A stretch of 64,000 nt of DNA from Utricularia gibba (taxonomy: Eukaryota > Plantae > Magnoliophyta): contig NEEC01000008.1 in assembly GCA_002189035.1 (NCBI GenBank), forward strand, positions 2,108,001-2,172,000, written 5' to 3'. Numbering within the stretch: the stretch's first letter is position 1; each line of letters begins with the position of its first letter. The notes beneath the pieces are model-generated. The model was not told where the DNA came from and did no database searches. It was given only the letters and a program-made list of their open reading frames with translations. Shown here in pieces: positions 1 through 64,000 of this stretch. Position numbers and translations under genes: made by a program.

Positions 1-37
1 TTTCCTAAAATCACGAACAGAAGTCAGCAAATGCTTC

Positions 38-2997
38 ATGGATTTCAAAGCATTGGTTGAGAATCAAAGTGGGAAAAGGATTAAGGCATTGAGATCTGAT
101 AATGGTGGTGAATACATACCGCATGAACTCCAAAAATACTGCCAAGAGCATGGAATTGAACAGCAATTTACTGCTCCTTATACCCCTCAGCAAAACGGTA
201 TCTGCGAAAGACGCAACAGAACAATCATGGACATGTCACGCTGCCTATTATTGGAAGGAAACCTACCAAAATTCTTCTGGGGAGAAGCTGTCCATACAGC
301 CGTTTACTTGCTCAACAGATTGCCTACACGAGGAACAAAAGAGTACAAAACGCCATATGAACTATGGAAGAACCGAGTTCCATCGGTTGATCACTTAAGG
401 GTATTCGGTTGTATATGTTTTACACAGACTCCACACCAACTCCGCACAAAGTTAGACAACAAAAGCAAGATGGGAATATTTGTTGGATATGCAACACAGT
501 CCAAAGCCTATAGAGTCTGGCTACCGGAATATAAGAAGATCATCATTAGTAGAGATATAGTCTTTAATGAAAGAAAAGCATGGAAGTGGAATCAAGAAAG
601 TTGGAACACCGAAACCTCAAACGTAACAGACTTGAGTTTCCTATTTCCATTACTACCAGCTGTCCCAACTGATATGATTACAACAAATGAGGATATGTCA
701 GTCAGAGAGGAAATAACAGAGCCATCACAAACATGCTCAGAAGAAATAGACATTGACTCACAAACCGATGCCTTTAGCCCCTCTCTTGAAGCTAATCAAA
801 ACTTACTACCAGAGGATAACCGTGAGCTCAATGACCTATCTGATTCAATACAAGCAGAGACTGACAACTCCCTGCTTCCTGAAAGTTTGCTTCAGAATCC
901 TACAGAAATAGAAATAGATCATCTATCCACCAACGCAACAAAACAAAGGTTGGAACAAAATCAGGAAAGGTGGATAGAAAATAGAGAACCTACTGAAAGA
1001 ATCCACGCAATACCTGATGAAAGTATGCACAAAGATCAATTTGTAGAAAAGGAAAGCATCTCTGAAAGACCTCTAGGAGAACAAGGATCACTGGAAACTC
1101 AAGAAATCACGCCCACAGACGCAAACCAGCCTAAAATAACTGAAAGCTTGGAGTCTATTATTATTAAAACTCGAAGTGGGAGAACCTCAAAATCACCCCT
1201 ATGGATGAAAGATTATGCCGAAATGTCAATTTGCAGTGCACCTGAAAGTATAGAGGCACCGCTTGAGCCAACTTCAATTGAAACGGCACTACAAGATCCA
1301 CAATGGAGAAAAGCAATGGAATTAGAACTCCAAACTATTGAGAAGTATAAGACATGGACCCTGGTAGAGAGAAAAGAAAACATGAGAGTAATTGGTACTA
1401 CGCACCAAGCTCAATCCAGATGGCAGCATCAACAAACTCAAGGCAAGATTGGTAGCTAAGGGCTTTAAACAGAGAGCTGGAATTGATTACCAAGACACAT
1501 TTGCGCCAGTAGCACGACTTGATACAATCAAGCTATTGTTGGCTTTAGCAGCATGCAAAAGATGGGATGTCTATCACCTTGATATCAAGTCTGCATTTCT
1601 AAATGGTCCACTAAATGAAGAAGTTTATATAGAACAACCATCAGGATTTGTGATTAAAGGGCAAGAAAACAAGGTCTATCTACTTCACAAAGCTTTATAC
1701 GGATTAAAACAAGCACCAAGAGCATGGTATTCTAAGATTGACCTCTACTTCACTCAGCATGGTTATGTGCGAAGTGAAAACGACAACACCCTATATATCC
1801 TGAATGTTCAAGCAGGACAAGTAATTATTTCCTTATACGTGGATGATATCCTCATGACAGGAAATAATCCAACTCTAGTGGGAAGCGAAAAACAAGCTCT
1901 AAAAAAACACTTTGAGCTAACAGATTTGGGACTAATGACCTATTTTCTAGGTCTTGAAATCATCCAGAGCTCTACATCTATTATTCTATCACAAAGGAAA
2001 TATATTCAGGATTTAATCAAGAAACATGAATATAGCTACTCTAGATTTTCTGCTGTACCTATCACACCGGATATGAAGAAGCAATTCTATCATACACAAG
2101 AAGAGTTCGTAGATGTTACAACTTACAGGGGAATAATTGGTTCTCTATTGTATCTCACTGCAACATGGCCAGACATAACTTATGCAGTGAATCTACTCTC
2201 TCAATTCATGGTGCAACCTCGAAAACCACATCTTGATGCTGCAAAACGAGTTTTGAAATATTTAAATCATACATCAAATCTGGGACTAATCTACACAAAA
2301 GGTACGAACCCTTATCTTCAAATATATTCAGACAGTGATTTTGCAGGAGATGGTCACGATCTCAAGTCAACCTCCGGATATGTATTCTCGCTGGGTGGAT
2401 CACCATTTGCCTGGAACAGCAAAAAAGCAAACTGTCATTGCTCAATCCTCTAGTGAGGCTGAGTACATGGCAGCAGCAGCTGCTGCAAACCATTTGATGT
2501 GGATACGCAAACTACTAACTGATCTGGGAATTCATATAGAGAAGCCTACCGTGATGAACATCGATAATAAATCTGCAATTTCTATGGGAAACAACCCCAG
2601 TCTCTTTGGAAGAACAAAACATATCCAGATAAAATTTCATGTACTGAGACACTATGTTCGTGAGAAGATGATTAAACTCAAGTTTATACAATCAGAGAGA
2701 CAGCTTGCAGATATACTCACCAAATTGATGTTTCCTCAGCAATTCTGCTATCTTCGTGACAAGCTCAACTTGAAGAAAATTGAAGAATCAGAAACCACTA
2801 TGGTACATGATATGCAACAATCAGTGAAACCGGAGTCAAGAAACTCTAAATTGCCTTCTCACAGGGGAATGTTGATGCAACCTGAGAAGGAAATTACAAG
2901 CAAACTGCTCCAATCAAACAAATCAGAAGAATCAACTGCAAACCACATTGATGAAGAAGAAAATCCAAGAGGAAATCTACAGATATGCAACGGCTAG
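38..2997 (+). pseudogene. copia pol (integrase 38-1399, RT ~1395-2426, RNase H to 2997), broken by two frameshifts
   Basis: Three overlapping ORFs in different frames. Frame switches at GGTACT (1394-1399) and at an A6 run (2421-2426, WNSKK|QTVIAQSS). Confidence 0.93.
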
Positions 2998-3192
2998 AAA
3001 CGGAATTAATGCAAAGGCCATCCATACACGTCTCTAACGGTCCAAAAAAAAAAAAAAGCATATGAATTTCCCTATAAGTAACAAGCTCTTCGCTGTAACT
3101 TGCTGTAACTCAATTCTTCAAAATTGAAGAAAAGAAAAACTCACTTTCATACATGTTTACACTCTCTTCATACATATTGTATTTTTACATCA
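2870..3192 (+). repeat. Putative 3' LTR of the copia element, preceded by PPT acaggggaa (2861-2869)
   Basis: Starts TGTTGATGCAA right after the purine tract. Has a TATA-like CCTATAAGTA near 3071 and a candidate ...TACATCA end at 3192. The 5' LTR is not available for confirmation. Confidence 0.65.
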
Positions 3193-4122
3193 AAGTTGCA
3201 TCTACCCAGCAAGCAACGTGAATACACAGTCAAGAAATTGAAGAATTGTTCTATGTTCTTTAGGGATGTCGACGGAGTACCCGAGGGGCGCCAATTTCGC
3301 GGATCAATTGAAGATCCACCTCTCCGTTTTTGGGATCCAGACTGCGTGTTTGTGTCCGTCCTCTCCAAATGGGCCGCTCTCCATATTCTGGGCTTCCAAT
3401 TCGTTTCCGATTTGGGCGGCCGTACACTGATCCATATTCTCCTTTCGCGCCTGACGTGGCGCTCGGCTATTGGGAACCCGTATACTTACGCCAGCAAAAG
3501 GCGAAATAAAATACCAATATTCGCCGCGCACTATCCCAATTTCTATTATAAAAACAATAAAAAAGTTCCTTTATTAATTTATCATTTGAAAAAATATTAT
3601 TGGTAAAAGCGGATAAGCGCGATTCCTTTTTGTCTTTTTAGCCGACGTGAAGTTGAATTTTATCACGTGGATTAGTGTGTTACATCCATCCTTTATCAGA
3701 CACGTGTAGTAAAACGGTACAAATATTAGGCACGTGTCATGAAGACGATTCCCTGGCTACTGCCTACTGGCTACGGTGTCCCTGGAATACCCTTAATTCA
3801 AATAAAATTATCCACTCCGAAAATAATCATAATAATAATAAATATTTGTTTTATTTTGTTGTTGATTTAGGTTTTTGAGAGTGGAAAAGGGCATCCCTTT
3901 TGACATGTCATTGTTGGCATGCGAGTGAAGTGCACGTCTCTCTTAGTTGACATCATACATTCACAAATCATAAACTATGAAGTCTGGTCTGATTTGATGG
4001 ATTTTTATATTAAATAACATATATTATTTTATTATTTATGTTACAATTTATTTAATTATAAATTCAAATTCTGCCTAACCAAGAAAAAAACAAAAGACAG
4101 AACAAAGAAAATATGTACCACG

Positions 4123-5253
4123 TCATACGAAATGGAAAAAAGGGGCACGACAAGTATTTCCAAATTCTTGACCGCGGACAAATTCAGAAGAGGATCTACG
4201 AATCTGATGCCGGAGGGGCTCGCCGGGGACGCCTTCCTGAGGGCTGCTTTGTGGCCTCAGGTTCATTGGCTGCGCACCGGAAAACGATGCCCTGTACGGA
4301 GGAGATAGATAAGGGTACCCTGCTGCAGGGAAAGCAGCCCAGGAGGAGGTCGGTGGCTGCCCAACAAAGGGTGACATCGGCGGGGCTGGTTGGAAGTCGC
4401 CACTCGTCGCTCTGGAGGTGGGGTTGATGACATCGACACTCTGCCTTGGCATTGGTTGGTCTCCGGCGGTAGCACTATCTTGGAAATTGAGTTTTGCGCG
4501 GTTTCCTCTGAATCGCAGAGCCGCCGCGTCGTAGGCTCTGGCGGCAGCCTCCGCCGTGTCGAAGGTGCCAAGCCACACTCTGGAAGCTTTATTAGGATCC
4601 CTGATTTCAGCTGCCCATTTTCCCCACGGCCTCTGGCGAACTCCCCTGTATTTCCTCTGTGGTATTTGACCAGCAACAGTCGTTGTTTCAGTGCAAGAAA
4701 CCTCCACCGGTGGCTCTGAAAAGTACTGGTTTTAATCAGTCAATAAAGAAACGCAAGTGCAAGCAAACAAGCGAGGGAATTATCCATCATACAATCTTTT
4801 ATAACTGGATCGGGCGGAGAAGTATAAACTTTCAGACACCCCCCTGCTGCTAAGTCACATGGGAATGATTCGAACACACTAACCAACTTTAAGGGAAGAA
4901 GACTGTCCATGCCCAGAACTCTGATCGCGGGTTCGCTTTTGTCCAGAAGAAGACGGCGAAGAGGCGGCGCCGGGGGTGGAAGGCAACGAAGAAGAAGAAG
5001 AAGGCACGGACTGTACGATAGCAGAAAGAAGGTAATCTGATTGTTGCTGCTGATTCAGGTACTGAAAATCCAAAGCCGCACCGGTCGCCGTGTCCTCCTC
5101 CCCCGCCGCGTTGTCTGCAACTCCTCCATAGCCGCGGCCTCCTCGTGCGTTCGCCACCTCAGCAACAAATAATATGTCGATGCTGCAGCCACGGCACTCC
5201 ACTCCTCTCGGCAGTAGAAGTGGAAGAGGGTGGCACCACCCCGGCAGCACCAT
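4123..5253 (-). CDS. AP2/ERF transcription factor, group X (ABR1/ERF110-like), 2 exons (5253-4884, 4715-4123)
   Basis: AP2 domain [34 protein letters not shown]. Exon 1 has SAIV and SSSGQKR motifs typical of ABR1-like proteins. The GT-AG intron 4883-4716 joins the exons in frame. Start codon uncertain. Confidence 0.9.
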
Positions 5254-6419
5254 TTTTTATAGACGCAAGTGGGGGGGAGAGTAGGCATGAGAACTGACGT
5301 AATAATGATCTCTGGTTGGTTAGTTGAACAAATACCAAAGGGTTAATTAGTATAATAAAAACAATTACAATAATCTAAGGTGTTGTCATGCATCAAATAA
5401 GTAATTATATATCAAAAAATGAAAGTGAAATCATAAGATATGTAATAACTTATATATTATTAATAATCATTTGAATTTAATCTTTTTTAATAACTACCAT
5501 CATTGATATTAACTATAAGAGTATGTTTGGTTCGTTCTAAATCCCATGAATTATAATTATTAATATTCATATCTCATATTTAGTTGAAAGGATTTCAAAA
5601 TACGGATGTATGGGATTATCAATTTAAATTCCTCTAAATAGGGAATTAAAAATGGAAACTACATAGGTAGTATTTTAAATTACCTAAATTTTATTTGCAT
5701 TTGTACACTTATACTAAGTTTATTTTTACAAAAGAAATGCCTTTGATTCAGAGATAGCTCGTTTCTCAGGCAAGCCATAACTGAGCAACGAGTAAATCAA
5801 TGCAGCGATCATTACTACGGGGAAAACAGCATACTTCGCCACAACTGCAACCTTTGTGACCAGAGGCTGCCATCTCAATGCTCCAAGCACCATTTTCCTT
5901 GGAATTTTCCTTAATCCTTTCGCTTACTAAGATCTAGCAAGTAGATAAGCTAAATCTACTACTTGAACTCCCCTCCTTCCTCCATACTTGCTCCTTTAAT
6001 TCGTTTTCTCTATTTTTGTGATAAGGTAATTGTGTTTGAAAGTTTGTTTGTATTTCAATCAAACACATGTTTTTTTTTCGAGAATTACGGTCATCCATTT
6101 CATGAAATATGCTGAGTAATCAATAGTTTTCATCAGAATAATGACACTATTGATGTTATAATATAAGGGCATTTTGAATGCAAAAGTTCATTATTTTTAT
6201 TGGATATGAAATAGGTGAGGGCAAACAATTTGTGTGATGAGAACAGCGATAAAAAGAAAATTGATGTTATTGATTTTTAAAACAATATCTACATAAATGA
6301 TTCTTCTCCAAATCAAGTTATATCTTTTTATATTAAGGTTGTTGAGATGTTCCAGTCAACCCCTAGGAGATACTCTCTTAGTGAGAGGATCCCAAGATAG
6401 ATAAATTATTTGAGTGATT

Positions 6420-7622
6420 ATAAAAGAGTAATAACATAAAATTTGAGGCTTCACTTAGATACCTTTAAAAAACTATGGTTATTCTTGAAGAGTGAGAGTC
6501 TGAAATCAAGAAGGTATGTTACAATTTTAGAGATGATTATCTCATTTTTTGGTATTGTAGCTCATCACAAGAAACAAATGATTCAAAAATTTAACTTCCA
6601 CCGTTTTACATATATTGTGCACATATATTTCCATGAGCTCTTGCAATATGTGCTCAAATTGCACGAAATTTTATTGATAAAACCACACAACATTAAAAAT
6701 TTAGATGCTTTTAGCTACTTCAAGGTATAACTTTGTAAAATAATATTTTTTTACTGTCTTTTTTAGCATTCACTCTATTGATGCATTTAAATGATTGTCA
6801 TGGAACACTAAATGGTTCATACATTGACTTACAGTGAAAGAAGTGGATAAACCATGATATCATACTCATAAGGGAGCAATTTCGACGAATGTTATTGGTG
6901 TATGTGATGAAAAGGTACACTTTATCTACATACTTAGTGGTTGGGAAGATTCCACAGCCAATGGACGTGTATTTCGAGATGCTCTCACAAGGAATCTAAG
7001 ATTTAAAGTTCATAGAGGTAACAATGGATTGACGATGCTTATTTCTTTCACTTAGACTTGATTTCAAGAACCTTCTCATCTTTAGTTTAGCATGTTATGG
7101 TTTTACAAATATCATGTTCATTGTACATTTGCAATTTTTTTTTATATATAATTTTGTTAGCTCTATTTTTTATACAGATCATCACTACTTAGCATACTGT
7201 GGTTACACTAATTGCAATAGATTTCTAACCCCATATCGGGGGTTAGATACCACTTAAATGAGTGGAGGCTAGGGCAACAACAACATCAAAATCCAAAATA
7301 ATACTTCAATATGCGACACGTGAAGGCAAGAAATGTAACCAAACGAGCTTATGGTTTGATGAAAAAGCATTCGGATATACTTTGTAATCCATCATTCTAT
7401 CCTATCAAAACACAAAGAAGGATCATTATTGCGTTTGCCTTGTTACATAATTTTATTAGAAATGAGATAAATGTTAATCCATGGAAGTCAAAGATTGTTG
7501 AGGATCATCACCAGGTTGCTATAGATGACTTCATTAGCATAATAGATGGCACACGTGGATGGACTTCATGCCATGATCTACTAGCAGCCTCAATGTATAA
7601 TGAGTGGCTGCGAGGTAGGTGA
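6420..7622 (+). pseudogene. Harbinger (HARBI1/DDE_Tnp_4-like) transposase remnant
   Basis: LRLHLDTF..SRRYVTILE, DCHGTLNGSYI (degenerate ALDGTHI), SGWEDSTANGRV and ARNVTKRAYG..PSFYPIKTQRRII..LLHNFIR, with many stops and frameshifts. Confidence 0.88.
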
Positions 7623-7850
7623 CAGGAGTCATTATTGTTCTTCACCTCCATTGTTATATTTTCCTATTGGAGACAGACATTTGGATAGAAATATGATGTT
7701 GAATGTTTTCATTTTTCTATTTCATGTGCCTTTGAATTTGCTTATCTGGTATTCATGAATGTTATAGAGATATTTGTGAGGTTTTTGAAACTTATGGTTT
7801 ACAAAAAAACTCCAACAAGTTATAAGTTATGATGTTTAGAAGGAATGGTT

Positions 7851-8640
7851 CTAAACTGTTTTTAGTTTTAGTAACTCTGTTTTTAGACATAAAATTACTG
7901 AAATAATAAGTATTAATGTTGCTACATCAAGACAACATAACATAAAAAACAAAAGATGTGAATGCCACATGAGCAATAGAATGCTATCAATCAATTTCTC
8001 TCTATCATCATTTCTCATACCCACAAAGCATTCCACACTTCTTGGATCATTGAGAAGCTTTGAAGAGATTCTTAGGAGGTTCATTGGTGTCAAAATTAAT
8101 TTTTCAAAGTATGCAGCAACTTTTGTTTGATCTTCGATCTCACTTACTAAGATGGATGTTGTCGTAATCATGGCTTAGTTAGTGATATTAGCCATTGCTT
8201 CTGTTTTATCTTCTAATCAGATCATGATTGGCTCAACATCGTCGACCATCTTCCTCTACCACAATTTTGCTTTTCTTATACTACAGATGACCTTATTTTA
8301 ATTTCGGATGACTCACGGACCAATTGATGAATATCCCCAATTATAAGTGTAGTTGTTGATTGTGTAGGTATTGCTTCTATCTCCTATGTATTACACCTAA
8401 CCTCACCATCATCAATAACTCTCTTCTTACCATAAATGTTGTATCAATATTCATAAAATAGAAATGTCTTGTCGTTCAATTTGATATAATTTTATCTATC
8501 ATGCTATGACATAAAGAAGAGAAGTTATGTAAACAATATCACAATGCAATATTAATGGTCATAACACCTGAAGCAACTCTTTCCATTATTCTTAGATTGC
8601 TTTAACCTTTTTTGAAAATACTTAAGGGGTATTCCATTCG
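7851..8640 (-). pseudogene. Probable PIF/Harbinger ORF1 (Myb/SANT-like partner) remnant
   Basis: Convergent to the transposase. The C-terminal fragment KLLNDPRSVECFVGMRNDDREKLIDSILL resembles PIF ORF1 tails. Heavily decayed. Confidence 0.5.
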
Positions 8641-8747
8641 TTGACTCTTTTACTGAGTGGTGGTAGCAGCGTAGTGCAGGCAGCATTTGCAAAGTGGAGC
8701 GGACAGGAAAACGTCGGTGCCTAAGGTAATAAAGTGGAGTTTATTAC

Positions 8748-9205
8748 TCATAAATACGAAACCATCTCCTCCCCGAGCCTGTGCCTGTGACCCTGCTCCG
8801 GGTCCTTCACCTCCTGCTTCTCGTACTGCACTTGCATCTAACATACATGGACATGAACCGGACATACGTCTTGTGTTTGAAGAATTCAGGAGGGGGAGAG
8901 GGGGGAGGAATAGTGTGCATGTAGGCATGCACTCCACAGGCTAAGAGATTTCGACTCACCAAGGCGGAAGCTCCGGCAGCCAGTGCGCCAAGCTCTGCGG
9001 CATGCTCCTTGTGCTTATGTGTCCTTCTCTTGCTCAAAATAATCATATTTACTCCGTTTCTCAACACCTGAGATGACATCCTCTGCATCATAGCCTCAGT
9101 TGCAACCGGAACCATCGTTGGTGGTGTGGAGAGTCTCCGAGTAGGCTGTTAAGGAATGGCTGCACTCAGCTTTCGCTTCCTTTGGTTATTATGATGGCAT
9201 TTGTG
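8748..9205 (-). pseudogene. ASR: ASR (ABA/WDS, abscisic stress ripening) pseudogene
   Basis: HKHKEHAAELGALAAGASAL | intron 8959-8826 | YEKQEVKDPEQGHRHRLGEE matches the ABA/WDS motif and its intron position. Upstream AYSET..GSG..YDYFEQEK is in another frame with an in-frame TGA. Truncated at TGA 8750-8748. Confidence 0.82.
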
Positions 9206-9693
9206 GGTGGTACTTAGAGGCGGCGGGTTGGGTTGCCCTCAAGGATGTCACATGTCTAGGCTCCAACCTGGTGTTACTTGATTACCATACGAGGCGGCAC
9301 AGATCCTCCCATCTGGCGCTAAGTTCAGTTTATTGGATTATCAATAAGGAACTAGATCACCGGAAATATTTAATACTCAAGCCTAGGCAACCACACACAG
9401 GTAGAAAAGGACCCACTGGGCCAGCCAGCCAATCAAGAATAATTGAGTGGTAACCACACTGATCGCCACCGTCAGGTGGGGTGTAAAAAGCTTCATGAGA
9501 AGAATTGAGGCAAGATTGCGCACATGGGTTCGGTAAACTCAGTTAAAGAACACAACTGGATATATATAAAAGAGGAACTGTAGCAGTCAGGAGCAATGAA
9601 CCATGTTTACCATAGGAAGGTGCGGTTTGTTGAATTCAAACTCACAGAGAAAAGAGCTGAAATAAGGATTTCTGAAACTGATGGTATGAGAAT

Positions 9694-10861
9694 CTACTGC
9701 AACACTTGCAAGGAGGTCTCGATGCGTTGGACGAGCTGTTCCACAGTTAACGCACCCTCCTGAAAGAAGAAAGTTGTTAACATGCTGAAGTAGCATCACA
9801 GATGTAAGGACGGAGTGGGGAGAAGCCTCAGTTATCATGAAGATAGAACTATGGAATTCTGAAGTTAAACATCATAGCACTGGTGGGCACTTTACAAACA
9901 GCTACCGAAGTATATGAATACTTACAAAGCGATCAACTGGCTTCCCATCGATAAACAGAATGAATGTTGGCAGAGCTTCTATTCTGTACTTGTCAGCAAT
10001 GTCAGGGTACTTCTCAGTATCGATCTTAACCACCTGGATTTTATCACCCAATTGCGTACTGGCTTTTTCAAGAATTGGAACCATAAACTGGCACGGACCA
10101 CACCTGAAAACCATATGCGCGCTTAGCAACTAGTCTCTGGAAGTATAACTTCCCGAAAGAAGTCACATATCCATAAACATTACCATGTGGCATAAAAGTC
10201 AACCAGCACTGGTTTATCAGTCTCCTCTAGCAAGCTGTCAAAAGAAGAGAAGGATTGCTTTTTTGATGCAACCTGAAGCATGAAATTTTCCAATTAACAA
10301 TTATCCAAAAGTCCATCAAATTGTATTGTATACAATGACTCAAAATATTCTTCTTTTGCATGAAAGCTGTAGCACAGAAGAACGACTATGAGTAATCAGA
10401 TTGTATGAGTGATTAGAAATCCAAATCATGACCAACACCCAACTTTCTCCAAATAAAAATCAAATGCTACGATTCCAATGGTGAAACAACAAACCCACCA
10501 TTCATTAAGAATTACGGAGTGACTACAAAGCTCATCATGCTTGGAGAAACTACCACGAGAATCCCACTAAATCAAATATATAGCAAGTTCGTAACCCCCT
10601 CCCCCACCCACCCAAAAAAAGCAGACAGCAACAGCGGAAACAAATTAAGCTGCACAAAGTTACGATTCTGCAAGCAATAATCACCAGCGTAAGCGACCGA
10701 CGGCTGGAGCGACGTGCAAGAGAACGCCTTCCGAATCCGCATACGCGACCGCGAATCCCCACCGTGAAACGATGAGGCGATAAGTGGGAGAGCTCATAAT
10801 TCGAAACGGAGCAAGAACGTAGCGGGACAATTGAAGCTGTTGCCGCAATGGAAGTAGCCAT
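9694..10861 (-). CDS. TRX-y: Plastid thioredoxin y, 4 exons
   Basis: Transit peptide MATSIAATASIV... | VASKKQSFSSFDSLLEETDKPVLVDFYATW | CGPCQFMVPILE..KIDTEKYP..IEALPTFILF..DRF | EGALTVEQLVQRIETSLQVLQ*, with canonical splice sites. Confidence 0.95.
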
Positions 10862-12807
10862 TTCCCTCGTTCGCGAAGCTCTGAATGAAGAACCAGCGAC
10901 GGGTACCAAGAACCGTGGATGACGCTCCTGATAAAACCAAAATTACAATTAATAACCGCATTTGCCCTAAAACCAGTCAAAATAACGGGTTCCAATATTA
11001 AAAAAAAAACTAATAATATTCATGAAATAATATCTGTTTTATTTTATTTTGTGATCCTTTTTATTTTTCAGCACTGGAAGTGGGCATTGGCTCGAATCGA
11101 CAATGAGGGAAGAAGCTCAGGCCCAACAGACAGCCCTGGACTTCCGGGTTTGTCTCACTGAACTTGGAAATAACACTGAGCAGTGAGCTGGGCTTGTTGA
11201 TCACTTTGGCTTCTATAAATTATGAAAATGAACTGAAGAAAATAAGAGCTTGGATTCTTTTGTTCGAGGGCTTTACAAGATTTCCGGGTGTGAGAACTGT
11301 TGCATCCAGGTAATAAGAAATAAGCATAAATGGGAGGTGGGCTTGGATTGCATTCACCTGGAATTGCACCGAACGTATACGTGAAATCTAAGTATATAAT
11401 AAACATATATTATAATAGAATAGATAGAATAGATTAAGTCCAATAAATTACTTATGATCTATAATTTTTTTATATATTAAACTCATTTATGTATTTAACA
11501 AATGACTATCATGGATTCAGATATTCCATTGATAAAACATGCATGTTTCTGCCATAAGAAACCAAAGTGGAGGCAAAGGAAAAACCGGCAGGGTTTGACT
11601 CAGAGAAGGCTACATCGCCATCACAACAGTAAGGTATTGGGATTAGAATCACGCTTAGGAGATGCAGAAGTATTAGTAGCCCATGTGAACCTGGTTTCGG
11701 TTCACTGTTACAACCGAATGCAATGATTCCTTCACTACTGGACAAAACGCTGCTACTCAAAATTAATGGATCCCGTCTAAATGACTTGGTGGCATTTAGC
11801 CCAGAGAATAGAGCAAATGGTCAGGATCCTTGTTTTCACCCCAGGAGATACGGTAAGATGTGCCTTTGATCATTTGCTGCCTCTTCAACTGGAAACTTCG
11901 CTTCTCTGCTCCTCTACTTGAGAAAAAAAAAAGGTACCCAACAGCTACGCTTTTGGGTAATAGTGGTTTGCCGTTTGCGGCACGGCGCAGGCGACTGTAG
12001 AATGATCAAAGAAGACAAACAAACAGTGAAGTCGCCCCATTACATCCCCCCTGTGCAGGATCCGTCTGTTCACGGGATTCCCAGACACTTGTAAATTCTC
12101 TGCATCTAATCCAAGAAGCATTAATGTCCACAAAATGCTTCCTTTGTGAATTGGGGGAATCTGGATTCTGCTACCAAAACTGTGGGTGGAGGAGACAATG
12201 AGGCTGGGAAATGCAAATGGGAATCTATTCAATGTATTCTTTTTCGGATGACGGCAGTTTTCCCCCTTTCATTTGTCATTGTTTATTACCCATGATGCAC
12301 AAATGTTGGTTTGACACGTGTATATGAGTTTAGGGTTTTGGATATTCATATTTAAAATTATACAATTATAAATAATTAATATTAAATACTATGAAAAATC
12401 TTACATAATGTTTAATAAATGTTTCCATATAGCTTGTTTTCCTGGACATTGCTTCCTTTGCATGAACTCACAATGATTGCCTACTAAATGATATTATTTA
12501 GGAATTGTGTTTTTTTATTAATATTATAATTGAATAGTATTTATTTATTGTATTAAATTATATGAAGGATCAAGGATTCGAGAGAGATATCGTCATCTTT
12601 AACAAACACAGTCCCAAAATTGGAAGGCCAACGTATCCGTGCCGTACGTCGTTTCGCTTCGAGGCAAGTGACAGTGCAACTGCAAGCACGAAAAGCAGGT
12701 TTTTTCCTCTCCGCAGATAACTCCAAAGGCGTCGTTGATTGGGGTTCGTTGGTCCATCCCAAAAGGGCACAAAGTTTGTTATTTGAGGGAATTCGGTTAG
12801 CGGTTTA

Positions 12808-14021
12808 ATGGGTAAATCGTCGGCGTCTTCCGCCGCTTGTTTTCTTCGAACTGAGACCGTGAGGAATGGTCGGGGCAAATTGGGGTCCGAGTCAGTTGTG
12901 GTTGGGGGGTGTTCCAGCGTAGAGAAGTCGGGTTTGGATCCGGATCGTCTGCAGAGGAATCCCAGTGCTGTGGTAAACCCAGAAATCCGCGCTATTGATT
13001 CCGCCGGTGTCGTCGTTCCGTTGGCCGATACGAGTATATGTAGGAAATCGGTGGATGATGTGTGGAGGGAGATTATGGCGGGGAAAAAAGCTGAACAGGA
13101 ACCTAAGGAGGAGATGATGACACTCGAGGAATTTCTGCTACAAGCCGGCGTCATGGGGGACACGGACACGGCGTCGGCGTCTACATCGACGGATTTGGTG
13201 GGTGTTAAGGAAGAGAGTGTTGTTATTCATGAGGATAATTCTGGGGTGGGCGTTTTGCATCTCCAAGGAATGAGAGGGAAGAGAAGTTCGATTTCGTTGG
13301 ATCCATTGAATAAAGCGTCGCTCCAACGGCAAAAAAGGATGATTAAGAACCGGGAGTCTGCAGCAAGATCCAGAGAGCGAAAGCAGGTTCGGATTTTGAC
13401 TGAATGATTGCTTGCTTATTTTGGTGTATATTTGCCGCTTCCTTCATGTCTTTTCATGCTCTAATTAGGCGTATCAAGTTGAACTGGAATCCATGGTGAT
13501 GAAACTGGAAGAAGAGAACTTGCAACTTCTGCAAGAGAAGGTGACCCGTCTCGCAAATAGCTCAAGATTCGATTTTTACGCTGCGTCTAGTTTATTATGT
13601 TGCTTCAGTGTCGTTTGGTCTTAATACTTGAAGTGCGATGCAAAGCAATGGGCTTATTTTGCCATTTTCGTCCTGAATTTATGTGCTCCTGAGAACTTTC
13701 TGAAAAACTGGAATGATTCATGTTGCGTTTGATTACAGTAGTTAGAGAATTTGGCAGCTTGGTTTCTTTACTGGTATCCACAGAACAAGATGCTTCTTCC
13801 TATGAATTTTACAATACATTTCACTATCGCAGGCCGAGAGAACGAAGAAGAGGCTCAAGCAGGTTTGGCAGTTGATTTGCTTTATATCCATCATGATAGT
13901 GAGTGCACCAACAACAGAAGTAATTACTTGTTTCTTCTCACAGCTTATGGAAAATGTGATTCCCTTGACGGAGAAACAAACCTCATCTCGTCTTCAAAGA
14001 TTTCACTCCACAGAGTGGTAA
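12808..14021 (+). CDS. GBF4: Group A bZIP, G-box binding factor 4-like, 4 exons
   Basis: KSVDDVWREI, EMMTLEEFL, QRQKRMIKNRESAARSRERKQ | AYQVELESMVMKLEEEN..EK | AERTKKRLKQ | LMENVIPLTEKQTSSRLQRFHSTEW*; all exons join in frame. Confidence 0.9.
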
Positions 14022-14489
14022 TCTTTTCCTCTGATGTAGACATAGATGAGCAACCAGCCATAAACTACCTGATGTTAGACCAGGTTAAGCTTAGTTCATA
14101 GCATTTCTGTATCACTATGAATCATTAAGTTCTGAACTGAGGATCAGCTCTTGTCTTTCCTTGTTGTGTGCCACAGGCATGTTGCACCGACCCTCCGTTG
14201 TGGCGAGATTCTCTGTACAAGGGGTTGTAACGGGAATTGCCGGTGTGACTATCTTACTCAGAACGATTTTTTGTGATGATAGGGGGAGCTATAGGAAGGA
14301 ATGTACAGACTCAAATGCTGGTTGTGTTGATGACAAGTAATATAAAAGCTGCTACTTTTACGTTTTCCCTTGCGATCATGGATTTCCACGTCTCAGGCGA
14401 ACAGCCCAATGGGTAATGACTCAACACCAGCGATAAAAACAATTCCTGAATCACACTAAACAGCGTTGAATGCACCTCTTCTTGGGGAA

Positions 14490-15721
14490 TCAGCTCCTTT
14501 GATCGAGTGCTGATGCAGGAGAAAGAGGTGGTTTATGATCTCCTGGGTGTTTTCTGTTCAGGTATTGGTTCATAATTGTGAGACGAGCGGTCTCGAATGC
14601 GAAGTACCCAATAGCTGAAAAGCACGCACTGTAAAACACGCGAGCCCCCATCCCTCGGGTGAGTCCAATCCATCCCTCTTCCCTGAGTATCTGCTTCACC
14701 ATTGTTGACACTCCGCTGACACTTGCAGCAGCGACCTTATTCATATTCTCCCCGCGAGCTTGAGTCATCAGCCTTGTTTTCACCACGTCCAGGGGAGTTG
14801 TCAGAGAAGCAGATATTGCTCCGGCCAGCGCCCCGCAGAGAACGCTCTGCAATGGCTCTAAATTCGTTCTTTTGGTCTCACGTAATACTGCAGCTTTCAA
14901 GTACTCAAAAGAAGAATAATTCAACACACCAGCAGGCAAGTTCCTAAGCAATGTGGCACTGTATCCGGCATACAGTCCCCAAATACCGTCTTTCTCCAAT
15001 ATCCTGAACAAAACCTCCCAGGACCTACCCTTCGCGCCGGTTTGCATTCTCTGGGTGATCAGTTCCTTAGGCACCATGATTGCCGAGGATACAATATTCC
15101 CCATTGCACCAGCCGTTGGAGGAATCAACAGCGGGGGAACTGCAAACTCTTTGAAAGAACTGACTTGCCAAATTCACATGTTCCGAAGTAAACCGCGGAT
15201 GAAAATGTAGACCCAACGATCACAGCAGAAACGCCGCTGTAGAATCCGAGGAGTCCCTGGTTTTGGAATGTTTTGACAACAACATCAAACGCACCATTGT
15301 AAATCTCGGATGCTCCCTTTGCCTGGAGCTTGGTCTTAACTGTATCAAGCGGGTGAAGGCAAACGTATGTGAAAGCGCCAGCAATTCCGCCTGCTCCAGC
15401 ACCAACGAGCGCCCTTTCAAGAACGGAAAGATTCTTAAACAGAGCATTGACTGTGGGTGAACTCCTTGAAGCTGGTTTTAACCATCCAGGGAACCTGAAA
15501 TTCACTGGGCTTTTCACATGTTCCTCGCCTGAAATCGTTGTTGATGAAAAACATATTCTTGATCTGGGACGTTTTGTGAATCTCTCGATTGGTTCTATTC
15601 TTGAGTGGTTCCGGCTGGACACAAGAGTCCCATTCAACTGGTTGAAGAGGGCATGTAATTCTGGAGAAGTGCTAGAGCTCACAGGAAGAAGACGTAGGGG
15701 TTTCAAATCCAGAGATTCCAT
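14490..15721 (-). CDS. MFL1: Mitochondrial-carrier-family protein, plastid mitoferrin-like 1; intronless, one 1-nt frameshift at 15133-15137
   Basis: Three carrier repeats (PLDTVKTKLQ, PKELITQRMQ, PLDVVKTRLM) and WLKPASRSSP. Adding one C to the C5 run gives FPPLLIPPTAGAMG. Confidence 0.9.
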
Positions 15722-15951
15722 TGTACGTACGTCGCTCACAATCTCCGGCGACAATCGGGATTTGGCCTTGGAACGATGGCAGATTAAACGAAAAATATAA
15801 TTCAATCCCGTAAAAATTATAAAACTTCGGTTTCGCCCCTCAAGTGTAGTGAAAATATAAATACCGTTTTCTATGGGGCCGAAAAGGAAATATTGAAACA
15901 AAAGCCACAAAAATTGTATATTTACTTCGAGTGAAACCTCCAACCCTCAGA

Positions 15952-15960
15952 CTAGGGTTT
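15952..15960 (-). promoter_or_regulatory. Telo-box (AAACCCTAG) between the divergent MFL1 and RZ-1 genes
   Basis: CTAGGGTTT on +; telo-boxes are typical of translation and RNA-processing gene promoters. Confidence 0.5.
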
Positions 15961-16255
15961 GGGTCTTTTGGAGGCAGAATCTTCGACGACGCTGATCCTA
16001 GTTCTTACGCTCGAGGTTAAGAGCTTGCTTCAAGTTTCTTATCATTACTGCTAAGATTATATTTTGTTTTGCTCTGGTATCGGGCCAAGATATCTTGTGA
16101 AAGTTGAACAAAAAAGTATCCTAATGTTTCGCCTGAGTTTTCATGTTGGGGCTTTGTTTTGGCTTCAGGTCGTTGCGTGAATCTTGGATATTGCACTTGC
16201 AGTTTTTTTTTGTTTGTAAAATTCTTGATTTCAGTTTTTTGTGCTGAGCAGGAAC

Positions 16256-17433
16256 ATGGCACAACAAGATGAATTTCGCTGCTTTATCGGTAATCTCTCG
16301 TGGTCAACATCAGACAGAGGCTTGAAAGAAGCATTTGAGAAGTTCGGGCATCTTGTGGATGCTAAGGTTGGAAATTTGTTTTGTTGTGCATTACTGTTTT
16401 GTTTCATGTTCAACCATTCTTTGTCCAGTTCTGGGTTCATGTTTTGGAAGTACGTATCAAATTTGTAGCTTAAACGGGAGACGAGTAAACACAGTCTTGT
16501 TAGCATGTTTTAGTATGTTGGCCGAATGATTAGGTTGGTTGGCGATTTAATATCGAGGTATTCCCATAATCATGAACCTAAGCTGGTTTTACAAGTTCAT
16601 AATCCTTGTGTTGAGTAATAAATACCGTCCTTTGGAAAGGTTAAAGTAAGAGGTGCATATATTTTCTCACTCATCCACTGGGTTTGACCTACCTGGTTCA
16701 TTTTCTGCCAAATGAAGTTGTAGTATCTTCACGAAATGAGAATTGTTAGAAGAAAAATGTAACGGATTTGTCAATATCCAAGATCGATGCTTTTGCTCTT
16801 TAAGGGAGTATATGATGGGGTACCGGGTATTGACTTGTGGTATGGAATGATATTGAACGCTAGTTACTGGTTAGCATTTTTTGTATCCAGTATTCCTCTA
16901 ATCGTAACAATTTTAACTTTTATCCTGATCAGGTTGTACTTGACAAGTTCAGTGGTCGTTCTCGTGGGTTTGGTTTTGTTACTTTCGATGAAGAGCAAGC
17001 CATGGAAGAAGCCATAGAGAAAATGAATGGCATGGATTTGGATGGACGGTCAATTACTGTTGACAAAGCACAGGCCAACCAAGGATCCGGCAGAGACCAG
17101 GACCGAGATAGAGGCCGAGATCGGGATCATGATCGTGATAGAGGAGGCAGGAATCGTGACAATGGCGGTGGAGGCCGTGGCTCCGGAGGCGACTGCTTCA
17201 AGTGTGGAAAGCCTGGACATTTTGCACGTGAATGCCCTTCTGGAGATGACTCCAGGGGAGGTAGATATGGTGGGAGAGATGACAGATATGGAGGCGGAAG
17301 CCGCTCTGGGCCTGACAGAAATGGTGACAGGTATGGTGGCCGAAGCAGGGACTACGGTAGCCGTGGTGGGTCTGCAAATGATAGCTATAACAGGGAGCGC
17401 TCAGGGCCGTATGAGCGCCCGTCTCGTGCGTGA
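16256..17433 (+). CDS. RZ-1A: Glycine-rich RNA-binding protein RZ-1 (RRM + CCHC knuckle + RGG/DR tail), 2 coding exons
   Basis: RNP2 CFIGNL, RNP1 [22 protein letters not shown]; intron after LVDAK. Confidence 0.95.
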
Positions 17434-17803
17434 TCGCATGCAATCTTTGTTGGGATCTTCAGCTGCGGCTACTTCATACTCGTAATGGCTTGTTCTCGTA
17501 ACCATTTTGCTTGTGAAATTGTATATCCTGCCAGATTCTTACTTGCTTTCGTTCCCCTGTCATGGTATTCTTGTTTTGATGGTTGTTTCCAGGTTTATCA
17601 ACTCTTTGCATCCACTCGCATATACACCAAAAGTCCTTGAAACAATTGGGATGGATCAGGGAAAGTATGCACGTAAGAGCCAAAAAATTGGGCTACCTCT
17701 TGTTCCTCCATCTACTACATATATGCTTTGCTAGTATGCACACCCTGATCCCTGGGAGGAAAAACTCGAATTCTTTTTTTCTTCCGGGCTGTCCAGAAAT
17801 GGT

Positions 17804-20800
17804 CTATTTGTCGGAACTCCTGATGTTGTACTTGTGGTAGACCTTGTCTCGGTTCTCCGACCACCATATCTCTGCTTGGCGTTCCCCAAACCTCCTCCGG
17901 CTGCGCATGCGTTATCAAGCATGTAATAGCATTCAACCTCGATGTGATTCCTTCCAGGGATACATGTACTGGAAGTGAGAATGGAGGATGCTATGTACCT
18001 GAAGCGGACGCGTTTGAGGTCTGTAGTTCCATCACGGAAGGACACGAGCGTTATGTACACTCCGGGTTCATATTGCTCAATCCATTCAGCTTCAACCTGG
18101 TTGCCACCACCCGTCTGTGGTACAAGGTTTCTTGATCTTGATCCCGTTTCGTTCTCATGAAGCGAAGGCGATGAATTGTCGTCAGCTGTTTCTCGTATGT
18201 TTCCTGTGCCATTTGGGTATCTTGGGCTCAAGCCGTTTGTGGAGGCGGCTGATCCGATGCTACCAGGAGCAGCAGCACCCACATGTGACTCAGATGCACC
18301 TTGCTTTCTAATCTGCGCGGCCGCTCCCGGCACTGAGCTCGCGTTGTCGGAGATGCTTGCAGCAGCGCCATTTGATTCCAATTCTCCGTTTGGGAGGTAC
18401 ATGAGCTTCACGCTTTCGGCATCGTACCCTCCTGACCCCGGAGGCAACCTCTCCGCCATGTCCCTGAGCTGTTAAGGTCCACAGGATAACATATGCATTA
18501 CATCACGGAAATGCAATGCCTGGTAAATAGCATGCATATCTTATGGAAACGCACCTGCGCTGCAAGTGACTTGATCACTTCCTTGGCAGCTTTGCATTTG
18601 GCAGATTCCTCGGCAGCAAGCGCCATTGCTTCACGTGCTTTCACCGTGGCCACTTGTAACTCGGACTCTTGCCTCTCAGATCGGCTTTGAAGAACATCCA
18701 CCTGAACATACGCGGGCAACCCAAGTCATAATAACTTTCTAGTTCAGAGCAGAGAGAGCTGGAGGAGCTTCCTACCTGAAGCCGTAATTTGTGGACTTGC
18801 TGACTGAGGAGCTCATTTGTGCTCTTTAAACTGTCAGCGATGTTTTTGGAGAAGGAAAGCCCAGACACCGTAGGAACGGGTGTTGCTGACCGTGGAGGAG
18901 GACTAAGCTTCCTCGAGAAGGGAGATACAGGTCTCGAACCAACACCCGCCGGAGCATTGATCGGCTTTGGTGCACTAGTCTTCCGAGCCGTCTCAAGAGC
19001 TGTTGCCATCAGAGCATCCTTGAACTGCAGTAAAGATGGCTGATCCAAGGAGAATATGTCCGCTTTCTTACCTTGTTTGGCTGCTGCTTTTGCATCCAGC
19101 TGCTTGATCAAATCAATGTTGGATGAAGAAGACGACTTGGTCGACGATACTGTTGATCGGCTTTCACCAGAAAGCCGTGGCCCGGAATTCCTACGACTGA
19201 CACCACCAGCAGCCTCTACAACTGTGCTCAGTTTGACAAAACAAGAATCACACACTCTGTAAGGTTTGGAAGGATTAGGAGCCAACGCTGCACGAATAGC
19301 TTTCCTTGAACTGCAGGCATGGCAGTGCACCAGGCCACAGTTGTAGCAGTTATGCCTTTTCCGGGTGAAACCGAATGCCTGTTTGCAGGCAAAGCAGTGT
19401 GACTGCCCGGCGCCGGAAACCCATTTATGAAGACATACAGCTGCTGAATAACTTGAACCACAGGCAATAAATTTAACATATCTATCTTTCAAAGCTTCCA
19501 CTGCAGTGGGCGTTTTCCTGTCTTCCACATCTCCATGACCCAACCTCCCATTAGCGCCCTTGCCCCATGTGTAAACCTCATTTTTAAGTGTCAACACGAC
19601 CACATGGTATGCTCCACAAGCAATTTCTTCAACGGATTCACTGGCAAGCTTGTCCACAACTGAGGAAGGTAGCTTTCCATCTGACTGAAGATTTCCAAGT
19701 TGACCGTACACCGGACTCCCCATCGTGAAAACCATCCCAGATGTGGTTAGCCCAACTGTTAAACTGTGACCACAGCCAACTTTGCGAAAATCGTAGTCAA
19801 CAATTGAAGATACACATGTAGGCCTGAGTCTAGGTTCCTTGTCCCCATGTCCAAGACGATTTTTGTCGCCATCACCCCAAGTGAATAGCTTCCCGGAGCT
19901 ATAACTGGAACCAGAATGGGTGGCAATGACATCAACTACGGCAGCAGTGTGCCACACTCCACATGCAACAGCCAATGTCCTCAGTCCTGAAAGAGAGGCC
20001 ACTTCCTTGGGGGATAACACGTTTTCCCGGTTTCCATGGCCCAAAACGCCAAAAGTTCCTACTCCGAAAGTGAACAGTTGGCCGGTTGATGTTATCAAGG
20101 CAGTGTGCCAAGGACCACAGGCAACCACTGTAACTTGAAACCCATCTAGAGGCCCAGAAATTCTCTTTGGTATCCAATGACTGACATTAGAGCCATGTCC
20201 CAGGAGCCCAGCATTGTGTGTCCCATCACCCCAAGTGTAGAGTTCACCAGCGGTGGTCACAGCACAAGTGTGGAACTCGCCACATGCAACAAAATCAACA
20301 TTGCAAAAACTCAAGGACTCTACTGCACAAGGTTGAGTCACATCTTTCCCAACTCCATGACCCAGACGTCCACCAGATTCCTCACCCCAACAGAAAAGCT
20401 CACCTTGCCGGGAAATAAGTGCAGCATGTCGTACACCACATGCAATAAACAGCACATCCAGAAGAACTCTGGATTCTAATGGCCTAGGAAGAAGCATATC
20501 AACTTTAGGGCTCATCAAACTGCCATTCTTCTTTGCCCCAACCTTCACATTATTATCATAAATAACTTCACCCCATATATAAATGTCTCCCAATGCATCA
20601 CAATCGTCTGGTGCAGATCCATGACTAGAAGTGCTGGGGGCACTTGATACACTAACTCGGAAAGCATCAGAACTAAATCCTTTGCCTTGAGTATTCATTT
20701 GATCAAAGGCAACATGTAAATTATTATGAGAATTAACTACTTTAGAGCTGAAGAAAACCTCAGATGAACTCCTTTCTTCTACGCTGCACACTGAGATATC

Positions 20801-22054
20801 ACTTATGCTGCTGGATGTAAGATCTTTATTGCCCTGAGATCACTCAAAGTACACCCATAAGGTTGATAGCGAGCTGCAACATACCTCTGATAAAAAAAGA
20901 ACAAAAAAAATCCTCATAAAATCAAAGAAATAGGAATATTATTCACCTTTCAATCTCAACTGTACTACTAACATACTCCCCTTAATTAAATAAAAGAAAT
21001 TCACTTAAGAATTAGACGAGAAGACACCCATTTAAATATTATCGAGGATTCAGAGTCATAATGATATTATCAGGAGCAAAAAAGGCTCAATCTAAAACTC
21101 CATTCACAGTTAAAAAAATTGTTCACCTCAAAACAGAGTTCCCCATCTTCCCATCCATCAATCTTTGATCCCCCAGCTTGACCTGATGATATCAACGACT
21201 TAATACCAGCTATCCAGATTTCTGCTTCAACTCTGTCCTTGCAGATAAATGGAATTAAAAAACCTCAATAAATTTGAACCAAGCACGGGCAGTTTTGGGG
21301 TTCAAGCATACAATCATATACACTGAACAGATCGAGGGATCTTTTCCCATTGCTATATATGAGAGAAAACGATAAATGCTTCTTCTCGGGATGAAGAAAA
21401 TGCCGGAAAACAGCCTGGAAAGAATTCCTTCACTATCCAACACATGAAGCCTCGTAGGGGATATCAAAGGCAAGAATAGATGGACAATTAGAGTTCTTTG
21501 TCCTGGGATGATTCTTGAAACTGAAGTCAACTTCAAAGTTTTTTCTCCGGTACTAGAAATCCAAATTTAAGTTTTCCCATCCTATAATAGCCAGATTAAC
21601 AAGTGAACAGAAAAGCTACAGGTAAACCAGAGTTGCATACTACGGAAAACTTAAAAGCATCACACCCAACTGAACAACAAGATATTAACAAAACTTATAT
21701 ACTAGCCCTACACCGGAAAGTCTAAATGGACAGAACTCAAGGCTTCCTTTTCGCCCATATTTGAGAAGCGGCGCTCCCTTTTTCAGTGCAATCAAAGCCT
21801 GTAAAACGACCAGCAGATTAGCACACGTTGAGTTAAATACAAGCTGGCACAGAGAGCATCCATCTGGTAGGTTAATGCAAGGAACAATCACTCACAAATG
21901 CGGCTCTGGACTAAAAACAAAAGTACTTGCCTAAAAGACAGAGCCTTTTCTCAATGTTCAAGTACTATTAGATGCTTCTTCAAGCGAACTGAAGAAGAAA
22001 ACCCAACCGCTCATTGCCGTGATCGGCATTATCGCGGCTAACAAGATCTGCCAT
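17804..22054 (-). CDS. PRAF1: PH-RCC1-FYVE-BRX protein (PRAF/RLD family); PH-domain exons carry lesions
   Basis: MADLVS.. | [21 protein letters not shown] | PH exons | seven RCC1 repeats, [52 protein letters not shown]. Intactness of the 5' part is doubtful. Confidence 0.92.
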
Positions 22055-24912
22055 TCCATGTGAAGCGTTTACCGCCGCACCAACACCATCTCCACCGTGC
22101 AACTCTACTCATTATCATGCCACAGCTCCACTGATGCACCAAAGAACCAACCACCCCACCCGCTTCACTTGGCTACCTTTGCCATTGAAAGCAGTAGCGA
22201 CGAAATCTCGAATTAACTGCACATTTCCCGTTTATCAGATCTAAAGAAACCTGAGCCAGAAACAAACAAACGATAACATGGTCCACCTCAACTTGCCTGC
22301 CGATTTTCCAAATCCCTATACAAAAAAAAGGGCCCCAGCGCTCCCGCGTTTGACCGACTGACGGAAACCAAACCAACTAATATGAGCCGGTGACGAAAGA
22401 AGAAACGAGCTCGGGAAAGAGCTAGATACACTGAAAACGGTTTTTAACAAAAAAGAAAAAGAATAACAGGCGTAGACAGACTAAATGGTCAAAGCTTGGA
22501 TGTGAAAGAAGCAGCGGATGCACAGTGCATCCATTACGAATTTCCGCCTGAAACCGAAGACCTGAAAACCCAGAAATACTCAGCCGCGATCCGCCGTGGA
22601 AGCCTTCAACTTCATTCAACCGTTCGCAACGCGGTAGGCCGAGTTTAGAAGGTGGTGCAGTTGAAACTAAAAAATCCGCTGCGTTCAGCCAGAGTGGGAC
22701 CCCGTGGTTGGCCCCACATCAACCCCATGAAGTCAACTACGAAATCTCCAAACTACCCTTGTTCTGTACGGGCCCCGCGACGGCAACCGGTGGTCCGTTC
22801 CACGGAGCCCTCCCCCGCGTCCCGCCGGCGAGCCTCTTCTGAGCACACACAATGTTTCTCCGTCGGACGGAACGGTGAATCGACAATGGAAACTCACATC
22901 CACGGCAGAGTGATCCTTGGTGCCAAAGCCGCTGTTTTGTTGGCCTGCATCCGTTCACCTATAGTTTGTCAGAAAAGTGAGATCAATCATTGAAATTACC
23001 AGTTCAACGCATGTACTTTCCTGCGTCCGTCTCTGTGCAGAATGCAAAGGCTTCATGGTAGCCGAAGCACATGGAGAATGGGGGCAAGGACAAGCACAAC
23101 AACCGCACTATTAGCAGCAACATGGAAGCACATCAAGGGATTACATCCATCACAAGCCACAGAACACTGATTCAGATGGCTAAGCTAGGAAACAACCATC
23201 CCGTGATCCTGTCATGTAGCGATTCTCTATGTACGCATATACTTTTCTCCACTTACGAAAAGATGAAAGCCAAGAGAAAGAAAACAAGGTTACATGTATC
23301 ATGGAGGAGGAGAGTCTCACTCACCGGTGCTGTGGATGAGCCGCTGTCGGCTGTCTTTTAGGCTGATGTTCAGAAACGTGGCACTCAACTGCTGGATACA
23401 AGTGGTCAGGGATTCGACCACTGGTTGTAGTAATGCAGATTCAACACTGGGGCAGCTCTGATGATTATGCAACTAAACACTCCGGGACGAGTACATGCCC
23501 TCGGTGCAGGGAACAATCATCTTGGTTTCTTCCAAGTCTCCACTGTTCTGGTTTCTGTTTGAGTTTCATGATTGGTTATAAAAGCAGCCATGGGACAGTG
23601 TAGTATGTAATGGAGGAGGTTGAGGGTACCTGTATAGCACATAGAAAGTTTGCTCATGACATGCAAATAAAAAAGATCTGGTTTTTATGAACTCCCATGA
23701 TTCCAAGAGCAAGTTTGTTCTCTTCAAATTCCAGTTGATGATGGTGATTTCAGGAACTGAGCAAGTTTCATGCGACTTCCCAAACACAAAATGAGAAATA
23801 GCTTCTGTCTTTGTCTTCTGAAACTTGTGGAAAAGACATGGACTTCACGAATCCTAACTCCTACTGAGTCCTAGCAGCAGATGTTAAAAACAAGTTTGAG
23901 TTCCAAAGCATTAGCATCATCAGCATATGAAATGCGGCTATTTCAACGCACAGAATGCTACTACCGGCCATACACTAGCAATCATCATGATGATACAGAT
24001 AAATAACCACAGAGAAGCCCTGAGCCTACCTACAACTGGAACAAATAACAGAAGAAAAATGAAGGATTTTAAGCAACTGAGATATCTCATATAATAACCT
24101 GTGGGCTGTGATAGTGTGATTACAAAACCTTTTTTCTTTGGGAAAGGGAATTACAGCTACTGGTTTACTTTTTACCGCAGCAATAAATTGGAAATCTGTG
24201 ATGGTCGGTTGTGAGACCAACCCAGGGCACGCCCACCTCCATTTACGCTGGGTTTCACTCCACAACATATACCAATTGTTTCCTTTTCTCTCAGACTGAG
24301 TCATAGTCCAGCCCACGCGACACTTTTCCACCTTTTAACCTAATAAAATTACCATAGCCTAGATGGCAGTAAAAAGGTAAAGATGCTTTCCATTGTCTGC
24401 TCTAAAAACCGTGCCTTTACCATGGAATTGGAAGCAAAACGCAACTAAATCAGAAGAAGAAACATATAGACAGGTGGGAATCGGAGATGCAACCACTTTC
24501 TAACTGCCCTTTCCTCGTGTTCGATTATTGTACAGACTCAAGATCACATCCAGGCTGAAACCAGCATGACAAAAGTAAACGCAATATATGTAATTGCGAA
24601 ACTAGAGTAAGGTGTTCCATGTTCATTCGTACACAAAGTGGGAGTTGTCGTGGGAATGCAATGAACTGATGTAATGAATCTAACAGGTTCTCTACTCCTC
24701 GTAAATCACATAAAGATAAAACTTTTAAGACCTTCGCAAAGTCCTTCAGCAGAACTGTGACAGAGTAGCAGCAAGTTGTATGCTCCACACTCTCAAGTCT
24801 AAATTCCCAGTCCCGGCAAGCATATCGGTTCCAGTTCCACCACAACATCAATATAGATAAAATAGAAACGCCGAAGCGCAGGGCGAAATTGGACCGTAAA
24901 CGTACAGTACAT

Positions 24913-26055
24913 CTAGGGGAATGCGTCGAGCCTTGCGTCAAGCATAAATCCGCGAAAAAGACCATCTCCGCTGCCGGGGACGCCGTCAATCCACCTCCAC
25001 CCATTTTTGCCGTCGCCATTATCTTCCCAAAGAGCTAATCTTCCAACCCTTTTCGCAGAAAAGCATACATGGCTCCCACCACCAAAAACCTTAAACTTAC
25101 TACTTTCTGCGAAACAACGGTACATTTCAGGGGGCATTCGTGTAACCTCTTCCCACTCCAAGCTCTCCAAATCAAGCTTTAATATCAAGATTGTTGTGCA
25201 CGAGCTCTGCAGGGCGTAAGAGCTTTTTAATCCGCCCACCATGTAAACCTTCTCATCATCCCCGGATTTAACCAGCCTCGGCCGCTTCAGAATATCGAGC
25301 GTGTCGCCCCACTCGCTCTTTTTAAGCCTAACCCACTGCATAGATTTCTCCGAGTCCACGATTTTGGTCTTGAACATTGCCCATTGGGACCTCCAAGGAG
25401 TGCCCAAATCGCATAACGTGAGGATGAAATCAGATATCAGGACCGCGCTGCGAGGCTTTGCAGGGAGATTGGAAGAGAATTTGAGCCAATTTCTTACGGA
25501 ATTCGAGCATAGATTTCCCCCGCTTTCGGGATTGTTATACTCGGAATAATATAGAACAGCAAGCTCACTTAGAACAATAACCACGTCAAGCGATCCAGCC
25601 AAGACAGACCCGTGGCGCGACCAAGCGGACCCAAGCTGAGGGAGGGTCTTGAACTGACAAGTCAAAGGGTTGCAAACAACAAGGGCCTTCTGCGATAAGA
25701 CGTTCTTGGATCCCTGCTCGACAGCCCAGAGGTAGAGTAGTCCACGGGCGGAGGTGATCGGGTGGAGGGCAGAGAAGGGCAGAAAAGCAAGAGAAAATCT
25801 AAGCCATCGATTTAATTCTGGATCGAAGCCGTGGAGAATGGGATGTGGGCAGGCATGTCTGTGGGAGGGCTTGAGGGCGAGAAGGGAAAGTGGGCGCGAT
25901 TGGGCTCGGAGGAGGTGGAGGAAGGACTGGCCGGAGAGAGCGGAGTAGAAGGCTTTGCAGACGCATTTTGCGGCGGCGATTTGGCGGAGAGGCAAGTGGC
26001 AGAAGATCAGATGAATGGTCTCTTGGGGTAGCACGTTGAATGGGGAAGAATCCAT
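24913..26055 (-). CDS. SKIP15: F-box protein, SKIP15-like, intronless
   Basis: N-terminal F-box LPQETIHLIF..LP; CNPLT..LPQLGSAWSRHG, KFSSNLP.KPRS, SSKFKVFGGG, RWIDGVPG. Confidence 0.9.
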   Translation of the reverse strand: MDSSPFNVLPQETIHLIFCHLPLRQIAAAKCVCKAFYSALSGQSFLHLLRAQSRPLSLLALKPSHRHACPHPILHGFDPELNRWLRFSLAFLPFSALHPITSARGLLYLWAVEQGSKNVLSQKALVVCNPLTCQFKTLPQLGSAWSRHGSVLAGSLDVVIVLSELAVLYYSEYNNPESGGNLCSNSVRNWLKFSSNLPAKPRSAVLISDFILTLCDLGTPWRSQWAMFKTKIVDSEKSMQWVRLKKSEWGDTLDILKRPRLVKSGDDEKVYMVGGLKSSYALQSSCTTILILKLDLESLEWEEVTRMPPEMYRCFAESSKFKVFGGGSHVCFSAKRVGRLALWEDNGDGKNGWRWIDGVPGSGDGLFRGFMLDARLDAFP

Positions 26056-27378
26056 AGTTCCTGCGTCAAAATGAATTCCTTAGACGGCAAAAATCCAGGC
26101 GGAGGAGGAGGAAGAGGTCTTCGGTGGAGAGCTTTGGAGTTCGCTACGGTGTGGTGGGGTGAGTGTGACAACGCCCAAACAACATGACCCTGACCCATGA
26201 GTAAAAGAACACGTGATGGGCCGATGGCTGCAGTTTCACTGTAGCAGAAGGTTCTGGACTGGGCCTTCAGTCCAGGCCCACATTCTAGCCCATCAATTAA
26301 AAGGTCCATTAATGTCTCATTTATTTTTCTGTTGACCATCCGAATCAATGGGTCGGGCCTTAACCTGAAAATTGGGGTTAAAATCGTAATTAAACCTCAT
26401 TCATTTCGAATTTATGATTTTTTAATTAATTCAATATTTTTCTATACAAAATTAAAAATTAAAAAATATATTAATAGATTGAATGATATTCAATTCACTA
26501 TAAAAAAATAAATTGTATTTAAAAAATATGATTAATCAATTTATTTATAAAAGTGATCCATTTCCCTTTTTTTCAGAAATGATTGCTTTTGTAATTTACC
26601 CTCCATTTTCAGGGTAAGAAGCTTCGAAAACTGAATTGCTTTGGGTGCTACAGAGCATCCATTCTGTGTTGATTGATTGAGCTTGGTGGTGTCCCTTTTC
26701 TGTGTCTCAAATAAGAACGAATAAAAATTACAACTTGTGTGTTTTGTGCTGTGCTATTGGCTGACATGTTTGGTGGCCTCGATTGCTTTGGAGTCTTTGG
26801 ATTCTTCGCTAACTTCAAGTGGGAGCTGGTGGACGGTTAGATTGGCGTCTGGGGCACCAGGGTAGCGTGTGAACCACACGAAATCACCATTAAATCTTAA
26901 TTATTTGAATAGTCCTTGCTGACTACAGAAGTATTTTTCTAGTGAAATTCTGCATCACGGCGACCCTCATTCAGCAAATCTTCTATTTGAATATTCTCCA
27001 GTTGGGTTGATTGAGGTATTGGATTCTGCTCAGCAGGCCGGAGCTTTCGTTGATTTTATGTGAGTTGTTGACAGTGTTTTGTCCTTGTTTTTATGTCGTA
27101 GCTCGTAATATTCCCTTTTGGCCTTCATCGATGATTAAATGGTTTTGGTTTTTTATTCAGCTCTGGTTGCGGGTGAAGTGCTTCATAGGAGAACTTATTA
27201 TCGGTTTTACTAAGAATGTTGCATAAAAGACCGGATCTTGTGGTGGTTTAGGGTTTTAGGGTTGTCCCCTGATGAAATCAACTTTTGGCTTTCGGATTGA
27301 GAAATTTTGTGGGTTATCTGAAATGCATGACTGAGCTGTTAGTTTTTATCGTTCCAAGCTTGCTGCAGCGAAGGACTA

Positions 27379-28614
27379 ATGGATGTTAATCTGTCATCGA
27401 TGAGTGGTATGCAAAGTAATAGTGCATCATGTGGTAGAGTTTTTGACTTGCAGGGAGCAATGAGACCTCGCCATCATAATCTGCAGCAGGAAATGTTTCC
27501 TGGATTGGGGTCACAATTAGGCTTTACAAATAATGTTCATGAGAATATTGGGAGCTCTGTAAATCGTGAACAGATGGTTTCAGCAGCAGATGCGGGGAAA
27601 CCTATGAGTGATGATGGTGAACACAGTTTCATGGAAGAAGTCTCGGAGGGCCAAAATGATGCTAATGAATGTAAGAAGGGTGGCTCACAATGGCATCGAG
27701 TGAAATGGTCTGACTCAATGGTGAAGCTATTGGTCACCGCTGTTTCCTACACAAATGAAGAGGCTGCTGCTGAGTGTGCTGGTGGACAGAGGAGAAAAAT
27801 GATTACATTACAGAAAAAGGGAAAGTGGAAGGCCATCTCAAAGGTGATGGCGGATAAAGGTTATTTTGTTTCACCTCAGCAGTGTGAGGATAAGTTCAAT
27901 GACCTCAACAAGAAGTACAAGAGGCTGAACGACTTACTAGGGAGGGGGACCTCTTGTGAAATTGTGGAGAACCCATCTCTGCTGGATATGGTGGATCATA
28001 TATCCGAGAAAGACAAGGAGGAAGTCAAGAGAATTCTGAGCTCAAAGCATTTGCATTACGAAGAAATGTGTTCTTACCATAATGGGAACCGCTTGCACCT
28101 GCCTCCTGACCCTGAGCTCAGGAATTCTCTAAGAGTAGCCCTAATGCTTAGAGATGACCATGATGATGAGGACAATGATATGAAATGCCATCTTAATGAT
28201 GAGAATGGAGAGGGTGATCACAGCTCTCCTTTAGGATCTGATAAAAGGGTAGATGATATGGTAGGCAGTTCAAATAAAAGGGCCAAGCATACTGTCAACT
28301 CTGAAAATTTTATTCACAAAGGTTTCGGTTGTTTCCATGCTAATGATCCAAAGCGGACAACATCTGGATTCACACAAGCTCCTCAAGAACAGTGGACAAG
28401 CCATACGAATCTTCAGTTGGAGGAACATAGGCTTCAAATACAAGAACAGATGGCGCAGCTAGAGAAAGAACGGCTCAAATGGCTGGAGTTTTGTATGAAA
28501 GAAGACGAGGAGTTTGAAGGGTTGAAAATTGAAATCCAGAGAATGAAGGTCGAAAATGAAAGAATGGCTCTGGAATTGAAACAAAAGGAAATGTTGGTCA
28601 ATGCAACTTATTAA
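27379..28614 (+). CDS. Trihelix/Myb-SANT-like transcription factor (HRA1-related clade), single coding exon
   Basis: WHRVKWSDSMVKLL, QKKGKWKAISKVM..VSPQQCEDKFNDLNKKYK, EEMCSYHNGN, and a C-terminal coiled coil. Confidence 0.9.
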   Translation: MDVNLSSMSGMQSNSASCGRVFDLQGAMRPRHHNLQQEMFPGLGSQLGFTNNVHENIGSSVNREQMVSAADAGKPMSDDGEHSFMEEVSEGQNDANECKKGGSQWHRVKWSDSMVKLLVTAVSYTNEEAAAECAGGQRRKMITLQKKGKWKAISKVMADKGYFVSPQQCEDKFNDLNKKYKRLNDLLGRGTSCEIVENPSLLDMVDHISEKDKEEVKRILSSKHLHYEEMCSYHNGNRLHLPPDPELRNSLRVALMLRDDHDDEDNDMKCHLNDENGEGDHSSPLGSDKRVDDMVGSSNKRAKHTVNSENFIHKGFGCFHANDPKRTTSGFTQAPQEQWTSHTNLQLEEHRLQIQEQMAQLEKERLKWLEFCMKEDEEFEGLKIEIQRMKVENERMALELKQKEMLVNATY

Positions 28615-31600
28615 GTTGCCAATGATCATATTAGGATGGCCAACTAGATATCTTTGCTGCTTGAAAGAAGGTAAGAATCCTTCCTCCATATCATTTGCTA
28701 CAGTCATTTGCTTTTGGCCACTGTCATGAATAATAAACCCAACTTGGACTAGAATTGAAGGACAAGGAATGGATTGGTATTGCAGCTCGGTCTCCTTTGG
28801 ACCCTTTGCTGAAATCTGGCTTTTGAAATCAGTTTGCTAACTTTCTGGGCTCTCTTGGGCCCATAAGGCTCTGGATTTTCTTCATAGCCTATATATGTAA
28901 CACAAGAAGGCATTGCTAGAAATATCTGGTAATAGGGAAAGAGGAAAAGCTATAAAGAAGTTCATGCTTTTCAAAAAACACTAAAATGGACATTGACCCT
29001 TTCGGCAGCTTTACTATGGCAGCATTGCCGGCCTGCTTTGAGGATCAGACCGCTCCCAAACGGGTTTGGTTAGGCTGTGAAAACTATGTTATAGAACACA
29101 GTGAGTTTGACTTCATTGAAGAGAAGTTTGAGAGTGTTTGGTAGACAGGAATGGCATAATTCATTTGCATTAATTATCTGGTGTTATAATGAGAATAATG
29201 TTGTCATCATACATAGCAGCAGCTGCATTCATCAATCATAGTCGCTATAAAAATTCAAAAGCACAAGTTGGAGGGAGTGGCATTAGTTTATGAAGCCTTA
29301 TCATGTGAGTTGGTCCATCTTCTCACAGGATCTTGTTTTGTCCTTTTCTTGGATTTATTATTTTCCCTCTGCCCTTGAGAAACATGAGTAGCATTTTGCT
29401 GTGAGTACATGAATAGCTCCTAAGAAATGCTGCATTGTGCAGTTGAAACCAGTAGCAGCTCTGTTGCTAATCGAATAGAAATTTAGAATCCTATGGATCT
29501 TATGAGAGCAATTGAAAATCATGATGCACTTTTCACATCTCTTGGTGGAGCATCCCATTTCCAGTTTCCACTAACAGATCTGAAAATGTGGTGACGTTGG
29601 AATGCAGCAGAGAAAGGCGAACAAAAGATGGTGGTTATACCATGAAGAGCAAGCCAATAAAGAACACTGATTCAGCTGCCAAAACAGAGCTTTCCAACCA
29701 AAAACTTGAGGGCCATTCACAGGGATACAAAGTATAACATGCATATAAGCAGAAGAAGATAAAAAATTGAGAGCTCAAGATATGTGGCTAGCTCTCTGTT
29801 CTGTAACTGCTCTGTCTACGCCATTGAAAGAAACAAAGATCTACTTAGCTCTTCTGTCGAGTGAAGTTCATCCCTTTGCAAAAACAACCGTAACACTTGC
29901 CGGCAGCGTACGGGTGTATGAATTGCTGCAGCTGTGTTGCCAGACCTCTGCTATCTAACATCTACTTTATTTTCTTGCACCAAACTGAAAAATGACACGA
30001 CACAGAAGACAGAAACGATGATAAAACCAAGAAAAGCTTCTCTTCAAGCACTGTTTTCCTGTGAAACAGATTCAACAAGTGCTAGTCTTTTCTGCTGCAT
30101 CTAGACTACATACACAGATAGAACTGAGGATTGAAGGAAAACAAAGACACAGTTAGCCTAGCTTGCGGGGGTGACTGAAGTGTTTGGATACCGAGGAGCA
30201 GGGCATCCCCCCATCCCAGCTTCTCTTCTCCGGGGCTGGAAGACTCCATTGATGATGAAGGTATTGACAGAGGCAGAGAGTTGAGCACGCCTTACCGTAA
30301 CTCAAGTACGGGTTGGGAGGTTCACATCCACTCCAAGGAAAGCCCGCATCCACCATATTAATAAATACATGCACAGACGTATGGTCTGCATCTAAATGAC
30401 TTTTGACTTCTAACAATCACGTGTCACTTTAAAAATCATATACCAGTACATCCTGCAGTGTGTGTTGTGTGAAAAAGGAAAAAATTACTATAACCCAAGA
30501 GACAAGAGAGGGGTGAACTTGTAGAAGCAGTACAGATAACACTGCTGTAAAATTTATAAGAGAAAAGCAGAGAGGGAGACAATTTCTTGGTCTAGGATAC
30601 ATCAGATAACAGCTGACTGGCCACTTCCCATTAAAAATGTGATACTAAAAGCTGCCTTCCTGGTGCTTGCATTAAATTTATGGCTAGAGCTCAGCTGGTA
30701 ACCAGAAAACAGGTCAAGTTATTTTACTTTTAACTGGGAGCCTTCAACTTTATCTACCTCAAGATCCAAAGCAAAGTTGGATGCCACCTGTTTCCCACCT
30801 ACTGAAACTAATCTCATACAATTACTTCCTCTGTCAGAACATGATGGCATGTATTATTGAGTACTGAGTTTGGGGGCTGGGTAGATTAGGTAAGTAGGAT
30901 TACCAAACTTTAGTACACTGCCCTAGCCTCTCCATGTCCATGAAGCACAGAATTATGTGCCAAACCCTGTAGGCTCTCATCTATGCTACACTAGATTAAG
31001 CTCATTCTTATCTATCTATCTATATCTCCTTTACAACAAAAAGTTGACAATGATTAAAAAATATAATTCAGAGTTAGTTTCATCGCAGCTTTAGGCAACA
31101 ACTTTGTGGGTAGGTCTAATAGGAAAAGACAACTCACGATTCTGTGGAGAGAGAATTCGTAACACTTGAAGCACAAGAAAATTTTGTTGAATTTAAATGA
31201 CTTGGTGTTCTTGGTTTGTTTTATGTAGTTGAATTCATGTTCTCCTCAAACAAATCTCGTATTTCAACCCCCACAGCCCAAAGTTCCTGGTCAAAAAGAA
31301 AGATATATCTGTTTTTGAGAGGATTTACACTACTCCTAAACGAGAAGAAGAGGAGAGCAGGCATGACCTGCTCTGTGTCAAGACTTTGCTGCTGATTCTC
31401 TGACACCTCCTGCTTCTTTTCATTTCAACGATCCTCGTTGCCTGTGCTTCCTTTGAATAGTGGGGCAGAAGGGTGACGGATGATTCACAGATTGGGATCC
31501 CATCTTTTGAAATTGTCGTGCTGGGTCCTTCCCTTTCAGCAACATCAACCAAAGGACAACAACAACGTGGGAATGATGAAGTGCACCTAAATGCAATTAC

Positions 31601-32337
31601 ACAGTATATCATTCATTCGTGTTCCAACAATAAAGCATCCACATGGAAGGAACTTTTAACTGCCACTTCTAGATGCTTTTAGAATGAAAAAAGAAGGAAG
31701 TAAACCCAGCAAACAGAGATGATCATGGTAAATAACTCAAGCAGTTCCTAATTGATGTTACCCTTCCTATCCAGCAAGTTCTCTGAAATACGGCAATCAA
31801 TGCGTGGATTCCGATGGTGATCCGACCGGCCGGTTCCATGTGGTTTCCCGTTGGCTTCGGGTGTGCCACGTGAGATGCTTGTGGATGGTTAACCAGACAA
31901 ACGCCATGATTGTAGAGCATAATGAATGATGGGTAGTTGCGGGCTTGTGGTGGGAGCCGACTTCCAGCCACTAGACTTCGTCTGTGGCTGAGGGACGAAG
32001 GATGTTTCAACAACAAGACTGGTCCATGGTGACAACCGGAAGGAGCCCCATGGAATGCTCCAGGACAAATCATTTCGGAAAGTTATGGTGGTTGTGCTTG
32101 AAACAAACTTTATGACGACAGATACAGGAGAATCACTCCCCTTCACACAAACATAAGCACAACCACAAGCTCCGGCGGGATTAGGGGTGAGAATCTGGTA
32201 TGGAAACCGACAAGCCCATGAGCAGAAAAGCATGCCTTTGCTAATAACTAACTCTTATCAGTTCTGCCATTGAAAGAAAAAAACTTTTATCAGTTCAGTT
32301 GAAAATCCACCAGTCATGCATCCTGACCTCATTCCCT

Positions 32338-34946
32338 CTAGCGGGGAATGTCAGAGGGGAAATCGTGTGGATGTGCGTTGATAGTTTCCCTGAGAGACTT
32401 CTCTTGTTGTTGGAGATTCAGTGGGAGTTCATGGTACACGTCTGTGAACAGCTCTCTAAGATTAGGCTTCTCGGCTCTCTCGGCTCCCTGGATCGCCTTC
32501 AGTACCTAAACAAACACAATATTACTCAGATGTTTCGGTGATCTGCTGTTCTAACCTCACAAACCAACACTAGACGACTGTGCAGCAAGCAAACCTGCTC
32601 CCTAACACTTGCACGAATCTCCAGCTCGGCTGCATCCGTCCACCAACCATTGTTCTCAATCCACTTCCTGAATCTAGATAATGGGCTTCTTGTGTTCCCC
32701 AGTGCTCGATTTCATCGACAGGACGATACTTGGTTGAATCATCCGACGTCGAATGGTGGCCTACTCGATATGTCAAAGCCTGAAACAAGAACATGAGTCA
32801 GTCCTTGAGAGATATGCCTCGTTTCTCATCATTTGAGGTTTCACCTCTAGGAGAACTGGCTTCTGTTCTTTTATGATCATTTCACGCGCTGCACGAACAG
32901 CGCTATAAACAGCAAGAACGTCGTTGCCGTCTACCCGAATACTGCGCATTCCATACGCTTGTCCCTTTACGACAACTCCGTCGCCTGAAAACAGACAAGG
33001 GATGTGAGTTTCCACGGTGTATCCATTTTCTTTCTAGTGGAACAGTGTCAGAGAAGGGGAAATGCACTTCGAAACTGTTGTGTCACTGGAGTACTTATAG
33101 CCCACCCATTGTTGCGGCATATGAACAATACAGGAGCCTCCATGACTGCTGCGAAATTCATCCCAGCATGGAAGTCCCCCTGCTCGTTCCAAACACACAA
33201 GAACGTGTATGCATCAAGATATGATTTCATACTTCTTTAAGCGGACAAAAAACAAAGTAGCCGTACCTCACTCGTCGCCCCATCTCCAGAAAAAGCAACT
33301 GCACAGGCCTTCTGATTGTCCATTTTAAGGGAATATGCAACTCCCACTGCTTGAGGGAGCTGAGTACTGTCACACAAGTATGTTTCAGTTTTTTTTTGTT
33401 TCTAGAAAAGAATGATTTTTGCAATCCAGATTCGTTCGAGAAGCTGATAAACTCACCCTATTGGTGATGAAACCGTGAGGAAATTCAGTTTCTTAGAACC
33501 ATAATGTATTGGCATTTGCCTCCCCTTGCCATAATCTTCTTTGGTTCCAAATAACTGGTTGGCAAATTCTTCAAGGGTGAAGCCACGCCATAAGAGAATC
33601 CCTTGCTCTCGATACTGTAAAAAAGTTGTGAACAGAAAAATGGAGACGATTTATAAAGCTCAATTGATGATAAAACTCCTTGCCTGAGGCAAAACAACAT
33701 CATTTGGCGAGAGAGCAGCAGCTGTTGCAATGTTGATGGCCTCTTCTCCCATTGATGTCAAGTAGAATGATATCCTTCCTTGGCGTTGTGCCTCGTAGAA
33801 AATTGTGTCCATTATTTGAAGTGTCACCATGCATTCATAAATCTTTACAGCCGTCTCCTTGTCCATCTGAAAATCCTGCGATATTCTCTTATTCCATCAG
33901 TTTAGCGGCAAGAAGAAGAAGAGGCCATTTTAGTGAAGATTGTAGCAAGAGAATATAAGAAAACAGAAAACCTTCTCAAATAAGTTGCCTTCTATCAGGT
34001 ATCCATGGTCATCCAAAACGCGATAACAAGGCACTCTCTTTTCAGGAGACTCAGAAAGAAACTTCATTCGTGGAGTGAAGGCTATCTTTCCTCCTGGAAA
34101 ATCCACCTCCTGCTCACAAATAGGATGCTAAGCAAAAAAACAAAACAAAACCAAATGCATGCATATCCTAAAGTTTGGGAAGCACAATCCCATCACCCAA
34201 ACCAGGAATCTAATCACCTGACAATGATTATTGTAATCAGGAGCAGTTTCCGGGCTGAGAGCAAGAGAAGGATTCCTCAATGCGCTGGTGGATTCAAACC
34301 GTGAAGGGAAAGGGGTGGAAAATGAACTGCGCAGAGATCCATTGCTATTACTTCCCAGGAATGGGAAGCGAATATGAAGGATCAGATCATGATAAAGCCC
34401 ACATTTGGATTGCCAGTGTTTCAGAGAATTTCGGAGCAGACTCATATCAAGATTCTGGAACTCTGCATGAAAAGGGTAGGCGGCGGATTTGAGAGACAAG
34501 ATGCGGAAGAGGAGAAGGTAGTTAGCTGGCTCTGAGATCATTCGGATATATGTCAAAGGTGGCAAAATGACGTGGCACACCCCCAGCTAAGATTGACTAC
34601 TCAGGATAAGGATCGCCATGTTTGAATTAACATTTTTTCTGAATATTTCCTAACATATACAGGATTCATAAAGGGGAAATGAAATTCGTCACATGCAACG
34701 CAAGTACTAAAAAAAGCAGAAGCAAAAGCTTACCCGGCTTCTTTCATCATCATCATCATCGCAAACTTCCTGCACGCTGGCTCGGGCGGACTCGAATCGG
34801 CGGAAAACGGCAAGAGGAGCTCCACTCAACACACTTGAATCACCATACACGGTATTTGGGCAAAGGAAGTGAGAATTTGCAGTAGCTCTCTGCGCGATCC
34901 TTAGGAAATGTACAAGTTTTCTTGTGCTGGAGAGACCCACACTCAT
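32338..34946 (-). CDS. BCKDHA: Branched-chain 2-oxoacid dehydrogenase E1 alpha, mitochondrial; two alternative first exons; 1-nt frameshift at 32697-32700
   Basis: [27 protein letters not shown], ThDP motif GDGATSEGDFH..CRNN, and [12 protein letters not shown]. Adding one G restores [17 protein letters not shown]. Ends [11 protein letters not shown]. Confidence 0.95.
34568..34577. promoter_or_regulatory. bZIP C/G-box TGACGTGGCA, about 120 nt upstream of the second BCKDH first exon
   Basis: Exact ACGT-core hybrid box in the intron between the two first exons, followed by an ATATAT element. Confidence 0.45.
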
Positions 34947-35522
34947 TGTGCTGGCAACGATGACTCCTAGTTTACTAGAAACTCCTGTCTCTATGCAAAA
35001 AAGTAAAAACTTACCATCAACTCCGCTGTTCTTCCAACCCAGAAACAAAAGATCATATTTTCCCTATGTATTAAACAATCAAGTGAGAAAACAGGTCAGC
35101 ATGGAAAGGAAGTATACTGGTAGTAGTGACTGTCTGCCGCTGATGGGGCTGCACAATTGGAGAAGACACTGATAGAGTGAAGGAGAACCTGAAAGCAATG
35201 AAAGTACAGAGTGCAGAATTGCAATAACTATAGAATAAAGTATTAGCCGAACAGTACAGTGTCATGTGGACACAAATGCAAGTCCAGATGAACCACATGA
35301 TATTGTGATTTTTTGAATTGAATAAAATATATTCATCGGCAGTGCAAAGGTTCAGCAGGACTCTCTCCCAACTACAAGATTAGGTAATTCTTGTCAGTTT
35401 CTGGACCACGTGCAAGAATCTTGGGATTCAGATTCCTAACCGCATCTCTGCCCAAGTCTGTAGAGTTTGTACAGTTTGAATCATGTCTACTCCTCATACA
35501 AACTTCCATGCTGCAACAAATT

Positions 35523-37576
35523 CTAACGCCAGCTTTTTCCAGGACTTTTATGGATTTTCAAATGTCTCATAATCTGTCTCACTGACGATGACTCCAACCA
35601 GTCGCCAGTAGATGCCAATGCGGCAGCTAACTGCACAAAAGCACCGGAGTTTTGAGGATCAAGCTCAATGATTTTGTTGACAACGAATATGGCAAGAGGC
35701 TTGTCTCCATGCTCCATGCAGCCTCGAAGTACTGCTGACCACATGTTTGCATCGGCTGGGAAAGGGATTTTGCTGATAAGATCAACTGCTTCTTGAAGCT
35801 GACCTGCTCTGGTGAGAAGATCAATCACACAAGAGTAATGTTCTACAGAAGGATTGAGATTATTGTGATGTTTCATAATCGAAAACCAGTGTCTCCCTTC
35901 TTCAACCAACCCACAGTGACTGCAGGCAGAAAGAACTGCTGTGAAAGTTATTTCAGTTGGAGTGACTGCCTTGAGCCTCATCAAATGGAAAAGAGCCAGT
36001 GCTTCCTCCCCATGTCCATTGATGGCGTAGCCCATCAGCATCGAATTCCATGATGCTGCATCTGCATCTATAAGTTGATTGAAGAGCTTTCGACCATGAT
36101 CAACTAAGCCACATTTGCAGTACAAGTCCATGAGTGATGTAGCAAGAACCTGATGATTATCCATGCCGATGACAGTTGCTCTCGCAAAAATCTGCTCGCC
36201 AAAATCAAGCAACGATATGCTGGAACATGCGCTAATGGCACTCGTTAGGCTGAACTCATCCATCCATATGTTGTTTTCGTTCATTGTGCAGAACAGATGC
36301 AACGCTTCCACGGGTATCCGTTCTGACTTAAACCGCATATCATTGAATTCCAAGAGATCAAACTTTTTGGCTGTGTATCACTGAAAATACGTTTTGCTTC
36401 ATTAATTCTACCGCAGTTAAGAAAAATGGTGATCATAGAGTTCAGTAGGATAGTATCGTAAGTATCAAGCTCACCAAACAATACGCAGGCATCTGAATGG
36501 CTGCCACACTTGTAATATGCATCAATAAAAGCACTGGCAACGACAAGGTCTGAGATGATACCGAGCTTCAGAGCTTGCGGATGGAGTCCAATACAAATAG
36601 CACGATTACAGAGCCAACAGCAAGCACTCAGAACAGTAGAAAACGTTGAACAGTCTCCTTTTACCCCTTCTTTGTGCATCCTATTATACATTCCTAGAGC
36701 CTCCACAGGTTCATTATTGGTAATGTAAGCAGAAATCATAGTATTCCATAGTACAACACAAGGATTATGCTTACGTTCAAACAATTGTCTGGCCTCATCC
36801 ATCCTGGATTCATTTGCAAGACTAGAAATCAGTGATGACAGAGAGTAATCATCGGGCATCTCCATGTTGATGAGAAGACGTTTTGCAACGTCCAAGTCAC
36901 CACATTTCCCATACATATCCAGAAGCGAGCTTGCTAAAACAGAGTCATATTCCACATTATCAAGTACAATTTGAGCATGAACCTGCTTCCCTAATTCAAC
37001 TCTTCTCATGGCTGAACAAAGCCCAACAGCCGTTGCCAAAATGAAAGGATCCCAGTCCATTAAACCCTTGCCTTGGCAACTCTTCCACTTCAAGAAATCC
37101 TTGAACAATAGCAAGGCCTCCCTTAAACTCCCATTCTTCGCATGCCCGTGAATCATCACATTCCACGCAATTTCTTTCTTCCATGGCATTTCATTGAACA
37201 ACTTCCGCGCTTCATTCCAAGCGCCTAAACTCATCAAACCCGAGACAACCGCATTCCAAGAAAACTCATCTTTTTCTGGGATGGTATAGAAAAAGTCCAA
37301 CAAATTACCCTTATTTCCTGTCTTAGCATAGCCTTCTAAAAGCGTATTCCAAGAAAAACAGCTTCTCTGAGGCATTTCATCGAACAGAAGCTGGGCATCC
37401 ACGAGTTTACCACACCTGACATACATTTGTAGCAAGCGGTTGGCTATGGAGATAATAGAAAACAAGGCGCCCCTTTTGAGGAAAAAAACATGGAGTTGTT
37501 TTCCTGAAAAAACTGAACTAGGGGTGCCAAAGAAATTCAGCAAACGGGCATAGGACTGCAGTTCCCTAAAATTCAT
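35523..37576 (-). CDS. PLS-class PPR protein with E domain (At1g77010-like); intronless, 1-nt frameshift at 36312-36314
   Basis: P/L/S repeats (LLQMYVRCG, SWNTLL, LLDMYGKCG), EHYSCVIDLLTRAG, E-domain end KSPGKSW. Adding one C gives QNGYPVEALHLF. Confidence 0.93.
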
Positions 37577-37656
37577 CAAAAGTTCAACAACTGTTCTCCC
37601 GCAAAATGACCGTTACCGTTGCCCATGAGATGCACAACAAAGGCTCCACGTACAAT

Positions 37657-37978
37657 CGCCCTTAACAGCCTAAAAACAGCGTCCTAAAATGATACAGATG
37701 GTAGCCGAGCAGGGGCTGGCCCGGCATGGCCCCGTGACCCGTTGTCCGGCCTGTTAGCCCACACCAGTAAAACTTCGCCTTTTCATAGTCCACCTCATTG
37801 AGTCTGCATCTTCCTCGCCCTTAAACAGCCTAAAAACGACGTCCTAAAATGATATAGATGGTAGCCGGGCAGAGACAGACCCCGCCCCTACTCCCGGCAT
37901 GGCCCCGTGACCCGTAGTCCACCCTCTTAGCCCACACTAGTAAAACTTCACCTTTTCATAGTCCACCTCATTGACTCT
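37657..37978. repeat. Imperfect tandem duplication of a ~160-bp unit in the PPR promoter
   Basis: Both copies (from 37657 and 37816) share GTCCTAAAATGAT.AGATGGTAGCCG, CCCGGCATGGCCCCGTGACCCGT and CCTTTTCATAGTCCACCTCATTGA. Confidence 0.95.
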
Positions 37979-38846
37979 TTTGCATCAGCACATGAAGCCC
38001 TGAAAACGAGGGGCGCTAGCTTTACAGCATTCACATAGCATGGTTTTTACTAGGGACGAAGCTCAGGTTTGGTTAAATTGGATCCTGATTTGTTCTTAAA
38101 AAGACATTTGATTCAAAACCTTCCTTTGTTCGGATCGTCCCCTCTCAAAGAATCCTCCCGGCTCCGCCATTGGTTTCAGCTGCCATCCATTCACATGGAA
38201 AATGGACACTCGTATCTCATTTGAAAGTTGCAGTTGCAGTCCCATCTGACCACTTGCACCACCAGTCCAATGCCAAGAAGCTAATGTTCCTACTTTCAAA
38301 CTTCTTTGCGGTGGGAATTTCAAGGTTTTGAAAGTAGGAACATCATTTTAATGGGAAGATGAAATCTGGTGTTAATAGGCAACTGACTCTTTCTCTTCTA
38401 CGCTCTTCCTGTCAAAGCAAATGTTGAATTGTCGTACCGGGTAATTAAGTGCACGTCTGGTTGTCTTCCGTACCAAAGTAGTCTTCATAAAATATTTTTA
38501 AATTTAAGTAAAAATTATCATAATAAAATTATTTATGGATTAATTTTTCAAAAATAAAACTTATGTTATTTTTATAATAAAAAATAATTATATTTGGTAA
38601 TAAAAATATTTTTATAATATTTTTTTAAAGATATGCAACGCATTTATATGTTTGTAATTGAAAATCTAGTTCATGTTTTCGCGGTTAACGTTTTGGTGAT
38701 CATAAATGGCATTGACAAGTGAGTGTGATGTTCAATTCAAAACCCTAGGCATGCACTTTCAAGGTAAATTTCCTGAGTCGTGGATTTCTTTTATGGGTCT
38801 TATAAAGGGGGCGCCATTGCCAGCATGCTTGCATGAATGAGGAAGA

Positions 38847-39693
38847 ATGTCCTGCCCTGCACCCAGGCACGCCCGGAGGGGCGACGGGAAGGTTCAGTCC
38901 ACCTATCACCATGCGTCTCTCTGCCAAGGAACTTATAGTAGTCGGAGTTACCGGCCGCTAGTCTCGAATCGGGCGCCTCGGTGTCGTAGACAAAGGCGGG
39001 CCCTGTCGCCGGAGTCTCGAGCTCGGGCTATTCTGAGGGGCCGGCGGGAGGTCCTGGAGATGGTGAAGAGACTTCCTAAGCAGCCGTTCACGCCATCGAG
39101 TAAGGATGTGGCGAAACTGGAAGGTCTCCGTCTGTCTGATGCACATGAAGCATCGGAAAAGGAGATGAGTGCCACTCCAGACGCCAACATCAAGATCTCC
39201 GGTGGGCATTCTTCCCCACCACCACCAGGTACGTCAGAGACAATTGATTTAGTTAAGTTTCTGGAGCGTAATATAACAGATAAATCCAATTTACATAGTC
39301 TGTGATCATTTCAAAAGGGCTATGGCGCTGAACAAGAATGACCAATCAGAGCTCTCATTCAGTTACATGGCGGAACCAGAGCGTCCCAGATCCAGATCCC
39401 AATCATTCCAAGTGGGAGACCCACGACTTCCAGAGGAGTTGAAGTCTTCCAGCAAGAGATCCGTCGCGAGAAGCAGGAGCTCAGACATCGGGGTTCCCCA
39501 AGGCTATGCTTTAGGCCAAGAGAGTGATTGGTGGTGGAATTGGAATGAGCTCCGCTGTGGCAGCATTTGCGCCCCAAATGCCGCACACCCAGACGCTCCG
39601 TGCCGCCATGGCATCACTTCCTCCATTGAAAGCAGGAAAGGCCATGAAGTAGGCGTACGAACTGGCTGCTGGTTCATGAACAAACCCAAGTAG
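38847..39693 (+). CDS. Plant-specific protein of unknown function (emb2170/At1g76980-like), 2 exons, intron 39229-39298
   Basis: LSPESRARAILRGRREVLEMVKRLP resembles the recalled family motif LSP.S..QAIARGQRELMEMV. Also has DWW and a C-terminal GCW. A phase-1 GT-AG intron joins the two ORFs. TATA near 38802. Confidence 0.65.
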
Positions 39694-40945
39694 CGAGCTA
39701 TGGCGCATTTAGAAACGCGCTTTTCTCGGTTCTGAATTGATGACTCATGATAATGCCATTACTTGGTTTTACAAAAATGACCCTTGCGTTATTATTGGTT
39801 TAGAAAAAAATAATACTTATTTTTATAAAAAATAATATGAATCACGGTTAATTTGGCCCAATAATCATTCAATTATTGCAAATGGTGCATGAAGACACAC
39901 TTTGCTCTAGAAACTTTCCATGGGTTCGAACGCTTCCAAGACACAATATAAAATCGCATCAGAAATCCAAAATTTTACGTCATTCTATCATATTTTCATG
40001 TTTTAAAAATCAAAAATCATCTTCACATCAAAATTGGAGTTCCAAATCATATCGTCTCGAATAAATCAGATTTTTAATTTGTTTTCTCATCACAAATTAA
40101 GGATTATGAATGAGTATAATACTTGTGAAATGATGATCATTAAATCGTGAATAATTTTAAATTTGATTGAGTTTAGATTCTATAAAATTTAATTTTAATT
40201 TATATCAAAATTTCACCTTTTTTTTTATTTAAATAGTGTATGAAACTAAGTTTCCCCGCACCGCCTTTTGGACTACGTAGACTTGACTGAAGTCCGTGTG
40301 GAAGCCGAGTGGACAACGCGCTGTCTGCGGGCATTGGTCGCCGCCGGGGCAGTTAAATCTTCCATCAGATGAGAGAATGTCGAGCAGATGGATATCTGGA
40401 TTGTCGCGGAGCTCTGTGGAATTCCATTTTGTTGTCTCAATACACAAGGAACTTAGCCTCTTCTTGTTGGTGTGTAGTTGAGGCACTCCCTAGATGACGA
40501 TCTTCGTACGGTCTCGTGATTCTGAATCTACTGATTATCTAGAGGGTTCTTCTTCTTCAGATCTTTTTGTTGGTTTGTATGTCTTCTTCTTCACCTTTTT
40601 TGTAGTCTCCTGGTGGTTGCGGAAACGCGTTCTTCTTCACCTTTTTTGACTCTGGATTTTCACTTCGGGGGTGACTGGTTTCATTTTTCTTTAAATTGCA
40701 GAGCTGGGTTTGAGATGTAGACACCGTTTTTCTGAATCAGGATTGTCCTTTTGAGACGTATATATATTTGTGTTGCTGAAGGGATTCAGTTTTATTCATC
40801 TGGTTGTTTTGTAGTGGTTTTGTTTTCTGTGATTTGGTAGTTTTTCTCTGGATAATATATGCGTAACTGGACTTAATGTGGCCTCATTTGGTTCCGTAGG
40901 TACTAAGTAGACCAACTCGATAGTTGAACCTACAAGAGAAGGATA

Positions 40946-41878
40946 ATGGAAGCTGTAGTGGAAGTTGCTGAGAGGGCTTCAAGTGACATGCTTGATTGGG
41001 CACTTAAATATAGAACTCTGTGATATCATTAACAGGCGTCCTGGGTACTGATACTCATCTTTTTTCTGCTGCCTCATTTTTCGTCAAGTGTGAAATCCGG
41101 ATTTATGCAAGCAAAGGGAGTACTGCAGATACTCTGTGATAATATTTTTCGTCAAGTGTTAATTATTAACCCCTTGCCGAGATGAGGATCTCTTATCCAG
41201 AGGGCTGGCCTTACAATGATAGATTGCAGGAAGTTCTTATGCGTCGTGATAATATAGCCAATCGAAAGCAGATGTCTTCTTCCAGGGAGGAGGAAAACTC
41301 TGCACATCTCTTAAGTAGGAGGCATGGTTCTCCTGGGCCACCTACGGATATGAATCACAAGGATGACCATTGCTTTTCTGAGTTAGCACGAAGGTACTTA
41401 AAATATTTTACAACGTCCGTCTGTTAATTCTCTCTCTTTCTCCCATGCCATGGTTTTGTTAGCACGTTGGTAACATGAACACTTCCGGATCAACTAGGTT
41501 TCCCCACTTCCCCCACCACCATCATCAAGCAAGGGCAAGATATCGCATCTGAGCACTATGGATTATCTCAGTGGTGGTGTGTATGAGGGAAAAGAGTACT
41601 CAAAAAGACAGAGACTGCCTCCTTCCTCTGCTCAACCAAACAGCTTGAGCCCTTTTCATGCATCAGGTACATGGCTTTCTGCATTTACACCGGATGGATT
41701 CATCAATCCAACGGCAAGTATGTTTGCTGGGAAACAAAAACAAGACCACCCTCCAGCGAAGGGATCACCAGAGAAGTTGCCTATTGCAGTTGCACCACAG
41801 GACGTTCCCAGCTGGGATGCACCTGGAGATTCGCTCTTTAAAGACTCGGTCGACTTCTCCAAGGGCAAAGCATCATGA
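40946..41878 (+). pseudogene. TOL: TOM1-like (TOL, VHS-GAT) gene remnant with a large internal deletion
   Basis: VHS start AERASSDML.DWAL/IELCDIIN..P (frameshifted) jumps to the GAT end DEDLLSRGLA/DRLQEVL, then to the C-terminus DYLSGGVY...DSLFKDSVDFSKGK. Confidence 0.78.
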
Positions 41879-42443
41879 CCCAGACCAGGCACAGGAAGGT
41901 CATGGTAGCCCTGTTTTTTCCTATTGTTCCTTTTTCTGTTCTCCGAGAATAATCAACATATGTATACGAGTTGAATATTCGTTATTCCGGCATTTTTGGA
42001 TTTCAACGCTGAACAATTTCCGATCATGTCGGAAGAAGCTTGAGATCAGAGGGAAAGGAAATTCCTTTTTTATTGCAGCAGTACGAAAGTTCAGACAAAG
42101 CTACTAAAACATAACTACTGCCATACTGTTTACAGTTACAGCGAAGAAAGCGCTTATGGTTCCAATGCGAAAACACATCACTTCATGCTTCAGCTCCATC
42201 TTCGTCAAGCACCTCCTTCTTTGACTTCAAATTTGCTTGTTGACTTTTGGATCGTCTATCCTCGAAGAGTTATTTTAGTCACATGGACAAGGATGACTCA
42301 CAAGCTAGCAAGCATCTTGTGATCGATCCACCAGATTCACAGATGAAGAACGCTACTATTTGTACAGAAAACCATACAAACCAAGAACCGTAGAATGCTA
42401 GGCTTGTGAACAGAGCATACTTGTTGCATCTTTGACTGTGGTG

Positions 42444-42635
42444 TCAGATGAGTGCTTCAATTGGCAGGCTGTTTCTTTGCCCCCCATACATCATTCCAAA
42501 AATCGTCTTCTTAATCTTGCCTCTTACAGGATTTGGGTTTCCGTGAGGCTTGCGCGTGGAGGGCGGAAGGTTATTGCCGCCGTTGGGTCTGCCAGCAGCG
42601 CCGCCGTTGGTGGATGTACCCGGAGTGCCACTCAT
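42444..42635 (-). CDS. Small protein (63 aa) with a PxRGxIKxxIF motif
   Basis: MSGTPGTSTNGG...PNPVRGKIKKTIFG; the motif matches a recalled family of small plant proteins (PPRRGQIK..IF). The ORF is GC-rich. Confidence 0.55.
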   Translation of the reverse strand: MSGTPGTSTNGGAAGRPNGGNNLPPSTRKPHGNPNPVRGKIKKTIFGMMYGGQRNSLPIEALI

Positions 42636-43241
42636 CCCCCTTTGTTCTATCCTGTGCTGTAGGAGTATCCCACGGAGCCTCATAATAATGACAGGGGAAG
42701 GATGAAGCCCACGCCCACTGACTTGGGTTCCCATAGCAGTATTGGTATTTTGTAAACCGCCTGGGCACGTTTCCGATAAGGGTGATTAATTTATCTTTGA
42801 AATTTCAGCAGCCTGCCAGCCGATCATTCATCCACGGACAAGGACCTACATCGCCATCTCTGCTGTTGATCATTCTGATAAAAAGCGACATCCTCATCAA
42901 CTGCATGTTTCTCAACTAACTGATCCCGTTTTCGATGTGAACGCCTCGCTCACAAAGTTCCCGATGCTTTTTTAGTGTTTTCAGGGGTAATGTCTATCAC
43001 AGGCAGCATTGTCTGGATGGACGGCTCGGGGTCTCGTACGCAAGCTTATGGAGATCACAGAAGAAGTGGGAGGGAAGAAGGGCCTCATTGAAACCAGATG
43101 ATTTTAGTAGGTGACAAGCTGCATGTACTGAACTTGTTGTCGATCAACCCTATTTCATTTTCAGAACGGAAAAACTCTGCATCGAAGCACTAGAATTTGC
43201 ACCAGTTCAGTCAGTAGTAAGTGAAAATGCTTGCCTTTTTT

Positions 43242-44204
43242 TCATGAAATACACTTGGTTTTCAAAGGGGTGGATGCAGCAGTGTTCACTTGTCTGGATA
43301 AATAGGCTTCATAAATCTGCACAACCACTCGAGGATCCTTCTCCACAAGCTCTATGTACTCTTCACGCTTGCTGAGCTTGTCCATGTTCTCCATGATCAA
43401 CAACAACGCGGTTTCCTGCAACTTGCTTGCTCCATGTTGGTGAGCAAAAGCATAGATTGGGAGGGAGTTCTCCCAATTCAGTTTCGACATCAGATATCCC
43501 TCGCAGTAAATCTTGAGATGCTTCACTTGGTATTTCTCAGCCAAAACTAAGAGATCACAGGCCAATTGCTCGTCGAGGGAAGCTTCAGCGGAGTATAGAT
43601 AATTCACAAAGGCTCGAAGCGCTTCATAGGAGACGTCGCTGATTTTGATCGTTCCGCTGAGGCTTTCCTCCATTTCATTCTCCAGCATCGCCCGGAAAAC
43701 TGGAGAACGACTTGCCTGCTCCAGAAACAAGAAATTAAAACCAGAGATGTGTTTTTACGCGCAAGAAGAACTACGAATCGAGTTATTAAATTGTACCAGA
43801 AGAGCCCTATGGGCGGGGATTGCAGGCGATGTACATTGAGGTTTTCTTGAGTCCGGCGGAGTAGAGGCAACCAAAACGACGTCGGAGAAACATGATGTGT
43901 CAGGCTTTGAAACGCCGTTGGGGCCAACACTGAGCAATCGCAGAAAGTTGACCTTAGCCTTGAGTTCATCGATTTCGCGCTTGAGTTCCTTCTCCGCCTC
44001 TCCGGCTTCGTCATAGCAATCGCGACACGTTCCGGCCTCTCGATCGCAGTACTCCTCCTTACAGGACAGGCAATTCAGCCTCAGCAACGCTCCCTCGTCG
44101 TCGTCGTCCTCCGCGTCCTCCTCATCGTATTCCTCGTCAGTCTCCGGATTCGGATCCGCAGCACGCCGCCGATGCTCCTGCTCGTGCCTCAAACGCCGCA
44201 TCAT
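43242..44204 (-). CDS. BTB/POZ protein (At4g08455-like), 2 exons
   Basis: CLSCKEEY..AGTCRDCY, ELKREIDELKAKVNFL, FSDVVL..IPAHRAL | LASRSPVFRAMLENEMEES..LAEKYQVKHLK. Confidence 0.93.
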
Positions 44205-45609
44205 TTCCGATTCCCGTCCACGTTGCGACACTGTGCCCTTGTTTTTTCCTTTTCTTTTTCACTAGTACCCGGTACCCCGTTCCCTTCAAGAATGCGTTTG
44301 CAAGGTGGATATTGTAACGAAATACAGCAGAAATTACACGTGGCGATTATGGATTGGTCCATATGAAAAAAATGCATTATAAAATTAATTAAATTTTTAT
44401 TCGATTTTAGTAATCTAAATTTGTTTAGGCCTGATGGCGTGTTATATCATATACATTATTTCTAATTTTAATAAATTTTATTTAATTTTTAATTTTTAAT
44501 CTTTAATTCAATATCCACAGAACAAGGGTCTGATGAGTCACGAGCCACCCACGTGAGGGTGGAAAAGAATAAATAATAAATGCAGAGAGTTTCCGTTAGG
44601 AGGAGGGAGCTGCAGCCCTATCCCCTACCTCTGCGATCGTTCCACCCTTCACCCTCAACTTACCCTTTCCGGCGGATGAATGCTCATAATTCGAATGCCC
44701 AGCAGCTGCTAATTCCATGTTCTATTAGTAACGATGACTTTACTTAGAACAAGGAGCTGGCAAACGTTGCCCTTACTGGTGTGGGGGCCTCGCTCCTTGT
44801 GCAGCTGCCGGAACTGGAAATGCTCCGGAATATTGTACTGGGGTGGAAGCAATGTGCCCCGCTGGCTCACTGCTTTTGGTTTTCCATCAACACCAGTTTC
44901 CTTTCCTTAAAACCAACTGCATTATCTACATTTGCACTACACCCATCATCACACTTCTTCCCCTAAACTCAAATTCCATGGTGGAGTTGAATCAAACGAA
45001 AACAAAGCAAGCAAAACAGAACTATTTTCGTATAGAACGGAGGAATTTAAATGAGGCTCTCGTTGTTTGTTAGATGTTTAACTATTTCGTATTTGAACTA
45101 AGCAAACAGACTCAATCTATTTGAATGCAAAACAAAGTTTTTTTTTTGTACAGCAGAACAGTTGCAGAAAACCTAGTGGAGGAAGAAGAACAGCTTTGCC
45201 AACTTGCGTATGAAACAGCAGTTAGAAAAGGATGTTTTTTCTTTTTCAATTTCAGTTGCGTGGAAGGATACACAAGTTGGTGTGATTAAAACCCTAAAAA
45301 TATCAGCTGTAAGGGGAAAATTCCGTTCCCAGTCTCTCATTCTCTTGCTTACTGCTTTTTCCTTCAAACCCGCCTCATGTACTCATCTATGTATGTATGT
45401 ATGCATTTCCTTGTGGGGCTTCTTTCTAATCTCTCATATAGTACCAAATCTTTCTTTAACTGCTCCCACAGATGAAATAAGGTTGATCCTCATGCACTCA
45501 GCTCAGTTTTCCTTAAACCAGAAACCTCAAGCTCACAGTGGCCAGTTTACTTCTTTCTTTTGATTTCTTCTGTGGGTTTTCAGGGCTTAAACAGAGTGGT
45601 GCATCAAAT

Positions 45610-46833
45610 ATGGGACGCGGGAAGATTCAGGTGAAGAGGATCGAGAGCACCACTAGCAGGCAAGTGACCTTTTCGAAGCGAAGGGCTGGGCTAATGAAGA
45701 AAACGCATGAGCTTTCTATTCTCTGTGATGCCCAGATTGGGCTGATTGTCTTCTCAAGCAAGGGCAAGCTCACTGAGTACACCACACCCCCTCTAAGGTA
45801 TGATATAGATATGAATCCCTTGGCAAATCTGGAAAGAGATGAAGATCTCAGAGAATGTGGCATATTTCTTACAAGGATCTTGATCTGCTTTCTCTTTTTG
45901 TTTTAACAGCATGAAGGAGATTATAGACAGGTACTCTAAGATGCAAGGGATTCACATTCCAGACAACAACGCTGCAGCTGGATCCTCAATGGGATTGTAC
46001 AATGTATGTAGCTGCAGTCTTTTTGTTTTGAAAGCGTCCTCATTGTATAATGATGTTTGTTTTCAGGAACAAATGTACCAGGAGCTTGCAAGGATGAAGA
46101 AGGAGACCTTGAATCTTGAATTAAGCCTTCAGAGGTACAAGGGAGATGACTTGTGCAGCGTGCAGTTCGATGAACTGAATCGAATCGAGCAGCAGCTCGA
46201 GCATTCCGTTCTCAAAGTTCGATCCCGGAAAGTACAAAAAACCTCTTTTTTCCCTTAGAATCAACACTTCTAGACTAGCCCACATGGTCACTCATCCCAC
46301 ACTGATTTCTTTCATTTGCAGTTTCAACTTCTCCATGAGCAGCTTGACAATCTGAAGAGAACGGTATATTGCCAAAGTTCTTTTTTTTTTTTTACATAAC
46401 CAGGTTGCTTAAGTCACTGTAATTTTGCGAGTTAGGAGAGTATGCTGGAGAAGGAGAACCAAGAGATGTACCAATGGGTAAAGCTCCCTTCTCTTCCTTC
46501 ACATTACAATCACCATCTTCTAAAGGCCTGTTTTAATTTGAGGATCAGCTGATGAGCAACCAGCTTCAGAAGCAAGCAGAAGTTGAGAGTCAGCAGCAGG
46601 GAATAGCAGATCTGAAGCTGGTGGATCAGCAGCAGCCATTGCTGAACCAGTTCCTCTTCTCCAGAGAAGATCTTCAGCTAGGAACCCTCCCTCTCCATCC
46701 TCACGCTTACCGTCTCCAGCCGGCGCATCCAAATCTCCAAGACTTTGGCTTGGGTATACCTTATTTCACCTCATCTTCTGATTGCAACATTGGGGCTGGC
46801 TCTAGCCATGTTTACTCTCGTTTTGCAGGTTGA
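45610..46833 (+). CDS. TT16: Bsister MIKC MADS-box gene (TT16/ABS/FBP24-like)
   Basis: MADS domain [20 protein letters not shown] (Bsister signature), K-box [22 protein letters not shown]-terminal [12 protein letters not shown] (Bsister PI-derived motif). Confidence 0.9.
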
Positions 46834-47339
46834 TTCTTTGATCAAACTTGAGCATGAGGATTGAGGAGAGGCACTGGGGACATGTTTATATATTTATGAT
46901 GCTCAAAACTTTATAGCTGCTAGTTCTCAAGTTTACATTTGAGCCTGTTTCGTACTCAAAAGATGTCTCCTGCAATCTCACAAGCGTGCGTTAGTCTATG
47001 GGCTTTTGGGCCTCATTCAATTGGAAATGGACTCGGAGAAATATTTATGAGCCTCGTTTAATTGGGCTTACTGCTAGAACCTCAATTTTGACCTAAATTC
47101 CCAATTTCGGGATTCCATAACGTATTTAATCCTTTGGAGCTCAAATAGAATCTTCACTGGCGGTAGACTCGAGGTACAAAGGTTACTTCTCCAGCACTCT
47201 ACAACCGGAAGCATCCCTTTTTTTTTTTTTTTTTTTTTACTTCCTTCGAAACTTTGGCTTAGATTCCGGGTACAGGGTTAAGGGTACCAGAAGAATGGCA
47301 ATCCAAAGCATTCGGTCGTCGCCGAAAACCGTGGAATCC

Positions 47340-49849
47340 ATGGCGGTTTTGAGGAGCTTTGCGATCTCAATCGTCGTTGTTTTCTCATTACTGGCTCGGA
47401 TGTCCGTTTGCGAGCTCGGTGCTGCAGAGGACGCCGATTCGAAGGAGTTCGTTGTCACTTTAGATGCCACTAATTTCACCGAGTTTGTCGCCAGACACGA
47501 GTTCATCGTCGTCGAGTTTTATGCGCCTTGGTAGGGCTTTCTAGCTTTTGCGAAATGCTTCTCGAACCTCCATTTCTGCAAATTAGTAGTCCTCATTTAC
47601 GTTACTCCGTTCAATGGAAAAGTGTGGTTGCCGGTTCTGTTGGTTTGCCGTGACATCGACATATTTCATTGTGTTAGGATGAAGGCCACAGTTGATAACA
47701 TTTTAATACAATTACCTTTTGATGTTCCACGACAGGTGTGGCCACTGCAAGAAACTTACTCCCGAGGTATGGTCCATTCCCTGAAGGCAGTGGTTTAATC
47801 TTTGGTTTAGAGCCGGTTCACTGTCCAACCGGTTCAATAATACAGGGGGTGGATTGGATGTGTAGATCTTTAGTTTTTCACTGAAAAAGTTCTTTACATT
47901 TCCAGTATGAGAAAGCTGCCTCAGTTCTGAGTTTTCTGGAGCCACCAATTATACTGGCGAAGGTTGATGCAAGTAATCAAAAAAGTAAAGCCCTTGCCGC
48001 GGATTTCGATGTTAGAGGTTACCCCACTTTGAAAATACTGAGATATGGAGGTAGCGCTGTTCAAGAATACAAAGGGCCTAGAGATGCTGATGGGATTGTG
48101 AATTACCTGAAAAAGCAAAGTGGTCCAGCATCTTTGGAATTTAAATCTCCTGAAGATGTTGAATCGGCTATGGAGAACAGTCAGATAGTCATTGTGAGTT
48201 CCTTCTGCTCTTTACACTCGCTCTCTCAAGCCATTGTTATAGGATACTCTTTTTATCGCCATAGGTTGGTGTGTTTCCAAAACTTACTGGTGAAGATTTT
48301 GAGAACTACACCAAGGTGGCTGAGAGATTACGTGCTGATTATGAGTTTCGCCATACTTCGGATCTTAGTATTCTTCCTCGTGGGGATTTACCAGTTTCAG
48401 GACCTGTTGTCAGATTGTTTAAACCCTTTGATGAACTCTTTGTAGATTTCCAGGTACACTATTCCTCCATTTGCTTTTGCTGCAATGTTCTGTCATTCCT
48501 GACTCAAGCCCAAGTGTCCTGGTTCGGAGTGGTGTGTTTACAGGACTTTGAGGTCGATGCCTTGGTCAGATTTGTTGAAGAAAAGAGCACTCCAATTGTA
48601 ACTCTTTTCAACAAGGATCCAAAGAACCATCCTTTCGTTAACAAATTTTTCAACAGCCAAAACGCCAAAGTACCTGACATTTCCTTTATTCGATTAATGT
48701 AACCATATGATGGTGATGGGGGCTTGGTTTATGGTCATGATTCTGAGAAGCATTTCTGCGTTGATTTATTCACAGGCGATGCTATTTCTGGACTTTGGAG
48801 CTGATTACTTTGACATCTTCAAAGATAAATATCACGAGGCAGCTCAGCTTAACAAGGGCAAAAATTTGAGCTTTTTGACGGGTGATGCGGAGGCTAGCCA
48901 TGGTGCATTCCAGGTTTGAGCATATCAAGCTCTCTTTCACCATGTCCATCAATCGAAAATGTTCTGGCTGCTGATAATTCCACTCCGTACATAGTACTTT
49001 GGACTGAAGGAGCATCAGGTGCCCCTCGTAATCATCCAAGCCATAGATGGAGAGAAATACTTGAAAGTAAATATCGAACCTGACCAAATCTCACCTTGGA
49101 TGAACGACTTTAAGGTGAACAATTTCTGCCCATGGTTTACATGCTTCTTTTAGCCATGATATACTATACTTATCCGTCTCGTGGTTGTTGATGCTACAAA
49201 AGGATGGCGTACTGCAACCATATTGGAAATCAGAACCTATTCCTGAAGTTAACGATAAACCTGTAAAAGTTGTGGTGGCCGACACCCTGCATGACATGGT
49301 TCTTAAATCTAGCGTAAACAGTAAGGATCACTGCATTGCTTGTAGTACACAATCCTTCTGACCCTTTCTGATCATATACGTCTGCTACTTCTAGCTCTGA
49401 CTCATCTTACCACTCTTGCTTGCAGTTTTTCTGGAATTTTATGCGCCATCATGTACCCACTGTAAAAAGTTGGCTCCAGTCTTAGACGAAGTGGCTGCTG
49501 AGTTGGAGAATGAAACTGACATCACAATTGCCAAAATTGTGAGAGCTTTTCTTTTCTTCTTGGTTCAGTTTTAAAAGACGGAAAGGATACTGAAATCCAG
49601 TTTGAGAAATCCCGACCTTGTTCTCATGTATTATTTGATTGGTTGCAGGATGCCACTGCAAATGACATTCCCCAGGATGTCTTCGAGGTGAAGGGATATC
49701 CAACATTATATTTCAGATCGTCAACAGGCATTACATTGAAATACGAAGGAGATAGGACGAAAGAAGCCATAATAGAGTTCATTCGGAAGAACAAGGCAGC
49801 TGTAGCAGCAACAGCAGCCCCCGATCATCCACCTAAAGATGAACTCTAG
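47340..49849 (+). CDS. PDIL1-1: Protein disulfide isomerase PDIL1-1 type (a-b-b'-a', KDEL), 10 exons
   Basis: Signal peptide, EFYAPW|[22 protein letters not shown], second site [11 protein letters not shown]-terminal KDEL*. An upstream in-frame ATG lies at 47295. Confidence 0.95.
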
Positions 49850-49961
49850 GTTAATGTTCAGGTCAGAAACTGCATATCTTTCCACTTTTTACACCGAGTC
49901 CCATATTAAAGAAAGATGGCACGACCGTAGCTGCACCTGAACCACGCACCCCTGGACATTT

Positions 49962-51183
49962 TTACATTGGTTTCCAAGCTGACAGCAGTTCCTGGAACAA
50001 TTCTACCACAAGCTCGCGATCTGCCTGCTTGAAGAAATTACTCATTTCTTCTCTAACATCATAAATTTTTCCGAAATCAAGGAGGTACGTCAAGCACCCC
50101 TTTTTAATTTATCTAGTTGATAGAGCCAGGCCTCTTGCAGCCTTTCGAGCACATTCCCTGAGTTTATGTCCTCTAACAGGCTTTCTTCACATGCATCCTT
50201 GAGATCAACAATATCATACTTGTTGGCTGCAGCCAACAATGACAACCTGTGCTTCCAAAAATCCCCAGGTTTTATCGTCCCGTATAAGTACCTCAGGAGA
50301 GCCATGCAAGATTCCACTGTCATGTCATCAATGTCAATCGTGGAAGACTCTTTCTCCCTCAAGTCATGTTGGAACATGCTGCAGAAAACAGGAGAACTTG
50401 CAGAGAGAATAGCCTTGTGAGCCCTTAGTGTTCCATTAGCAGTATTGATATCAACATCCGCAAGAATCAACTCCTCCAGCATGTGGGAGAGGCATCTCAG
50501 AGAGCTTTGAGTTGCAAGATGCTGCGTTGAGCCGTCAATGGGCCATATCGAGCTCGGTTCCCCGCCCTGGAATGAAACATGAAGCCACTGAAACGTCTCT
50601 TGATGGATGGATATGAATCAACCTTAAAAAGTTACAGGAGCCTCACATTCACAGGACAGATTTTGAGATCCAAGAACTCAACGTCGATTATAAACCTGGA
50701 TGACGTGTTGATATCAACCGAGCAGGCAAAGTCATCACTTGTCCGGAGCAGCCTTTCGTGAACTGCACTTTCCAGAAAGCGAGCTGCAGTGAACAGAACG
50801 CAAAGAGCCTGAAAAGCGGAGAATTCGTAGATTCAATCACCTGGTGAAACGTAGGGTCTGCGGTTGGATCCGGAGGTTGTGACCCGAAAAATGAAGCGCG
50901 CGATTGGCGGCTGCTCCTTGGAGACCCGCGATGACTCCGGAAAAAGCCTGATGAACGTGGAGCGGTTCCTCTCCACCGTCAAATGCCTGCGAAAGTGGGA
51001 GAAGGAAACAAGAGTCGAGAATCAGGAACAATTTTAGGAACTTCCCGAACATCCAGAAATTTCCGACCAGTTCCAAATGCCCATTTTGAAGGGATCCGAT
51101 CTTTTGTAGGATGCAGTTACTCCGAAGCTGTCGATTTTCCATTGCGCCAGTCTTGCTATGGTTTCCACCTTCAAGTCCGCCAT
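49962..51183 (-). CDS. BTB/POZ protein (At1g21780-like); 1-nt frameshift at 50101-50105
   Basis: MADLKVETIARLAQWKI..KRSDPFKMGIWNW | KEQPPIARF | AHKAILSASSPVF..AANKYDI. Adding one A gives KLKKGCLTYLLDFGKIYDVR..AWKPM*. Confidence 0.92.
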
Positions 51184-52066
51184 GCCTTGTTGATCTAACC
51201 CTATGAAAGGAATCAGAAGCCACAGCCCTAGTCGTTGTTAGTGCTGGTAGTTGAATGTGGATGGAAAGAGGCGCTTTCTCGCAATAATGGTATTTTCGAG
51301 GGGTTTTGGAGAATACCATTGGGGGCTTCTTTAGTAAAGAATTGTTTCAGTGCGATGAGGATGACAGGGGAGGAGAACAAGGTTGTGTGGAACGAGGAGA
51401 AGCGCGAGACAAAAATATATATATATATATTTGGTTAACAGGTATTTAAAATAAAATTTACAATTATTATTTATATGACTATTTTCAATATTTTTTATTT
51501 TCTTAATTGTATGAAAATAAAAATTAGAAATAATAAAGTTTTGATATCATAAGAGGTAATTTTTATTAAACCTATGTAATATGTTAGTTATTATTTAAAA
51601 AATAAGATATGCTTATTTGATTTATCAAATCAAATGTATATATATTTTTATTAAATCCAAAGTAATCAAATGTTTTAAATGAATACTAAACCAGCCCAAG
51701 AGTTGAAAAATACCTGATTTAGGTGATTTTGCAGGAGGCAAAGGCGTTTGTTTCAAAGAACCCTTCTTGGAACTCCTGTTGTACAAGGAAGAAACTGGGT
51801 GTGATCTGTGAAGATCGTATTCGGGATTGCTTGAATATTTCTGTCTAAGCTTCCATTTTTCTGTTCTGTTACACGAACTCCTGTGTGGATCCTTTTGACA
51901 TCATCCATCCCATTCGACTTCCCAACATCACAACCGGTTCAAAATCAGCGGCTAATGCAACTGACACAACCACACCGATTCATGATTTCTCGGCAAGGTC
52001 GATAGATATCAACAACTGATTCATGTCCACCGGCACAAAGATCCCCATACAGCAAATTTAAGCTAT

Positions 52067-54411
52067 TTAAGCATCGGACCTTCTGGTGGAGTCATTCTGT
52101 GGCTGGTTCCGGTGAAATGGTGCCTCGGTGAACACGCCCATGGATCTCAGAGCATCCGAAATCCCCGCTAGATCGGTATTGATGGTTGCGTTCCCAAAAA
52201 CCCTGGTGGTGCCCATATCATTGCGAGCGCCACCTTCTCTTGCACTTGCCTCATTCCTGTTTTCGGATGCTTCTCCTTGGGGTGCATTGAACAGAGTATT
52301 GAGGTCAATAGAACAGCTTCCTCCTGTAACTGGAACATTTACGCATGGAGTTTGGAAGAGGACACGCCCACTTCTTTGCTGCTGCTCCTGGAGTTTCTGT
52401 TCAGCAACCTGTAATGAAATTGTAGCACACCATAAAATGCTTGCACAACTATAACCAGAATTTAAAGTTGCAAAGCTGCCATGTGGTACACCAGCCCTTC
52501 GCCTAGAGCAACATTGCCACTAACCCTTATATTCTCTTTCAGAGAATCGTTGCCAGGATCAAGTTGCAAAGCTGCCATGCAGAAGATAATTGTATTGGAG
52601 TCTGAAATGTTAACCAGTATGTGTGCTACACACTCAGATGTAAATACTAACCTTTCTTAAACCCCTTATCAATTGCATCCCTGTACTTTTCTTGAGCATA
52701 GTAAGCAAATCCCAAACGACTGTAAGCCTTGCTATAATTTGGATTGACTTGTATAGATTTCAGGCAATCTTGAACTGCTTTTGTGTAATCTTGAACCTGA
52801 GTATATGCTGCTGCCCTAACCGCACATGAGAATTGAGATAATTAGAAGGGAAAACTTCAGTCAACATATGCACAACACCACTGATTGCCTTTTACTCAGA
52901 AAACGCATTGTATTCGTAAGGATACATGACACAATTGTGAAGCAATTAAATACCATGAGGGATATGAATATGCTCCTAACCTGTTGCAATAATATACATC
53001 ATTCTTCTCAGAGAGGGCAATAGCAAAAGTATATAGGTCAATTGCTTCCGAATAAACTTTAGACTGCATGGCCTTGTTACCTACAATGAATAACTTTATC
53101 TACTAAGAGAAGACAAATTGATCCTTTACTGATGCTATGATTTTATTCATTCGGAATGCATGCATAAGAACGTTATTAAAGGCACATAAAAGGATCCCAA
53201 ACACCTGATAAGACAAAAAACAAGTGGCATAAAAATACATTCTGAAAATGAGCACCTTGTGCTTTGAAGGTCTCAGCAAGAGTATGCTTATTAGAAGTAT
53301 CGCATCTGGAGGTTTGCATTTCCTGAAACCATTGTGTTATATGATACAAGATAAAAACGAAACATTCTTCATGCAATCCATATCCACTTTATTGAAACAT
53401 TAAACTGCAGCAAAGAAAAAGTTAAGCATAATATGAAGTAATAAAAAACGCCTTAATACCTTGAAAGCCCTATGAAAAAATTTTGTTGCCAAATCAAGCT
53501 GGAGTTGATCATCACTGCCATCAGGAAGCCGTCTGAAATAGTTTATCTTTTCTAGAGCACTGAAAAATGTCCCAAATAGCTCATCGCTCACTGCAAGGTC
53601 AACAAAAAAAGAGTAGTGAGAAAAAGGCAACTGAATGCAAGGAGGGAGATGAGACAATTAGGCCTCTATAAATATGCTTATGAACTCCCAAAATTCTCCG
53701 CCTCACCAACTGCATCCGTCTCCTTCCCATTGCGCACATTCTGATGAAGAGAATTGTGAAGTTAGGATTCAATTACAAACAATCACTAGAAGCACAGGTG
53801 CATTGCCGATCATATGTGTTCATGGTGCAAGGCACATACAAATTAATGAAAACACAGTAAAATGCACAAAAGAAACATGTGATAATCACTCAGAAGAAGG
53901 TAGGTAGAACATTTGACTAAAAAAAAAGCATCAATAATCCAAGTATATCTAATAGTTCAAATAAGCATCGGAACATAATTGGTCAATCACAAGGATAGGT
54001 AGAAACCGATGCCTGAGAAGCAGCCAAAACTACCTCTCCCAGCGAACGAGATGGTTGACCAGTAAATGCCACATTCTCGGTAGCACTGTCCGTGATCCCA
54101 TCGAGAGAACGAAAAATCCTTACTAGAGAATCACTGCTAGTTGGATCATCAAGAGAAGACTTATCAATATTGAAGACTTCCGACAAACAGTCCTTGGCAA
54201 CATCAAGCGCTTCGGTATCAACTCCAGAATGCAGTTCAACTTCCAATAAAAAAAAATCACACAAAAAACAATCGAAGTTTAGAAAAATTGGTGCTGGAGG
54301 TATCTCCTAAGCATACGACGGAGTTGTAAAATAGTCACCTGTGTTGAGGAATTGGAGGAAAGAACGAACGATCCGTTGAGAGAGGGGAGAATCGACCTTC
54401 AGATTCGCCAT
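52067..54411 (-). CDS. SGTA: Small glutamine-rich TPR co-chaperone, SGTA/Sgt2 homologue (At4g08320/TPR8-like)
   Basis: N-terminal dimerisation domain DSPLSQRIVRSFLQFL|..EALDVAKDCLSEVF; three TPRs AETFKAQG|NKAMQ..YYCNR|AAAYTQ..YSKAYSRLG..|ALQLDPGNDSLKENIR|VAEQKL. Confidence 0.9.
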
Positions 54412-54673
54412 GGAAGTGAAGCTAGAGACAGTACGTCAAGAATGAATAGGGTCTACCTATTTGTAGAACCGAATGATAATAATAATAATAAAAGCGAAAA
54501 ACTGCTCCGAAAGGCAAAACATTAAGAAAACCTCGTCTTTTTTACAAACCGGAGTCATCTTTGCATCTCCATTGTGGAAGCTGCGTCAGCAAACATCCAC
54601 GGCGTTGTTGGCGATCTTCCACCGGGAAATATCGTGTTCTGTAAAGATCAAAAGGTACCAACGCAATTAAGAT

Positions 54674-56245
54674 ATGGTGGTTGAATCGTTTGGGGAAATC
54701 GGAAAATCGTTGGGAGCACCTGCAATTTTCGTCCTCGTATTGGTTTTCAATGTCGGCTACAAGTATATTGAATTATGCAAGAAGAAGGTTCGTGGACACT
54801 AGTATCGCTTGCGCTTTTAGATTTCGTGAGTTCATCAGAAGAAAGTTATGGCTGTAAAATTTGGCAATTCTGAGAGTTTCATAAGGTGCAATGCAGAAGC
54901 TGTCGATGAGTGATTCTGATATTCAACTGCAAGCAGATATTAAGCAGCTTCTGAGGGAGGCTAATTCTTTGTCACAGTGAGTCATGGAGTTTGAAATAAT
55001 CAGTTATCCGTTTTCAATGAAGTCAATTTGGAATTATAAATTATATTCCCAATGCGTTCCTAGGACTAAAATTTCTTGTCATGAAGGCCGCAATGGCTAA
55101 TTGATGTTTTTTTTACTGTGATTTGTTCCTCGACTTCAGACCTTCTACATTTGCAAAAGCTGCGAAATTGAGAAGGCAGGCAGCTGCAAAGGAGAGGGAA
55201 CTTGCAAAAAGTAAGATGCCTTTTCTTTCCATCGTTCCAGATTTTACTGTCATTTGAAACTTGTGTATATGATTTACCTTTAGGTATTCTCTGATGATCT
55301 TGTACTTCTTGGCTCTATTGTAATATGTATTTCTGATATTCATAAAATAAGTACCCATAAGTTCAGCATGATATTGCTTCAATGAAAAATTTGGCTTAAT
55401 TTTCTTTTGTTCTTGTAAGATTTTGTTAAAATGATTTGAGTTTGTTTGTTTTTTTTTCATTGGGCATTGATTTACATTCAATGGGGATGCATGAGTCACC
55501 TCTCACGAGTTCTTTTTATGTGCCATAAAGATCAAGAATTGCATGGGAAGGACGTCGAATCTTCATTTGGTAGATACCTGACACTTATACTGAGATCACA
55601 GGTCATTATCAATGAAATGTGTTGTCTGTGTATCATGTTGTGAAATTCAGTAAACGGTATCTGATTCTGTTTGCAGATCATTACCTATATCATGCTGATT
55701 GTCTGGTTTAGGCGCACGCCCGTGACCACAATATCAGATGAACTAGTAAAGCCTTTTGGTAATCTTTTATCCGGTGGCTGATTATATCACAATCAACAAT
55801 TTCAGTTTAGGGTGCTTTAAGACTTTTTTGTGTTCTTAAGTTACATATAATTCGAGAAAACCACTGCATGACTAAAATTTTTAGGGTAAAGAAAGAGCAA
55901 TAGCAAGCATGCCATTTGGTTTCGTTGTTTCAACTACATAGCTGTTTCTTGTTTCAGTGCTCTCCTTTTCTGTCATAATCTTCACCTTTACTTATAAATC
56001 TTTTTTCCATTAATCACCTAGATTCTTTGAAGGTCCTCCCTTTTTTACAGGTAGCTTGCTGTCCTTGAGAGCAGAATCATCTTATGTTGCTGTAATATGA
56101 ATGTGTTTCAAAGATCACTTCTTATTTTGCTCAAGGGCCTTTAAATTAATCTCAATGGCTCGTGATTATGCAGGTGGGGATTATACCCTGGTTGATTGTT
56201 TCCACCAGGGTTAGCATGTTCATTTGTGGGAAGTTATGGAGCTGA
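54674..56245 (+). CDS. GET1: GET1/WRB ER membrane insertase, 176 aa, 7 exons (54674-54787, 54897-54976, 55140-55210, 55531-55601, 55677-55758, 56051-56091, 56174-56245); absent from the ORF track
   Basis: TM1 APAIFVLVLVF; coiled coil ADIKQLLREANSLSQ|PSTFAKAAKLRRQAAAKERELAK; TM2 YIMLIVWFRRTP..LVKPFG; TM3 VGIIPWLIVSTRVS. All six GT-AG junctions are phase-compatible (531 nt). Confidence 0.92.
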
Positions 56246-56998
56246 TTCAAGTCCAGGGTAGGAGTTCTTTAGTTACTTGTATTTGTATTTTTGTCTTTTG
56301 GTAATTTGCTTGCTTTTCTGTTTATTCTCAACTTCTCCAGGGTGTTGGATTAGCTTCCTCCTACTTGAATCCCATCGACCTACGGCGTGATTTGTCGAAT
56401 GCTGGATTCGGATATGGAATATCAACAGCCGGTTCGCAGGTCCCTTAAATTTCAACATTGCACTAAAACTACACATGATCATCATTTTTGTAGTCAGTGT
56501 AGACCAGTTCATAGGAAATTTTTTAGAAACAGAAATTGAGGTTTCCCTCTTCCCATACTCTCTTTTCACATCTATCCTTACTACTATCTGTTTTTCGATT
56601 GTAGTTCACCATTAATTTGTATCAAATGAAGATTACATTTTGATAATGGAAGGAGTTTTTGCTTAGAAAAAATGTTGGCAGTTGCTTCTGTGGAGATTAC
56701 TGGGGAAACTATTCTTCCCAAGGTTTACTGTGTTATTTGTGCAACCTTTTTCTCCCTCATGACATACGTATTAGATTCAACTCAATACACAGAGAAACTG
56801 ATCCAACTGAAACAGCATACAGCTACCTATGTCGCCTTTCCAGGCATCAAGCCATCACTAAAAGAACAGCGTGACGGGACAGGGTACAACAGCAGAGTAG
56901 AGAGCTTAACAATGAACTACGCCATCCAGCTTTGGGGCGAAATAACCAAGAACAATCTGTTACACTGCCAGTCGCCAGATCATTGATGCAGGTGAGCT

Positions 56999-59066
56999 TC
57001 AGATTTGATAATCTGGATTAAAGGCCAGAGCCTCTCTGTAAATCAGCTCCTTCATCTGTTCTTCTGTAAGACCATGCTTTTCGAAGTCGAAATTAAACGG
57101 ATTCGGGCAAATCGGCTCGTCACTTATGTCATGGAGCGAGTTGAGGTATGGATGGGCCAAAGCATCTTCCACTGATACACAGATGTTATAGAATGTCAGG
57201 TGCAAGGCCAGGTTCCTATATTATTACTTGCAACTTTCTCATCTACATAATGCAACTACATGCTTCCGACGAAATCATTACTCATGGCTAAGTTTACTAG
57301 TAAAAAAGCATCACTTGAAAGTTACTGGAGTATAGGCAATAGAAGTTCTTACCAGTAATTCTTCGTCTGGGATCAAAGGTCAGCATCTTCTCGACCAGAT
57401 CAATAGCAAGAGGATGCACTTGTGGAAACTTCTCTGCGAAAGACTGCGGGTGATGAGGTGGAAGTTGCTTGATATATCTTATGGCATTTTCATTCAAGAA
57501 TCCCAACTCAGACTCAGATGGTGTGCCAATTAACTGCAAAGAGATGAGTGAAGGATGAGCGTGTAAACATTCTGTGCTGATAAAAAAAATCCTGGAATGG
57601 AGACTGTGAAGAACCTCCATCAGAAGACGCAACTGATGCACATGGTCCCTCCCTGGAAATAATGGCTTTCGGTCCATCAGTTCCATAAAAATGCACCCAA
57701 CTGACCAAATATCAATGGCAGCGGTATAATCAGAAGAGTTTAATAACAGCTCTGGTGCCCTGTACCACCTTGTAACAACATATTCAGTCATAAAGTCTGT
57801 TTCAGATGTGACCCGAGCCAATCCAAAATCACAAATCTTGAGATCACAATTGGCATTCAGAAGAAGATTACTAGGCTTCAAATCCCTATGCAGAACATTA
57901 GCCGAGTGGATGTATTTAAGTCCACGGAGAATCTGATACAAGAAATACTGCAAAAGAAGTATCCACGCTTAGAACACCTCCAATCAAACATATTACGAGA
58001 GAAATATATGCTAATGACTAAAAATCAGCAACACAGATGTTTTGATGTTTAAAAGGAGAAACAAGCAAACAAAAGCTTTTTGGAATGACCCAAAAGCACA
58101 AATGCCAATTCAATGAGCCGAGAAAAAACAGCAAAGCACGAGCAGAATGTAGTAGGACCTGGCAATGCTCCTCTGACAATGGCTGATTAGATCTGATAAT
58201 TTGGTGGAGATCAGTGTCCATGAGCTCATATGCAATATATACATCATTGAATGAATCCCTTCGAGGAGGAACAACAATATCTCTGATTGCCACAACCTGA
58301 AGATAATGACTAAAACCAGCTACAACAGTTTCCATATAAATTCAGACAGAATTTCCACAACCAATCCTACACCCCTTTCTCTTTTAAGCGTAAAATTAAA
58401 ACTGAAATTTCATTCATCAGTCAGGGAAGGAAAAAGGGGCGTCTCAGTTCTAAAAAGCACACCACAGCTCTTTTTTTTTCCTTACTACAGAAACTCTATA
58501 GATGCAACCGATTAACGATCTACGCTACAGAAGCTACATACTTGGTTATATATATGTTGAAATCAGAAACTTTACTGTAAAACAGGTGAAAAAAAAAACG
58601 TGAAGTGCTGCTGGAGATAGTGAAACGAACATTTTCATGATCCATGTGCCGAAGAAGCTTGATCTCTCGGAGAGTCCTCTTTGCGTCAATTTTATTATCA
58701 AACGCATTTGTAATCTTCTTCAAAGCCACGTGCTCGTTGGTCTCCGAGTTCAGAGCAGAACTGTTGGACAACAAAGGAAATGAAATACAGGACAAGGGGA
58801 TGCAGCGAAGAAAAATCAGTAAAAAGAACGTCTCGATACCAGACGATGCCATATGCTCCTTTCCCGATTGGCATAATTGGGGGTTTATATTTAGAAGTGA
58901 CCTCGAATATGTTGCCGAAGATATTGTACTGAATAAACCGGCCGTCGTGACTAAGCGTCGCTGACACTTGATCCATCGGAGGCTGGTGCTGCTGCGGAGG
59001 CGGCGGCGGCGGCGGAGGCTCCACTTCCGACATCGCGGTGTCAGGAGGATGAGCTCCACCTTCCAT
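56999..59066 (-). CDS. MPK6: Mitogen-activated protein kinase, group A TEY type, 6 exons
   Basis: [74 protein letters not shown]. Confidence 0.96.
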
Positions 59067-60254
59067 TTTCTGGTCGAAGTAATAAAAGTAAGTGAAGAAT
59101 TAAAACACTGATATATAAACTACACGCACACAAATTATTTCTCTATTATCATGCCTTTAATCGTTACATTTCTTGGCTTTTTAATTCCCATATCTTGCAT
59201 ACATCCTCTCCATTAATTACTTTTTAATTTCCCGCATAATAAAATAAAAAATTAATATTAAATATGATTCATTTTTTCACACATAAATATTAAAATGATT
59301 AAATTTACACCTTTGCGAATATATTTTTGAAAAGTATATTACTCTTTTTTTAAAAAAACTTCTCAATTAGTCTGTCTTCATTATTTAAGATTGATTCCTT
59401 TAGAAATTTAATCATTTGATTTTCGACTTTATATATGTGATAAATGTAGTAATTCGTAAGATTGAATAACCAGATTTTTAAATGATCATATAGCGGGGAA
59501 GTAGATAAACATCAGACTTTGCGGTATTCATTGATTTTTTTGGAGATCATCAGACTGCAAAGCTTGCTCATTACAGTGACGTCCCGCCCCGCCCCACGGA
59601 AGGGTCGAGGAGAAGGGCTTTAGACGAATCCCACATCGATCACGAACGAGGAAGAGGATGAGATTAAGAGGAGTGATTATACAAAATCTAACATGAAGTC
59701 TTTTTCCCAATACGGCAAAGGATACTTCACATGAATTCCAGGATTAATCTTGCTTGCCAAGGGTAATGTCAGGTAGGCTGGATAACCCCCCTGGGAAGTT
59801 GGACAGAATGTGGGGAAAACATAAAGTCGAGAGAGTTGAATGTCCAAAAGAGACTGTTAGGTGTGCACAGGTCATTACACATTACATACATGTTTGAGTA
59901 AACTCTGATGCTTCAAAAGCCACGAAGGATCGAAACAGAGACAATGGAAGTGATTTTTCATAAAGAAATGACTTATTGCAGAAATTTTTCTTTGAGAATG
60001 TGTAGCAATGTTTACTGTTATTACAGATTGCCACTGAAGAGACTAAACCACAACTGTGACTGTACATTCTGCACGCATGCTCCAGCATCAGGAGGCAGAC
60101 AACAAAAGCTCCAAGAAATAAGAAAGCAAGATGAATGAAGAGGCATCAACACGGCATAGGTAGACAAGAAACAAGGAGCATCTCTGGTGCTTCCAAATGG
60201 AAAGGAGCAGGAAAGGGGGATCACAGCAAAATTTGAGCACCCTTATCAGAGCAG

Positions 60255-63200
60255 CTAACCACTTACACATTTTGGGCTTGTTCTTCCATTCAGTCCTTCG
60301 AGCGAATTGGAACCAGCAACAGGAAGAAAGTGGTGAGCAAAAAATAGCAGCAACTTCTTTTGATTTTCATCAGTGTGAGGGATGCTATCAAGAAGAAGCT
60401 CCAAGGGCATCTCCCTGCTGAGGGCTTTTGCAGCAGCATCTGAACCAGCTGTTTCTGTGCTCTGTGGGTCTTGAAGAATTAAGGATTGCATAACGCTATC
60501 ATATTTACTCATGCAGTACTCCGACAGAAAGCTGAAGAAATCATCAAAACAAGCCTGCCAAAGGACAGGATTTGGTAGACTGTGGCCTCTGGCGGAGAGA
60601 GGATCTTCTAATACCTGAGTTGCTCTTTCTAAGACAGACTTCAGAATAACTGAGGCACCATCTCCGGCAGGACTACCAAGAGGACGAAGACGTGGTTGTT
60701 CAGTTGAAAAACCAACTGCGGAAAGGCAATCACTAAGTGCATTAAGATCCATTCCAGCAACAGATGCAGAAACTGCTCTTGCAAGGGCATGAATAGTGTT
60801 GGCATCTTCAGCTTCTGGTGGAAGACTACCAAAGAGAAAACTTAAATGGCGAAATACAGCCATGCAAACAATACGATTAAGCTCACTACCAGGTAAAAGA
60901 AGAGAAATAAATCTTGTAAGGAGTTTCTGTCCTTTGCAAATGGAAGCTACTCTCAGAAACACATTATCATGCTCTGGGGAGAGCCCAACATTACTAACAC
61001 CTTTGCCAAAAGGATGAGCCAGTCGAAGAGAGGCAGCTAATCCTTCTAAAAGAAGATGGCGCTTCTGTCTAAGCTGGAGTCCATCTTGAGGTTGGGAAAA
61101 CTGTAAAAGCCGATCAATATCATCCACATCCAATAGCAGCCTAAAACCATACTCTATCAGGACTCTCGCAGCAAACATTGGCTCCTGTTCCAAGGGCCTT
61201 TCAAACAATATCTGTTCAGAATTTTTCTCTCCAAAATAAGGGGCAGGAATTTCAATTTCAAGAAGAGATTGGAGTTGCTGAACCGAGGTGAGACTGATCC
61301 TCCCATAAGCATCTGCTGCATGAGATTCAGCACTCTTGCGGGAGCGTGAAGATTGCTGTTTTAAGTTAGATGGACAGAATCGAAACTTTGAGCTTGTTTC
61401 AATAGATCTCTTGGACAGACAAGCTTGGTGGTAGTAATCATCTGCATAGGGATTATTTCCATGGGTTGCAGCCTGCTGAATTTTGAGAACGCTCTCTATC
61501 TCTTCAGCAGTCATGTACTTTGATCTGAATTCCGGAAAATTACTATCATGACTGCTAACATCAGAGCAATTGGAGAGCCTTGAGGAATTCTTACCTTTCA
61601 GTGAGGACCTAACTTTGCTCTCTCTTCTATTAGAATGCTTGCTTCCACGAGAATGTGAAAGCACAGTATTAAACATTTGAGAAGACAATGCAGAATTCCG
61701 GGATAAAGAAGGCTGGGATGGATGGTTTAGCCTCAGCTGTTGTGGTGACACTCCATGGGAAGGTAATAGCCAGTTCTGATACTGACCATTAAGGATGCTG
61801 TTAGATGAAAGTGAATTATCCCTATGAAGATGTGCAGATTGGCTGTTCCCAAGGATTTGCAACTGAGTGTTGCTGGAAAGTATAGGTGGTGCAATATAGG
61901 GTGAATCCAAATTATGAGGAAACACACGAGGCAAGCCATATAAATGCATACGTGAACTGGAGGATGGAGAATTATTCTGCTGAGAGAATGCAGAATAAGA
62001 TCCACTGGACTGAGATGACAGGTTACGTTGACGTGAACTATTCACAGAAAGTTGATGAAAACCTGGTGGAGGCAAAGAAGTATAAGACATCGTTCGGCCT
62101 AATATAGGCTCACTCGAAAACTTATGCAATTGTTGATTCTGCTCAGGATATGAGGATGTTCTGTAAAGAGGTTTTGAATCCGAAGTGAAAGGATCACTGG
62201 AAAAGAATGATAGCTGCTGCTGTTCCAGCTGAAGAGGGTAAGATGACGCTCTATATAATGGTTTAGACTCTGAAGAAGACCCTGAAGAAAAATGAGACTG
62301 GGGCGACCATATTTTATTTTCTATAGAGAGTTCCGAGTCCGAAAAATGGTGATCAAACCAATCAGAAAAATCTGCTTCCTTCGTCCACTCAGTAGCTGAT
62401 GAACCTGAAGTTACAAGAGTACATCAGTAATAGAAAATGCCCCAAATGCAATAAACATTCATGCATTCTATATTAAAATATAAAAAAATGAGAATTGCAT
62501 GGATGATATTACTTCAAAGAAAACTCAAAGACCAACCAGAACAAAATACTCAGGCCGTAAAACTCACTTTCCCGAGAAAAAGAACCAGATCCTCGATCGC
62601 CAATAATCCCAGGATGCTTTGGTTCAGAAACAAATTTGTTTATCTGCAAAATGCACAGATTTTGATGAAAATGGCGGGTTTGTAGGTTCCATTTGACAAA
62701 GTGGTAACCAAAAAGAAATTATCCTGCATCTCCCAGAGAAAATCCAGAACTCCTTGAAAAAGATTTGCGAAGATTATCAGCAGAAAGAAAATCACCTTAG
62801 CAAAAGTAGTTGTCATGTCATCTATGTCAGATAATGATCCGAGTGCTAAACCCTGTTGTAGCAAAAAGCGGGTAAAGGTACTTGATTCCGCCAGTAACAC
62901 TATTATACATACGTGCATACTTTTGTCAATTTACCTCGTATTTTTCAAGCAACTGATACTCGTCTAGATCATGATCAGCAACACATATTCCAGTAGAGCC
63001 AGCCTCTTCATCTTCCAAGCTCCCAAATTTCTCATCATCAAGGATCTCCGTCCCAAAAAAGGCGTGATGGGACGCATCAAACACCTCTCGATCTGGATAC
63101 AACATTAAAATGAACAGAGCCGAAAATCAAGACCAAATACACACACATGAGCCCCAATACGGACGCAACAACGATTAGAACGCAACAAGCTGTTGCTTAA

Positions 63201-63684
63201 TCAAACAAATCGGAGTTCTCCCTACGAACAAGGGCCAAAACCCATATCCATTCGAGAGTCAAAACACTTTTTTCTTCCTTTTCAACAACTGAAGGCGCCA
63301 AAGTTCAAGCAAAAAAGCAGGAAAAAAAAAACCCAGCCGCGAACCTGAAACCCAGCTGCCTGAGAGCCCCCGGTAAGCCATGCTGACGAATTCGGGCTAG
63401 TTTCTACAAGCAATCCCGCATAAAAAAAAACTTCAAGATTCCTTGTTTTTTTGGGAGGGGGTAGCTGTGTTACTACACTGAGGCCCGGGGCCAGCGCGGT
63501 ACGAAGTCCGGCATAAATTAGGGTTTAGGTGGAGACAGATCCACAACTTCCGGGACAGAGACGTGCACGCCGTGGATGATGAATGAAGCTGGTACTTGTT
63601 TGTCCCCTTACTCGCCCTCACCAAACATCTTGTTGTTTGTCTGTTTGCAGTTGGTACACGCTTCGCCATCAAGATTCCGCTCAT
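60255..63684 (-). CDS. PAT1: PAT1 decapping activator (topoisomerase II-associated protein PAT1 family); first exon uncertain
   Basis: [10 protein letters not shown] | [15 protein letters not shown] | [18 protein letters not shown] | [54 protein letters not shown]. Confidence 0.93.
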
Positions 63685-64000
63685 GACTTTTCTTCTCTCA
63701 AAAACAGAAAAAAACTTTAATTAATACGGAATAACGTAAGCATTATGATTTTTCTATATTTATTTGAAAATGACTTTTTTCTTATTCAAATTTATGAATA
63801 AAAATATGATAATAAAACTGAATAGGAAAAGCATATAGAAATAGTCTCTTCCTTGTAATTGTCAAATTAGTGATGAATTTTCCACACAAAAAAATCAATA
63901 AAATAATTGAAATCTCTCCACACTATTTTTTAGTACAAAATTAAAATTCAGACTAGATTCAATGCAAATTATGTTCTATGATTTGAAATTTTGTTTCAGA

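What the first reader, a model, noticed from the sequence alone, without database searches (positions are those of the whole stretch)
52067..56245. Head-to-head SGTA-GET1 pair: both ends of the GET tail-anchored protein pathway share a 262-bp promoter
Seen in sequence: SGTA (ATG 54411, minus) and GET1 (ATG 54674, plus; 7 small exons missed by the ORF track) diverge from only 262 nt, which must hold both 5' UTRs and core promoters (bZIP-like cores TACGTCA near 54431 and TGCGTCA near 54582). Established: Sgt2/SGTA captures nascent tail-anchored proteins and hands them via Get4/5 to Get3, and Get1/WRB with Get2/CAML inserts them into the ER. The recalled Arabidopsis homologs (At4g08320, At4g16444) are not adjacent, and the plant SGTA role is poorly established. 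Inference: a bidirectional promoter co-regulates pathway entry and exit, an operon-like pairing that would also support this TPR protein as the functional plant Sgt2.
Basis: partly seen in the sequence, partly recalled or inferred. Interest (0 to 1): 0.8.

Follow-up and report, generated by a model that had tools for sequence, protein, structure and literature searches.

The report
Lineage-specific head-to-head SGT2–GET1 gene pair
Two genes of the plant tail-anchored-protein (GET) pathway really do sit head to head 262 bases apart here, but the pairing is absent from every other plant checked, so it looks like a by-product of rearrangement in a very compact genome, not a selected co-regulation unit.

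Summary
A 9-exon SGT2/SGTA-type co-chaperone gene lies on the minus strand (ATG 54411). A 7-coding-exon GET1/WRB gene lies on the plus strand (ATG 54674). Their start codons are 262 nt apart, both are transcribed, and independent DNA runs carry the junction.

Both identities are now tool-supported:
- SGT has an SGTA_dimer hit and TPR hits, and aligns full length to plant SGT2/TPR8 orthologues.
- GET1 is 50% identical to Arabidopsis GET1 (E 1.8e-46), with matching exon lengths and intron phases.

The functional reading is not supported.
- No GET1 lies beside SGT in Genlisea, Sesamum, Erythranthe, tomato or Arabidopsis suecica.
- No SGT lies beside GET1 in Arabidopsis thaliana or in three plant contigs from metagenomes.
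- A BTB gene 3' of SGT is shared with Erythranthe, so the breakpoint lies on SGT's 5' side.
- The window carries about one gene per 2.5–4 kb, so short divergent spacers are expected.
- The two proposed bZIP-like cores lie in transcribed sequence, and the related 7-mer pattern tested occurs at chance frequency.

RNA contigs refine the picture. The proximal transcript ends are only about 100 nt apart. One SGT isoform starts inside the GET1 5' region and splices out a 110-nt 5'UTR intron. The scan had not noted this pair before.

The parts
52067..54411 (-). SGT2/SGTA-type co-chaperone gene, CDS span. Exons: 54411-54339, 54239-54034, 53740-53707, 53590-53460, 53322-53256, 53080-52981, 52815-52652, 52571-52525, 52408-52067. 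Product 387 aa.
   Evidence: Splice model. All eight introns seen as joints in four RNA runs. SGTA_dimer 28 bits (cut-off 26.8) and TPR_1 46.7 bits. Full-length alignment to plant SGT2/TPR8 orthologues.
51732..52066 (-). SGT 3'UTR (at least this far)
   Evidence: RNA contigs run from 52405 down to 51732, 51700 and 51751 in X1, X2 and X3.
54422..54531 (-). SGT 5'UTR intron (GT..AG on the minus strand), used by a distal-start isoform
   Evidence: Joint 54421/54532 with CT..AC ends in run X1. Donor GTTTTC and acceptor ...CTCTAG.
54532..54769 (-). Stretch joined to SGT exon 1 in the X1 contig. It holds the distal SGT 5' exon (true 5' end unknown) and overlaps the GET1 5'UTR and exon 1 antisense.
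   Evidence: X1 record 1, pieces 54532-54769 plus the SGT exons. Contigs are strandless, so only an overlap of at least one assembler word length with GET1 RNA is shown.
54412..54673 (.). 262-nt ATG-to-ATG spacer. The untranscribed core between the proximal transcript ends is about 54433-54536.
   Evidence: for length. for contig ends at 54421/54424/54432 and 54537. No homology to SGT upstream regions of Genlisea, Sesamum or Erythranthe.
54537..54673 (+). GET1 5'UTR (approximate start), free of upstream ATG
   Evidence: Contigs in X2 and X3 begin at 54537. No ATG in 54532-54673 on the plus strand.
54674..56245 (+). GET1/WRB gene, CDS span. Exons: 54674-54787, 54897-54976, 55140-55210, 55531-55601, 55677-55758, 56051-56091, 56174-56245. 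Product 176 aa.
   Evidence: Model and three hydrophobic segments. Introns 2-6 as RNA joints. 50% identity over 138 aa to A. thaliana GET1, E 1.8e-46. AtGET1 hits Pfam CHD5 (PF04420) at 34.3 bits. Same intron positions as the AtGET1 gene.
56257..56339 (+). GET1 3'UTR intron, followed by a non-coding last exon reaching at least about 56619
   Evidence: Joint 56256/56340, GT..AG, in three runs, and contigs covering 56340-56619.
49960..51319 (-). BTB/POZ gene 3' of SGT; retained ancestral neighbour
   Evidence: Pfam BTB 79 bits. 75-83% aa identity to the BTB gene 9 kb 3' of SGT in Erythranthe guttata, L004 22549-23462.
56999..59066 (-). MAP-kinase-like gene, convergent with GET1
   Evidence: ORFs. 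Pkinase 150 bits.

Best explanation
This is a genuine divergent gene pair in a very gene-dense Lamiales nuclear genome. The genome is probably a miniature one from the Lentibulariaceae; that part is inference. One gene is an orthologue of the plant SGT2/SGTA candidate (Arabidopsis TPR8, At4g08320). The other is the orthologue of Arabidopsis GET1 (At4g16444).

The pairing arose in this lineage by rearrangement or deletion on the 5' side of SGT. The 3' side still keeps an ancestral BTB neighbour. The ancestral upstream neighbour seen in Sesamum and Erythranthe (PDS5) has been replaced by GET1.

Both genes are transcribed outward from a core of roughly 100 nt. An alternative SGT start lies inside the GET1 5' region, and that isoform removes most of the spacer as a 5'UTR intron. 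Sharing of promoter or nucleosome-free DNA is therefore physically unavoidable (inferred). Nothing shows that selection created or maintains the pairing. It is most simply a chance juxtaposition of the kind that compaction and fractionation produce.
For: Gene models and RNA support.

SGT identity. The best matches are Lamiales (Sesamum 55% over the full length; Genlisea aurea 69% over 295 aa).

GET1 identity.

Non-conservation of the pairing:
- Genlisea aurea L001: 1.97 kb upstream, no GET1.
- Sesamum alatum L002 and Erythranthe guttata L004: PDS5 lies upstream.
- Tomato L005: ChaC lies upstream.
- Arabidopsis suecica L006: CHZ lies upstream.
- A. thaliana GET1 locus L022: no TPR gene within 10 kb.
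- Plant GET1 contigs L009, L010 and L019: 4-8 kb of upstream sequence, no SGT.

BTB microsynteny with Erythranthe.

Gene density of about one gene per 2.5-4 kb in the window.

Junction present in independent DNA runs.

The Utricularia gibba genome paper reports many very short promoters, a 400-bp bidirectional promoter and extreme fractionation after three genome duplications (PMC4972453). This is relevant only if the organism is that species or a close relative.

Chance estimate (inference): with N genes in random order and pathways of about 7 genes, roughly k-1, or about 6, same-pathway neighbour pairs are expected per genome.
Against: - The two genes act in the same pathway. For this particular pathway alone, a random adjacency is rare: about 21 pairs x 2/28,500, or roughly 1.5e-3 per genome.
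- Both are expressed in all four RNA sets examined, and their depth ranks are concordant, though unnormalised.
- No other Utricularia or Pinguicula genome could be examined, so conservation within the immediate clade is unknown.
- The identity of the organism is inferred, not shown.
Confidence: 0.8

Rival explanations
1. The pairing is a selected, operon-like unit. A shared bidirectional promoter co-regulates entry (SGT2) and exit (GET1) of the GET pathway, and the linkage is evidence that this TPR protein is the functional plant Sgt2.
For: - Same pathway, with a 262-nt spacer.
- Both genes are transcribed in the same four RNA sets, with the same rank order of depth.
- The plant SGT2 is still unassigned experimentally, so any linkage would be informative.
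Against: - The adjacency is absent in five other SGT loci and four other GET1 loci, including three Lamiales.
- There is no conserved non-coding sequence upstream of SGT.
- The proposed bZIP-like cores lie in transcribed sequence, and the related 7-mer pattern tested is at chance frequency.
- The SGT C-domain is depleted of methionine relative to 99 orthologues.
- The depth data are unnormalised and come from only four runs.
Confidence: 0.1
2. The arrangement matters, but antagonistically. An SGT isoform that starts inside the GET1 5' region gives overlapping divergent transcription. It interferes with GET1 initiation or processing, so the two genes are anti-coupled and not co-regulated.
For: - In X1, a minus-strand GT..AG intron (54422-54531) joins SGT exon 1 to sequence at 54532 and beyond, which is also GET1 5'UTR and exon 1.
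- That distal exon carries upstream ATGs.
- GET1 'intron 1' is covered contiguously by contigs at exon-like depth: X1 record 2 at 32.5 against 34.1 for the exons, and X4 record 15 starts inside it. Much GET1 RNA may therefore be unproductive.
- The GET1/SGT depth ratio differs two- to three-fold between X1 and X2-X4.
Against: - The distal junction appears in only one of four runs.
- Contigs are strandless and can merge two genes' RNAs.
- No strand-specific or start-site data are available.
- Intron retention is common in plants without any regulatory meaning.
Confidence: 0.07
3. Artefact: the adjacency is a mis-assembly, or one of the two genes is a decaying pseudogene copy.
For: - The SGT C-terminal domain is atypical.
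- The window organism's proteins are absent from the protein collection, so no independent annotation was seen.
Against: - DNA runs from three samples in two studies hold 69-99% of the junction words.
- An RNA contig bridges SGT and the GET1 5' region.
- Both reading frames are intact with canonical splice sites, and both are expressed.
Confidence: 0.03

Closest known systems
Arabidopsis thaliana GET1 (At4g16444; NP_567498; WRB/Get1 family, Pfam CHD5 PF04420)
   Same: - 50% identity over 138 aa (E 1.8e-46), with alignment along the whole length.
- Three hydrophobic segments, with the coiled-coil stretch ...LSQP(S/A)TFA(K/Q)AAKLRR... between the first and second, and the GIIPWLI motif in the third.
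- Seven coding exons with the same intron positions and phases; four exon lengths are identical at 80, 71, 71 and 82 nt.
   Different: - 176 aa against 178 aa.
- The loop before the third hydrophobic segment is shorter.
- The genomic neighbours are entirely different.
- RNA contigs suggest frequent retention of intron 1.
Plant SGT2/SGTA candidates (Arabidopsis TPR8, At4g08320, and orthologues; yeast Sgt2, human SGTA)
   Same: - N-terminal SGTA_dimer domain, plant-specific middle region, three-repeat TPR module, and a C-terminal tail that aligns with orthologues.
- Exon structure collinear with Genlisea and Sesamum.
   Different: - The C-terminal domain after the TPR module is 108 aa with 2 Met, against a median of 137 aa and 8 Met in 99 orthologues. 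The conserved SMxMNMAGN and RSMMGMF motifs are degraded.
- The upstream neighbour is GET1, not PDS5 (Lamiales), ChaC (tomato) or CHZ (Arabidopsis).
Short plant bidirectional promoters, e.g. the 400-bp divergent pair shown active in Utricularia gibba (PMC4972453) and At4g35985/At4g35987 (PMC3834115)
   Same: Head-to-head genes on opposite strands, 5' ends well under 1 kb apart, both transcribed.
   Different: - The spacer is even shorter, about 100 nt between the proximal transcript ends.
- One partner has an alternative start beyond the other's start.
- No reporter or co-expression evidence exists for this pair.

Membership tests
Sgt2/SGTA co-chaperone | N-terminal homodimerisation / Get5-UBL-binding domain (Pfam SGTA_dimer, PF16546) | tested here: met
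   Exon 2 alone scores 28 bits against a cut-off of 26.8. The N-terminus aligns with orthologues.
Sgt2/SGTA co-chaperone | Central three-repeat TPR module | tested here: met
   TPR_1 46.7 bits and TPR_2 34.2 bits on exon 7, with weaker hits on exon 6. 80-88% identity to Lamiales orthologues across the module.
Sgt2/SGTA co-chaperone | C-terminal Gln/Met-rich client-binding domain | tested here: inconclusive
   The tail aligns with orthologues but has 2 Met against a median of 8 (range 2-12, n=99), and its conserved Met-rich motifs are degraded.
Sgt2/SGTA co-chaperone | Binds GET4/GET5-type partners, Hsp70 and tail-anchored clients | not testable with these tools
   Needs interaction assays.
Get1/WRB (Pfam CHD5, PF04420) | Sequence membership in the family | tested here: met
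   50% identity, E 1.8e-46, to A. thaliana GET1. That protein hits PF04420 at 34.3 bits against a cut-off of 29.3 and is named GET1 by its sources. The spliced window protein itself could not be scanned whole because it has no reference. Its single exons gave no hit.
Get1/WRB (Pfam CHD5, PF04420) | Three transmembrane segments with a cytosolic coiled coil between the first and second | tested here: met
   Hydropathy peaks at about residues 9-30, 104-123 and 151-172. The charged helical stretch between the first two aligns with AtGET1.
Get1/WRB (Pfam CHD5, PF04420) | Binds GET3 and acts with GET2 as the ER insertase | not testable with these tools
   Needs biochemistry or genetics.
Bidirectional (divergent) promoter pair | Opposite strands, 5' ends under 1 kb apart, both transcribed | tested here: met
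   262 nt between the ATGs. RNA contigs cover both genes in four runs.
Bidirectional (divergent) promoter pair | Correlated expression of the partners | tested here: inconclusive
   Only four unnormalised contig depths are available. SGT: 52.7, 19.1, 26.7, 22.4. GET1: about 34, 4-6.5, 9.9, 6.5.
Conserved functional gene cluster (operon-like pairing) | Linkage maintained across related genomes | tested here: not met
   Absent in Genlisea, Sesamum, Erythranthe, tomato, both Arabidopsis loci and three metagenome-derived plant GET1 contigs.

The most novel reading that the evidence does not exclude
In this miniature-genome lineage, the accidental juxtaposition has been co-opted. Overlapping divergent transcription would couple, positively or negatively, the supply of the GET pathway's entry chaperone and its ER receptor. 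The components would be an SGT start inside the GET1 5' region, a spacer that doubles as an SGT 5'UTR intron, and frequent retention of GET1 intron 1. This would occur in a species whose SGT has an eroded client-binding tail.
Probability: 0.08. Interest if true: 0.45.

Novelty: new member of a known kind. Interest (0 to 1): 0.17.

Why it matters
If the pairing were selected, it would be rare genomic evidence for which TPR protein is the plant Sgt2, a question still open in 2025. The evidence here says it is not selected. The linkage is confined to this lineage and sits at a rearrangement breakpoint in a genome where spacers of a few hundred bases are normal.

The practical value is modest:
- clean, RNA-backed models for both genes, including a GET1 gene that ORF-based tracks miss;
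- an example of how extreme compaction forces two unrelated transcription units to share, and even overlap, their 5' ends;
- a caution against reading function into single-genome adjacency.

Tried and rejected
1. The one whole-library HMMER job used the 54-aa TPR exon. It was swamped by long multi-TPR proteins. Only P0046, an Asteraceae SGT-like protein, was useful, as a seed.
2. The protein atlas with GET1 exon 1 (38 aa) gave nothing interpretable.
3. PDB sequence searches with GET1 exons 2 and 3 gave no hits even at E 10.
4. Pfam on single GET1 exons gave no CHD5 hit.
5. PAT1 was tried as a synteny anchor to reach GET1 in other Lamiales. In Paulownia, neither the MAP kinase nor GET1 lies beside PAT1, and the Erythranthe product was not on record.
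6. tblastx between the window and all fetched GET1 loci found no shared flanking genes.
7. blastn found no conserved non-coding sequence upstream of SGT.
8. Whole-protein Pfam scan, homologue search, structure prediction and fold search of the spliced window GET1 and SGT proteins were left out. Spliced sequences have no reference, and long sequences were not to be typed. GET1 identity was instead reached through a back-translated motif search. That search fetched an Arabidopsis GET1 cDNA contig.
9. The window organism's own proteins were not in the protein collection, so no look-up of its annotated locus was possible.
10. Assembly artefact was considered and rejected.
Full report
**What is there**

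Reading both strands of 51.8-56.5 kb and chaining exons by hand and by script gives two clean gene models with canonical GT-AG introns throughout.

On the minus strand, nine coding exons run from ATG 54411 to the stop codon at 52069-52067 and encode 387 aa. On the plus strand, seven coding exons run from ATG 54674 to the stop codon at 56243-56245 and encode 176 aa. That protein has three hydrophobic segments, at about residues 9-30, 104-123 and 151-172. The distance between the two start codons is exactly 262 nt (54412-54673).

**RNA and DNA support**

I laid Logan contigs of four RNA runs of the window's organism on 51700-56700.

- All eight SGT coding introns appear as joints in all four runs.
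- GET1 introns 2-6 appear as joints in two to four runs each.
- A further GT..AG joint at 56256/56340 shows a 3'UTR intron, so GET1 has an eighth, non-coding exon.

The exon 1-exon 2 joint of GET1 was not among the 15 joints listed; one joint was not shown. Two contigs (X1 54758-54976 and X4 54854-54976) instead run straight through 'intron 1' at exon-like depth. Retention of this intron, or an internal start, is therefore common. The intron itself is supported by conservation, described below.

DNA runs from three samples in two studies hold 69-99% of the sampled words of 54150-54950. The junction is therefore not an assembly artefact.

**Identity of the minus-strand gene**

Exon 2 alone passes Pfam's threshold for SGTA_dimer (28 bits; cut-off 26.8). 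Exon 7 gives TPR_1 at 46.7 bits.

Homologue searches were seeded through an SGT-like protein found. A local BLASTP then showed full-length similarity to the plant family that sources name 'small glutamine-rich TPR-containing protein'. This family includes the Arabidopsis At4g08320/TPR8 lineage. The best matches are Lamiales: Sesamum alatum at 55% over the full length and Genlisea aurea at 69% over the first 295 aa.

The review PMC8644595 lists At4g08320 as the sequence-based SGT2/SGTA candidate and At4g16444 as AtGET1, and says several putative Sgt2 orthologues exist. A 2025 paper still names only AtGET4 for the plant pre-targeting complex.

One oddity: the tail after the TPR module has 2 methionines, against a median of 8 (range 2-12) in 99 orthologues. 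The conserved Met-rich motifs are degraded.

**Identity of the plus-strand gene**

Single exons are too short for Pfam, the PDB or the atlas. The spliced protein has no reference, so I did not submit it whole.

Instead I scanned metagenome contigs with a back-translated pattern of the exon-3 peptide P-[SA]-T-F-A-[KQ]-A-A-K-L-R-R. This returned 15 plant contigs. In fourteen of them, hits to the window protein or to AtGET1 lie in the same order as the exons.

The fifteenth, L020, is a cDNA-like contig. Its 178-aa ORF is exactly Arabidopsis thaliana GET1 (NP_567498, GET1_ARATH), and it hits Pfam CHD5 (PF04420) at 34.3 bits against a cut-off of 29.3.

The window protein is 50% identical to it over 138 aa (E 1.8e-46) and aligns end to end. 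The alignment includes the LSQPxTFAxAAKLRR coiled-coil stretch and the GIIPWLI motif of the last hydrophobic segment.

Mapping the Arabidopsis CDS on its gene shows seven coding exons with the same intron positions and phases. Four exon lengths are identical (80, 71, 71 and 82 nt), and intron 1 falls right after the KKK codons. This is GET1.

**Is the pairing conserved?**

It was absent from every other plant locus I could check.

From the SGT side, with 10-kb flanks where the contig allowed:

| Species (locus) | Upstream of SGT |
|---|---|
| Genlisea aurea (L001) | 1.97 kb available, no gene called; AMP-binding gene downstream |
| Sesamum alatum (L002) | PDS5 |
| Erythranthe guttata (L004) | PDS5 |
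| Tomato (L005) | ChaC |
| Arabidopsis suecica (L006) | CHZ |

Sensitive tblastn with the window GET1 finds nothing in any of these loci.

From the GET1 side, the A. thaliana locus has complex I subunit, CASP-like, Fe-hydrogenase-like, bHLH and ADA2 neighbours, and no TPR gene. Metagenome-derived plant GET1 contigs with 4-8 kb of upstream sequence (L009, L010, L019) contain no SGT.

The only flanking gene shared with any other SGT locus is a BTB/POZ gene. Window 49960-50767 is 75-83% identical at protein level to the BTB gene 9 kb 3' of SGT in Erythranthe, although in the opposite relative orientation. SGT therefore still sits in a remnant of its ancestral neighbourhood. The change is on its 5' side, exactly where GET1 now abuts. 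No non-coding homology survives upstream of SGT, and GET1's other neighbours here (MAP kinase, PAT1) are not beside GET1 or PAT1 elsewhere.

**Genomic context**

The 20 kb around the pair hold eight genes: an acidic protein, MADS, PDI-like, BTB, SGT, GET1, MAP kinase and PAT1. The whole window has about one gene per 4 kb plus one copia-type element.

Four observations together point to a miniature Lentibulariaceae genome such as Utricularia gibba:
- the nearest SGT relative is Genlisea;
- divergence from other Lamiales is high;
- the DNA runs date from 2013;
- those runs assemble to only 51-95 Mb of contigs.

This is inference, not shown. For that species, the genome paper reports a high share of very short promoters, a 400-bp bidirectional promoter verified by transient expression, and extreme fractionation after three genome duplications (PMC4972453). 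In such a genome a 262-nt divergent spacer is unremarkable.

A rough calculation (inference) says that random gene order yields about k-1 same-pathway neighbour pairs per genome for pathways of k genes. A scan that reads whole genomes should therefore meet a few by chance. For the GET pathway alone, though, the expectation is only about 1.5e-3.

**How the spacer is used**

SGT contigs end at 54421, 54424 and 54432 in three runs. GET1-side contigs start at 54537 in two runs. The proximal transcript ends are therefore only about 100 nt apart, flanking an AT-rich centre.

In run X1, SGT exon 1 is spliced from 54421 to 54532 across a minus-strand GT..AG intron. The contig continues to 54769, inside GET1 exon 1. 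Contigs are strandless, so the exact 5' end is unknown. Still, an SGT isoform must start inside the GET1 5' region, and the two units then overlap. That distal exon carries upstream ATGs, whereas the GET1 5'UTR has none.

TACGTCA is at the SGT proximal start and the intron acceptor. TGCGTCA is in the GET1 5'UTR. The related pattern TKCGTCA, which includes TGCGTCA but not TACGTCA, occurs 11 times in the window against 12.75 expected.

Depths of the two genes rise and fall together across the four runs but are unnormalised. The GET1/SGT ratio varies two- to three-fold. Co-regulation is therefore untested.

**Verdict**

The gene identifications are right. The functional inference, a selected operon-like pairing that validates this protein as the plant Sgt2, is not supported: the linkage is lineage-specific and sits at a rearrangement breakpoint in a compacted genome.

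Physical sharing of promoter DNA is real and may have local consequences. One speculative possibility is interference from the overlapping SGT isoform. That is a low-probability reading which needs start-site and strand-specific data.

Noticed in passing
window 54788-54896: GET1 'intron 1' is covered contiguously by RNA contigs at exon-like depth (X1 54758-54976 at depth 32.5; the X4 contig starts at 54854). The exon 1-exon 2 joint was not among the listed joints. Retained, it stops the frame after 42 aa. An in-frame ATG at 54891 would then give a GET1 lacking its first transmembrane segment.
   Followed up: partly
window 54422-54769: An SGT isoform (run X1) uses a 110-nt 5'UTR intron and an upstream exon that overlaps the GET1 5'UTR and exon 1 on the opposite strand. 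That exon holds upstream ATGs at 54596, 54572, 54566 and 54558.
   Followed up: partly
window 52070-52393 (SGT last exon): The C-terminal, presumed client-binding tail of this SGT has 2 Met in 108 aa, against a median of 8 in 137 aa for 99 plant orthologues. The conserved Met-rich motifs are replaced.
   Followed up: partly
window 52465-52483 and 52561-52579: A 19-nt string covering the acceptor and start of SGT exon 8 (CATGGCAGCTTTGCAACTT on the minus strand) is repeated inside intron 8. This is a small duplication that creates a decoy acceptor. RNA contigs use only the upstream copy.
   Followed up: no
window 56257-56339 and 56340-56619: GET1 has a 3'UTR intron 11-12 nt after its stop codon. 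Its last exon ends within about 380 nt of the stop codon of the convergent MAP-kinase gene (56999).
   Followed up: no
window 49960-51319; L004 22549-23462: The BTB/POZ gene 3' of SGT is the only neighbour shared with another Lamiales SGT locus (Erythranthe), and it lies in the opposite relative orientation. This implies at least two local rearrangements.
   Followed up: partly
window 38-5250: Copia-type retroelement remnants (integrase, SH3-like and RVT_2 domains in consecutive ORFs) at the left end of an otherwise gene-dense window. Observed only.
   Followed up: no
P0046, P0151 and other Rutidosis leptorrhynchoides entries: An Asteraceae species carries many SGT-like paralogues, including models with a tandemly duplicated middle-plus-TPR module (483 and 514 aa). 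This is a lineage-specific expansion of the family.
   Followed up: no
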